Shown: one piece after another, positions 1 through 64,000 of the stretch
Layout of the letters: every line of letters begins with the position of its first letter
How positions within the stretch are numbered: the first letter of the stretch is position 1
Assembly (NCBI GenBank): GCA_951406725.2
Contig: OX597832.1
Span: 16,926,001-16,990,000, forward strand
Origin: Octopus vulgaris
Taxonomy: Eukaryota
DNA: 64,000 nt
Direction of reading: 5' to 3'
Translations under genes and position numbers: made by a program
The notes under the pieces: generated by a model
Seen by the model: the letters and a program-made list of their open reading frames with translations, nothing else
Database searches by the model: none
What the model was told of the DNA's origin: nothing

Positions 1-540
1 ACTTTTTTGCTACCGCATACAAAATTATCAACGCAAACGTGACAGTTTTATTGCAACCGCTCCTATGCTGACATGACTGACTCGTACTACCCTTTCTTCT
101 ACAACATCAGGTTATTTCACACTTTTGTTTTTTCTGCAGACGGCGCATTAAAATGACTGTGTCTATCCTAATTATGCGAAAAACTGAAGTGTTTTCAACA
201 TTTTTGTTTTAGCAAATGTCGGAAACAATTATAACAGTAAAACTTGCAGATTTTGTAAGAGTTGTTTATGGAACAACTTTAGGCCGAATATCTACCAAAC
301 TAGTTCTCAACCCAGGAATAACTGCAAGTACTGCAGTCTTTGTATATGATGAAGACACAAATCAAGACATAGAAATAATTCCGTGTTGAGACTGATGGCA
401 GCAGATTGGATTTCTGAACCAGTGATACTTATCCGCCTGACAAGAACTGAAATAAAAGCAAACTCTCAATTCTGATTAAATGAAGATAGAGCAAAGTACA
501 ACGGTTATACATTATCAATAAGAGGGAAACGACATATCCT

Positions 541-770
541 TTTGCCACTTCTGTCAGGTTAGTTGGGGATAATTTCAGCGCAGGCCATTCCGGGGTGAAT
601 CTCATTATTCAATTATAAGCAGACTCTCCAATCTGGTTAGATTAAGGTAGGACAAAGTATAACGATCAGACATTATTAAAAATACGGAAAATACATACTC
701 ATTTGCCACTTCTGCCAGTTTAGTCCGGGATAATTTCAACGCAGGCTATTCCGAGTTGAATCTCATTATT
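541..770. repeat. Diverged ~70-bp direct repeat (541-609 and 702-770)
   Basis: tttgccacttctgtcaggttagttggggataatttcagcgcaggccattccggggtgaatctcattatt recurs with substitutions at 702. Confidence 0.8.
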
Positions 771-1190
771 TACTCACGATTTCATTCTACTTATTAACCC
801 GGATGTCTGGTTCGAATCATTACTCAAATATATTGAAACAGTGTCGGTCCAGCTGTCTATAAAGCTTGCTTGGTATCATTTTCTTTTATAATCTAAACTC
901 TAAACCTACTTACTTTTACTGCTTACTGTGATCACTTGTTACATTTCTTTTACCTTTTAAGATTGCCCTGAAATCATTAATTTTAGTTGTGTCCAGCGAC
1001 ATCTTCGTGAAGTTGACATCATTTGTTCGGACGCTTTTTTCTACATCCCAGATCAGATCACAAACAATGCCCCGAGATACTTCAATGAATCAGTAGCAAT
1101 AATATACAGGAGCTCTTGGAAATAATTACTAATTTCTGATGTAGGTATAGAGTCACATATTTCATGGAGAGCGGAAAATTATATTTTACA

Positions 1191-1419
1191 CGACGAGCTG
1201 GCAGAAACGTTAGCACGCCGGGCGAAATGCTTAGCAGTATTTCGTCTGCCGCTACGTTCTGAGTTCAAATTCCGCCGAGGTTGACTTTGCCTTTCATCCT
1301 TTCGGGGTCGATTAAATAAGTACCAGTAAATCACTGGGGTCAATATAATCGACTTAATCCCCTTGTCTGTCCTTGCTTGTCCCCTCTATGTTTAGCCCAC
1401 TGTGGGCAATAGAAAAAAA
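1191..1419 (+). mobile_element. tRNA-derived SINE, family A (Nin-domain-like core), with target-site duplication
   Basis: Head gagctggcagaaacgttagc, B-box-like gagttcaaattcc, core gccgaggttgactttgcctttcatcctttcgggg. 15-bp TSD tatattttacacgac at 1180-1194 and 1420-1434. Confidence 0.85.
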
Positions 1420-1853
1420 TATATTTTACACGACTATTACACGTGTGTGTATCTCACATGCTTCTAGCAACTAAAAGGTACGGCAATGATCAAGGCTTCT
1501 ATTATAATCACATCAACAAACAGACGGTAGGAAATCATCTACAATGTCTAACCTAGCATTTACTACTGGTTGCCATTATTGACTTTTGAAAATTGACAGT
1601 CATTGCTAACTCGGGTAGTGTCGAGCCTAGACAAGAATGTATGTTAGCCACATAATTCAATTGCTTCCTCGTAGCTGTAGCGAGTCTACTATTAATAGCA
1701 TTAGTTTCCATAACAAACATCTTTTCTTTCTGGTACATAATGTGGTGATTAACAGGAAAGGCTAAAGTGCATCGCATATTTGTATTTAACCCTTGGCTCT
1801 CTGGTTTTGCAACATTTTTATTTAATTAAGAAGTTTTAACCATGATTTAGTAA

Positions 1854-2206
1854 AAGGCGAAGATCTGGCAGAATTTTTCGTATGCCGGACAAAATGTTTA
1901 GCGGCATTTCCTTTGTCTTTGAGAATTCAAATTCCACCGAGGTTGACTTATCCTTTTTTTTTCCTTTTCGGATATCGAGAAAAAGGGTACCAATTGACCC
2001 TTCCCTTGAAATTTCTGGCCTTATGCCAAAACTTGAAACCAATAACAATTTAGAAGAAGAAGAAGAAGAAGAAGAAGAAGAGGAGGAGGAAGAAGAAGAA
2101 GAAGAAGAAGAAGAAGAAGAGGAGGAAGAAGAAGAAGAAGAAGAAGAAGAAGAAGAAGAAGAAGAAGAAGAAGAAGAAGAAGAAGAAGAAGAAGAAGAAG
2201 AAGAAG

Positions 2207-2238
<32 letters not shown>

Positions 2239-2440
2239 GAGGAGGAGGTGGCGTCAAATCAAACTGTTATGACAGGTTACTCGACACTCCGATTTGGCTC
2301 CTGCCAACTGTGAATTCAAATGCCACCGAGGTTTACTTATCCTTTTATCCTTCTCGGAGATCCAGAAAATGGGTACCAATTGTCCCTTCCCTTGAAATCG
2401 CTGGCCTTGTGCCGAAACTTGAAAGCAATAACAATTTAGT
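1854..2440 (+). mobile_element. Two degenerate family-A SINE segments (1854-2052, 2312-2440) flanking a (GAA)n array; local duplication
   Basis: Both segments read gaattcaaat.ccaccgagg...aacttgaaa.caataacaatttag, including the same 3' flank. Confidence 0.7.
2052..2248. repeat. (GAA)n microsatellite
   Basis: Direct reading; it explains the poly-E and poly-L ORFs. Confidence 0.95.
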
Positions 2441-2873
2441 GAAGTCCTTTTATCATCTGCACTTTCCTGGAACAAGTGTGTGCCTCGTGCTTGAAGTAGA
2501 ATTGTGTTCTAGTTAAAGCGTTTACAGAAACGCACAGGTTGTTCAACTAAAATAAATTTGAGCTTTTTATTTTTCTCGCATTTTAAACAGTTTCATTAGT
2601 AGTATTATTATTGTGGTGGTGGTAGTCCTACAAGGCTTCTAGAACAAGAAAACAGATATCGAGAATAAGAGATATCCACCGCTAACCGACTACACTAAAA
2701 TGGAAGCTAGCTAGGAAAATTGTGTAACAATGATAATTGTTACATGATAATTGGCTTACGTTGTTGTATAATGGATTAGATTTGTAGATAATAATATCCA
2801 TTCTCTTCTTTTGTAATGAATGGAAAAATTCACGTAAAGTAACTGCTTTGCTCTATTGGAGTGGTGGAGGTGC

Positions 2874-2918
<45 letters not shown>

Positions 2919-3074
2919 TAGTAGTAGTAGCAACAGTAGCTGTTGTTGTTACTTAGCTCACGGTTGATAGCCATCGAGCTTAGTTATGAATCGAGCATAA
3001 TTATGAACGTGAGAGCGATGCCATATACATTACCTGCGTTTTTCAAATGCAAAACATCTCCTTACTCTCTCTCT

Positions 3075-3300
3075 TTTCACTCTTTTATTTGTTTCAGTCA
3101 TGTGACTGGACATGTTGGAGCACCGCCTTTAGTCGAGCAAATCGACCCCTGGACTTATTCTTTGTAAGCCTAGTCGGTCTCCTTTTGCCGAACCGCTAAT
3201 TTAAGGGGGTGTAAACACAATGGCATCGGTTCTCCAGCGATGTTCGAGGGACAAACACAGACACGCAAACATATGCACCCACATACATACATATATATAC

Positions 3301-3369
<69 letters not shown>

Positions 3370-3630
3370 ATAGAGGGCATTATTACACATAAATGCCTCA
3401 CACTAAGAGGGACATAAGTCATTACTACCAAAACTACACTAATCATACCTGATCATACCTCTTAGTGTGAGGCATTTATGCGTAATAATGCCCTCTATAC
3501 AATATAAATATAATTAATATGTTCAAAAGGAAAAAAATATTTTCGAATTATTTTCTCTTATGAGGTTTTTCGCGCTAACTACCTGATAATTTCTTGTTAA
3601 GATTCCTTATTAAGAAGTTATCCTTAATTG

Positions 3631-3667
<37 letters not shown>

Positions 3668-3838
3668 TTATATACGACGGGCTTCTTTCAGTTTCCGTCT
3701 ACCAAATACACTCACAAGGCATTGGTCGGCCGGAGGCCATAGTAGAAGACACTTTCCAAAGGTGCCACGTAGTGGGACTGAACTCGGAACCATGTGGGTC
3801 GTAAACAACCTACTTACTACACAGCCACTCCGACGCCT
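3075..3838 (-). mobile_element. Bipartite SINE family B (head 3672-3838, tail 3075-3265); its internal (TA)n linker holds a foldback insert
   Basis: Head and tail match the uninterrupted copy at 27341-27777. Confidence 0.8.
3362..3506. repeat. Inverted repeat, ~49-bp arms (3362-3410 and 3458-3506)
   Basis: tatattgtatagagggcattattacacataaatgcctcacactaagagg pairs with cctcttagtgtgaggcatttatgcgtaataatgccctctatacaatata, one mismatch. Confidence 0.9.
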
Positions 3839-5113
3839 AAGTAAAATATATTTTTTTAAATATGCTGTAATGCGTTTTGACTGTTATTTAAAGACCATAT
3901 AGTCTTTCTTTTTGAAACCTGAATTAATAAAGTTGCTGCTGTTGTTAATTTCGATGCGTGCGTAGTTGTCGTAGAGGTGGTGGTAGTGGCGGTGATAGTT
4001 GTGGTGTTTATATAGATTTATGGTTGTGGTTGTTCTGGCGTTTACGGTGATGATGATACTGATGGTAGAGTGCTGTAATTGGTTGCATCTTAATTCATTA
4101 AAAGCGAATCGTCGGCCATTTTCATTCAGATGTATATAAAGTAACATACGGCACAATGCTTTAAGTAGGTTCTAAGCACTAAATGGAAATTATAATCTTA
4201 TGCAACTTTATTGTAAGGAAAAGCAGATTTTACCATTCACAGTTCATACCTCTTGTGTGCTGTGAAATGCAAATAATTCGTTCTGAGCTAACGATTAGAG
4301 CACTATTTCCAAACATTTACCGAATATTTCTCCTTTTATTTAAATCGTAATTGGAATTCAAAGATATTTCCATTTCTAGGTCCATGGAATGCGACTGCGA
4401 AAACAGGAATCTTTGCAATATTGATTTAAATTAAAAGCTGAATTCATCCTCCCTTTCACTGCGAATAAAGTATTTACATACCCGCAGGCTGAAAACATGG
4501 CTGTTTTACTCATCCTGATTAGCCGGCAGTTCCTCCTTAAATCTCATACTACCGGCCCAAGTGGCAAAGAACTAATCAGATGACATTACCGTTCTTGACC
4601 TTAAAGAGATGGGATCAATATTGTTAAACCACCTTAGATTACACGTCTATTGGATTAAGGATTATCAAGGTTTAAAGAACAACATTAGCTTCTGTTATAA
4701 AAAGATTTGCATGAACATTGACAGAAATATGGCACGATATAATCCAATGGTGCAATCATCGTTTCCTCCATAGAATTTCTCTAACCATCTTTCCTGCATT
4801 ACAGAGAAGAGTAGATAGAAGTAATCAGGGACATCGTACAAGTGAAGCATTTCTGATTCAAGAAGAATGCCTCGATATGGTCCCTCGAATTGCTATAAAT
4901 AGTAAGACAATATTTCACAAATCACACATCACCAATAAGGTTTTGTGAGGAGGATATAGGAATGTTTTTTTTTTGTTTGTAAATACGGAGGAATTAATGT
5001 GGGTGGAGATTCACAGATATAGTCATTCGGTGACGAAGAGAGGCTAAAGTAGATTTGTGAAGATTTTTAACAATATAAAATTTCCACCTAAATCATGAGT
5101 CGATTTTTTTAGT

Positions 5114-5678
5114 AAAGAAGAAGAACAACAACAACAAGAGGAAGAAGAAGAAGAAGAAGAAGAAGAAGAAGAAGAAGAAGAAGAAGAAGAGAAACAACAA
5201 CAACAGCAACAACAAGGAGAAGGAGAAGGAGAAGAAGAAGAAGAAGAAGAAGAAGAGAAACAACAACAACAACAACAAGGAGAAGGAGAAGGAGAAGAAG
5301 AAGAAGAAGAAGAAGAAGAAGAAGAAGAGAAACAACAACAACAACAACAACAACAAGGAGAAGGAGAAGAAGAAGAAGAAGAAGAAGAAGAAGAAGAAAA
5401 GGAAGAAAAGGAAGAAGGAGAAGAAGAAGAGAAACAACAACAACAACAACAACAAGGAGAAGGAGGAGAAGAAGAAGAAGAAGAAGAAGAAGAAGAAAAG
5501 GAAGAAAAGGAAGAAGGAGAAGAAGACGAAGAAGAAGAAGAAGAAAAGAAGAAGAAAAGAAGAAGAAGAAGAAGAAGAAAAAGAAGAAGAAGAAGAAGTA
5601 GAAAAAGAAGAAGAAGAAGAAGAAGAAGAAGAAGAAGAAGAAGAAGAAGGAGAAGAAGAAGAAGAAGAAGAAGAAGAC
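5114..5678. repeat. Compound (GAA)/(CAA)/(GGA) array with higher-order duplication
   Basis: The block (gaa)n-gaaa-(caa)n-ggagaaggag is reiterated several times. Confidence 0.9.
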
Positions 5679-6326
5679 CATCGCAACAAAAGCAATAATA
5701 ATAACTGGCTTTTAAAATATCTGTGTCTTCGTATTTTCTCCAATAATACTGATTAAGATCAGCCTCTCCCAAATTCTTTAGCCGCCTGTAAATGACAGTC
5801 GAGTTTGCCACGGTAAGAACTGTGTGATTCTTAAACTAGGGAAAACAGATATGACATATCATAATAAGACATCTATTTCTCAATAAGCACATTTTGATCA
5901 CAGCTAGAACGCCTTAGATTATAAGTCTGCATAATATGGGATAATCTGTGGCTAAATAATAGCATCAATATGAAAAACAACACGATATATCTAAAGACAT
6001 TGGTAGAAAATGTGTGTAATCGATCAATGTTTGGCAGCAAGTTTTGTTTATCAAATCACATCGATCTACTAAGAAAACAATACCTAAAATCACGACAATG
6101 TGACTTTGCATTATATAACTCTTGACATATGTGAATAAAAGATGCAATCTTCACGGGAGGAGCGACTTTGATCATGAGATTGTCATGGTGTTAAGTAACA
6201 CCAACAACCTCTTGCCATACCTCCATCACTCAAAGAAATCCATGATTTACTCGTTGCACCAACCCTTCTTGTGTACAAACACAGCCAGTGTCATTCAATA
6301 TATTTTATGCGCAAATATTTTTTTTA

Positions 6327-6374
6327 AGGCGTAAGAGTGGCTGTGTGGTAAGTAGCTTGCTGACGAACCACATG
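6327..6374 (+). mobile_element. 5' fragment of SINE family B
   Basis: ggcgtaagagtggctgtgtggtaagtagcttgctgacgaaccacatgg matches the family-B head. Confidence 0.65.
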
Positions 6375-6506
6375 GCAAAGAATCTTGGAGAAATGGGGAC
6401 CAACTGGGACACTCTTCCGAAGATTGTCCGGGACGCCTCGAGCAAGTACTGACAAATGGTTCACGTACACCTTACCTAACCAGACCCCTTCTTCCAGACA
6501 CAGCGA

Positions 6507-6544
6507 GTTGTTGCTGCTATTGTTGCTGCTGCTGCTGCTGCTGA

Positions 6545-6586
<42 letters not shown>

Positions 6587-6800
6587 AACTGCTGCTGTTG
6601 CTACTGCTGCTGCTACTACTATTAATACTACTGTCACTAACAAAATGACAACTACTATCACTAACAAAACAAATACTACTATTATTATGACCACCACCTA
6701 CACTACTACTACTACTACTACTACTAATACTACTACTGTGAACTACTATTAATACTATTGCTGCTGCTACCACAATTACTATCACCAACAGTACTAATAA
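6507..6800. repeat. (CTA)/(CTG) triplet low-complexity tract
   Basis: Direct reading. Confidence 0.9.
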
Positions 6801-7553
6801 CAGAAGTGTAATTCTACTAGAACGAATACTTTATTATTATCAGAATAATTGTTAAGCTAGGCCCTCCACCCCTCGTTTCATAGTGTTAATCCTTATATGT
6901 AACACAACATAGTAAAACCGAATGGAATTCCTCATATTTGGAAACGAAATTTCGATTCAATATCATTTCCTCCTTCTATTATGTTATAAAAGCACGTACA
7001 GTTTCCGCCTTGAAGTTTACAAACTTTTCAGCACAACTGTTCGTTTTGTTCTACTTAAATAGATTCACTCTGTTTAGTTGAATAACATAACATGGCGGTT
7101 TTATCCTTACACCATAGCCATCGCCAGTCAGTCTGTTTCAGTTTCTTACTGGCTTTTGTGTTCTCCAGTCACCCTCAGCATCGTGGCTGCAAGTATCATC
7201 ATGATGACCATGATCATTTCTGTAATTATTGCATTCGTTATTACAGAAACCGTTGTTCTAGTTCCTCTCTTGTACTTTCTGTTGTCGTTGTGTCGTTCAT
7301 GTTGTGTGTTTTTGTTTGTTTACGACTATATAGTTTAATGAAAGACATTTACTGGATACATCCTCTCTCTTTGAAGCTATAAACCTGCGTTAGTATGAGA
7401 ATTATCACGAAATACAGGATATGTTGGTCGCCATGTTCAAACGCATCATGTTAGTGCATGCATAAGTGTACGTATTTCTGTATACAGTTGCGTCTGCGGG
7501 AGTGTGTGAGCATAATATATACATATTAAACACATACATACAGACATACTTAC

Positions 7554-7615
<62 letters not shown>

Positions 7616-7866
7616 CATGTATGTACCTCTATGATTTCATAGTGGTTTTGTAACATCAAGTTTGACGTTATCCGTGTGGAAACAACCATTGTGCACAGCG
7701 TCGACAAAAAGATTCAGAGCAGTATACGGGTGAATGTACGTGTGTAAGCATGTATGTATTGATGTCTGTTTACGTAGACAGGCAACTTGTTAATTCAAAA
7801 TGTACATATATGTACGGGTATTTGTGTGTGTGTGAGTATATATATATATGCATATCCATCTATCTA

Positions 7867-7934
<68 letters not shown>

Positions 7935-7980
7935 CATACACACATATATTTATATATATGTATTTATAATATATATATAT

Positions 7981-8055
<75 letters not shown>

Positions 8056-8142
8056 CACACATGAATACATAGATATACATATATATATATATACATATAT
8101 GATATGTATGCGTGTATGTTCACTGCCAGCATGTATATATGC

Positions 8143-8207
<65 letters not shown>

Positions 8208-9671
8208 TTGTTTGTGTGTACACTTTGAAATAACAAGTTACCTGTCTATCTATCATGTGTGTATAGGTTCACTGCCAGCATGTATGTATGTGTGCATGCA
8301 TATATATATATATATATATATATATTCATGGATGTATACATGCACACATACATACATGCTGTAACTGAAACCTATACACACATGATATCTCTATATTTAC
8401 ACTGAGACTGCGTTGAATGATGAACATCGAATTTAATCGAAAATGATCATGCTGCGAATAAATACGTTTGTTTATAAATTAATTACGATACTACAGACAT
8501 AATACAATGTAGGATGTGATATAGTATAACATAATACAATATAATATATTATAATGTATAATAGAATATAGAAGAGAATGCCTTACATAAGAACAGAATA
8601 TAATGAAATAGGATATTATAATATATTATATTATTCTATTGTATTCTACTGTATTGTGTTATCTAGTATAATATATTATAACCTTTTCAAACAGAAATTT
8701 CCGTGTCTTATTTGAAGCCTGTATTGTTGAATCGAGTCGCTTACAGCTTACGCCATTCATTGTATTTGCAACACAATATATGTATTCGTTTGTTCAACTG
8801 CTGTGTGTTTGCGACTATATTTTGAATATGCGTATGTATATGGATGTATCTAGGTGTGTATATTTGCGTGTATGTGTATATTTTGTAAATATATATATAT
8901 GGTGGTATGTGTTTGTGTATTTATATATGTCGTATGTTAGTAAGCATCGTTATTCAAACACTCACATATATTCATGGGGCTTAATCTTGAATACATGCAG
9001 AGTCGTGTGTATATGAAACAATGCTTGTATACATACACTCAGTTGTGTGTGTATTTATATCTGTATGCGTGTGGGGGTGCATGTGAGTATGTTTGTGTGT
9101 ATGTGTGTGCCTCTTTGTATATACAAGTATTCTTAAAGCGAGTAGTGTTATAACTTGATTTAAAGAACACACCTGAATTCAGCTTGAAGTTTCAAACGTT
9201 CTCTTGGATTTTAGCACTATACCGAGGCTTCGAGAAGATACCTATGTTCAATGCTGTTACAACGGTGACAAATACAAACGTATATGTCCCATTTATTGTA
9301 CATACTTGTTCACAGTTTAGTTTACTGAAATATATTTTGGAAAATTTTCAGGTATTTCTACTTCAATGCTTCGAGTTCTGTCGAGAGGTACGGTCTTAGG
9401 ACTTGTATTGTAAACTGAATAAATTATAGCTATGAGTTAAAGAAAGACTTCTGAAGAACATACGGCAAAAGGAGGATAGAATTTATACTAGTTCAATGTA
9501 AATACAAGAGAGCAGTGCTTATGTGATTCTAGAATTATTTAACAATGAGAAGATTTAAGCTACATACTCAGGTGAAAAATGTCTGTGTTAAATTCTGCAT
9601 TATTTTAAAGGATCTTATGCGTTTGTAAATAATCTATGTAAGTAATCTATGCATTAATGCATGTAACTCAC

Positions 9672-9729
<58 letters not shown>

Positions 9730-9731
9730 CA

Positions 9732-9784
<53 letters not shown>

Positions 9785-9860
9785 GTTATTGTTGTTATTA
9801 TTATCATTATTATTATAATTATTATTATAATAATTATTATTATTATTATTATTATTATTA
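9672..9860. repeat. (TAA)n microsatellite abutting the 3' end of an R4/Dong-like LINE
   Basis: Direct reading. Confidence 0.95.
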
Positions 9861-10860
9861 TGTGTTTGACTTTTGCTTTGTATTCGTACAAGTTGGCTCC
9901 AAGTCTCACCTACATACCTCAAGAGACAAGCTAGAAGTTAATGTTGGTGATATACCTAGGGTGACATATGTTTGGTTTTTACATAGTATTGTTCTACAGA
10001 ATGTTTAAGAAAACATAAGAAAATTATGAGATTCTCCTAAAATTTGAGCATATATAGACTGTATTTTATGTAGCATATGGGCAGTTCCCATGAGCACTAT
10101 CTGTTGAATTTCCTGGTGTCTGAGCTAGGTAGCAATCGGCCACTTTTGCCATCATTCCTAGGGGACCTACAACAGGTATTCTTTTAGTCTTCAGGTTCCA
10201 CATTTTACCAATTTCTAATTCAAGATCGTTATACTTGCTCAGTTTATGGTAGGTATTCACAGATGCATTTATATCGATTGTGACGGTCATATCAATGACA
10301 AAGCATGATTTCTGTCTGTCCTATTTCTGTCAATTTGAAAGGTGAAGTTCCAGAGGAGGTGGTATGTATTTCCACCAGTTTTTTATGATGGGGCAAGTCC
10401 AGGTTTTTAGAAATTACCCAGTGAATATATTGTGCAACTCTATCATACCTGTTGAGATACTTTCTAGGAGCAAGAAGACTGCACATGGAGACAACATCAT
10501 CAATAGTTTCGCATTGTTGTTGACGTACACAACATGTTGGGGAGCTGCCGCTCTTTAATATATTGGCCTGGTAGTTTCTTGTAGGTAGGCATTGATATTG
10601 GTCTGCTTTGATAAGCGCTTCTGTTTCTGGTTTTAAGCCAGAAGCCATTAACCATTGATGAGTACGGGCTTTGTCAACATCGACATAATTAGCTCTCTTT
10701 TGGTATTTGCCATAGAGAGGTTTTTCTTGCCATTTATCAATACGAATATCTAAGGCAGCAGTTTTAGCACGGGTTTTCATACGTTTAGCTGTTTCTGTGC
10801 TCGTTTCTAGTAAGTGTAATTTTGATGTTTGTTGTATTTGGAATTGACTTATATATTCCT
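9861..10860 (-). mobile_element. R4/Dong-clade non-LTR retrotransposon 3' fragment (zinc knuckle, restriction-like endonuclease, 3' UTR), frameshifted
   Basis: ORFs 10292-10780 (WQEKPLYGKY...GLKPETEALI...TCCVRQQQCETIDDVVSMC...RYDRVAQYIHW) and 10066-10290 (KLSKYNDLELEIGKMWNLKTKRIPVVGPLG) are typical of RLE-type LINEs. The 3' end runs into (TAA)n. Confidence 0.85.
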
Positions 10861-11466
10861 TTTTGGAATTGACTTATATATTCCTGACATCAGACGAATA
10901 TCCCGATCTGTATTTCTACTTGTGGTTTAGGGTTCTCTAGCTAAGTCTAGTGAATCCTAAACCCCGAACCTACGTCTCATTTATTCTTCCTCGCCATTTA
11001 TTTTGCTTTCTTTCTTCATCCTTTTTTTATCCTTAATGTATCTTAGGTCCTTTCCCACTGCTCTAACATTACTATAATAAAAAATCACCTACACCCAACT
11101 CCAGCTTATCTAAGAACTCGTCTAACAGACTTTTTTCGCACCTTGGCCGCTAACCTTATATTTCCTCTTACTCTCTTTCACAAGCTATATCCTTAACTTC
11201 AACAGCGAACTCTGTTGGTCATTCTCCCATTTTATATTTAGCCCGAATAGACTCCACTCACGCCCTTGCTGTATTCTTTTGATATTCTTTTATTTACACA
11301 ATTACGTTTCATCTAAAGGTTACAGTTTGTGTAATGGAGTAATATTCTAATTCTTCTATTAAAATATGTGTATGAAACATATGTAATGAGTTGACGATTA
11401 TCCCTCGTATGACATATACACATCATTTTATTAGAATATAATACAATTCTGAACAATATCAATCTC

Positions 11467-11577
11467 AATTTCATCTACAGCTGTTTCCATGCCCAAGTGA
11501 ATTAATTTGAGAAATTAAATTAAGTTAAATTTCCATATTGAATATCATAAATTGGGAATTTCTTCAGGGAGAGAATT
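11467..11577 (-). ncRNA. Degenerate type I hammerhead ribozyme motif
   Basis: Minus strand: CUGAAGA (11567-11561), stem II attcccaa/ttgggcat with a mismatch, GAAA, CAGCUG, UA. Stem I is poorly paired. Confidence 0.5.
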
Positions 11578-11934
11578 TGAAAGAGAGGAGCTACATTCCG
11601 ATGTATTGCTTGACCCTTGATAGACTTAGATATCAGCGTTTCAGCAATTAATGCATTTGAAAATTAAAAGCAGTTACTTATGTATTTGTAATGCAAAGTT
11701 GTTTAATGCATTTGTGTGTGTGCCTGTGTAATAAGTTGAGAAACCAAAAACAAATATTCGTCAGTTAGTTTGAACGATATTTCGATACGAGTACTTTAAA
11801 CTAGAAGCCAAAAAAACAATTTTTCATAAATTGCACTATCGCTTATGATAGATCGAAATGTCATTAAAGTATTTAATCACTTAAGAAATTTAATTATAAG
11901 TCACCCATTTGCAATCTAGAAATTAAATAACAAA

Positions 11935-11987
<53 letters not shown>

Positions 11988-12014
11988 GTTGTTAATAATA
12001 ATAATAATAATAAT

Positions 12015-12392
12015 TGTGTACAGTGCTCAGGTGCACTACAACTCATCTAAAGTGTATATATAATCAGGTGTAGTTTCGGCGGATTTCGGAAAGCATGAGG
12101 GCCTTAAAAGATGCAGTGTCATGGCAGTCAACAACTGACGCAGGCAGTTTATTCCATGCTTCAGCAACTCTGAGCGTGAAAAAATGTTTCCGAAAGTCAT
12201 GGGAGCTGTATTGTTTTCTGACTTTGTAGGCATGTCCACGTGTGTTAGACACATGGAGATCAAAAAGGTGTTCAGTGTTGTTGTTGGTGAGGTGGTTGAT
12301 AACTTTGTGGGTGTTTACCAAGTCCGTCGCCAAACGCCGGAGCTTCAGTGAATCCATGCCCAGGGAAACAAGGCGCTCAGAATATGGTAGGT
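12015..12392 (-). mobile_element. CR1-group LINE 3' end between (TAA)n tracts
   Basis: ORF 12064-12357 SLKLRRLATDLVNTHKV...TRGHAYKV...RKHFFTLRVAEAWNKLP is the typical CR1 ORF2 C-terminus. Confidence 0.85.
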
Positions 12393-12399
12393 GTTGCTG

Positions 12400-12434
<35 letters not shown>

Positions 12435-12471
12435 GTTGTTGTTGTTGTTAGTATTATTATTAGTATTATTG

Positions 12472-12534
<63 letters not shown>

Positions 12535-12999
12535 TTTAAAACCAGAGTTACTTATATGTAATATTTACTTTACATGTCTCTGCGCGCGTGAGCTAATCTT
12601 TTGAAAGCTATGCTGAAAGATGATTAACGAAAACTGCTTAGTAATTACTAAAGGTGAATATTATGTCAACAATATTCGAACATAATGTATTTGTTTACAT
12701 AATACATTATGAACAGATAGACACGAGCCTATTCGAATAAAGTACTAACATTAACATATCAAAATTAGTTAACTACAAATTAAACAATTATTGAATTAAT
12801 TCTTAGTATTTTAACTTAATATTCCCAACTATTTTCTAAAAATATATTGCTAAGATACATACTTAAATTAAGATACGTTTAAATTTTATAAAATACATCT
12901 ACCTGTAAATAAAACCTTATGGTCATATTCATTTTATATTTTACGATTAATATATCTACCAAGAATTACTTAATCTTTATAGTTATAATTGTTAGTATA

Positions 13000-13498
13000 T
13001 CAATGACATGCATAAGATCTGGTCATCAAATCTAAGTAGAGACCTCAAACTTGAAATCTTCAAAGCCACAGTCGAACCAATTCTACTATATGGCTCAGAA
13101 ACTTGGACGTTGTCAAAGAAGCTTGAGAGGCGGTTGGATGGAACCTACACTCGCCTCCTTATGAGAGCTCAAAATCTCTCGTGGAAGCGCCATCCAACCA
13201 AAATGCAAATATATGGGAAACTACCACCTGTGTCATCTCTTGTGAAAGGTAGGAGAGTCCAGTTTGCTGGACATTGTTGTAGAGCTGAAAAAGAAGTAAT
13301 TTCTACTCTTCTCCTCTGGAAGCCATCTACTCGCAATACCAGAGGGCGCACACTCTCCTACCCTGATGTAATCTCCAGGGATACAGGCATCCAACAACAG
13401 GACCTCCGTAATGCCATGATGGACCGTGAAGTCTGGCGTAGCATGGTAAATTCCATTGCCTCGACCACGGTCGAACAATGATGGTGAATGATGATGAT
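13000..13498 (+). mobile_element. RTE-clade LINE 3' end with (TGA)n tail
   Basis: ORF 13008-13481 KIWSSNLSRDLKLEIFKATVEPILLYGSETWTL...FAGHC...AMMDREVWR, followed by tgatggtgaatgatgatga. Confidence 0.85.
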
Positions 13499-13721
13499 TA
13501 TATCAATGTTGACATGCAGTCTAAATTTAACATTGCATTTAACGGTAGTTTTTGAAACATGTTTATAGGCGTGAACACAGGGTTTCCCACTCTCCCTCCT
13601 CGTGTTAATGAATGTGTGTTTGGAATTTAAAATTTGGTACAACTTTTCTGTGCAAAAGAAATTTACTGGTAATCTTAATTTAAGGATATTACGTAGTAAT
13701 TCAATAATAGCTTAATTTGTA

Positions 13722-13935
13722 GGCGGCGAAGTGGCAGAATCGTTAGCACGCCGGGGTAAAATGCTTTGCAGTATTTCGTCTGCCGCTACGTTCTGAGTTC
13801 AAATTCCGCCGAGGGCAACTTTGCCTTTCATCCTTTCGGGGTCGATAAATTAAGTACCAATTGCGTACTTGGGATCGATGTAATCGTCTGGCTCCCTCCC
13901 ACAAGATTTCGGGCCCCTGTGCCTAGAGTAGAAAA
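13722..13935 (+). mobile_element. SINE family A
   Basis: ggcggcgaagtggcagaatcgttagc...gagttcaaattccgccgagg...ctttgcctttcatcctttcgggg. Confidence 0.85.
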
Positions 13936-14842
13936 TATTAAGTTACTAATTTGGATATGTTAACGATAGTGCTTTCCTTAATTAGATCTGTGTATATTTG
14001 TTCACATTATCATGTAAACAAAAATATACAGTACAAATATTGATGACGTAATATTCAATTATGGTAATTAGTAAGCAGTTTTTATTCGTCATTGCCCAGT
14101 AGCTTTCAACACATCGCTGTTAACTCGCTCTATCCGTCTCATGACTAATATTGCACACTTACCTATGCCAAATTCCATGCCTATATCTTTACTCAAGAGT
14201 CTTACAGTCTGTATTAAGTAATCTATCTATTTTTCATTCTTACTGAAAAGCTTCAGATCATCCATGTTGAGCAATGTATTAATTTTTCCCTCACTATTTC
14301 TGAACTGATACCCTACATTTGTCTTCCTTAATACTAAGCTGAGGTGGATTAAACATAAGGCAAATATTAATGCGGACAACGAGTCCCTCTGGAAAATCCC
14401 TCACTTGAGTATTAACATTCAGTAAGACGGTGTCACCTAAATAGAGATCTACTTTCCATTTTTTTTCATGTTGTTTGCTATACTGAATACATTCATTCAC
14501 TTATCAATGCGTGTGGCATCATGTCATGGGTTTCCTTTAATCTATCCATTCTATTTTCAGATTTTTCTCTGTAACTTTTACTTCATTTGTAACTGCTTTG
14601 TCTAAATATAATGGATCATGCGTTTCTCTAGCCTTCCTCCAGCAAACTCTCTCTCTCTTCTCGCAGGAAATTCCGGTTGTCAAGTTGCTCGTAAATCGCT
14701 ATTAGGGATCCACAGCCATCTTTTCTTCTCTGTCTGCCTTGTCCCTATGAAATTTTCTATGCATTCTTTTCTTTATCCACCTATTTTCAGTTTCATTCAT
14801 TCTCAAGTTCTTGTTCAAGATAAAGCACTAACATCTCATAGT

Positions 14843-15460
14843 CTTTATTGATTTCGGCTTTGATACTGTGAATCTTGAGGCACTTCGGAAAATTTGGTAA
14901 AATGTTGATCTTCCCGATAAAATGACAAGTGTAATAGTATCGCTGCATTAAGGAATGATGTCAACAGTGCTATCTAGCCTTCAATGTTCAGAAGCATTTT
15001 CTGTTGCCACTGAAACCAAAGAGGGTTGTATTTTACCTCCTGTACTGTTTTCTATATTCTTTTCAGTGATGATCCAACATGCCTTCAGAGATTACCATAA
15101 AGGTATAAAATTCCAGTTTCGCACAGAAGAACGTCCACTAAATCTAAAATGGCGAAGTTTCGAATAAAATAAAAGACCACGAAGGGATTTTATCCGTCTT
15201 CTGCTTGCCGATAGTTGTGCCCCGATTCATACTCTTTCCAGGGAGTTCAGGAAACGGTTGAAAGGTTTAGACTGGCTATCTACTTCAAGAAACTCAAATT
15301 TTATTCCAACCAAAATCTGGATCAGAACATACTCAAGATTCAAAAGTGATGTTTTACAACATGAGATGCAAATGGATCAGGTTATTTTAATATATTGGAA
15401 GTTCAGTAAACTTGATGACAAAAATATTTCACTTGATGAGGAAATCAATTTTAGAATATC
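14843..15460 (+). pseudogene. Highly decayed RTE (BovB-like) reverse transcriptase fragment
   Basis: FIDFGFDTVN...SEAFSVATETKEGCILPPVLFSIFFS resembles RT motifs (GVKQGCVLAPTLF); several stops. Confidence 0.65.
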
Positions 15461-15577
15461 TAAGCAAGAAATACATGCAGTTTCTTTTATTTTTAAAAGT
15501 TGGATTTTTTTCTCTTTCCACCTTTTCCCCCTTTTAAATTCTCTCCTTCATAACACTCATACGTCGAAATCGACGGG

Positions 15578-15643
<66 letters not shown>

Positions 15644-15652
15644 AATCATCAG

Positions 15653-15731
<79 letters not shown>

Positions 15732-15801
15732 GTCGTCATCATTGTCATCGTCATCTTCTACTTCTCCTTTTTCTCCTTGTTCAGCTTATTATTATTATTA
15801 A

Positions 15802-15837
<36 letters not shown>

Positions 15838-15885
15838 CATCATCATCATCATCATCATCGTCATTATCGTCATCATCGTCATAAT
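15578..15885. repeat. (ATC)n and (TTA)n microsatellites
   Basis: Direct reading. Confidence 0.95.
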
Positions 15886-16058
15886 AGTTATTAATATTAT
15901 TAGTAATAATATCAGCAGCTGCAGCAGCATTTTTGATATATATTTAGGTTCTACCAATAACTTATATAAAGCTGCTCCATGTAACATAAGGTTAAAAAAT
16001 TTGGTGAATACGTATATGTGCGTGAGATATAGTTATATTTGTATATATATATATATAT

Positions 16059-16138
16059 ACCAGGTGGTGCTATTAAGTTAGACATGGCCTGGGCCAATAA
16101 TGGCCGAAACCTATCAAAGTATCAAAGTATCAAAGTAT
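16059..16138 (+). mobile_element. Isolated LINE 3' UTR tip with (TATCAAAG)x3 tail, inside (TA)n
   Basis: ccaggtggtgctattaagttagacatggcctgggccaata.tggcc is nearly identical to the reverse complement of 50360-50410. Confidence 0.7.
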
Positions 16139-16611
16139 ATATATATATATATATACACACACAACAACAATGTATATAAACCCCTTGGACAGAAAACTAC
16201 ATTCACAGACAGCACTCGACTTCTTCCATCCAAGGATTCTTCTGACTCAATACGTTATAGGCCATTATATATAACTACATCTTCTATGACACCGTCTTTT
16301 GAGAAATATTCATGTCATCTATCACGAAGTTTGGAAAATTCTTGAGACGTAAATACTATACACACAAATATGTATACATACATATATATGTGTGTGTGTG
16401 TGTATTTATATATGTGTGTGTGTTTGTATGTAAATGTATATGCGTTTACACGATTGTGCGTGTTGTGCGTATGTATTCGTGTACATATATATGTGTGTAT
16501 ATGTATATATATATGTATATATATATATATGTATGTATATATGTATGTATGTAGGCATATGTAAGTATATAAATATATATATATATATGTATGTTTGTAT
16601 ATGTGAGTATA

Positions 16612-16661
<50 letters not shown>

Positions 16662-17179
16662 CGTGTATACGTAGGTAAGTATGTGTGTATGTATAAATGT
16701 ATTTCTATACGTATGTATATTTATGGATGTATGGACACGTGTTTATACTTTCATATGTACGTATAAATGTAGAGTGTGCGTGTTCATATGTATGTCTATG
16801 TAGATCGCCATCTGTATGTATACGTTGACACATATAGACACAAAATGGCATACAGTTACGTACGTCGTAATGTACGCCTCCGTGCAATGTGGTGCTTCAG
16901 AGTCTCAACGTAATATGTACAAAAGTGTTAACAAGATTTACAGTAGCTACTGAACATCTCTGTGGGCTATAGAAATTATTTGCAATTTGGAAGTTACAGT
17001 GTATTTTAATTCACACTTCAATGGTAGAGTTTGACCTACTGACATGGATAACTTTATACACAACAAAACATTAGACGAATCTCAAATTTCAATGCGAGCG
17101 AATATCTACACACATCCATACACACACACACACAAACAAATGCATGCACCCATACACACATTATACAAAGATATATATA

Positions 17180-17260
<81 letters not shown>

Positions 17261-17423
17261 GCGTTTGTATGTATATATGTATAAATATATGTATATACGT
17301 ATCTCTCTCTATATATATATAAATGTTTATATGTATGCACGTATGTATATGTATGCATACATTCAAATGCATAGAAAAATTATATACTTATACCTATATA
17401 GTCATATATGGTGGTATTTACAG

Positions 17424-17468
<45 letters not shown>

Positions 17469-17499
17469 TATACATATATATATATAATATAAACATATG

Positions 17500-17533
<34 letters not shown>

Positions 17534-17539
<6 letters not shown>

Positions 17540-17562
17540 CATGGTTCCACTTACATTTATAC

Positions 17563-17604
<42 letters not shown>

Positions 17605-17639
17605 ATATAGGTATAAATGTAAGTGGAACCATGTATGTA
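17534..17639. repeat. 31-bp perfect inverted repeat around a (TA)n spacer
   Basis: tacatacatggttccacttacatttatacct (17534-17564) pairs with aggtataaatgtaagtggaaccatgtatgta (17609-17639). Confidence 0.9.
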
Positions 17640-18314
17640 TATATATATATGTACGTATATGCTTTGTGCCAAATATATATATATATATGTGTGTGAGATT
17701 TTGGTGTTTATTGACCAAAGTACCGCAAATCGCAAACGCTCTCTTCTTTTGGTGACTCTCACACAAACACCCACAGAGATACTCTCACGCATAGACAAAA
17801 ACACCGAACAATTATCCATGAATACACACACGCACATACACACCAACTCAAATTGTGTATCCTCATACATTTTCGTTTTTCTTCTTTTTTTTAACATTTT
17901 TATATATTTGTTTTCTCCGGGTAACAATATTGTTTGTTATTCTGTTATATACTAAGTTGAAAGGTTATCAAAGACTTATAGACAAAGAATTGAAAGCAAC
18001 TTTCAGGAATATTGATTAACTGGTCGAAAAGACTTTACTATCGACTAGAAGTCAAACATTTTTATTCGTTAGACCGTAATGACATCCTGACATTTTTTCC
18101 TTTAAGATATTACTGCTTTGATCTCTAGTTTTTATCGACTTCATCATTCAGTCCAAACAATGTGTTAATGACATAGAAAAGAGACTAGTGTTTTAAGCAA
18201 TACTGTTAACACAGAAACGCAGAGATGGTAGGAATAGATGTGCAACTAGTAGCAGTTGTAACAACTGACTAACTAATATTTCACATATTGCTACATAATA
18301 TGAGAATGTCTCAT

Positions 18315-19225
<911 letters not shown>

Positions 19226-20294
19226 GCGCAATCTGTGTAGATAATTTGCTGTAGGATATTTATGCAACCTGATTTCAACTTCTAATTGAAGAAATGCAAA
19301 AATTATTAGCAATTATATTCAATCTATTTTACTTGTCCCATGATTAATGTCATTCCGATCGTTGTTACCTTTGTCCAATAATAAATAGGATGATTATGTT
19401 AATGATTATGTTGACGACGACGACGAGGAGGAAGAGGCGGAGGGAATCTGTAGCAGCTGCTGCTGCTGCTGCTGGTGATGATGATGATGATGACGTTGAC
19501 GGTGGTGATTATGAAGACGGTAATAATGTTAGTGACGCTATTGTCGTTCTTAGTGGTGGAAACAATGATGACGTCGACGACGACGATTGCAATAATGATA
19601 ATGATGATGAGGACTATCATCATCATCGTCATCATCATCATCATCATCGGTATTATCATCATCATCGTCATGAATACGCGATGACAAGGAAGACGACGCC
19701 GAGGACGGTGTTTTTTTTTTCGTGATCGTGACCATAATGATGACAGTAATTATATTTATCATTATCATAATCGATAATAAGTTGATAATGATAATGATGT
19801 TTTTGATCATAGATATTTTTGGTATTGATTTGATTGAACGCATTTCTTACTGATGTTGTCAATGATGATGATGATGATGATTAATAGTTGTGGTGCTGAT
19901 GTTGTTGTTGGTGGTGGTAGTGGTGGTGGTGATGTTCGTAGTAGTGATGGTGGTAGAATTGGTGATGGTGGTGCTGGTGCTGGTAGTGGTATGCCGCTGG
20001 TGGTGTGCCTGTGCTGGTGTTGTTGATGGCAATGATGTTGATTTTGATGATGATAGTGATGTTGATGATGATGATGATGATGATGTTGATGATGATGAAA
20101 CAGAGAATTTCATCTTCAAAATACCCCATAAATGTCATTAAGTACAAAATACAGATGGAAAATTTTGGAAAGGTCAAAAAAAATTGTGTATTTTTAATTT
20201 GTTTCATTATAATCGGAGCATGGATAGATATGAGTATAAGAAGCAGGTGTTCAAACCAAGTGTTTTGGGGTTCAATATTACTATACCGCACTCA

Positions 20295-20640
20295 GTAGCC
20301 GAGTCTTCTAGTATAGCTTCGGCTCACTGAATGACTAATGAATTAATGAGTAAATTTGTTGGAGTGAAACGGAGTGAAGCCCGATTGTGTCTGAGTATAT
20401 GTATGTGTTTATATACGTGTGTATATGTGTGCTTTGCCCGAGCGTGTGCAAATGCCTGTATGTCCCGGCGCATAACGCTTAACAACCTGTTTTAGCGTTT
20501 CTACACCTCGCAACGTTGCAGTTCGCCATAATCCGTCGATAGAATTAGTAACAAACATTTGAAAAATTATTATCTGGGTAGGTCTGCCCGACTATAACCT
20601 AACAGGTGGGAGCCCGCATGGTTGCAGTCCAATCTTTGAA
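20295..20640 (+). mobile_element. Old degenerate SINE family B copy
   Basis: gagtcttctagtatagcttcgg...gaagcccg...gttcgcc...gatagaattagtac-like...gcatggttgcagtccaat aligns loosely to family B. Confidence 0.5.
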
Positions 20641-21295
20641 AGAATTAACAATTTGAAGACATGCAATCATTCGTAAATTCATATAATAACAAGCGAAATT
20701 TTGGAAGGAATGTGATATTATAATGTATAAGTTTTCCCCAAGGACATGAGAAACGAATTTCTCTCTTATTCTATATAGTGACATTATTGTAGTGTAACAT
20801 TTCATTGAAAATTACATTTAGAATAAACTGAAAAATTATGATCAGATGTATAGCCAGGAAACCTTTGAAACGTGTTTTAAAATATACTACTGCTATGTTA
20901 CATAACATTTTGTACACATGTATGCGCATGTACACATGTATGCGCATGTACACATGTATGCGCATAGTGACGTACATTAAGTATCCTAAAGCCATTATCG
21001 ATTGGCGACACTTGGGACGCTGTTTATAAACGTATCCTGTGATGTGATTCTCACCTTGAGTTGATTCCTTTAAACTAACATTAGAAATACAGACTTGATT
21101 ACATCCACATTTTACGCTGCAAAAATGTTATGCAATAGCTACCATATTTGTTTTCGTATATCAGTAACACGAACATATACATCCATAAACACAGAAAAAA
21201 TACATATTTTCTGTGAGTATATATGTGTGTGTGTGCGCGTGTGTGTTGCGTGTGTGTGTGTGTGTGGAGTGTGTGTATAAAACTGCATATGTATG

Positions 21296-21326
<31 letters not shown>

Positions 21327-21394
21327 GCAAATATGTGTGTGTGCGTGTGTGCATGCGTGTATATAAAATGTATAAAAATGTTCTTTTATTCTTT

Positions 21395-21605
21395 TGTCAT
21401 TTTACTTGTTTTAGTCATTTTACTGGGACCATGCTAGAGCACCACTTTTTTGTGGAAGTGATGGGCACCTGGATTTATTCATTATAAGCCAGGTCTCATT
21501 CTGTCGGGAGCTCCCGCCGAACCGCTAAGATCGGGTTACACACAAACACGAACATCGGTCGTCAAGCGATTGAAGTTGGGGTAAACATTGACACACAGGC
21601 ACAGT
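21395..21605 (-). mobile_element. SINE family B tail
   Basis: gccgaaccgctaag...aacatcggtcgtcaagcgat matches the family-B tail. Confidence 0.7.
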
Positions 21606-21609
21606 CATA

Positions 21610-21648
<39 letters not shown>

Positions 21649-21658
21649 ACCCAGTCAA

Positions 21659-21700
<42 letters not shown>

Positions 21701-21703
<3 letters not shown>

Positions 21704-22270
21704 TGCAGGACATCACCAACTGTGATGAAGTACGAATACAAACGAGTTGAATACGCAAACAACTAGAGGAAACAAATGTAAAACAGGACAAGTAATACGG
21801 AGAACGACCCCTAATCAGTTGTCGTCTGTCTATCTACTCATTTCGCGCATTTAACGACAATAAGAGTATTCGAAGACGGTTGCTCCTATAAATTCCGAAA
21901 TAAAGTTTTGAATTTATGGAGGGTCAAAGTTGGGAATAAAAACGGGGCGGAGGAAATATACAAGGAAACCGAACGAAAACAAACATACAGGGTCGTTAGA
22001 CCAGAACGGGAGGAAATTAGTGAACACTGGGAAAAATATTTTCGTTGAAAAGAGAAAAGATAGGAGAGAGAGATAGAGAAGACATCCACTCCTTAGAGCG
22101 TCGTACAGGAAAAGAAGGGTGGTCACATGATGAAAAGAAAGTTGGGCAATGATTACATGTGAGCAACGAGAGAGAGGAAAAGAGAAAGGAGAGATTGTGA
22201 AAGATAGTAGACGGTGAAGGGGAGAAAAAGGGAATTACAGATGGATAGGGGAGAAAACAGTACAGAGTAG
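21701..22270 (-). mobile_element. Dispersed repeat family X (copy 1), ending in (TA)n, with a permuted hammerhead-like motif at 21806-21868
   Basis: Homologous to 33059-33235 (+) and organised like 44699-45127 (-). Shared 3' end gtcctgYRc next to a microsatellite. Confidence 0.65.
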
Positions 22271-22354
22271 AGTCCGTCTTTAATTTGCTATAAGCATAAC
22301 GATCACTGTGAGTAAGCTACCAGGTGTAAAGCTTTCATTTTATTATCCATTGTA

Positions 22355-22385
<31 letters not shown>

Positions 22386-22431
22386 TTATATATTTGTAAG
22401 TACATCCATATCTCTCTCCTCCGCCTCTCTC

Positions 22432-22514
<83 letters not shown>

Positions 22515-22534
22515 ATATATATATATATAATTAA

Positions 22535-22715
22535 AATTATAATTAAGGGTATCTAAAAGATAGCACCATGCTAGTTCTAGCAGTCAAAACTTGACTCTAA
22601 GCCCACATCAAATATTCATACATCACCAAGAGGAATGTTTGATGCGGCTTCAGAGTCAAGTTTTGACTGCTATCTCTAGCATGGGTGTATCTTTAAGATA
22701 CGCTTAATTATGATT
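22535..22715. repeat. Imperfect inverted repeat, ~82-bp arms, within an insert between (TA)n tracts
   Basis: ...ccatgctag...tagcagtcaaaacttgactct.agcc..catcaaa.attc is mirrored at 22633-22715. Confidence 0.85.
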
Positions 22716-22820
22716 TTTATAATAATTATTAGCCATAAGACTTATATTTCCATGCTATCCACTTGATATGATAGGTATTTTTAATAACGATCTCACCCTT
22801 ATATATACATATATATATAT

Positions 22821-22998
22821 TGGTTGGCATCCTTCCTGTCTCGGGAGACAATGGAGTTTGCGCATAAAGTAGTCTAGTCCGGCTTTTATATTTCATGTCC
22901 TGATACATTTCCTGCTGTGGCTGTGTAGTCCTATCCTGGACAAACACTCCCTCTGGCAGGTACCGCAAATGTAGCGAAGACTGTTCCTGGCTGGTTGT
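22821..22998 (-). mobile_element. RTE/BovB-like LINE 3' end
   Basis: Minus frame YICGTCQRECLSRIGLHSHSRKC (C-terminal zinc finger), then 3' UTR ccattgtctcccgagacaggaaggatgccaacca. Confidence 0.75.
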
Positions 22999-23294
22999 AA
23001 TGCTATAGTCTCTTCTTTTCTTTCCATTTCTCCTCTCTCTCTCTCTCTCTATCTGTCACTCCTTTGTATTTCCTCTTTTACGGTACGTCGCCATTCTCCA
23101 CGGTTGCCGGCAGAGAGAGAGAGAGAGAGAGAGAGAGATAAATGATCCATAGATATATATATATATATTGTTTTACTGTGGCTGAAATTACATCTCTACC
23201 TATTACTGCTGATTTCCCCAAACTGTTGATTTCTCCAAATATTACTCATACGACAGTTGTTCCCATTTATATACATATCATCGGACAGTTCATA

Positions 23295-23588
23295 TTTATT
23301 TACTGATCATCGGACAGTAGAGCCTGTTTCCCGGTTTCCTTGGCGTATAGGTTCCCCACCTCGACGGGACGCCGGTCCGTCGCAGGTGAGCTGCAAGATG
23401 CAGGAGGAAAGAGTGAGAGAAAGTTATGACAAAAAGAGTCAGCAGAAGTTCGTCATTACCTTCTACCGGAGCCGCGTGTAGCTTAGGTGTTTCGCTCATA
23501 AACACACACATTGCCGGGTCTGAGATTCGAACCCGCGATCCCTCGGCCGCAAGTTTGCTGCTCTAACCACTCGGTCATGTGCCTCCAC
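23295..23588 (-). mobile_element. tRNA-derived SINE family C (tail variant 1)
   Basis: Minus strand gtggaggcacatgaccgagtggttagagcagc...gggttcgaatctc (A and B boxes). Confidence 0.8.
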
Positions 23589-24543
23589 AGACAGTTGTTA
23601 GTATTTATATGTATAATTTTACGTATCATATAATATAACTCTACCAAAATTTGTAATCCTGTTTTCTAATGTTGGCAAATGAAACATGGATAATAATCTG
23701 AATTCGCCCCTGACACACACCGAAAATACCGTAAAAAATTAAGTTCGATTAATATGTATATATTTCACTTTTAGGTAGTAAAATTTTAGCAACTTAATTC
23801 AGCATTGCTTGTCAAGCTAACGTACAAATATTTTGCACACGTCCTGTTTATGACATTTATTTCTCCAGCATTTGGATTTCGCAAAAGCAATTAAATATAA
23901 ATATTACATTTAAAAATCATATATTTTACAATCACGTACACAAATATTACTTTTAGTATAATATTTGCTTTAGTAACCCTGGAACATTGGAACTTCCAAA
24001 CCACGTAAACATATAACTGAATATAAAATGTAATTATCATCCAAATTCCTACGTAGTAAAACCGTATTACACATAAATATCACTCGCACAGACACGAAAA
24101 ATTTTGTCTACAAATATATGTGTATCTGTGTATATATCATATATTACCTGTGTGTATTTATGTCTTCTCTCTTCCCGTTCTATATATGAGGGTGTGATTA
24201 TTCATGAGGGTGGCGACAGGTGTCTCTTTCCTTTCGGTTGCATTATGATATCTGGTTTACGTGTTGTTCGCCTAAGAGCACGGTGCACTCTGTATATGTT
24301 CCCTGCGTAACTGATTATGGCCATCGATAATAATGTGGGTTTTAAACTTCAGAGAAAATACTTGCTCAATATTATTGACTAAAGAACATTAAGATTGGCA
24401 CCCCGAGGCTAGCCAATGTTCTCAAATATATAAAACTAATAAAAAAAAAATATATAATTCCACACAAAAATATATATGCATATATACATACGTACACACA
24501 CAAAAAAGCACATAGGTATATACATATATACATATGTACATGT

Positions 24544-24625
<82 letters not shown>

Positions 24626-24773
24626 GTATATATATATATATATATATACATGTATATATGCATACATTGCCTATTGATAGACAGATAACTATATCATATA
24701 CATATTTATGTATATATTTACATACACACACAGGTACCTATATATGTGTGTGTTTGTGTTAACGTATATATTT

Positions 24774-24810
<37 letters not shown>

Positions 24811-24813
<3 letters not shown>

Positions 24814-25330
24814 TATATAAAATCCGTTTTGTCTGTCTGTCGGTGTGTGTCTTCTCAGATCTCGGGCATCCTCTATCCGATTGCGCTCAAATTTGAGGGC
24901 GTGTATAAGTCTTGAAAAAATTACAAAGTCGATTCCAAGTTAGATAAATTCGTTTTTGTTCTGCTTTTCCTCCGTCTAGCTGGAGATAACTGCACCTTCT
25001 CTTTTTTGTTGCTTTTGTATTACTTAAAGGCACGTTTCTTTCCTTCTAATATTACTGTTTAAGCCATGTCTGTGTTCTCCCAGTCAACAGCCTTATCATT
25101 ACTGGTATTTTAAACTCTTCGGTTGCATATTGGTGTGAATAAAATCGTTTTTCTTTGCAATAGAAAAAGGTATATATTTATTTCTTCTTTTGCTGGTGTC
25201 TCAAATGTAGGTTAAATCAGTGTTTCTCAAAAGGGAGGCCTATGGGACGGTCGGACAACTTGTTTTGAGAAAATTTGGTTTAAATATTTTACAACACAGC
25301 ACCGCCCATTGGATGGGGGATGTTTTGCTC

Positions 25331-25332
<2 letters not shown>
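24811..25332 (+). mobile_element. Putative non-autonomous Helitron
   Basis: 5' TCTTATATAAAAT, then (GTCT)n and ccgattgcgctcaaattt. 3' hairpin cccat-tgg-atggg (25305-25317), then CTCG|T (CTAG-like). Embedded in (TA)n. Confidence 0.5.
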
Positions 25333-25369
<37 letters not shown>

Positions 25370-25429
25370 TTGTTTTGTTTTGTTTTTCCAGTTTCAGCTC
25401 TTGAGCTGTGGCCATGCTGGGGCACCGCC

Positions 25430-25768
<339 letters not shown>

Positions 25769-25782
25769 GATATAGATCTAGT

Positions 25783-26105
25783 CTACAGAATTCAAATGTT
25801 TTCTGTCCAAATGATTTTGAAGACAGTGGAGTAAATGAAAATCAGACGAGGTAATGACCAGCGAATATGGTGGGTGGCTCATCAATTCACATTCAACTTT
25901 CTCCAGCCTTTGGAATGTCCTCCTCGTTGTATGCGGCCGAGTATTACACGGATGGAAGAAAACCTTTCGTCTTGGAACTAAAATGATCGTTTTCCGTCTA
26001 GCGCAATGGTTCTCCTTTGTTATTGTTTAGTTTCTGTTTAAAAGTTAAAAGTAGATTAAGCCTTTAATATCCCATCAAATAGATAACAACATTTACGAGG
26101 GTGAA
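25783..26105 (-). pseudogene. Mariner transposase fragment, same family as 55431-56498
   Basis: ctacagaattca...gtccaaat.attttgaagacag.ggagtaaat...gcgaatatg...gatggaagaa.acctttcgtcttg is collinear with 55628-55945. Confidence 0.75.
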
Positions 26106-26426
26106 CATCTATACTCTTCTCATTTTCCCTATTTGTTCCCAATGATGGAGTATCCCATACTCCAGGATATCCCAGAAACAGCTGTAAGACTTTGAATGTT
26201 TCCAATAATAATAACGTATATAAATTGCGATGTTTGATTTGACTTAACGTTTCTGGTCATCTTTAACAATTATGTATCCGCCATATCGGAAATCTACAAT
26301 GGCTCCATAACTCCTGTCTCGGCCATAACCTTGGAGTCCTGGTAATCCGTTAAAGCACTTACCCAGCGTGCCTAGTCAATTAGGTCACCTATGAAATAAA
26401 CCCCCACATTTCGTATATATATATAT

Positions 26427-26737
26427 CACCGTGATCACCGTGACCGACCAGGCTATCAGATATTGCTACACATCGCTGGTCACAATGCGCTTCGCCTTGT
26501 TTTATCCTTCAAATCACGCCACTCCGCTGGCTAAGTGAGTAGGCCAACAGAAGAAAAAGTGAGAGAAAGTTGTGGCGAAGGAGTACAGCAGGGATCGCCA
26601 CCACGCCCTGCCGGAGCCCCGTGGAGCTTTATGTATTTTCGCTCAATAAATATTCACAACACCCCGTTTGTGAATCGAAACCGCGATACTACAACCGCGA
26701 GTCAACTGCCCTAGCCACTGGGCCATTGTGCCTCCAC
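26427..26737 (-). mobile_element. SINE family C (tail variant 2)
   Basis: Same head and body as 23295-23588 and 25430-25594 but a different 3' tail (ggtcggtcacggtgatcacggtg). Confidence 0.8.
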
Positions 26738-26744
26738 ACACACA

Positions 26745-26784
<40 letters not shown>

Positions 26785-26793
26785 ATATATATA

Positions 26794-27330
26794 TGTCACG
26801 CTGGTGAGACCCATATTGGAGTACGGGATTCAAGTCTCTTCTCCTTATCTCCTCAAAGACATACAGCATCTCGAAAGAGTCTAGAAGCTGGCCACCCGCA
26901 TGGTTCATGGTCTCAAAAATTTGTCCTATGAAGAAATGCTGAGGACGCTCGACCTTTATTCTCTTGAAAAACGCCGCCGCCGTGGTGATCTCATTCTCGC
27001 CCACAACATCATAAGCGGAAAGTGTAACCTCTCGAAAGAGCTGTCTTCACTCCTGCTCCAGAGCGTCGGCTGCGGAGTCATTCCGAAAAGCTATACCTAC
27101 GACGATTTCATCTCAATCGAAGGAGAGGAGCTTTCTCCGTCCGGGTTGCGGATCCGTGGAACAAGCTGCCAGACGAGATGGTGAAGATGCCGACGACCGC
27201 TTTGTTCAAAGCCTCCCTTGACCTCAAGTGGCCTGAACTCTTTACATGAACACCACCCTGTACTTAACTCCATGTCCCCCTACATGGCCTTGCTATTTGC
27301 TTTGGAGCCAAATTAACTAACTAACTAACT
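26794..27330 (+). mobile_element. CR1-group LINE 3' end with (TAAC)n tail
   Basis: VRPILEYG...HLERV*KLATRMVHGLKNLSYEEMLRTLDLYSLEKRRRRGDLI...WNKLP; tail taactaactaactaact. Confidence 0.85.
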
Positions 27331-27340
27331 GACATGCTCA

Positions 27341-27548
27341 TTTACTCTGTTACTTGTTTCAGTCACTTGACTGCGGCCATGCTGGAGCACCACCTTTAGT
27401 CGAGCAAATCGAGCCCAGGATTTATTCTTTGTAAGCCTAGTACTTATTCTATCGGTCTCTTTTGCCGAACCGTTAAGTTACGCGGACGTAAACACACCAC
27501 CATCTGTTGTCAAGCGATGTTGGAGGGACAAACACAGACACACAAACT

Positions 27549-27613
<65 letters not shown>

Positions 27614-27777
27614 GACGGGCTTCTTTCAGTTTCCGTCTGCCAAATCCACTCACAAGGCTTTGGTCGGCCCGAGGCTATAGTAGAAGACACTTGCCCAAGG
27701 TGCCACGCAGTGGGACTGAACCCGGAACCATGTGGTTGGTTAGCAAGCCACTCACCACACAGTCACTCCTGCGCCTA
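27341..27777 (-). mobile_element. Complete bipartite SINE family B (tRNA-like head, (TA)n(TG)n linker, tail)
   Basis: Minus strand ggcgcaggagtgactgtgtggtgagtggcttgc...ccgggttcagtccc...gaagcccgtcg, microsatellite, then ...cagcatggccgcagtcaagtgactgaaacaag. Confidence 0.85.
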
Positions 27778-28338
27778 TAATATTTACATTTCAGTAATGT
27801 ACTGAAATGTAAATATGTTATGACATAATACATCTGTGATAAATGAATAAATATACACATAGACATCTGAGTGTGTATGTCTGCGCGTGTTTGCGTGTAT
27901 CTGTGTGTGGCTCTGTGTGCGTGCGTTTGTGTTTACTGGTGCACAAATTTAAATGCTTGCCTGTTATATTTTTTATTGATCGTATTAACGTTTGGAAAAA
28001 TTCTCGTAACGAAACCATATGCTATTTACTATTTAACACGTACCTATCATACATATTTTAACAAGACTCATAAATCTTGATTTCCTCTTTAAGCTAGAAA
28101 ATTCTGCTTTTCTTTCAATGATACGAGGTTTTTGTTTTTATTCTCACATTATAAAACAAAGCAAATATTTATATAAATTGTCAAAATTATTAGATTATTC
28201 TAGAATGTATTTGCTTTGTCATACACATTTCTTCATATCCCCGCTGCTCCAATATTTACACTACGTGTGATGTCTATGTTTTTGGTCTTTATTAGTCTAC
28301 TATACATACATACATCTGTCTCTTTCTCTCTTTCCCGC

Positions 28339-28379
<41 letters not shown>

Positions 28380-28444
28380 ATATATATATATGTGTGCGTG
28401 TGTTTTTGTGAGTGCTTGTGTTTGTCCGTATGTTTGTGTAGACA

Positions 28445-28501
<57 letters not shown>

Positions 28502-28689
28502 TAAGCAATTAAGGGTTTAGCAACGAATTGCCTTACCGCACACCGAAATTTAGAAATAGCAGTCAAAGAGATTATAGCTATTTCTTCTACTAAAAGGGAG
28601 ATCTCAGTAAAAGCACAGCATTTGAAAGGCAAGCACAAACAGGTAAGAGAGAATGAATTGACGGCAATCTATCATACAGTTTTAAGTCA

Positions 28690-28781
28690 CCTACGGACGT
28701 ACGTTTCGAAATCAAGTCTTAGGAAAGCATAAGAATTAGATAATTCTACCTTACCCAAACTTCTTCTCTCATCAGCGCAGG
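28690..28781 (-). ncRNA. Type I hammerhead ribozyme (canonical core)
   Basis: CCUGCG-CUGAUGA-[long stem II gaga..aagttt..agaatta/taattct..agactt..tttc]-GAAA-CGUACG-UC^-CGUAGG; stem I 6 bp. Confidence 0.85.
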
Positions 28782-29275
28782 ATACAAACAATCATGAATG
28801 ATTGTATATTGAATTTTGAGATACTAGAAGGTACCAACTCAACTCAGTATCAGAGCGAGCTAGAAGCCACAACTAGTATCACTAAATTCAAAGTGTGAAT
28901 GAAAGTTTGTGTCACCAGTCCCTTCCCACCCGCGTGTAGCCAAGACAAAGTGCTGTGGTAATTTACTGGGATGAATATGGTTATCAGTAACAATGAAGGG
29001 TGAAATTAATTAATTTGGAATAATTATCAATTACACCAAGTAGTCTTCGGCATGTAAAAGCCTCATTCGAGGAAAATTTAAGTAATACTAAGCAATTAAG
29101 GGTTTAGCAACGAATTGCCTTACCGCACACCGAATTTAGAAATAGCAGTCAAAGAGATTATAGCTATTTCTTCTACTAAAAGGGAGATCTCAGTAAAAGC
29201 ACAGCATTTGAAAGGCAAGCACAAACAGGTAAGAGAGAATGAATTGACGGCAATCTATCATACAGTGTTACGTCA

Positions 29276-29367
29276 CCTACGGACGTACGTTTCGAAATCA
29301 AGTCTTAGGAAAGCATAAGAATTAGATAATTCTACCTTACCCAAACTTCTTCTCTCATCAGCGCAGG
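29276..29367 (-). ncRNA. Type I hammerhead ribozyme, second tandem copy
   Basis: Identical to 28690-28781, offset 586 nt. Confidence 0.85.
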
Positions 29368-29625
29368 ACACAAACAATCATGAATGATTGTATATTGAAT
29401 TTTGAGATACTAGAAGGCACCAACTCAACTCAGTATCAGAGCGAGCTAGAAGCCACAACTAGTATCACTAAATTCAAAGTGTGAATGAAAGTTTGTGTCA
29501 CCAGTCCCTTCCCATATCTTGTATAAATATCTATATCTAGCTCAGTATATATCTATGTATGTATCTATCTATCTCTCTCTCTATGTATGTATATGTATAT
29601 ATATATGTGTATATGTATATATGTA

Positions 29626-29694
<69 letters not shown>

Positions 29695-29920
29695 GAAATA
29701 TTAAAATTACTAAGTCTCTCTAAAAGAGAACAACGGCAGCGTTTCCGGAAAATAATAGTTATCGTCATACTAATATGGCATTCTTATAAAAATAAGAACA
29801 AAGCTGTCCGCTTATTAGCTCCATGAGGCCATCGCCTTAAGTTAGCTATTTGATACACAAACTGTATCCATATAACCTTCGAACAAGGGAGGTCAGTCGC
29901 TCCACACTACTTGACCGGCA

Positions 29921-29962
29921 GCTACAGACGCGTTTCGGGGTATTGCCCCTTTTCAATGTAGC
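29921..29962 (-). ncRNA. Minimal type I hammerhead, U3-A8 core variant
   Basis: GCUACA-UUGAAAA-GGGG caaua CCCC-GAAA-CGCG-UC^-UGUAGC. Confidence 0.8.
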
Positions 29963-30283
29963 GTAGCCAGACCAGTAGGTGTCGCTTCTGACAATCTCTG
30001 TTCGAAGGTTTTATTTACCTAGCTTCGGTGGAATACATCCACTTGTTTTCAATAATAGAAATATTAAAATTACTAAGTCTCTCTAAAAGAGAACAACGGC
30101 AGCGTTTCCGAAAAATAATAGTTATCGCCATACTAATATGGCATTCTTATAAAAATAAGAATAAAGCTGTCCGCTTATTAGCTCCATGAGGCCATCGCCT
30201 TAAGTTAGCTATTTGATACACAAACTGTATCCATATAACCTTCGAACAAGGGAGGTCAGTCGCTCCACACTACTTGACCGGCA

Positions 30284-30325
30284 GCTACAGACGCGTTTCG
30301 GGGTATTGCCCCTTTTCAATGTAGC
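30284..30325 (-). ncRNA. Minimal hammerhead, U3-A8 variant, tandem copy 2
   Basis: Identical to 29921-29962, offset 363 nt. Confidence 0.8.
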
Positions 30326-30390
30326 GTTGCTAGGTAAATAAAACCTTCGAACAGAGATTGTCAGAAGCGACACCTACTGGTCTGGCTACG

Positions 30391-30430
30391 CTACATTGAA
30401 AAGGGGCAATACCCCGAAACGCGTCTGTAG
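30391..30430 (+). ncRNA. Minimal hammerhead, U3-A8 variant, inverted copy
   Basis: ctaca-ttgaaaa-ggggcaatacccc-gaaa-cgcg-tc-tgtag. Confidence 0.75.
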
Positions 30431-30594
30431 ATACCGGTCAAGTAGTGTGGAGCGACTGACCTCCCTTGTTCGAAGGTTATATGGATACAGTTTGTGTATC
30501 AAATAGCTAACTTAAGGCGATGGCCTCATGGAGCTAATAAGCGGACAGCTTTATTCTTATTTTTATAAGAATGGCATATTAGTATGGCGATAAC

Positions 30595-30662
<68 letters not shown>

Positions 30663-30704
30663 AGAAATAGCTATATCTCTCTCTCTATATATATATATCT
30701 ATTT

Positions 30705-30736
<32 letters not shown>

Positions 30737-30762
30737 TTATATATATATATATATATATATGT

Positions 30763-30841
<79 letters not shown>

Positions 30842-31419
30842 TTTTGTGGGTACAGGACACATGTGCGATGGGATAACTTGTTTCAATGACCCTGAGAGCT
30901 ATACTTATGAAGCCCAAGCTCCTGGTAGACCATTGCTAGCCAGGTCAAATAGTAGACGCATGTCTAGTATGAAATACCTATTCTTAGGGATATAATGTGC
31001 TTGCTTATGTCCAACAAATCTAAATAGAAACCAGCATTGTCACAGAAACTTCGATGAAACTTTAACATCAACAAGAGCAAAGGACCGAATGTTGTAAATA
31101 AGAGATCAGTCTGGGAGACGACGGAAAAAAAGCTGTTGATCGCCAATGTTGCATATTGTACGAAGGGCTTAACTAATTAATAAGACATGAAAAAAATTCA
31201 AATGAACTGATTGAGGTCTTTGTCGGAAAGGTTTGAATTATTTACAATATCGAACAGAAAGAATAGTGCAAAATTGCCGTTGAGAGTAGGAAATCTAACG
31301 CTTCGTCCAATATTCTCCTTTAAAGAAAAGTTGGTAAGTGCTTAATTAATAAAATACATAAGCGTTATACAAGCACGATGAGGGGAAAATGGCTGCGAAT
31401 AGAGGGATGTTAGACAATA

Positions 31420-31800
31420 GGAGCTGAAGTGGCTGTGTGGTGAGTAGCTTGCTTACCAACAACGTGGTTCCGAGTTCAGTCCCACTTCGTCGCACCTTAG
31501 GTAAGTGTCTTATACTCTAACCTCGGGCCGACCAAAGCATTCTGAGTGGATTTGGTAGACGGAAACGGAAATAAGCCCTTCGTATATAAATATTTATATA
31601 TATGTGTGTGTGTGTTTTTGTCTGTGTTTGTCCCCCACCATCGCTTGACAACCGATGCTGGTGTGTTTACGTCCCAGTAATTTAGCGGTTCGGCAAAAGG
31701 CATCGGTAGAATAAGTACTAAGCTTACTGGGGTCGATTTGTACGACTAAACACGGTGGTCAAGCATGTCCGCAGTCAAATGACGGAAACAAGTAAAATAA
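31420..31800 (+). mobile_element. Bipartite SINE family B
   Basis: gtggctgtgtggtgagtagcttgcttaccaac...gagttcagtccc, short TA/TG linker, tail ending gaaacaagtaaaa. Confidence 0.85.
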
Positions 31801-32546
31801 TAAAATAATAAAAAATATGAAAGACGTTTTCCGAAACGTAAGATTTTCCACCGAAACTCTCCTTCCATTTCACAGAACACTTTCCGCTAATTTTGCACGT
31901 CTTCCGGTGCAGGACCTCGACTGATCTTGAGAATCTGTTGTATATATTTATGCCTCTGTGTGTCTATGTGTACACATTTTTGTGTTTGTATATGTGTGAA
32001 TGCCTGCTTGTGTGCATGCGTATGTTAGCGTGTGTACATTAATGCATGTGTGTGCTTGTGCGTAAGAATATATGCTTGTGTGTATAGATGCGTGTTTAAG
32101 AAATCATTCACACACCCTTCTGATTTTTGTCCCAGTCTGCATCGCCATCATCATATCTGGCTTATTGTATAGCCTCGATTTAGCAAGATCTCGTGCATAG
32201 ACTACAGTGTGAGTTGGAAAGTTTGCAGAATCTCAGTAAAATACGAGCAATAATATCGAATGAAGAACAAACATAAAGAAAAAGAAAATGATTATACTAA
32301 AATATGACAATATTTGTTTCAGCGAAAGATTTCACAAGAGGAATCTTACAAAACGAATTCCTAAACGTTTGTATATATATATTTGTATATATGTATGTGT
32401 GTTTATCCCACACCATTGCTTGACAATTGATATTGGTGTGTTTACGTCCCTGTAAATTAAGCATGGAGCGTGTGTGTGTATATATATTGATAGATAGATA
32501 AAACAAACATGAGAGGATGCGTTGCGTTCAATCATATAATAATATA

Positions 32547-32581
<35 letters not shown>

Positions 32582-32618
32582 AAAAAGGAGATGTGGAACA
32601 CGAGTTGTGATATATAAA

Positions 32619-33008
<390 letters not shown>

Positions 33009-33058
33009 TATATATAGATGCATATACACATACGTATATGTATATACTTACATCTATA

Positions 33059-33235
33059 CGATGAATGTTCGAAATACGAGAATAGAAAAACAGCCAACAA
33101 CTGATGAATGGCCGTTCTTTATGTTGTTTGTTTTCTGTTCCATTTGCGTATTTCGTTGTTCGAAAGAATAGTTCATGTTCCATCTACTCGTGGTTCATAG
33201 TTTTTTGTTGTACACGTTTCGTGAAGTCCTGTGCA
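33059..33235 (+). mobile_element. Dispersed repeat family X (copy 2, 5'-truncated)
   Basis: aatgttcGAAAt...acagccaacaaCTGATGAatggccgttct...gtcctgtgc aligns with the reverse complement of 21701-21856. Confidence 0.65.
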
Positions 33236-33540
33236 TACATACATACATATATATATATATATGTATGTATGTATGTATGTATGGATGGATGTATGTATGT
33301 ATGTATGCACAGGACTCACACATATACAAACACAAACATGTGTTCACATAGACACAGAGTGGCATAAATACATACATATATATATATATGTATGTATATG
33401 TCTGTGTGTGTATGTAAGTATGCATTTATGTATGCATATATGTAAGTATAGGTGTAAGTTAGTACATATACGTATGTATATATGCTTATATAGATATATG
33501 CAGGAAATTTTAACACAGTTTCCTTTTTTTTTTCTTTTTG

Positions 33541-33602
<62 letters not shown>

Positions 33603-33614
33603 GCCTATCTGTCT

Positions 33615-33812
33615 TTTCCGCTCTATCGCTTGACAACCGGTGTTGGTGTGTTTGCGTCCATGTAAATTAGCTATTCGTCAAAAGAAAGGGATAGAAGAAG
33701 TACTTGGCTTACAAAGAATAAATTCCGGCCCCATATTTACGACTAAAGGTGGTGCTCCAGCATGGCCGCACTCGAATGACTGAAACAAATAAAAGCATTA
33801 AAAGAATAAAAG
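33615..33812 (+). mobile_element. SINE family B tail
   Basis: atcgcttgacaaccggtgttggtgtgttt...ggtgctccagcatggccgcactcgaatgactgaaacaa. Confidence 0.75.
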
Positions 33813-33817
33813 AACAA

Positions 33818-33890
<73 letters not shown>

Positions 33891-33902
33891 GTGTATGTAT
33901 GA

Positions 33903-33971
<69 letters not shown>

Positions 33972-34464
33972 ATATATGTTATGTGTGCATTTATGTTCAC
34001 AGAAACTTTACACTCCTGAAACATTACGATGTGGCGTTGTTAAATCCCGTGAAACTTGACAAATAGGACCTCATAAAATATTGATTTTATGTATGTGATT
34101 GACTAAATCCCTGAAGCTTTATATTGCAGCATGGCAGTAGTTCAAAGACGGATACTAACAAACCAATAAAATGAATAAATGTATGTAGAAATGTTTGTTG
34201 TTATTGTGCGCAATCTATTATTTAAAACGTCCACTCAAATTTCATCAACGTCTGAAATAAAAATATTTTTATTCCTTAGGTGTGTATACTATTGTTTTTT
34301 TAGATTTATTTTTTGTCTCTTTTGGGTTATATTCTATAGTTGTTTGATGTCTATTCAGCTCTCCTTGTTTATATGCAAGAATGATATTTTGAACAACAGT
34401 TTCAAATCTCAAACAAATCTATGGCAGGGCTCAAAACTGTCCCACCGGATGTATTATACTATTT

Positions 34465-35127
34465 ATTTATTGTCCACACGGGGGCTAAACATAGAGGGCA
34501 CGAACAAGGGCAGACAAACGGATTATGTCGATTCTATCGACCCCAGTGCGTAACTGGTACTTAATTTATCGACCCCGAAAGGATGAAAGGCAAAGTCGAC
34601 CACGCCGGAATTTGAACTCAGAACGTAACGGCAGACGAAATACGGCTACACATTTCGCCCACCGTGCTAACGTTTCTTATTTCTCTTTTGCACACAAGGG
34701 CCTAAACATAGAGGGGACAAACAAGGACAGACAAATGGATTTAAGTTGACTACATCGATCCCAGTGCAAAACTGGTACTTAATTTATCGAACCCGAAAGG
34801 ATGAAAGGCAAAGTCGACATCGCCGGATTTTGAACTCAGAACGTAACGGCAGACGAAATACGGCTACACATTTCGCCCGGCATGCTAACGTTTCTGCCAG
34901 TACGCCGCCCTACAGTTTCTTACTATTTCGTTTCTCTCAGGAAATGAACTGACAAAATTGTTAGCACGCCAGGCTAAACACTGAGCGGCATTTCGCCTGT
35001 CTGCGTTCAAATTCCGCCGAGGTCGACTGTGTCTTTCCTCCTTTCGGGGTTGATAAAATAAGTGCCAGCTGAGCAATGGGTTGCTGTAATCGACTTACTT
35101 GCACTGGTGCCAAAATTTAAAACCAAT
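34465..35127. mobile_element. SINE family A cluster: tandem pair on minus (34465-34676, 34685-34910) and a head-to-head plus copy (34945-35127)
   Basis: ccgaaaggatgaaaggcaaagtcgac occurs twice; ccgccgaggtcgactgtgtctttcctcctttcgggg on plus. Confidence 0.8.
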
Positions 35128-35337
35128 ATTTCTATATATCTATCTATCTACCTATCTATCTATATATTCATCTATATATCTATTTATCCTCATCTTTCTA
35201 CACATATATGTTTTGTCTATACTACGAAAACATTTCTACACACACATATATGTATTCATGTCTACATAAAACATATACCTTTACATATTTACACATACAC
35301 ACACACACGAGCACACACACTCAAACACACACACACA

Positions 35338-35433
<96 letters not shown>

Positions 35434-35531
35434 CAGACAGTGTTACGTGTGGTGTACAGAATTGAATATTGAGAGAAAAAAGTCGTCAGAATTTTAGAAA
35501 AAAATCTTTTTATTTCTTCATTATTATGTTA

Positions 35532-35580
<49 letters not shown>

Positions 35581-36179
35581 TACATATATGTATACGTATC
35601 AGCGTGCGTATTTTTATATATGTAGGTATGACGCATGTTTGTGTCCATGGGCCTTTTAGAGCACGTCTATGTGTATACATGTGTGTGTATCTGTGTGTAT
35701 GTGTGTGTGTGTGTGTGACCGTGCGCCTTTTTCAGAGAAACAGAACTTTCGGTCGAAGAGAAATTCCAATGAAAGGAAAAATGAAACCTTAACAAAACCA
35801 TTGAAATATTCGCAAGTTTGTGTATATCTAAGTATTGTTATGTAAATGTAACACACTTCAATCTCCACATGATACATAAACACATAAGAACGTTGGTTAA
35901 GTAAAACCGTCAGTGGAGTGACTCAGTAGCTGAAAACTTTAAAAAAAGACTGGCATTTAGTTTGACAGTTCCCGTGACATTGATCACCCAAACTGATGAG
36001 ATAAGTAGATTCTAATCTGATAATCTCGTAAATGATGTCCGACATATTAGCACTAAACTTTTCTCGTGGCTGTCAATTATTTCATATATCTATATGTCTA
36101 GTAACTTTCCAGTCTTTCAAGATATATCCGTACACTTATCTATTTATCTGGTTTGGCTCTAAATTTTCTCCTCCTTTTA

Positions 36180-38325
<2,146 letters not shown>

Positions 38326-38369
38326 AAATTCAGCTCGCAATGATCACTTTATAATAGAGTCCATATATT

Positions 38370-38821
38370 TTATTCTACTCTAGGGACAAGGTCCGAAATT
38401 TTGGGGGAGGGAACCAGTCGGTTAAGTCGACCCCAGTACGCAACTGTTACTTAATTTATCGAACCCGGGAGAATGAAAAGGAAAGTCGACCTCGGCAGAA
38501 TATGAACTCAGAACGTAAACATAGACGAAATAACGCTAAGCATTTCGATCGGCGTGCTAAAGATTCTAACATTTTTCAACCTAGTCGCCTTACACTACAC
38601 AATATATTCTTTTCTGCTCTAGGCACACGGCCCGAAATTTTATGGGAGGGTGCCAGTCGATTAGATCGACCCCAGTACGCAACTGGTACATTATTTATCG
38701 ACCATGAAATGATGAAAGACAAAGTCGACCTCGGTGGAACTGTAACTCAAAACGCAATGACAGACGAAAGACCGCTAAGCATTAGCCTGGTGTGCTAACG
38801 TTTCTGCCAGCTCACCACCTT
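38370..38821 (-). mobile_element. Tandem pair of SINE family A
   Basis: tcgaccccagtacgcaactg...aaagtcgacctcgg occurs twice (38370-38570, 38608-38821). Confidence 0.8.
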
Positions 38822-40671
38822 ACAATAAGCAACATATTAAATGTCCACTTGCATTAACCATGACATTTGACAACCCTGGTTACATGTCTCTTTCCTCGAT
38901 CTTTTTAATTGATTCAATTTATGCATATATTGTTTTTGATTGGTGATTCCAGAATATTCCACCAATGATTTTTTTTTTCAGAATACGCAATTAAAATAAC
39001 CATCCTTTAGTTTCGTAGCCACTTTCATTAAACACGATCGTAGTAATAATTTATTAATAGTCAAACTTGCTTTTCTTTTTTCTATTTTACTTGCGTTTCC
39101 TACGCAATTGGTGATTTATTTGAAATCGCATCACTCATTGAATGTGCATCTTGCATCAATCCTTTCCTGGCTTTATTTTCACAGGAGATGAAATCACTCT
39201 CAGGAAAGACTATTTCCTCTTCACAGATGCACATTTCCATGAGCTCTTAATCTCCCTAACTATTTTTAATCACTTTATTACAAGTTTCGCCAGTCACCCT
39301 CGGGTGGGATCTGGAAAAATCACAAGCGATAGGGTGGTAGCAGTATTTGAAATGTGAGAAGCAGTGTCATCCGCTTTAAGCTGTCGTTGTCCTTTTTTGG
39401 TTAATTTTTAATTTAAATATCATTTCTTCTCTTCCTCTTCTGGCGTCGGTTGTGGAGTGAGTCTTGCGGTTTTCTGTTTTATTTCGGCTTATGAGAAGGA
39501 AACTTACTCCACCACTGGACCCGCTTTCTGAATAGCAGTCTCCTGAAGTTTACTGCATTGATTCTTGCTTTCTAACATTTGCGTGTTGAGGGCACAAAAT
39601 CATACAAGATGTATTTACAGCCCTCAATGATAATGCTTTTAGGTTTACCTAACTACAACCCATAGGTGGCACGTTTCTCAAATTGATTTGTATTGTGATT
39701 TTATAAAGGCGTCTATATTCGTAATGGCAGGAACCCAACCATATATCACAGAAAGTATGTTTGTCTATAGTCGATGCCATTATTGCACCACAAAACTGAA
39801 TACGAGTCCCTGACAATCGTCGTTAAATATCTCCACAAAGTTCATTGCTGGAAGGGATACACTATTTCGTTTTTCAAGTATAATATACTTCCAAATATAT
39901 TAAATGTTTGGGATAGAGCATTGGCTTTCAAACGTTTAAGATTGTTGTATAATAGCAGGGCATGAGTTTTCATTCTTTTCTATTTTTTGGACTTGAAAAA
40001 TATCGTTCTAATTCTTCAACCTCTGGTAACGAAATAGTTTGCATTTTATAAGTATTTGGGAACAGCTTGAAAGTGTTAAACATGGTTACATGAGAATCTT
40101 ATGTGGCTTTCATAAGACAGACGTTCATTATATTTCTTCTTTTTTTTTTTTGGTAGGTCTCTGTAACAGATTCTTAGAAATTATATTTTCACGTTTTCTC
40201 TATCAAATTATTCAAATCTACGATTTCCTATTTTTGAGAGTAAATATGATACAGACTCCTTCGCAGTCTGCCACATATTCACTTGGCAAAAAACAGTATA
40301 TGTGTAAATTTTATAGCTGTTAATGCAGTTCCTGTTGTTGTTGTTGATATAATCTCTTATGTGACGCTTTTACCTTCGTTGTCTACAATGTGTAAATATA
40401 AATATCAAATTTTAAGACCTAGAAAAAAAAGGAATTACTATACTCAAGATTATTCATTCAGGTAGAGAAAGTGAAATAAATAGAATGATTTCAATAACAT
40501 GCACTTGTCGTCATACTTATGTACAGGGGAGACGTGAGAATTAATTGAATAGAATGTTCTAGTGTTAAAAATATGATTTTTTTTTTGTTCCATTTAAGCT
40601 AAGATCCAGAGATTGCGTGGTAGGAAATAACAACAACAACAATAGAGTAAAGAATCAACGGCAAAAGAATC

Positions 40672-41510
40672 TACGCTAAAATAATCAACCATCTCTTGTA
40701 CATGGATGATCTAAAATTGTATGCTGAAAATAATAACCAACTGGAAATAGTACTCCGCACACTGAATGAATTTACCAAAGAAATAAATACGAAATTCAGC
40801 TTACAAAAAATATGCCAAACGACCTTGAAAAGGGAAACGCTGCTTAAGATTAATAGTTTCACACTAGATAAAGAAAATTAAATAAGAGAATGAGGCCGAA
40901 TCCTGACATACAAACACTTAGCAATCAATGAACTAGATACGGTACAGCACACACAAATGAAGGAGATGTTAAAGAAGGAATACTATAAAGGAGTTCGTTT
41001 TGTACATAAAGCATTACTCAATGCCAAAACCAACATATTCGATATCAATACTCTAGCTGTCACTGCTACAATTACAATACTCTTAATTGGACTATAAATG
41101 AACTAACACAACTAGACAGGAAAACAATAAAAATATTGACGGAATTTCGAATACACCACAAAATATCTGACATAGCAAGGTTATATACACACTGAACATA
41201 AGGTGATTAAGGCCTTAAAAAACTAGGAAACTGCTATAACATAACAACCAATGGATTACAGAAATATCTAACTCATAACCAAGTAAAACTGATACAAATA
41301 CCTACAAAAGTGGAAAAATTGCTCTCTGTCTTTAAGGAAGCCAAAAAATACAAGAACGAAGTCATATTGCTGGCAACTATTAAGAAAAAAGCAAAGAATG
41401 AAAGTTGTAAAGCAACTGAGATCCAAATTTAAACTGGAGGAACATAATATGATAATACGATAGTAAGAAAACGCCTTACATGGCAAATACTGGGATAAGT
41501 TAAACAGAAA
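40672..41510 (+). pseudogene. Decayed R4/Dong-clade reverse transcriptase and thumb region
   Basis: INHLLYMDDLKLYAEN (YxDD motif), then KKEYYKGVR, LDRKTIKILT, DIARLY and ALHGKYW across frameshifts. Confidence 0.8.
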
Positions 41511-41553
41511 AAATCCCAATACCTAGAAATTGTCCCTAAGGTATTTTTCAAAT

Positions 41554-41648
41554 TTATTATTATTATTATTATTCAGGTTACTGCTTGGAATCGAACTCGG
41601 AATCTTGGGGTTAGTAGCCCGCGCTCTTAACTTCTACGCCATATGCCC
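41554..41648 (-). mobile_element. Short tRNA-like SINE with (AAT)n tail
   Basis: Minus strand gggcatatggcgtagaagttaagagcgcgggctactaaccccaagattccgagttcgattccaagcagtaacctg(aat)n. A and B boxes present; the acceptor stem does not pair. Confidence 0.7.
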
Positions 41649-42619
41649 GTAAGCATAGTGTTGACTATATGAGGACCTTATAAACACACAGGTTTTCTGA
41701 CTGAATGTATTTCTAAAGAAAGGACTGAAGAATAATTTTGATGAGATTTTTGAAAGTGTGGGGTGTCTAAAGAGATTAAGGAAGCAAATGCGCTTTTTAT
41801 AACAGTTCAATGAAATAGCATGGGTAAACATTGACGCTCTTCCAGTTTGAAACCAACAATTCGAAAGAAGATGTTTGCAGAAACCGTTTATTAAAAGGAA
41901 CGTACATTATCACACGATGTTATGTCAATGGCTGAAGAATGAATCTTAACTCATGAAGGGCTTCACTGAACCATGGGGTATTAAGCAATCAGAACACAAA
42001 TATATCAGGCACACCATAGACATGGAAAATGCCAGAGGGGAATGTCTAAAGTGAGGTGAAAGAGACGATGGTGCATGTAGCCTGATTATAAAATCCTTGC
42101 CCAGATAGTCGATGCTACTTGGAGATATGACAAGTTACTACGATCATACGTTGACTGTTCTGTTATAAATACCTTGGATATGTGGAGGAAATATATGATC
42201 CTAAAAGCAGAGCATGTCCTTGAAAATGAATAAGTATAGGTACAATGAAAACATCTGACGGTCAATCTAATAAAATATCCATCGGCACATATTGTCATAT
42301 CAATAAAGGAGAATCAATATATTGCTTAATCGATGTTGTTTATCATTTGATTCACGAATTGTAACGGAAAATACCAGCAACTAATATACGAAATTGAATT
42401 GACGTAAAGTTATCATTATTCCGATTGAATAGTAGTTGAGATGTTTGCATGTTTGGTTTCGGATTTTGGATATCCGAAATAAATGATTTTATATAAGCTG
42501 TGACACAGTGAGGAATAAAAGAAAGGGTCTAAACAAGAAATGTTCCGCGATGCAGTTTCGTATCAAGAAATCAAATACCGACAGAATAGCAAAGAATATC
42601 TGAGGAAACGATAATAATA

Positions 42620-43145
42620 ATAAGAAGAAGAAAAAGAAGGAGGAGTAGAAGAAGAAGAAGAAGAAGAAGAAGAAGAAGAAGAAGAAGAAGAAGGACAAGA
42701 ACAAGAACTACAAGAAGAACAAGAACAAGAAGAACAAGAATAAAATGAACAAGAGGAAGAGGAAGAAGAAAAAGAGGAAGAAGAAGAAGAACAACAACAA
42801 CCAACAAGAGGAAAAGGAAGAAGCAAAAGAAAAAGAAAAAGAAGAAAAAGATAGAAGAAGAAGGAAAAGAAGAAGAAGAAGAAGAAGAAGAAGAAGATGA
42901 AGAAGAAGGAAAAGAAGAAGGAGAAGAAGAAGAAGAAGATGAAGAAGAAGAAGTGGAAGAAGAAGAAGATGAAGAAGAAGAAGTGGAAGAAGAAGAAGAT
43001 GAAGAAGAAGAAGTGGAAGAAGAAGAAGATGAAGAAGAAGAAGATGAAGAAGAAGAAGATGAAGAAGAAGAAGATGAAGAAGAAGAAGATGAAGAAGAAG
43101 AAGATGAAGAAGAAGAAGAAGAAGAAGAAGAAGAAGAAGAAGAAG

Positions 43146-43177
<32 letters not shown>

Positions 43178-43200
43178 GAGGAAGAATGATAAGAAGAAGA
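42620..43200. repeat. (GAA)n array with 15- and 30-bp higher-order units
   Basis: (gaagaagaagatgaagaagaagaagtggaa)x3, then (gaa)4gat repeats. Confidence 0.9.
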
Positions 43201-43342
43201 TATATTGATAATATGTAATAACAGAATATCACTGAAATATTGAGGTTTTCGTATATCACATTCTTTTCGTATGTTAAGAATCAAACATTAAGTTACGAAA
43301 ACAACATGAGCACAGCCGCAGTTCAATATAATTATACAAACC

Positions 43343-43492
43343 ATTACGTTCTAAGTTCAAATACCACCGAGGTCGACTTTGCCTTTCATCATTTCAGAGT
43401 CGTTAAATTAAGTACCTGTTGCGTACTGAGGTCGATCTAATCGACTGACTCCGTCCCCAAGAATTTCATGTCTTGCGCCTAGAGTAGAGAAG
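43343..43492 (+). mobile_element. 5'-truncated SINE family A
   Basis: ttacgttctaagttcaaataccaccgaggtcgactttgcctttcatc. Confidence 0.75.
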
Positions 43493-44253
43493 AATATATT
43501 CATACAAACTTTAATACATACATATATACAAATAGGAAGTGACGCACGTAAATGCACACACACACACACTCACTCAAACGTATATAACACATATGTTTAT
43601 GTTTTAGTAAGTACGTATATGAGTGTGTGTGTGTGTGTGTACGTATTTATGTGTGCGTGTATATGCATGTGTCTGTATTTACGTATGAGTGTGTGTGTTT
43701 GTGTGTATGCGTGTGAGGTGAAAATATTAAAAAAACATGAAGAGGAGACAAAATAGCGTGTATTAGGCTTACGCTCAGGAAGATTAGAAAGAAAAGTCCT
43801 TTGTATTTTGAGCATACGCTCCTCTGTAGACAGAACGGACGAGGGTAGAAAAACAGGATTCAGAAAAGAACAACACATCAATTATACGATCACCACATGA
43901 CTTGAGGGAAAATACACTCTATGATATATGTCTGCATATGTACAATTTATGATGACTGTACGATATAAAAACAAAGGTGGTGGGGTGCAGCCTGAGATAA
44001 GCCATTACGAGAAAGCAGAAAGCATTGTTGATTTACAAGAGAACATTTATCCTAGGCAATCTTGATGTTTCTTCACATCGTTTCATCCCAGACTGTATTA
44101 AAATGGCAACAGATCAAGAAGCAGCTCAGCGTTGATTATGCGAAATAATGTAGCATTCATGCAACAGCAAATGTGCTTTGATTGATGAAAAGCGCTAAAA
44201 CTATGTTTACTTGATCTAGCTATCAATTTATATGTGTGTGTATGTGGGGGGGA

Positions 44254-44571
44254 AGGCGCATGGCTAGTGGTTAGAGTGTCGAGCTTACGATCGTGAGGTT
44301 GTGAGCGCAAAAACCGGACCGGGCTGCGTGTTGTGTTCATGAGCATGACACTTTATTTCACGTTGATCCAGTTCCCTCAGCTGTAGAAATGAGTTGCTAC
44401 GTCACAGGTACCAAGCTGTATCGGCCCTTGCCTTTCTTTTGGATAACACTGGTGGCGCGGAGAGGGAAGACCGGTATGCATGGGCGACTGCTGGGCTTCC
44501 TTGCCCGGATTCGTACTTGGGAGGGTAACTTTCTAGGTGCAATCCCATGGTCAGTGTCGTGACCGAAGGGG

Positions 44572-44576
<5 letters not shown>
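44254..44576 (+). mobile_element. tRNA-derived SINE family D
   Basis: ggcgcatggctagtggttagagtg (A box), core gtgttgtgttcatgagcatgacactttatttcac...cagctgtagaaatgagt; ends at (TA)n. Confidence 0.7.
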
Positions 44577-44618
<42 letters not shown>

Positions 44619-44698
44619 TAAAAGAAATAAAACATATGCATATATATAAACATATATGTACGTACCTACCTCTACATATACATATACACGCATATATG

Positions 44699-45127
44699 AG
44701 TACAGGACACCAAAGGGACGTCGAACACATAGAGAAACGAAAACATAGACACAAACCAAAGGAACAGGACACTTTTTAAAAAAACAAAAAATGGAGTACA
44801 GGACAGTTAACACAACGAAAAATCCCCTTCTTCAGTCGCTAAGGTTTCATCTACTCTACGTTTCGAAGGATAAAAGCGAGACGTATCTTCGACAAGAAAC
44901 TTTCCTTCCTGCGAAAAGCAAATCAATTAAAATTCTGAGATCTTTTCGCAGAGGGATAAAAAATGGTAAAAAAATGGTAAAAAAACGAGACAGTAACGAC
45001 AGTACAAAAATATAAAATACAAAAATATATATATAAACAGTAAAAAAAATATATATATAACAGTAAAAGACAGGACAGGGAGAACAAGATAAGAAGGGAC
45101 GCCGAACGAAAAGAGTATTGCAAACGC
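44699..45127 (-). mobile_element. Dispersed repeat family X (copy 3, divergent subfamily)
   Basis: Same layout as 21701-22270: pyrimidine-rich 5' part, permuted HHR motif, repeated tgtcctgt, 3' end gtgtcctgtac. Confidence 0.6.
44822..44885 (-). ncRNA. Candidate non-circularly permuted hammerhead ribozyme
   Basis: Minus strand: UACGU-C^-UCGCU-uuu-AUCCUUC-GAA-ACGUA-(16 nt)-AGCGA-CUGAAGA-A-GGGGAU. Stem III UACGU/ACGUA, stem I UCGCU/AGCGA, stem II rich in G-U pairs. Confidence 0.6.
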
Positions 45128-45510
45128 TATATATATATATATATATATATGCAGATATAAGAATTTAGCTAAACCAGTAATTCCTTTGGATATTTAATAT
45201 CCCTTAGGTGAATTTAACACGCTGCTAAATTTATAATTTTTGAAATAAGTATGATTATTCACTCATTACTTTATCATCAGTAAATATACGTATATGTCCT
45301 ATGTGGAATAATACTCGATAAAGGAAAATATAACAATTGACACATCTCTTAAAGACATACCGATACCACCAATCAATGTTTATATGAAAGGGTCAATTGC
45401 CAAAATAACAGAGTTCATACATAGACTGTGATGGAGAACGTTTTATTAAGATAAAGGCCAAACGGACTGCACTAATAACAATGTTCGTGAAATAATGAAG
45501 GAGATATGTC

Positions 45511-45600
45511 AATCTGATGAAGCATCGTTACATATTTAACCGGGTTTGATTATTCGTGAAAAACTTCGTTTTATTAATGAAGTGGAAACAGCTGTAATTT
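45511..45600 (+). ncRNA. Degenerate hammerhead motif in an insert between (TA)n tracts (45151-45682)
   Basis: aat-CTGATGA (45514-45520)...GAAA-CAGCTG-TA-att (45585-45599); stems I and II are weak. Confidence 0.45.
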
Positions 45601-45680
45601 ATGAGGTGTCATTTGTTTGTATAAAATATTTAAATTGAGTTGAATTTAAAATTGCTCAGCTTGTGGTTTATTTTCCATTA

Positions 45681-45745
<65 letters not shown>

Positions 45746-45754
<9 letters not shown>

Positions 45755-46075
45755 TAAATTAGAGACAAAACCACTATTATGCAAATCAAACAAAGAAAGA
45801 CTTAAGCCAATACATAAAATAATTTATATAAATTTAGAAATTTAACAATTATAAATAACCACTACGATCGTTTCATGTCGTTTCAAAACCAAGAAGGTTT
45901 TGAAACCACCTGAAGAATGTCTCAAAGATGTGTTGAAATAAGACATGAAACGATCGTAGTGGTTATTTATAATTGTTAAATTTCTAAATTTATATAAATT
46001 TTTTTAGGTATTGGCTTAAGTCTTTCTTTGTTTGATTTGCATAATAGTGGTTTTGTCTCTAATTTAATATAATAT
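45746..46075. repeat. Inverted repeat, ~134-bp arms (45746-45879 and 45942-46075), between (TA)n tracts
   Basis: attaaattagagacaaaaccac...ccactacgatcgtttcatgtc is mirrored with a few mismatches. Confidence 0.9.
45904..45964 (+). ncRNA. Type I hammerhead ribozyme (canonical core)
   Basis: AACCAC-CUGAAGA-AUGUCU...AGACAU-GAAA-CGAUCG-UA^-GUGGUU; stems I and II are 6 bp each. Confidence 0.85.
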
Positions 46076-46156
46076 AATATGTTACTATAAAATTGGATTC
46101 AATCCTAAATCTGATTTTTCCCTGTAAATTTGGATTTATTCCCTAATATTTATTAT

Positions 46157-46227
<71 letters not shown>

Positions 46228-46413
46228 AATATATGTCTATATATTAATTATATCATAAAGGATGAAATCATTCATGAGTTCACAAGGAGTTCAGCATGAA
46301 AATAAAATAAGGTGATCTTAGCGACATTTGGCGTCTGTTTCCAGCTCGTTGCGAGGCGTATTTACCAATCTCTTGTTATAATTATATATATATGTCTTAA
46401 TATAATATTATAT

Positions 46414-46484
<71 letters not shown>

Positions 46485-46541
46485 AGTGTGTGTGTGTATG
46501 TATGTATGTAAGTATGCATGTATGCATGCATGTATGTATAT

Positions 46542-46655
<114 letters not shown>

Positions 46656-46660
46656 TGTGT

Positions 46661-47460
46661 GGGTAGTTTATTCCATGCTTCAAAAGTTCTGAGCCTGACA
46701 GAATAATTCCGAAAGTCATACTTGCTGTATTATCTTTTAAGTTACTGAGCTTGTCCACGGGTAATTTACATAATGTATTGAAGATGGTGATTAAGGCTGA
46801 TGTTGGAAAGGTGGTAGATATATTTTCGGGCATCTACTAAGTCAGTAGCCAGACGTGTGAGCTTCCATGTTTCCATGCACAGGGAGGCGGAACTTTCAGA
46901 TTACGGTGTATGCCTGACGACGGATATTCGTTTTGTTGCAAGTTTCTGAACACTTTCTAGGAGATTTGTATGCTGAACAAGATATAGCCTCCAGACTGGT
47001 GTTGTAAATTCTAAGTAAGGACTACCGTTGTCATATATAAATCTTGATATGTAGGCGGAGAGCGGCTGACAAATGTCTTACTTAGTGATGCTAGGATATC
47101 CTCAGGCTTCTTGACAATCTCAGAAACGTCGTTTGTCCAACGTAGATTGCTGTATACAATGACACCAAAATCACGTTCGCTAGAAGATTTCTTGAGACTG
47201 GTGTTGCTGAAGAAGTATGTAAAGGGTGTTTTTTTCTCCCAATGTGCATGGTAACGCACTTATACACAGCTAGCTTGAGTTGCCAGTCAGAGATCCATTG
47301 CTGAACCGTGTCGAGGTCTGATTGCAGGTACGCTCTATATCGTATAGGATCTCTTCTTTTTATTTCGCGGTAGAGATTGATATCATCTGCAAATTTCAAC
47401 ATTCCTCAAGCTGGTATTTATGTCATTAATATATGCAACAGACAGTAGCGTTCCAACAGT
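46661..47460 (-). pseudogene. Decayed CR1-group RT and C-terminus
   Basis: MLKFADDINLYREI...LQSDLDTVQQWISDWQLKL...KCVTMHIGRK and ERDFGVIVYSNLRW. The 3' part resembles 12015-12392. Confidence 0.8.
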
Positions 47461-47837
47461 GGATACGCATATATCTATGTGTGGGTCAGTATCTGTTTGT
47501 TTATCTCTTTTGTGTGCCAATGTATTGTTAAAAATACGACTGAGTTCATATTATATATTTTGTGGAAAGACTACAAGAATTGATTCGCAAAATAAATATG
47601 AAGCCATACAATAATGAGTTCAAAGTTTCATAATAAGACTGTGCAGATACGTACAAAAAGGGCGCTACTATTGTTAAAAAATGCAAAGAGTAATATGAAG
47701 TTAATACGAAAAGGTATACAATAAAATAAGAGACGTCGAACGTAGCCGTGTATTTTAATGAACCGTGAATAAAAGGAAGCCTGTTGCTCGTATATTTTTG
47801 GAGCAAAAATATATATGCAAATATGCATCCATTTACA

Positions 47838-47894
<57 letters not shown>

Positions 47895-47993
47895 GTAAGC
47901 TTGTTTCATATGTATATTTCGTATAAAGATGTAAGCTTAAAGACATGTATTCCAGCAAGCATATATCTATCTACCTATCAATCTATCTATCTA

Positions 47994-48081
<88 letters not shown>

Positions 48082-48218
48082 ATCTATCTCTCTCTCTCTA
48101 TATATATATGCATGTTTCATATATATATGTAGGATTTAAGACATGTATTCCAGCAAGTATGTATCTATCTATCTATATATATATATATATATATATATAT
48201 CTATCTACATATATATTA

Positions 48219-48275
<57 letters not shown>

Positions 48276-48626
48276 CTGTCTGTGTATGTATATATGCATA
48301 TATATATATATTTACATATACATATGTATCAATCTACATACGTGTGTTCCTCCTTCGAAATCTATATGTCCGCATCCTCCTTACATATGTCACGTACACA
48401 AGTAAGCAGATAAGCAACCATACAACTGTTGATGTTCAGCATGTCGTTCATCTTACATATTTTTCTATTATTCAATGCTACAGACTCTGTTATATTTTCC
48501 TGTACATAATGTTATTATACTTCACGTCCACTTTCAATCTGAATCTCCGTTATCTTTTTTTATTGCTTCGTTCCTTACAATTTTTATCTACAGCCATGAT
48601 ATTCCACATATATATATATAAATGCA

Positions 48627-48686
<60 letters not shown>

Positions 48687-48712
48687 TAGATGTGTGTATA
48701 TGTATCTATATG

Positions 48713-48763
<51 letters not shown>

Positions 48764-48768
48764 GTACG

Positions 48769-48855
<87 letters not shown>

Positions 48856-49228
48856 ATACGTATTTATATATATAAATATGCTTATATGTATATACGTATG
48901 AATATGTATATTTTCTTTTTTTTCATTTCTTCCTTCTATATTATCCTTGTATTTCGAATCTGTTGCTAGGACGACATCATAAATTCATAAATTCTGTTGT
49001 TTACCGACCACATAAAGCTCTGCCTGGATTTTGCCATATTATTCTATAGAAAAACCTAACCAAAATATACACACGCCGGAAAAAATAACACACAAAAAAA
49101 TATATGTATTGGCTTTGATATGCGCACAGGCATACATACACATACACACACATAAACATGCACGTGTATATATGTATCTATCATTATATGTATGTATGTT
49201 TGCGACCATTCCCCTTTTGTACACTCAC

Positions 49229-49277
<49 letters not shown>

Positions 49278-49471
49278 TGAGTATGTATGCATATATGTAT
49301 ATATATATAGATAGATAGATATAGATATATCATCACACACGCACAAACTCAGACACACGAATACATACATACAGACATACACATGAACTAATATAGACAC
49401 AAACACACATACATTTATGTGGGTATTTGCACGTAAAGTTCCCACCACACACATGTATACACTCACTCCTT

Positions 49472-49509
<38 letters not shown>

Positions 49510-49525
49510 CATACATATATATATG

Positions 49526-49560
<35 letters not shown>

Positions 49561-50080
49561 ATATATAAATATATGTATATATGTATATGTATATATACAT
49601 ACATGCATACATAATTACATACATGATACCTGTGGCAGGAGACAGGAGACAATATATTGGTTTTCCTCGGAAATGTGCAAGAATATATCTTGACGCTCAG
49701 CAAATATTAACAAAAGAACAGAAATCCCGTATTATCTTTATATATAAAGCCTATGTTTTTAGTTTGTTTTTCTTTTATATGTTTCTCCAAAAAAATTTTA
49801 CAGACTTCAATTTTATGTCCTATTTCGACAATACTCGACAATACACCCTCCAGTTTACAGGATGTGTTGTATAAAATAGTGTTGTTGTTGTCGTTGTGGT
49901 GTTGCTATAGTTGTCATATCGTTGTTACTGTTGTTGTTGCTGCTTTGTACTTGGTGCTCATATTTCAATTTTTGTTTTGTTATATTTGATTAAAATTTTT
50001 CGAATTTCATATGTCTTTGCATCAACTTTTTTACACGTCGGTATTTTTCATTCAATATAGTCTTCAATCGATCTGTGTTT

Positions 50081-50113
<33 letters not shown>

Positions 50114-50336
50114 GATACAACAAAGCTAAACATGGATATATACGTGCTTGTGTTCGTATGTAGAGTTATATAGGTTTCATATACATATAACAGGTATATT
50201 AACATCATACATGCACAGCAACGTACACATTCTCCTGCCTATATGGTTCATATGTGTGTGCATGTGTGTTTGTGTACTTATCCATCTATCTTTGCTTCTC
50301 TCTCAATTTTTATATAAATATATGTATACATATATA

Positions 50337-50575
50337 TCTACTTAGAATAACTTAGAAAGGTTTTGGCCAGTATTGGCCCAGGCCATGTCTAACTTAATAG
50401 CACCACCTGGCGAAGTCTTTCAGTTCAGGATTTGGGCACCAAGGCCCATTCGAGCAGAGAGTTATTGTTTGCGGAGACATATCCGGGTGTGGGTGGTTTG
50501 TCCGGTACTGTTTGAAGGAATTTGTCCAAAGGCTTCTTGAATTTTGCGTGGTCAGTTTCTTTTTTGACGTGCCCT
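50337..50575 (-). mobile_element. CR1/L2-group LINE 3' end with 3' UTR and short tandem tail
   Basis: [43 protein letters not shown] shared with 16059-16138, tail tctaagt repeated. Confidence 0.7.
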
Positions 50576-50588
50576 GGTCTGTGCCCTG

Positions 50589-50688
<100 letters not shown>

Positions 50689-51779
50689 CAAGTACGAAGC
50701 ACAGGAATTTGGTCATACAGCGTAAGTTTCCGCTAGATAGAGTGCATGAAGTTGCGCACGGAACCCAGCATGGTCTCCTGAGCATATGTTTAGCCATCCT
50801 CCTCCAACGATCGTCGTCTGAAATGAGCGGATGATTATTGCTACTTGAAGCTCTTAGCTGTAATCTAGACTGCACCTCAATGTTACTATGGTATTCTTTC
50901 AATAATTTCTTCTTATATATATATAGCAAGAAAATGAAGGGAGGAGAGCTTCGACTATCCCCACTTGGTGAGATGCAATGTATAAAATACATAAAATACA
51001 ATAGAAGGAAAATGCACACAGTTTACATATTTTTAATATATATTTTACATATATTTTATAAGTGAAAGAGTATTGTAGGTCGACCGGTTTCTCTTTCATT
51101 AATAATGACATTGAAATTATTGTAATTTCGTATTTTCGTAAGAAGATTTTGATCCATGTTGTGTATTGGAATTTGTGAATGAAATGAATCAACAAGTAGA
51201 GAAATCTAAGTGGAGGTAATTGGTTATCGTTATCATTCGGGACATATGAGTTAAGTGCTCTTTTTTAGAAGGAGAAAAATAAATATACAAACCTGAAAAG
51301 CTAAAGTAGTGAGATGAAATACTTACATTGATGGCTATGTGAACATGAATTAAAATAAAAACTGAGACCAGAGTTGGTTATGCGTTCCTATTTAGGGGTG
51401 TTCTAATTTTTCAATAAACAAATATTCAATGAATATATTTTCCGAAACAGCTGTTACGGATGTATTTAACTACATAGTAGTTACAATGAATAGTTTGATA
51501 TAGTGACATAGAAATGTAAACACACATACTTAAAACTGGTGTCCAGTGCAGACACAAGTGTTGCGGTATCCTATTTTAAGAGCCTGATATTTTCCATCAT
51601 CGTGCTATATAATACATACATATGTATGTGTGTGTGTGAGTGTGTCAATGTATTTATGTATGTATGTATGTAAGTACGTATTTATGTATGTACGTATGTC
51701 TTTATGCATGCATACATACATGCATGTGTGTATGTAAATATTTCAATGGCTTTCTGTAGGTGCTTCTGAAAATGTTTAT

Positions 51780-52194
51780 TTCTTTATTGCCCACAAGGGT
51801 CTAAACATAGAGAGGACAAACAAGGACAGACAAAGGGATTAAATCGATTGTATCGACCCTAGTGCGCCACTGGTACTTATTTTATCGACTCCGAAAGAAC
51901 TAAAGGCAAAGACGACCTAAGCGGAATTTGAACGTAACGGTAGACGAAATACCTATTTCTTTACTATCCACAAGGGGCTAAACACAGAGAGGACAAACAA
52001 GGACAGACAAACGGATTATATCGATGCCAGTGATTATATCGATGCCAGTGCGTAACTGGTACTTATTTAATCGATCCCAAAGGATGAAAGGCAAAGTCAA
52101 CCTCGGCGGAATTTGAACTCAGAACGAAACGGCAGACGAAATACCGCTAAGCGTTTTGCCCGGCATGCTAACGATTCTGCGAGCTCTCCGCCTT
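51780..52194 (-). mobile_element. Tandem pair of SINE family A
   Basis: ccacaaggg..taaaca.agagaggacaaacaaggacagacaaa occurs twice; head at 52194. Confidence 0.8.
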
Positions 52195-52443
52195 AAATCT
52201 TTCTCTAAAAATATTCTTCTTGTAGGTGGTGCCCCAGTATGACCGCAGTGTAATGACTGAAACAAATAAAGGAATAAAAATAAAGAATAAACACCGTTTT
52301 GCCGTTGATGAAACAGGATAGCCGTCAAGTACATCCTAACGTTTCTGCCAGAAAAGTGTATTATCCAACATAGCAACACGTGATTTTAAAGCGAAATGTT
52401 AATACATTACAGGTGAAATGCTATTACAGACACCCCGTTATAC

Positions 52444-52513
<70 letters not shown>

Positions 52514-52521
52514 TATATACG

Positions 52522-52749
52522 AGCCCTACCCTCAGAGAAAGAATAACAGTTCACCGCCAACAACTGAGGGACCCCTCCACAAGACAGATACCACTAAGTG
52601 GACTCTTAGACCTCTGTGCACACAATAAGTTCCACAAATTCTTAGTTTTCCCACTATACCAATGCCCTGACAACCCCACAGACGAAACACGAATAAATAG
52701 GGAAAATAATCTTATTCAAAAATACAGACCACAACTAAACATACTCTAA
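52522..52749 (+). pseudogene. GIY-YIG endonuclease C-terminal part (75 codons, no start, absent from the ORF track)
   Basis: Hand translation: SPTLRERITVHRQQLRDPSTRQIPLSGLLDLCAHNKFHKFLVFPLYQCPDNPTDETRINRENNLIQKYRPQLNIL*. It shows the L..R...H helix, the R...E...I helix and the terminal P.LN motif. Confidence 0.8.
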
Positions 52750-52769
52750 CATACCCCCCAGGCGCACAT

Positions 52770-54325
52770 CCAAAACAAACACACAAAGACACACACACTC
52801 GCTCCATACATACACACACAAACACATACTCAACACACACACACAAACGGACACACATGTACACACACATTCAAACGGGCACACATATACAAATACGTTT
52901 CAACCAAATCTTAAAAACACATATCTATTTACACCACAATGGACCCTGGGACCAATCAAAAACGGCCCACACACACAAAGACATGTGTGTGTGCATGTAT
53001 ATATATATATGTGTGTGTGTATATATATATGTATGTGTGTATGCACATACGCTCGCACCGTTTTGACCCCCATGCAGACAAACATATACACGCACGTGCG
53101 CACACACGGCACCATAACAAACACCAATCATGCACATTCATACACTCACACACGCACACACACAGACACAATCACATGTATATACACACACTCGCACCAT
53201 ATATACGCACACACACAAACACATACTCAATACCAACACACACAAAACGCATATACACACACACGCCACACAGATACACCCAACAGACATGGACACACAT
53301 ACGAACGAACACATACACATGAACACACACGCAACACACTAACACACATTAACCACACACACACATACACACACACACACAAACAGACACACATATATAC
53401 ACACACCATCCTACCAAACTTTAAAAAACACACATCTATTTACACCACAATTGACTCCGGGACCAATCAAAAACAGCCCCCCCACACACACATATATACA
53501 TATATATATACACACACACAAAGACACACACACAGCATTCTGACCTCCACACAGACACACATATACACACGCAGCACCATGCCAAATGCCATCCACACAT
53601 ACATACATACACACACACACACGCAACATCAAGACAATCACACACAGGGTTGACAAACGGACACACATATACACACACTATCCTACCAAATTTCTAAAAC
53701 AACACACATCTATTTACACCACAATGGACCCAGGGACCATCCAAAAACAGCCCCCCCACACACAAACACATGTATACATATATATACACACACAAAGACA
53801 CATACACCCACACCATATATACGCACACACACAAACACATACTCAATACCAACACACGCAAAAAGCATATACACACACATGCCACACAGATACACCCAAC
53901 AGACATGGACACACATACACACACACACACAAACGGGCACACATATACACACACCATCCTACCAAAAAAATTCTTTAAATAACAAACATCTATTTACACC
54001 ACAATGGACCCTGGAACCAATCAAAAACAGCCCCCCACACACACAAACACATGTATACATATATATACACACACACTCACATCATTCTGACCTCCATACA
54101 GACACACATATACACACTCAGCACCATGCCAAATCCCATTCACACACATATATACGTACACACACACACATAACACCAAGACAACCACACACGCGGTTGA
54201 CAAACGGACACACATATACACACACCATCCTACCAGATCTTACAAACACACAGACACATCTATTCACACGACATATGTATATACACACACACACAAAGAC
54301 ACACACACTCACCCCATCCTGACCC
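52770..54325. repeat. CA-rich ~275-bp tandem minisatellite with alternating unit types
   Basis: Anchor atctatttacaccacaat at 52923, 53434, 53708, 53988, and degenerate at 54258. Confidence 0.85.
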
Positions 54326-54958
54326 CTAAATCATTGATGCTTGAAGGAGTGACAAAAAGGGTAAATTCTTTTCAGTTCCACATTACTCCTCCTTTCCCCC
54401 AACCAAACATACCTACTGTGTCCCTTGAAATAGATAATATTATTTTACGTTAACATGGTGGACAGGTCAGTTTTAGCTTCACTACTATTATAATGTAAAC
54501 CTTTTTGAACTCATAATATCCTGTACGTGTATACCAATATTAACTGAACTTTTTTAATAATTCCTTCTGGAAATTATCTTGAGAATGTATAATATATTTG
54601 TTGTAATCTTTTGTGCCCAATATTTCAATGAGCTTGTTAAACTTTTTTATATTCTCAACATGCTCTTTTCACCAAAGAATGTTTATTTATATGGATCGTA
54701 GTACTCTGTGTCAACCAATATTCTGTACATGTTTGAATATACCGATACAATACCAATACCAATATCAATTCCTTCTGGAAACTATATTAAGCATGTCCTT
54801 GAGAATGATTATTTATGTAGTAATCTTTTGTGCCCAATATTTTAAGGAACTTATTGAAATTTTTTAGGTCCTGAACATGTCCCTGTTACTAAAGACTGTA
54901 TATATGTAATGTAGCAATTTGTAACAACCAATAAATAACGCAACCAAATTTCTACACG

Positions 54959-55003
54959 TTACTTTTGACAATCTTTTTCCAAAGAGTGAAACCGGTAAAG
55001 TAA
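54959..55003 (+). ncRNA. Minimal type I hammerhead, U3-A8 variant, at the 3' end of the Penelope-like element
   Basis: UUACUU-UUGACAA-UCUUU uucc AAAGA gu-GAAA-CCGG-UA^-AAGUAA; stem I 6 bp, irregular base of stem II. Confidence 0.65.
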
Positions 55004-55083
55004 ATAAACATCTTTTAAATTGCATTTTCAAACCTTCTTTCGTATATAATTCCACTCGTGCGGTACCCTACAACTCCACTTTG

Positions 55084-55175
<92 letters not shown>

Positions 55176-55201
55176 CATTATATATATATATATTATATAT
55201 G

Positions 55202-55238
<37 letters not shown>

Positions 55239-55382
55239 AATATATATAAACGGCGGTGCATCAGCATGGCCGCAGCTCTGAGCTGAAACTAAAGAAGAAC
55301 AAAATATATATATATATATATATATAATGATACACATATGCATGTATATATGTATTTCTCTCTCTCTCTGTCTCTAATTGTT

Positions 55383-55430
<48 letters not shown>

Positions 55431-55431
<1 letters not shown>

Positions 55432-56497
55432 TGGCTCCTCCCATACATAATATAGTTTTCTTTTTACTACTTTTATTATCCAAGATTAAGCTAAACAAAT
55501 TCATTTTCTATCTAAAATGTCATCTCCTTCATTGTCTACAATGTTTATCCATCTATCTGCTAGACTTGCAAGGCCCCTCTTGCAGAATTCATTTCTCTCG
55601 AAAAATACTCCTCTGTTCTGACATCTTCTACAGAATTCATATTTTTTTCAGTCCAAATCATTTTGAAGACAGCGGAGTAAATCCTAATCAGACAGAGCAA
55701 TATCGGGCGAATATGATGTGTGGGGCATCGTTTCCCATTCAAGCCTTGAAATGTCATCCTCACTGTATCATTATCCTGATGGAAGAACACCTTTCGTCTT
55801 GAAACCACATATGGTCGTTTATCCTCTCGCGCTGACTTCAGCCGCTGAAACTACTCGCAGTAGATCTCTTTTTGTTATCGTTTGCTTTGAGTTTAAATGT
55901 TCAAAGTAGAATAAACCTTGCATATCCTACGAAATAGATAACCTGGGTGAAGACCTCCTTTAGCCTGGAGCGCCGGTGTTTCTCCATTCCCTACCCATGG
56001 AAAGTTTGTGAGGAACCCATTGACCAGGTGTCGATAAATGGTTGAATGATCAAATCCAAGTTCTTTGCTAATTTCTCAACACATACGATAGGATTTTGTT
56101 CCACCAGGGTTTGCAGGACGTCGTCTTCCGGGACAGGGCTCGTCTTCTTGGCTGTAATTTCCAGCTCGGAATATCTGGAACCACAATTTTGGACACTGGT
56201 TTGCGTTTATTGTCCGGTCCCCATAGGGTGCATTTATATTCCTCGCACTTTCGTTCCTGCATTTATTAAACTCATAAACCAAAATATGATGAATATGCTT
56301 CCTGATCACTTCCATTATAGTTTTGAAAATGTAACTGTTAAAATCGAACTGCACTCTTCAAAACTTTCACTAAGAATAAGTACAAGGTAGAATTACTACG
56401 TGCTTCTATGGCAAGTTGACGCAGGCAGTTTAACCCGTCTCACTCCGAAATTTAGTTCATGAAATTGAAGAGACCGCATTATTTATGGGATGGCACA

Positions 56498-56498
<1 letters not shown>
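55431..56498 (-). mobile_element. Decayed mariner DNA transposon with degenerate TIRs
   Basis: N-terminus MEVIRKHIHHILVYEF...ARNINAPYG...WFQIFRAGNYSQEDEPCPGR; catalytic region FFHQDN and PHTSYSPD-like. TIRs ttggctcctcccatacataat and attatttatgggatggcacaa are flanked by TA. Confidence 0.8.
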
Positions 56499-56560
<62 letters not shown>

Positions 56561-56655
56561 CATTCGACAAGAGATCGACAGAATAAGTAGCAGATAATAC
56601 ACACACACACGCACGCTGACACATACACACATATATGTACGTACGTTTATATATA

Positions 56656-56733
<78 letters not shown>

Positions 56734-57603
56734 TAGGTAGATAGATATATAGATAGATAGATATAGATATATATATATAGATATAGATGGATATATATAT
56801 TGCTTGAGTGATGTTTTACGCTTACAGAATACTTCTCAGCAATCGATATACATTCCTCACAAATGTCAGACTCTGAAGATCATATAAAGATGTCTTTCGT
56901 AGATTGGTTTCAACGATAACCAATATGAATAATATTTTCTGAGAATTTTATCATTTTTACTACATTTCTATGTCAGATTACCCACTTCATCATCACTGAT
57001 GTTTCAGATTAGATGCACAGAGAGAGAGTGGGATATGGGTAGAGGGATAATGACAAATAGTCAGAAAGAGCGTCAGATTTATTTTCTGTATTTGTACTTT
57101 CATTATTGTACATCCAAGAATTATATACACATAACAACTGAAATACTCACACACACACAGAAACAAACTCTCGTAAGTATAAATATACATCTGCGTGCGC
57201 ACTTATGTTTGTACGTATGTATGTATGTATGTATGGAGGTAGGTAGGTAGGTACAGAGCATTATATGAAACTAAATGAACGACAAAGTAACAGGAGATTG
57301 CATAATCGTGTTTCCATTTGTCACTATCTTATTTCATAATATTTTCTGCAGACAACCAATTCTTGATACTGAAGCATGTGTATACCGAGTTCTAACACCA
57401 GGTTATTAGTATTGCTAAGCCTAAACGAGACGTTAATATCTCTCTCTCTATTTCTTTCGTTCTCTCTCTCTATTTCTTTCGTTCTCTCTCTCTCTTTCTC
57501 TCTCTCTCAATTCCTGCCTCATCTATATGTAAATATATACGTGTGTGTCTGTGCTTGTGTGTGATAATATATATATAAGAAGCTAGCTAGATAGATAAAT
57601 TTA

Positions 57604-57645
<42 letters not shown>

Positions 57646-57648
<3 letters not shown>

Positions 57649-59317
57649 TACCATCAGAAATTAATTAACACCCTTGATTTGCTCTTCACTCAAGGTAATT
57701 GCTGTCACCTAGTGGCCATATCTCGAACTATTGCTTTGTTGTGAGTTCACTGTTGCGCAGAACGATAACGTAACTTTGTTTGCAGAGCAGTTTGAGAGTC
57801 TACAGTCTAATGATGTTGACATAGCAGTGCAACAACAACTTGGAGTGCGGATGCAGACAAATCTTCCTTTGTTTAATATATATAGGTAGCGCCTCGCAAG
57901 GACCGAAATCACACCGTACTAAGTTTTCTCATCGCGTAAGACGTTTTGAACAGCTCGTAGGTTAATTGATTTGTGTATTTGCAAGATTTTTTTTCCTCAC
58001 AAATTCTCCTACACTCTGCTTGATGATGTCACTTCCGGTTCACAAAACTTTCTGTTATACATCAAATAAGGTGAGAAATTTTGCTTTCTTTCTTTTTTGT
58101 TTAATGAATAATAACTCATAGCAGTTTTGTTATAGCATAACATTATTCAAATGAATAGTTTTAATGAAAATAACTGGTTTTTATCGTTCATTCCTAGATG
58201 GGCCCAAGACCTCGCATGATCTTGGAGAGACGGTACGAGGTTCTCTCGTGGCGTGGGAAGCTGTCGGAGGCTGCAATAGCCAGAAAACTTGGTGTAGCCG
58301 GGCGCACAATTCAGTGCTTATTTAAGAAATACGAGGAAACCGGATCAGCAGCTGACAAAAAGGGTAGGGGACGGAAGAGGCTGACGACCCAGCGGGAGGA
58401 CCGGATGCTGATCCGAAAGTTACTGTACAACTGAAGGGCAACGAGCCAGCAACTGGCGGAGGAGATGCAAAAGATGACAGGGAAGCAGTTGTCTACAACT
58501 ACCGTCAAGACCAGATTACTGGAAGCTGGTCTAAAATCCTGTAGGGCCGCCCATAAGCCGCTCCTTACAGCCCACAAGACATGGACTGTGCAGCAGTAGT
58601 GGACAGTGATATTCACTGACGAGTCGCAATTCAGTCTCGTCAGTGACAAGCCTGTCCATGTGCGACACCGCAGGGGTGAGCGCTTCAACAAACACTGCAT
58701 TGCTCCCACCATGAAGCATGGTGGGGGTGGTCTGATGGTGTGAGGGGCGTTCAGCTACAGTGGTGTTGGGCGGCTCTATGCCGTCGAAGGCAACATCAAC
58801 GCAGCAAAGTACGTTGAGATAGTACGGGATACCTCTTTGGTGGCGAGGAGTACGTGCTCCAGCAGGACAACGCGCCTTCCCACACAGCCAAGCTCACAAC
58901 CAGTTTCGTCAAGGACCATGGGGTGACGGTCATGGACTGGCCTGGCCAGTCACCTGACCTGAACCCTATTGAGAACCTCTGGAGTCGATTGGGTAGTGAT
59001 TTGAATGTGCAGCAATACAGGAACCGACACAAGATGTTTGGGGCACTTCTTGCTGCATAGAGGGCCATCCCCGCACAGTACCTGCAGGCACTCATAGACA
59101 GCATGCCGACCCGCGTAGCAGCTGTCATTGCTGCCAAAGGAGGAGCAACAAGATATTGACTAAATTTCACGATTAATAACAATTATGTGGTGTGCTGGGA
59201 TATGTTTTAATAAATTTTTGATTAAAAACGAGTTCGTTTCTGATAATAAGTTAATTAAATTAAGAAAATGTAAGAAAATTTAGAAATTTGAGAAGTGCTA
59301 ATTAATTTCCGACGCAA

Positions 59318-59320
<3 letters not shown>
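57646..59320 (+). mobile_element. Full-length Tc1-family DNA transposon, inactivated
   Basis: TIRs cactaccatcagaaattaattaacac and gtgctaattaatttccgacgcaagtg, TA flanks within (TA)n. Confidence 0.9.
58198..59159 (+). pseudogene. Tc1 transposase, DD34E, with stops and a frameshift
   Basis: HTH and GRGRKRLTT, VIFTDESQF, KHGGGGLMV*G, LQQDNAPSH-(34 aa between D and E)-SPDLNPIENLW, GGATRY*. Confidence 0.9.
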
Positions 59321-59370
<50 letters not shown>

Positions 59371-59515
59371 TGTGATTCAGTTGAATTAGGTAATTAAGTT
59401 GAAGCACCAAGTCAGTCCGGTATTATCCGCACAGCTGGAAGTAAGGTGAATAAAATCAAAATAAACAACAGGTGACCAAGTACTACATCACAATATGATA
59501 TCCTGTTACTTTTTT

Positions 59516-59546
<31 letters not shown>

Positions 59547-59761
59547 CATGTATTTATATATATTTATGTATTTATATATATATTTACATATATATATATA
59601 TGTGTGTGTATGTGTGTGTGTATATGTATGTATATATACGTATGTATGTATGTATGTATGTATGTATGTATGTATGTTTGTTTGTATTAGAAGAAATGAG
59701 ATACTCATATATGTATGCATGTATATATATATATGTATTTATGTCTCTCTCTCTCTCTTTC

Positions 59762-59797
<36 letters not shown>

Positions 59798-59802
59798 TAT
59801 AG

Positions 59803-59803
59803 T

Positions 59804-59888
<85 letters not shown>
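59803..59888. repeat. (GATA)n microsatellite
   Basis: Direct reading. Confidence 0.95.
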
Positions 59889-60129
59889 GATTATATATAG
59901 AGATACGTGCGAGTGTGAAGTTGTATGAGTGTGCTTATATGCAAGGAAGCTTTATATTGCTGATAGAATATTCAAAGAATTAAAGCTGTAAACTGAGTGT
60001 TTCCAAAACTAAATATATGCTTATTACTCGGTATGGATATAGTTTTAGTGAAGCATCAAACTCAGAGCTTCTTTGTAGCTTGAAGAGTGTTTATTGAAAA
60101 TGTCTTCATATGCAGTCATAGGGCAAATT

Positions 60130-60870
60130 CTGTTACGTACATTTTCCAATTTATTAGTTATGGACACAGGCTCCTGTGAATATTCATTGATGAATATTTA
60201 CTAAGGATTGCATTGTCTAGATTCATCGTTATCTTCAAAATTTGACTCTAATCCAAAATTAAAGTCTACGGTGATTTGAGCCTGAAAATATATGACAAAA
60301 AAAATTGAATATTGAATATCCGCCCCAAGTTCTCTATGGCAGGCTTCAGAGTACTAGTAATTTTATGAATGTCGTTGAGAAAGAAGGAATATCTTGTGCT
60401 CGAAAATTACCCTTCTATTTTTTTTTTTTGTGTATGTGTGTGCATAGACGCCAATCAGTTACATAATCTCTGCCGAATTACTGACCAAACACAAGTATCA
60501 ACAACATCTGTTACTTACATTTTTCAATCTATCAGTATTGGACACAGGCTTGTGAATATTCTTTCATGAACATAAAATATTTACTAAGGACTCCATTGTT
60601 TAAATTCATCGTTGTGTTCAAGAATTTGACTCCAATCTAAAATTAAAGTCTACGGTGATTTAAGCCTCAAACTATATGAAGAAATATTGAATATCCGCCC
60701 CAATTTTCTCTGTGGCAGATTTAAGAACACTAGTTGTTTTCGGATTGTCGCTAAGATAGAAGGCATATCTGGTGATCGAAAAGCACCCTTCTTTTGTTCT
60801 TTGGTGTGTATAGACGCCAATCAGCTTCATAATTTCTGCCAAATTACCGACCCAACACTAGCATCAACAT
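60130..60870. repeat. Diverged tandem duplication, ~378-bp unit
   Basis: ctgttac..acatttt...aaaattaaagtctacggtgattt...tagacgccaatcag starts at 60130 and again at 60508. Confidence 0.85.
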
Positions 60871-61907
60871 GTTTTAGACGGTTTTATGATGATCTTTTAA
60901 ACCAAAGTGATATTTTAATCCATAATGAGGCGTGGAGGGAGGTAACTAGTTCAAGTGCAATCTTTGTAACTGATTCTTCACAAACTAAGCCAGTAAGAAA
61001 TTATGTTGCATGATCGAACCCCATCTGTTTGCACAAAGGCACATATCTGTAGGTAAATATGCATATATTTGCATATAGATCGCCTCACTGAATATGGAAT
61101 TTTGAATGAGTATTCTGAGTCAGGTACAATATTTAGGTTAGGATTATCAGTATTGTTAAATATTGTGTGGTCGTATGCTTAATTTATGTAGGAAGAAAGA
61201 TTTTTGATTGCATTAACAATTGATCAAACATAATACTAAGATCAACACCGATATTTTACGACTGTCCACGTTGAAAAAGGAGAATAAATGTTTTTATTAA
61301 GAGATTGAGTAAATATATGATGAGCCATAACGCAGAATCTTTGTCAGTCGAATCCAATTTAATGGGTTCTTTATGTGTTCAGAATGGATATTTCGAAATA
61401 AATGAACTGAAATGAAATGGGAACATATACTCACGCATGCAAATATTACAACATACACAAGAATGCGCTATATGTGCTTGTGTATATAGCCATGTTCGTC
61501 TGTTTGTAAACGCCTGCGAGTGAGGCGTTTCTATGTATTTAAATGGCGCCGCAAACAAATGTCCTGCCTTAGAATCACTGCAATATTTATTTGTCAAATA
61601 GTTTATGCAATAACCTAGCGGTCAAACCGAGACTTGTGAATGAGAATGAGTGAAGGGAAACTGTTACACACTGGTTATGTACCTCTATATAAAATTTGGA
61701 AACTTGTTGCAATATTCGAGTTGATTATTTTGGTACGGGTAATATTAAGGGCAGACTTCTCAGTGAAATGCTCAGATATTTTGTATACAAATGCAATGGT
61801 AAGATGAGCATTCATGCACATGTATACATATATTCATATCTTTACATATACTCAGATACATACATATATGTGTGCATGCGTGTGAATGTTTTAGATATCT
61901 ATATTAA

Positions 61908-62136
61908 GGCGGCGAGCTGGCAGAAACATTAGCACGCCGGGCGAAATGCGTAGCCGTATTTCGTCTGCCGTTACGTTCTGAGTTCAAATTCCGCCGAGGT
62001 CGACTTTGCCTTTCATCCTTTCGGGGTCAATAAATTAAGTACCAGTTACGCACTGGGGTCGATATAATCGACTTAATCCGTTTGTCTGTCCTTGTTTATC
62101 TCCTCTGTGTTTAGCTCCTTATGGGTAGTAAAGAAA
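61908..62136 (+). mobile_element. SINE family A, well conserved
   Basis: ggcggcgagctggcagaaacattagcacgccgggcgaaatgc...gagttcaaattccgccgaggtcgactttgcctttcatcctttcgggg. Confidence 0.9.
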
Positions 62137-63219
62137 TATATATTTCTACATATATGTCTATATATATAAATATAGATATTATATATACATAAACACACAC
62201 ATACATATATATATGTGTGTATGTATGTATGTATATATGTATGTATGCGCACGTACATGTGTATACATATTAACTATTTTAGAATCGATCTTCATCCACA
62301 TGTTCGCTTTGCCTCTGAACATATAGATCTTTATAAACAATAGACTTATTAGAATGACTGGTTTACGAAGCTATTCTTCAAAGAGCCTGTACCAAATTCT
62401 TCGATGAGTGATGAATTATTAAAGAAGTTTATATCATGTAAGCTAATGCCTTCTCTATAACTCTTAGATTGTTGGAATGAATTGGAACGTTTCTAAGAGT
62501 ATCAAATGAGATAAGCTCAATTTTCTGAGCAGGCTAATCCGTCGTCTCAGTGCAAGCCGATGTTGGTATTAGAGGCGATTATATTTTATACATCAACACT
62601 TCCATAAGTGCGAAGTGAATATCCCCCCACCAAATTCCATGATCTTACTGTACATAATGGCAGTCCAAAACTGCTTGGAATTAAGTATCGAAGGGTAGAA
62701 TTCACTTAATTGATTTTCGTGGTGTTTTCTCTAGCTTTATAAATTATGTCGATGACAAATTTCGTAATTCTGTTCACTATTAGGTCACAGTCTATTTTTA
62801 GTTGTCGTCCCTCTCATATTGTATATCTTTCGTTGCATCGATTACTAATACCTCTACTTTCCAGCATATATATATTTCTTTAACTACTATATGAATTATC
62901 CTCGTTTTGCAAGGCGTTCCATTCTAGTGTCACATTTGGTTTTCTAATCATAGCCCATTGATTGGTTCTAATGAACATTCCATCAATCGCTATTTTATAT
63001 TTTTGGCTGTCATCTAGTATTAACTTGTTATATTTATCGTTATCTAATACATAGGCGTGTATTCCTCGTCCAGAAATCTAATTACATTACTAAGGCATTT
63101 ATCTTTCATGTGACTTTGAATGAATACGAAATTTGATTCTCGTCGAAAGACAAACATTACCAGAATATCTTGTACTCAATTTTAGGAGGGGTATTTCGGT
63201 GCATAAATATTGGTTTCAC

Positions 63220-64000
63220 ATCTTGGCACAAGAGCAGCAAATTTGAAGAAGGGGTTATACCGATTACATCGACCCCAGTGTTCAAATGGTACTTATTTTA
63301 TCGACCGCGGAAGGATGAAATGCACAGTCACCTACGGTGGAATTTGATCTCAGAGCGAAATGCCGCTCTGGGTTAGCAAAATGCCGCTAAACATTTTTTG
63401 CAGCCTCCTAACGAACCTGCCAACTCGCCGACTTATTTCGGTGCCTTAATAGCAAAATCTGCAGTATGGCGGCGAGTTTGTAGAATCGTTAGCACACTGG
63501 ACAAAATGATTCGCGGCATTTCTTCCGTGTTTACGTTCTGAGTTCAAAATCCGCCGACATACAATTTGTTTTAATTTTCGGGGCCGATAAAATATTTGAG
63601 CACAGGGATCACTGAAATTGACTAACCCCTCTACCAGCTTGTCTGCCTTGACTCACAATTTGAATATTAATGCGTACAGTAACAATGCTCAATAACTCCG
63701 CATAAACAGGGAGAGCCTTACTGCACAAGTACTGAAGTACATCTCCCTAAACTAAGTCTCTCATAGCGAAAGAATAATATCTAATCTATTCAGCTCCGAA
63801 GATATATTTGTTTCAAATTCTGGCACAAGACCAACAATTTCGTGGAAGAAGCTATGTTGATTACATCGATCCCGGTGCTCAACTGGTACCTAATTTATCG
63901 ACCCCGGAACGATGAAGAGCAAAGTTCTAGCTCGGCAGAATTTGAGCTCAGAAGGGAAAGCCGGACGAACCGCCGCTAAAAAGTTTTCCAGGCGATCTAA
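63220..64000. mobile_element. Three old SINE family A copies (63220-63431 minus, 63468-63630 plus, 63815-64000 minus)
   Basis: acatcgaccccagtg...ggatgaaa; ggcggcgagtttgtagaatcgttagc; ctcggcagaatttgagctcagaa. Confidence 0.7.

Follow-up and report, generated by a model that had tools for sequence, protein, structure and literature searches.

The window analyzed here, a 64,000-nt stretch of Octopus vulgaris contig OX597832.1, carries at 21703..22270 on the minus strand a copy of a non-coding Penelope-like unit that we designate family A. This copy is about 80% identical to its best 40 relatives. Relative to the full unit of ~690 nt, it lacks about 80 nt of the 5′ end, and its 3′ end passes into (TA)n. 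A young copy of a second family, B, lies at 44607..45128, also on the minus strand; it is 96-98% identical to its relatives and is 5′-truncated in (TA)n, the full unit being ~900 nt. A third, decayed A-like fragment occupies 33059..33240 on the plus strand, with similarity that begins ~4 nt 3′ of the cleavage site predicted below, and 32515-32560 on the minus strand holds 46 nt from the 5′ start of family A. The earlier note had called the 21.8 kb place a second copy of the one at 44.8 kb; the two are instead members of different subfamilies, one old (A) and one young (B). In the host genome, subfamily A yielded 44 matches from the best 40 of 4133 candidates, with the best places 79-83% identical, and subfamily B is 96-98% identical across the best 40 of 2506 candidates.

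Units A (~690 nt) and B (~900 nt) are non-coding and are joined head to tail without an ORF. Their 3′ end is fixed in (TA)n, their 5′ ends vary, and both partial head-to-tail tandems and inverted 5′-truncated copies occur. The (TA)n target, the partial tandems and the inverted 5′-truncated copies are equally the layout of Naiads and Penelope-like elements (PLEs), as described in the part of PMC8557442 consulted. Two loci (L061 and L081) also have inversion junctions within the putative ribozyme region; that of L061 coincides exactly with the predicted cut, a place at which the two stem I strands complement each other. Upstream of the A-D copies in the 90 loci read, no sense-oriented PLE ORF (ORFs of at least 150 aa) was found, and a BLAST search of the Naiad-type majority against the window copies gave no match; because of these two results we only infer a Naiad-type mobilizing enzyme. 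The 30 Naiad-type loci examined reach at most ~600 nt upstream. PLE-like ORF fragments near two of the loci (L008 and L026) face the opposite way. Judging by architecture, target and the common fold described below, mobilization in trans by a Naiad-type enzyme appears likely.

The window holds further features in the neighborhood of these repeats. A canonical type I hammerhead is present at 45898-45975 on the plus strand, inside an inverted repeat at ~45760-46060 and beside an inverted 5′-truncated copy; its palindromic, loop-less stem III is the usual dimer-type PLE form. At 29752-30600 three near-identical copies of a ~310-nt unit can be recognized by eye, two in tandem and one inverted; each contains a fold resembling a type I hammerhead, except that U and A replace C and G at positions 3 and 8, a change that keeps the pair. 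ORF fragments at 10292-10873 (minus strand) and 12996-13481 (plus strand) presumably correspond to C-terminal parts of non-LTR retrotransposon proteins, which they resemble. A repeat finder run on the window gave output dominated by simple repeats, and an Rfam scan of the window gave 323 matches, of which the 150 listed included no hammerhead and were microsatellite matches to miRNA models.

Pairing analysis of the family A copy identifies a complete hammerhead-like motif at 21806..21925 on the minus strand, bounded by the two strands of a helix that we call X. In the 5′ to 3′ direction, the motif opens with the helix X 5′ strand (21920..21925), which pairs with 21811-21806 at 6/6 positions both here and in the A majority. 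Hairpin Y (21886..21919), with a single mismatch in this copy, lies between this strand and G10.1, where the stem II 5′ strand begins (21881..21885; its partner is 21849-21845, with an A.G mismatch at the second pair). Helix analysis places the distal stem III 5′ strand, together with the purine-rich strand of an internal loop, at 21867..21879, and the proximal stem III 5′ strand, U16.1 and H17 at 21861..21866, with the predicted cut after 21861. The stem I strand 3′ of the predicted cut (21855..21860) pairs with 21824-21819. By pairing analysis, 21837..21849 contains the stem II 3′ strand, GAAA and the proximal stem III 3′ strand. The remainder consists of a linker word at 21826..21836, which comprises the other internal-loop strand (with a 3-nt deletion in this copy) and the distal stem III 3′ strand, and of 21806..21824, which carries the second stem I strand, the CUGANGA core (G8 changed to U at 21813) and the helix X 3′ strand.

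The earlier note had described a permuted hammerhead from the letters at 21868-21806 on the minus strand, and those letters and coordinates are correct. Reading both places confirmed that 44885-44822 (minus strand) has the same block order, that the linker word is common to the two, and that position 8 at 21813 is U. The proposed extent of 63 nt was too short, as the actual motif spans ~120 nt (21925-21806), with ~57 nt more on the 5′ side. All seven pairs of the 7-bp stem I that had been drawn are present, but the seventh arises from a C>A change private to the 21.8 kb copy, and helix I of the family has 6 bp. The pairs of the stem III drawn with 6 of 7 matches are likewise present, but the outer two depend on a private G>T change plus the 3-nt deletion, and the proximal stem III of the family has 5 bp. 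Three of the pairs that had been offered as covariation are thus private to a decayed copy.

Compared with the A majority, the 21.8 kb copy has G8>U at 21813 and is mispaired at the second position of stem II (A.G) and of stem III (U.U), which leaves 21806-21868 without an intact core. Further lesions are the 3-nt loop deletion, which occurs in 4/34 aligned family A copies, a G>T change in the loop, and one mismatch each in Y and distal stem III. We regard this copy as probably a mutated, inactive witness of a hammerhead-bearing repeat, predicted to be dead from its lesions, as had been proposed on the basis of G8U and a broken stem II. The accompanying prediction for the consensus was borne out in that the family majority regains CUGAUGA and a complete stem III. 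CUGAUGA is retained in 20/34 aligned family A copies, and 31/38 family B copies vs 2/13 family A copies parse as the full motif.

An intact motif of family B lies at 44823..44957 on the minus strand, where pairing analysis gives stems I, II and III of 5, 6 and 5 bp, helix X of 5 bp and hairpin Y with the 8/8 pairs shown (10 bp in the B majority); the predicted cut follows 44880. A plain S-G-C descriptor finds this copy, with 0 matches in 20 shuffles of the window, and misses the 21.8 kb copy because of the lesions there. When the 2.8 Gb host genome was searched with a pattern running from GAAA to CUGANGA, 2991 exact matches were obtained, compared with 0 for a backwards control. The upstream cleavage block, which was outside the search pattern, covaries with its stem I and stem III partners across A, B, B2-B4, C and D. 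The excess of matches and the covariation of a block left out of the pattern indicate that the block order is beyond chance.

The strands of the motif follow the order stem II (5′ strand), cleavage block, GAAA block, and stem I with CUGANGA. The 5-6 bases that precede GAAA find their partner in a segment that begins at G10.1, ~20-27 nt upstream of the predicted cut, and the tail after CUGANGA pairs farther upstream to form helix X, with hairpin Y filling the space from X to G10.1. Because the pre-GAAA strand pairs upstream and the tail closes a separate helix, the A9-G10.1 link of the hammerhead is replaced by helices X and Y. A9 is thus not connected to the stem II strand, either immediately or by a 1-2 nt linker: X adjoins A9 and Y adjoins G10.1, and both junctions are free of unpaired bases. 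Stem III is extended through the purine-rich internal loop, and the linker word forms one strand of this loop and the start of distal stem III. Other folds can be drawn in which the pre-GAAA strand pairs with the linker word or over G8-A9, and these were not adopted. Nested MFE folding chooses alternative folds in some families, and the knotted core is beyond its reach.

We tabulated pairing across seven family majorities (A, B, B3, B4, D, D2 and the Naiad-type N), omitting B1b, B2, C and C2, of which the C and C2 majorities are spoiled by truncated copies. Stems I, II and III each pair in 35/35 cells, with double changes at 4/5, 3/5 and 4/5 positions. Hairpin Y is paired in 26/28 cells with double changes at 4/4 positions, and helix X in 27/28 cells with a double change at 1/4 positions, so that its covariation inside the genome is weak. 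All 7/7 majorities retain CUGANGA, GAAA, A15.1-U16.1, H17 (A or C) and G10.1-C11.1 while the helices change. The earlier note had instead built stem II from the G-run after the core and the bases before GAAA; that pairing fills 26/28 cells with 14 G-U pairs and a double change at 1/4 positions, compared with 35/35 cells and 0 G-U pairs for the upstream stem II. The predicted duplex energy also prefers the upstream stem II in 7/7 families (-5.7 to -8.1 vs -3.1 to +0.9 kcal/mol).

When the full structure was laid on 14 real copies (one to three per subfamily, with family A shifted by one column in the distal III strand, so that helix 4 comes out lower), 91% of 423 cells were paired and double changes occurred in 18/34 pairs. 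None of 500 shuffles reached this score and slid controls gave 41-49%, and for each of four majorities the full parse appeared in 0/200 shuffles. The shuffle control is blind to relatedness, and related sequences can beat shuffles without any structure; comparisons with distant Naiads therefore weigh more. Together these results support a non-circularly wired hammerhead fold for the master elements, in agreement with the earlier suggestion that the structure is under selection in the active element. On sequence grounds, the fold is one predicted to act like a hammerhead but to lie outside type SGC.

Naiads were reported to be without a canonical hammerhead, and some carry 'HHR_core' or 'HHR_half_core' marks, according to the part of PMC8557442 consulted. 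In the portions of File S5 of that paper that we covered, the split-core junction was recognized by eye in 7 of 54 published Naiad consensus ends: three from Acropora, one each from the Morbakka and crustacean parts of the file, where the placement rests on the part of the file in which the entry stands, and two from octopus. The file was covered by word search and by eye (60/62 places for one core word, 23/23 and 30/43 for two others), so that these counts are no census. These ends carry X, Y and a 6-bp upstream stem II built from entirely different sequences, with a single mismatch each in stems I and II of one Acropora end and 5/6 pairs of X in the octopus ends. In the Acropora, Morbakka-part and crustacean-part tails, as published there, no G is able to pair with C11.1 next to the core, and the stem II that had been drawn from the tail cannot form at the core in any of these three groups. 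The motif of an octopus Naiad end has 273 exact matches in the host genome, compared with 0 for the control.

Five nematode Naiad ends in the same portions of the file read by eye as type CSG, with full stems I, II and III plus a helix joining the flanks of I and II; two are Naiad-2_Nbra and Naiad-3_Nbra by the header that follows them, and three were placed by file position. Natural CSG sequences number only two in the available part of Eckert et al. 2023 (PMC10085705). As a separate observation, several arthropod Naiad ends in parts 16-19 of the consulted text of File S5 show CCCC-CUGANGA with other pairings and may represent further wirings.

Given these data, we think it fairly probable that the 21.8 kb copy is a decayed non-coding Penelope-like repeat whose master elements keep a hammerhead-like fold predicted to self-cleave after 21861, and that these elements are likely mobilized in trans by a Naiad-type enzyme. 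The core would be assembled from four strands, with X and Y standing in for the A9-G10.1 link. By kinking, the loop of arm III would bring the far ends of stems I, II and III together, and the core would presumably fold in one molecule. The kink-turn consensus consists of a 3-nt bulge followed by tandem G.A/A.G pairs. By eye, we take arm III of the octopus Naiad-type element to fit this consensus; the A-D loop may be read as a kink-turn in one register and, in the register favored by the distal helix, as what we take to be a bulged-G motif. The cut would set the 5′ end of the RNA template, and reverse transcriptase would therefore be expected to run off near it. A tandem transcript cut twice would yield an RNA of unit length, as has been proposed for PLE hammerheads in the sections of Cervera and de la Pena 2014 (PMC4209133) available to us.

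The main rival to folding within one molecule is a core shared by two units, because some Naiad arms look too straight to fold back. Here the helices and the cut are the same, and the tip loop of stem III, which carries the cleavage block and the GAAA block, docks on a second unit at its X/Y multiloop, which supplies the stem II 5′ strand and CUGANGA, so that a tandem transcript or a dimer is needed. The Acropora and crustacean-section arms are a nearly unbroken duplex of 13-15 bp with linkers of 1-2 nt, and simple geometry suggests that they are hard to fold back within one molecule and that a symmetric dimer would close. The units are found in tandem, and minimal PLE hammerheads act as dimers according to the part of PMC4209133 consulted. 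However, in A-D and the octopus Naiad the proximal stem III has just 5 bp and then gives way to a conserved loop rich in purines, which seems to have been selected for bending. We judge the two-unit arrangement to be unlikely, although it is the strongest of the alternatives, and prefer a core folded within one molecule.

If the masters cleave themselves, the 5′ ends of truncated copies should bear on it, and these ends accumulate from the equivalent of 21861..21866 3′-wards. We counted 52 copies in 50 loci that were picked regardless of their 5′ ends (30 first listed and 20 for subfamily variety). Thirteen have their start in the first 13 nt on the 3′ side of the predicted cut, the five 12-nt bins that follow hold 1, 2, 1, 2 and 1, and 32 begin further up (p ~4e-6). 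Among copies abutting (TA)n within 30 nt, inspection by eye puts the start of 32/35 distinct listed B-D loci at the predicted cut or 3′ of it. In family A (n=47), 38 ends are at the predicted cut or on its 3′ side, 6 lie up to 3 nt on its 5′ side and 3 are beyond; the 6 just 5′ involve microhomology, with one truly running on upstream, which gives 38-43 overall. The breakpoints are scattered over 0 to +12, and TA microhomology biases the placement of the 25/47 family A ends that fall at +9 to +11. With the biased positions removed, family A has 13 ends in 8 nt (0 to +7) vs 3-4 in the 16 nt from -4 to -19. Truncated copies also begin frequently further 3′, with 167 one-strand matches per 30-nt window under a looser anchor, vs 216 near the predicted cut. 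The truncation step at the predicted cut is as expected if the motif cuts in vivo and suggests an indirect footprint of cleavage.

The same distribution could arise from a conserved fold that does not cut, such as a protein-binding element or one that arrests reverse transcriptase, with the pile-up produced by stalling and TA microhomology. Most breakpoints indeed lie several bases 3′ of the predicted site, many of them at TA/AT microhomology; we found no tested precedent for a break adjoining A9; and in B-D the pre-GAAA strand could pair over G8-A9, an inactive register. Against this, the step itself lies at the predicted cut once the biased family A positions are set aside, and every catalytic position is kept in the seven majorities even as the helices change, which makes a non-cutting element improbable. 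An ordinary type-SGC hammerhead, with stem II formed by the tail after CUGANGA (leaving one extra A) and the bases before GAAA, is the least probable and was rejected: it can be drawn in 51/56 cells (91%), above most shuffles (5/500), and an extra base after A9 is known from PLE hammerheads in the consulted part of PMC4209133, but half of its pairs are G-U with 1 double change, slid controls reach 61-80%, both strands have better partners, and three distant Naiad groups do not allow it at the core.

We retain a split core that would cut itself, and we speculate further, with a little less than an even chance of being right, that Naiads at large carry non-circular hammerheads: the split core in cnidarians, crustaceans, cephalopods and these non-coding families, and CSG in nematodes. 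On this broader proposal the split core cuts in vivo, and the X/Y insert at A9-G10.1 acts as a switch that delays assembly of the core until the last strand, or a tandem pair, is made. The cut would then free a unit-length, possibly circular template, which would explain the pseudo-LTR tandems.

If true, this would be a hammerhead topology beyond the six block orders deemed possible in the available text of Eckert et al. 2023 (PMC10085705), because the fold breaks a block that was taken as indivisible. It would also place non-circular hammerheads in animal genomes in thousands of copies, and it would explain why Naiads seemed to be free of hammerheads in the consulted sections of Craig et al. 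2021 (PMC8557442). The role of PLE ribozymes would gain a natural test, in that the genome's own truncated copies bear a footprint at the predicted cut. The window itself supplies an intact natural copy of the motif at 44.8 kb that could be assayed unchanged, with the 21.8 kb copy as its decayed witness.

In the literature outside subscription journals, we found no description of split-core wiring, nor of non-circular hammerheads in PLEs. The available parts of Perreault 2011 and Forgia 2023 show no helix inserted between A9 and G10.1, and the consulted part of PMC13725137 holds no such case either. Among the closest known systems is type SGC (HRIMA-1 and variants), described in the part of PMC10085705 available to us, which shares the order of cleavage block, GAAA block and CUGANGA, the crossing of stems I, II and III with one another, and a short linker from I to II. 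In that source, CUGANGA and its adjacent paired strands are taken as inseparable (block C). The split-core fold separates the strands of block C and is therefore not type SGC: block C is contiguous there, whereas here a stem II strand is placed 5′ of the cleavage block and the link gives way to two additional helices. Their provenance also differs, since type SGC is reported in that text beside hairpin ribozymes in metatranscriptomes and from searches of RefSeq, metagenomes and metatranscriptomes, and the split core is found in thousands of animal genomic repeats.

As repeats, units A and B resemble the animal non-LTR retrozymes and the PLE type I minimal hammerheads (PMC4209133; 10.64898/2026.07.22.740005, as far as the consulted parts go) in being non-coding, PLE-derived tandem units with one hammerhead each. 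They are unlike them in wiring and size, for retrozymes have a type I hammerhead with a tiny stem III, and units A and B have knotted wiring, a long stem III and lengths of ~690-900 nt. Families A and B do not show the type I (CGS) block order within a unit, and the available part of Li et al. 2026 (10.64898/2026.07.22.740005) deals with type I hammerheads only. Naiads, in the portion of Craig et al. 2021 (PMC8557442) consulted, differ from units A and B in coding capacity, encoding an EN-RT with an N-terminal GIY-YIG and a C-terminal RT, where units A and B are non-coding.
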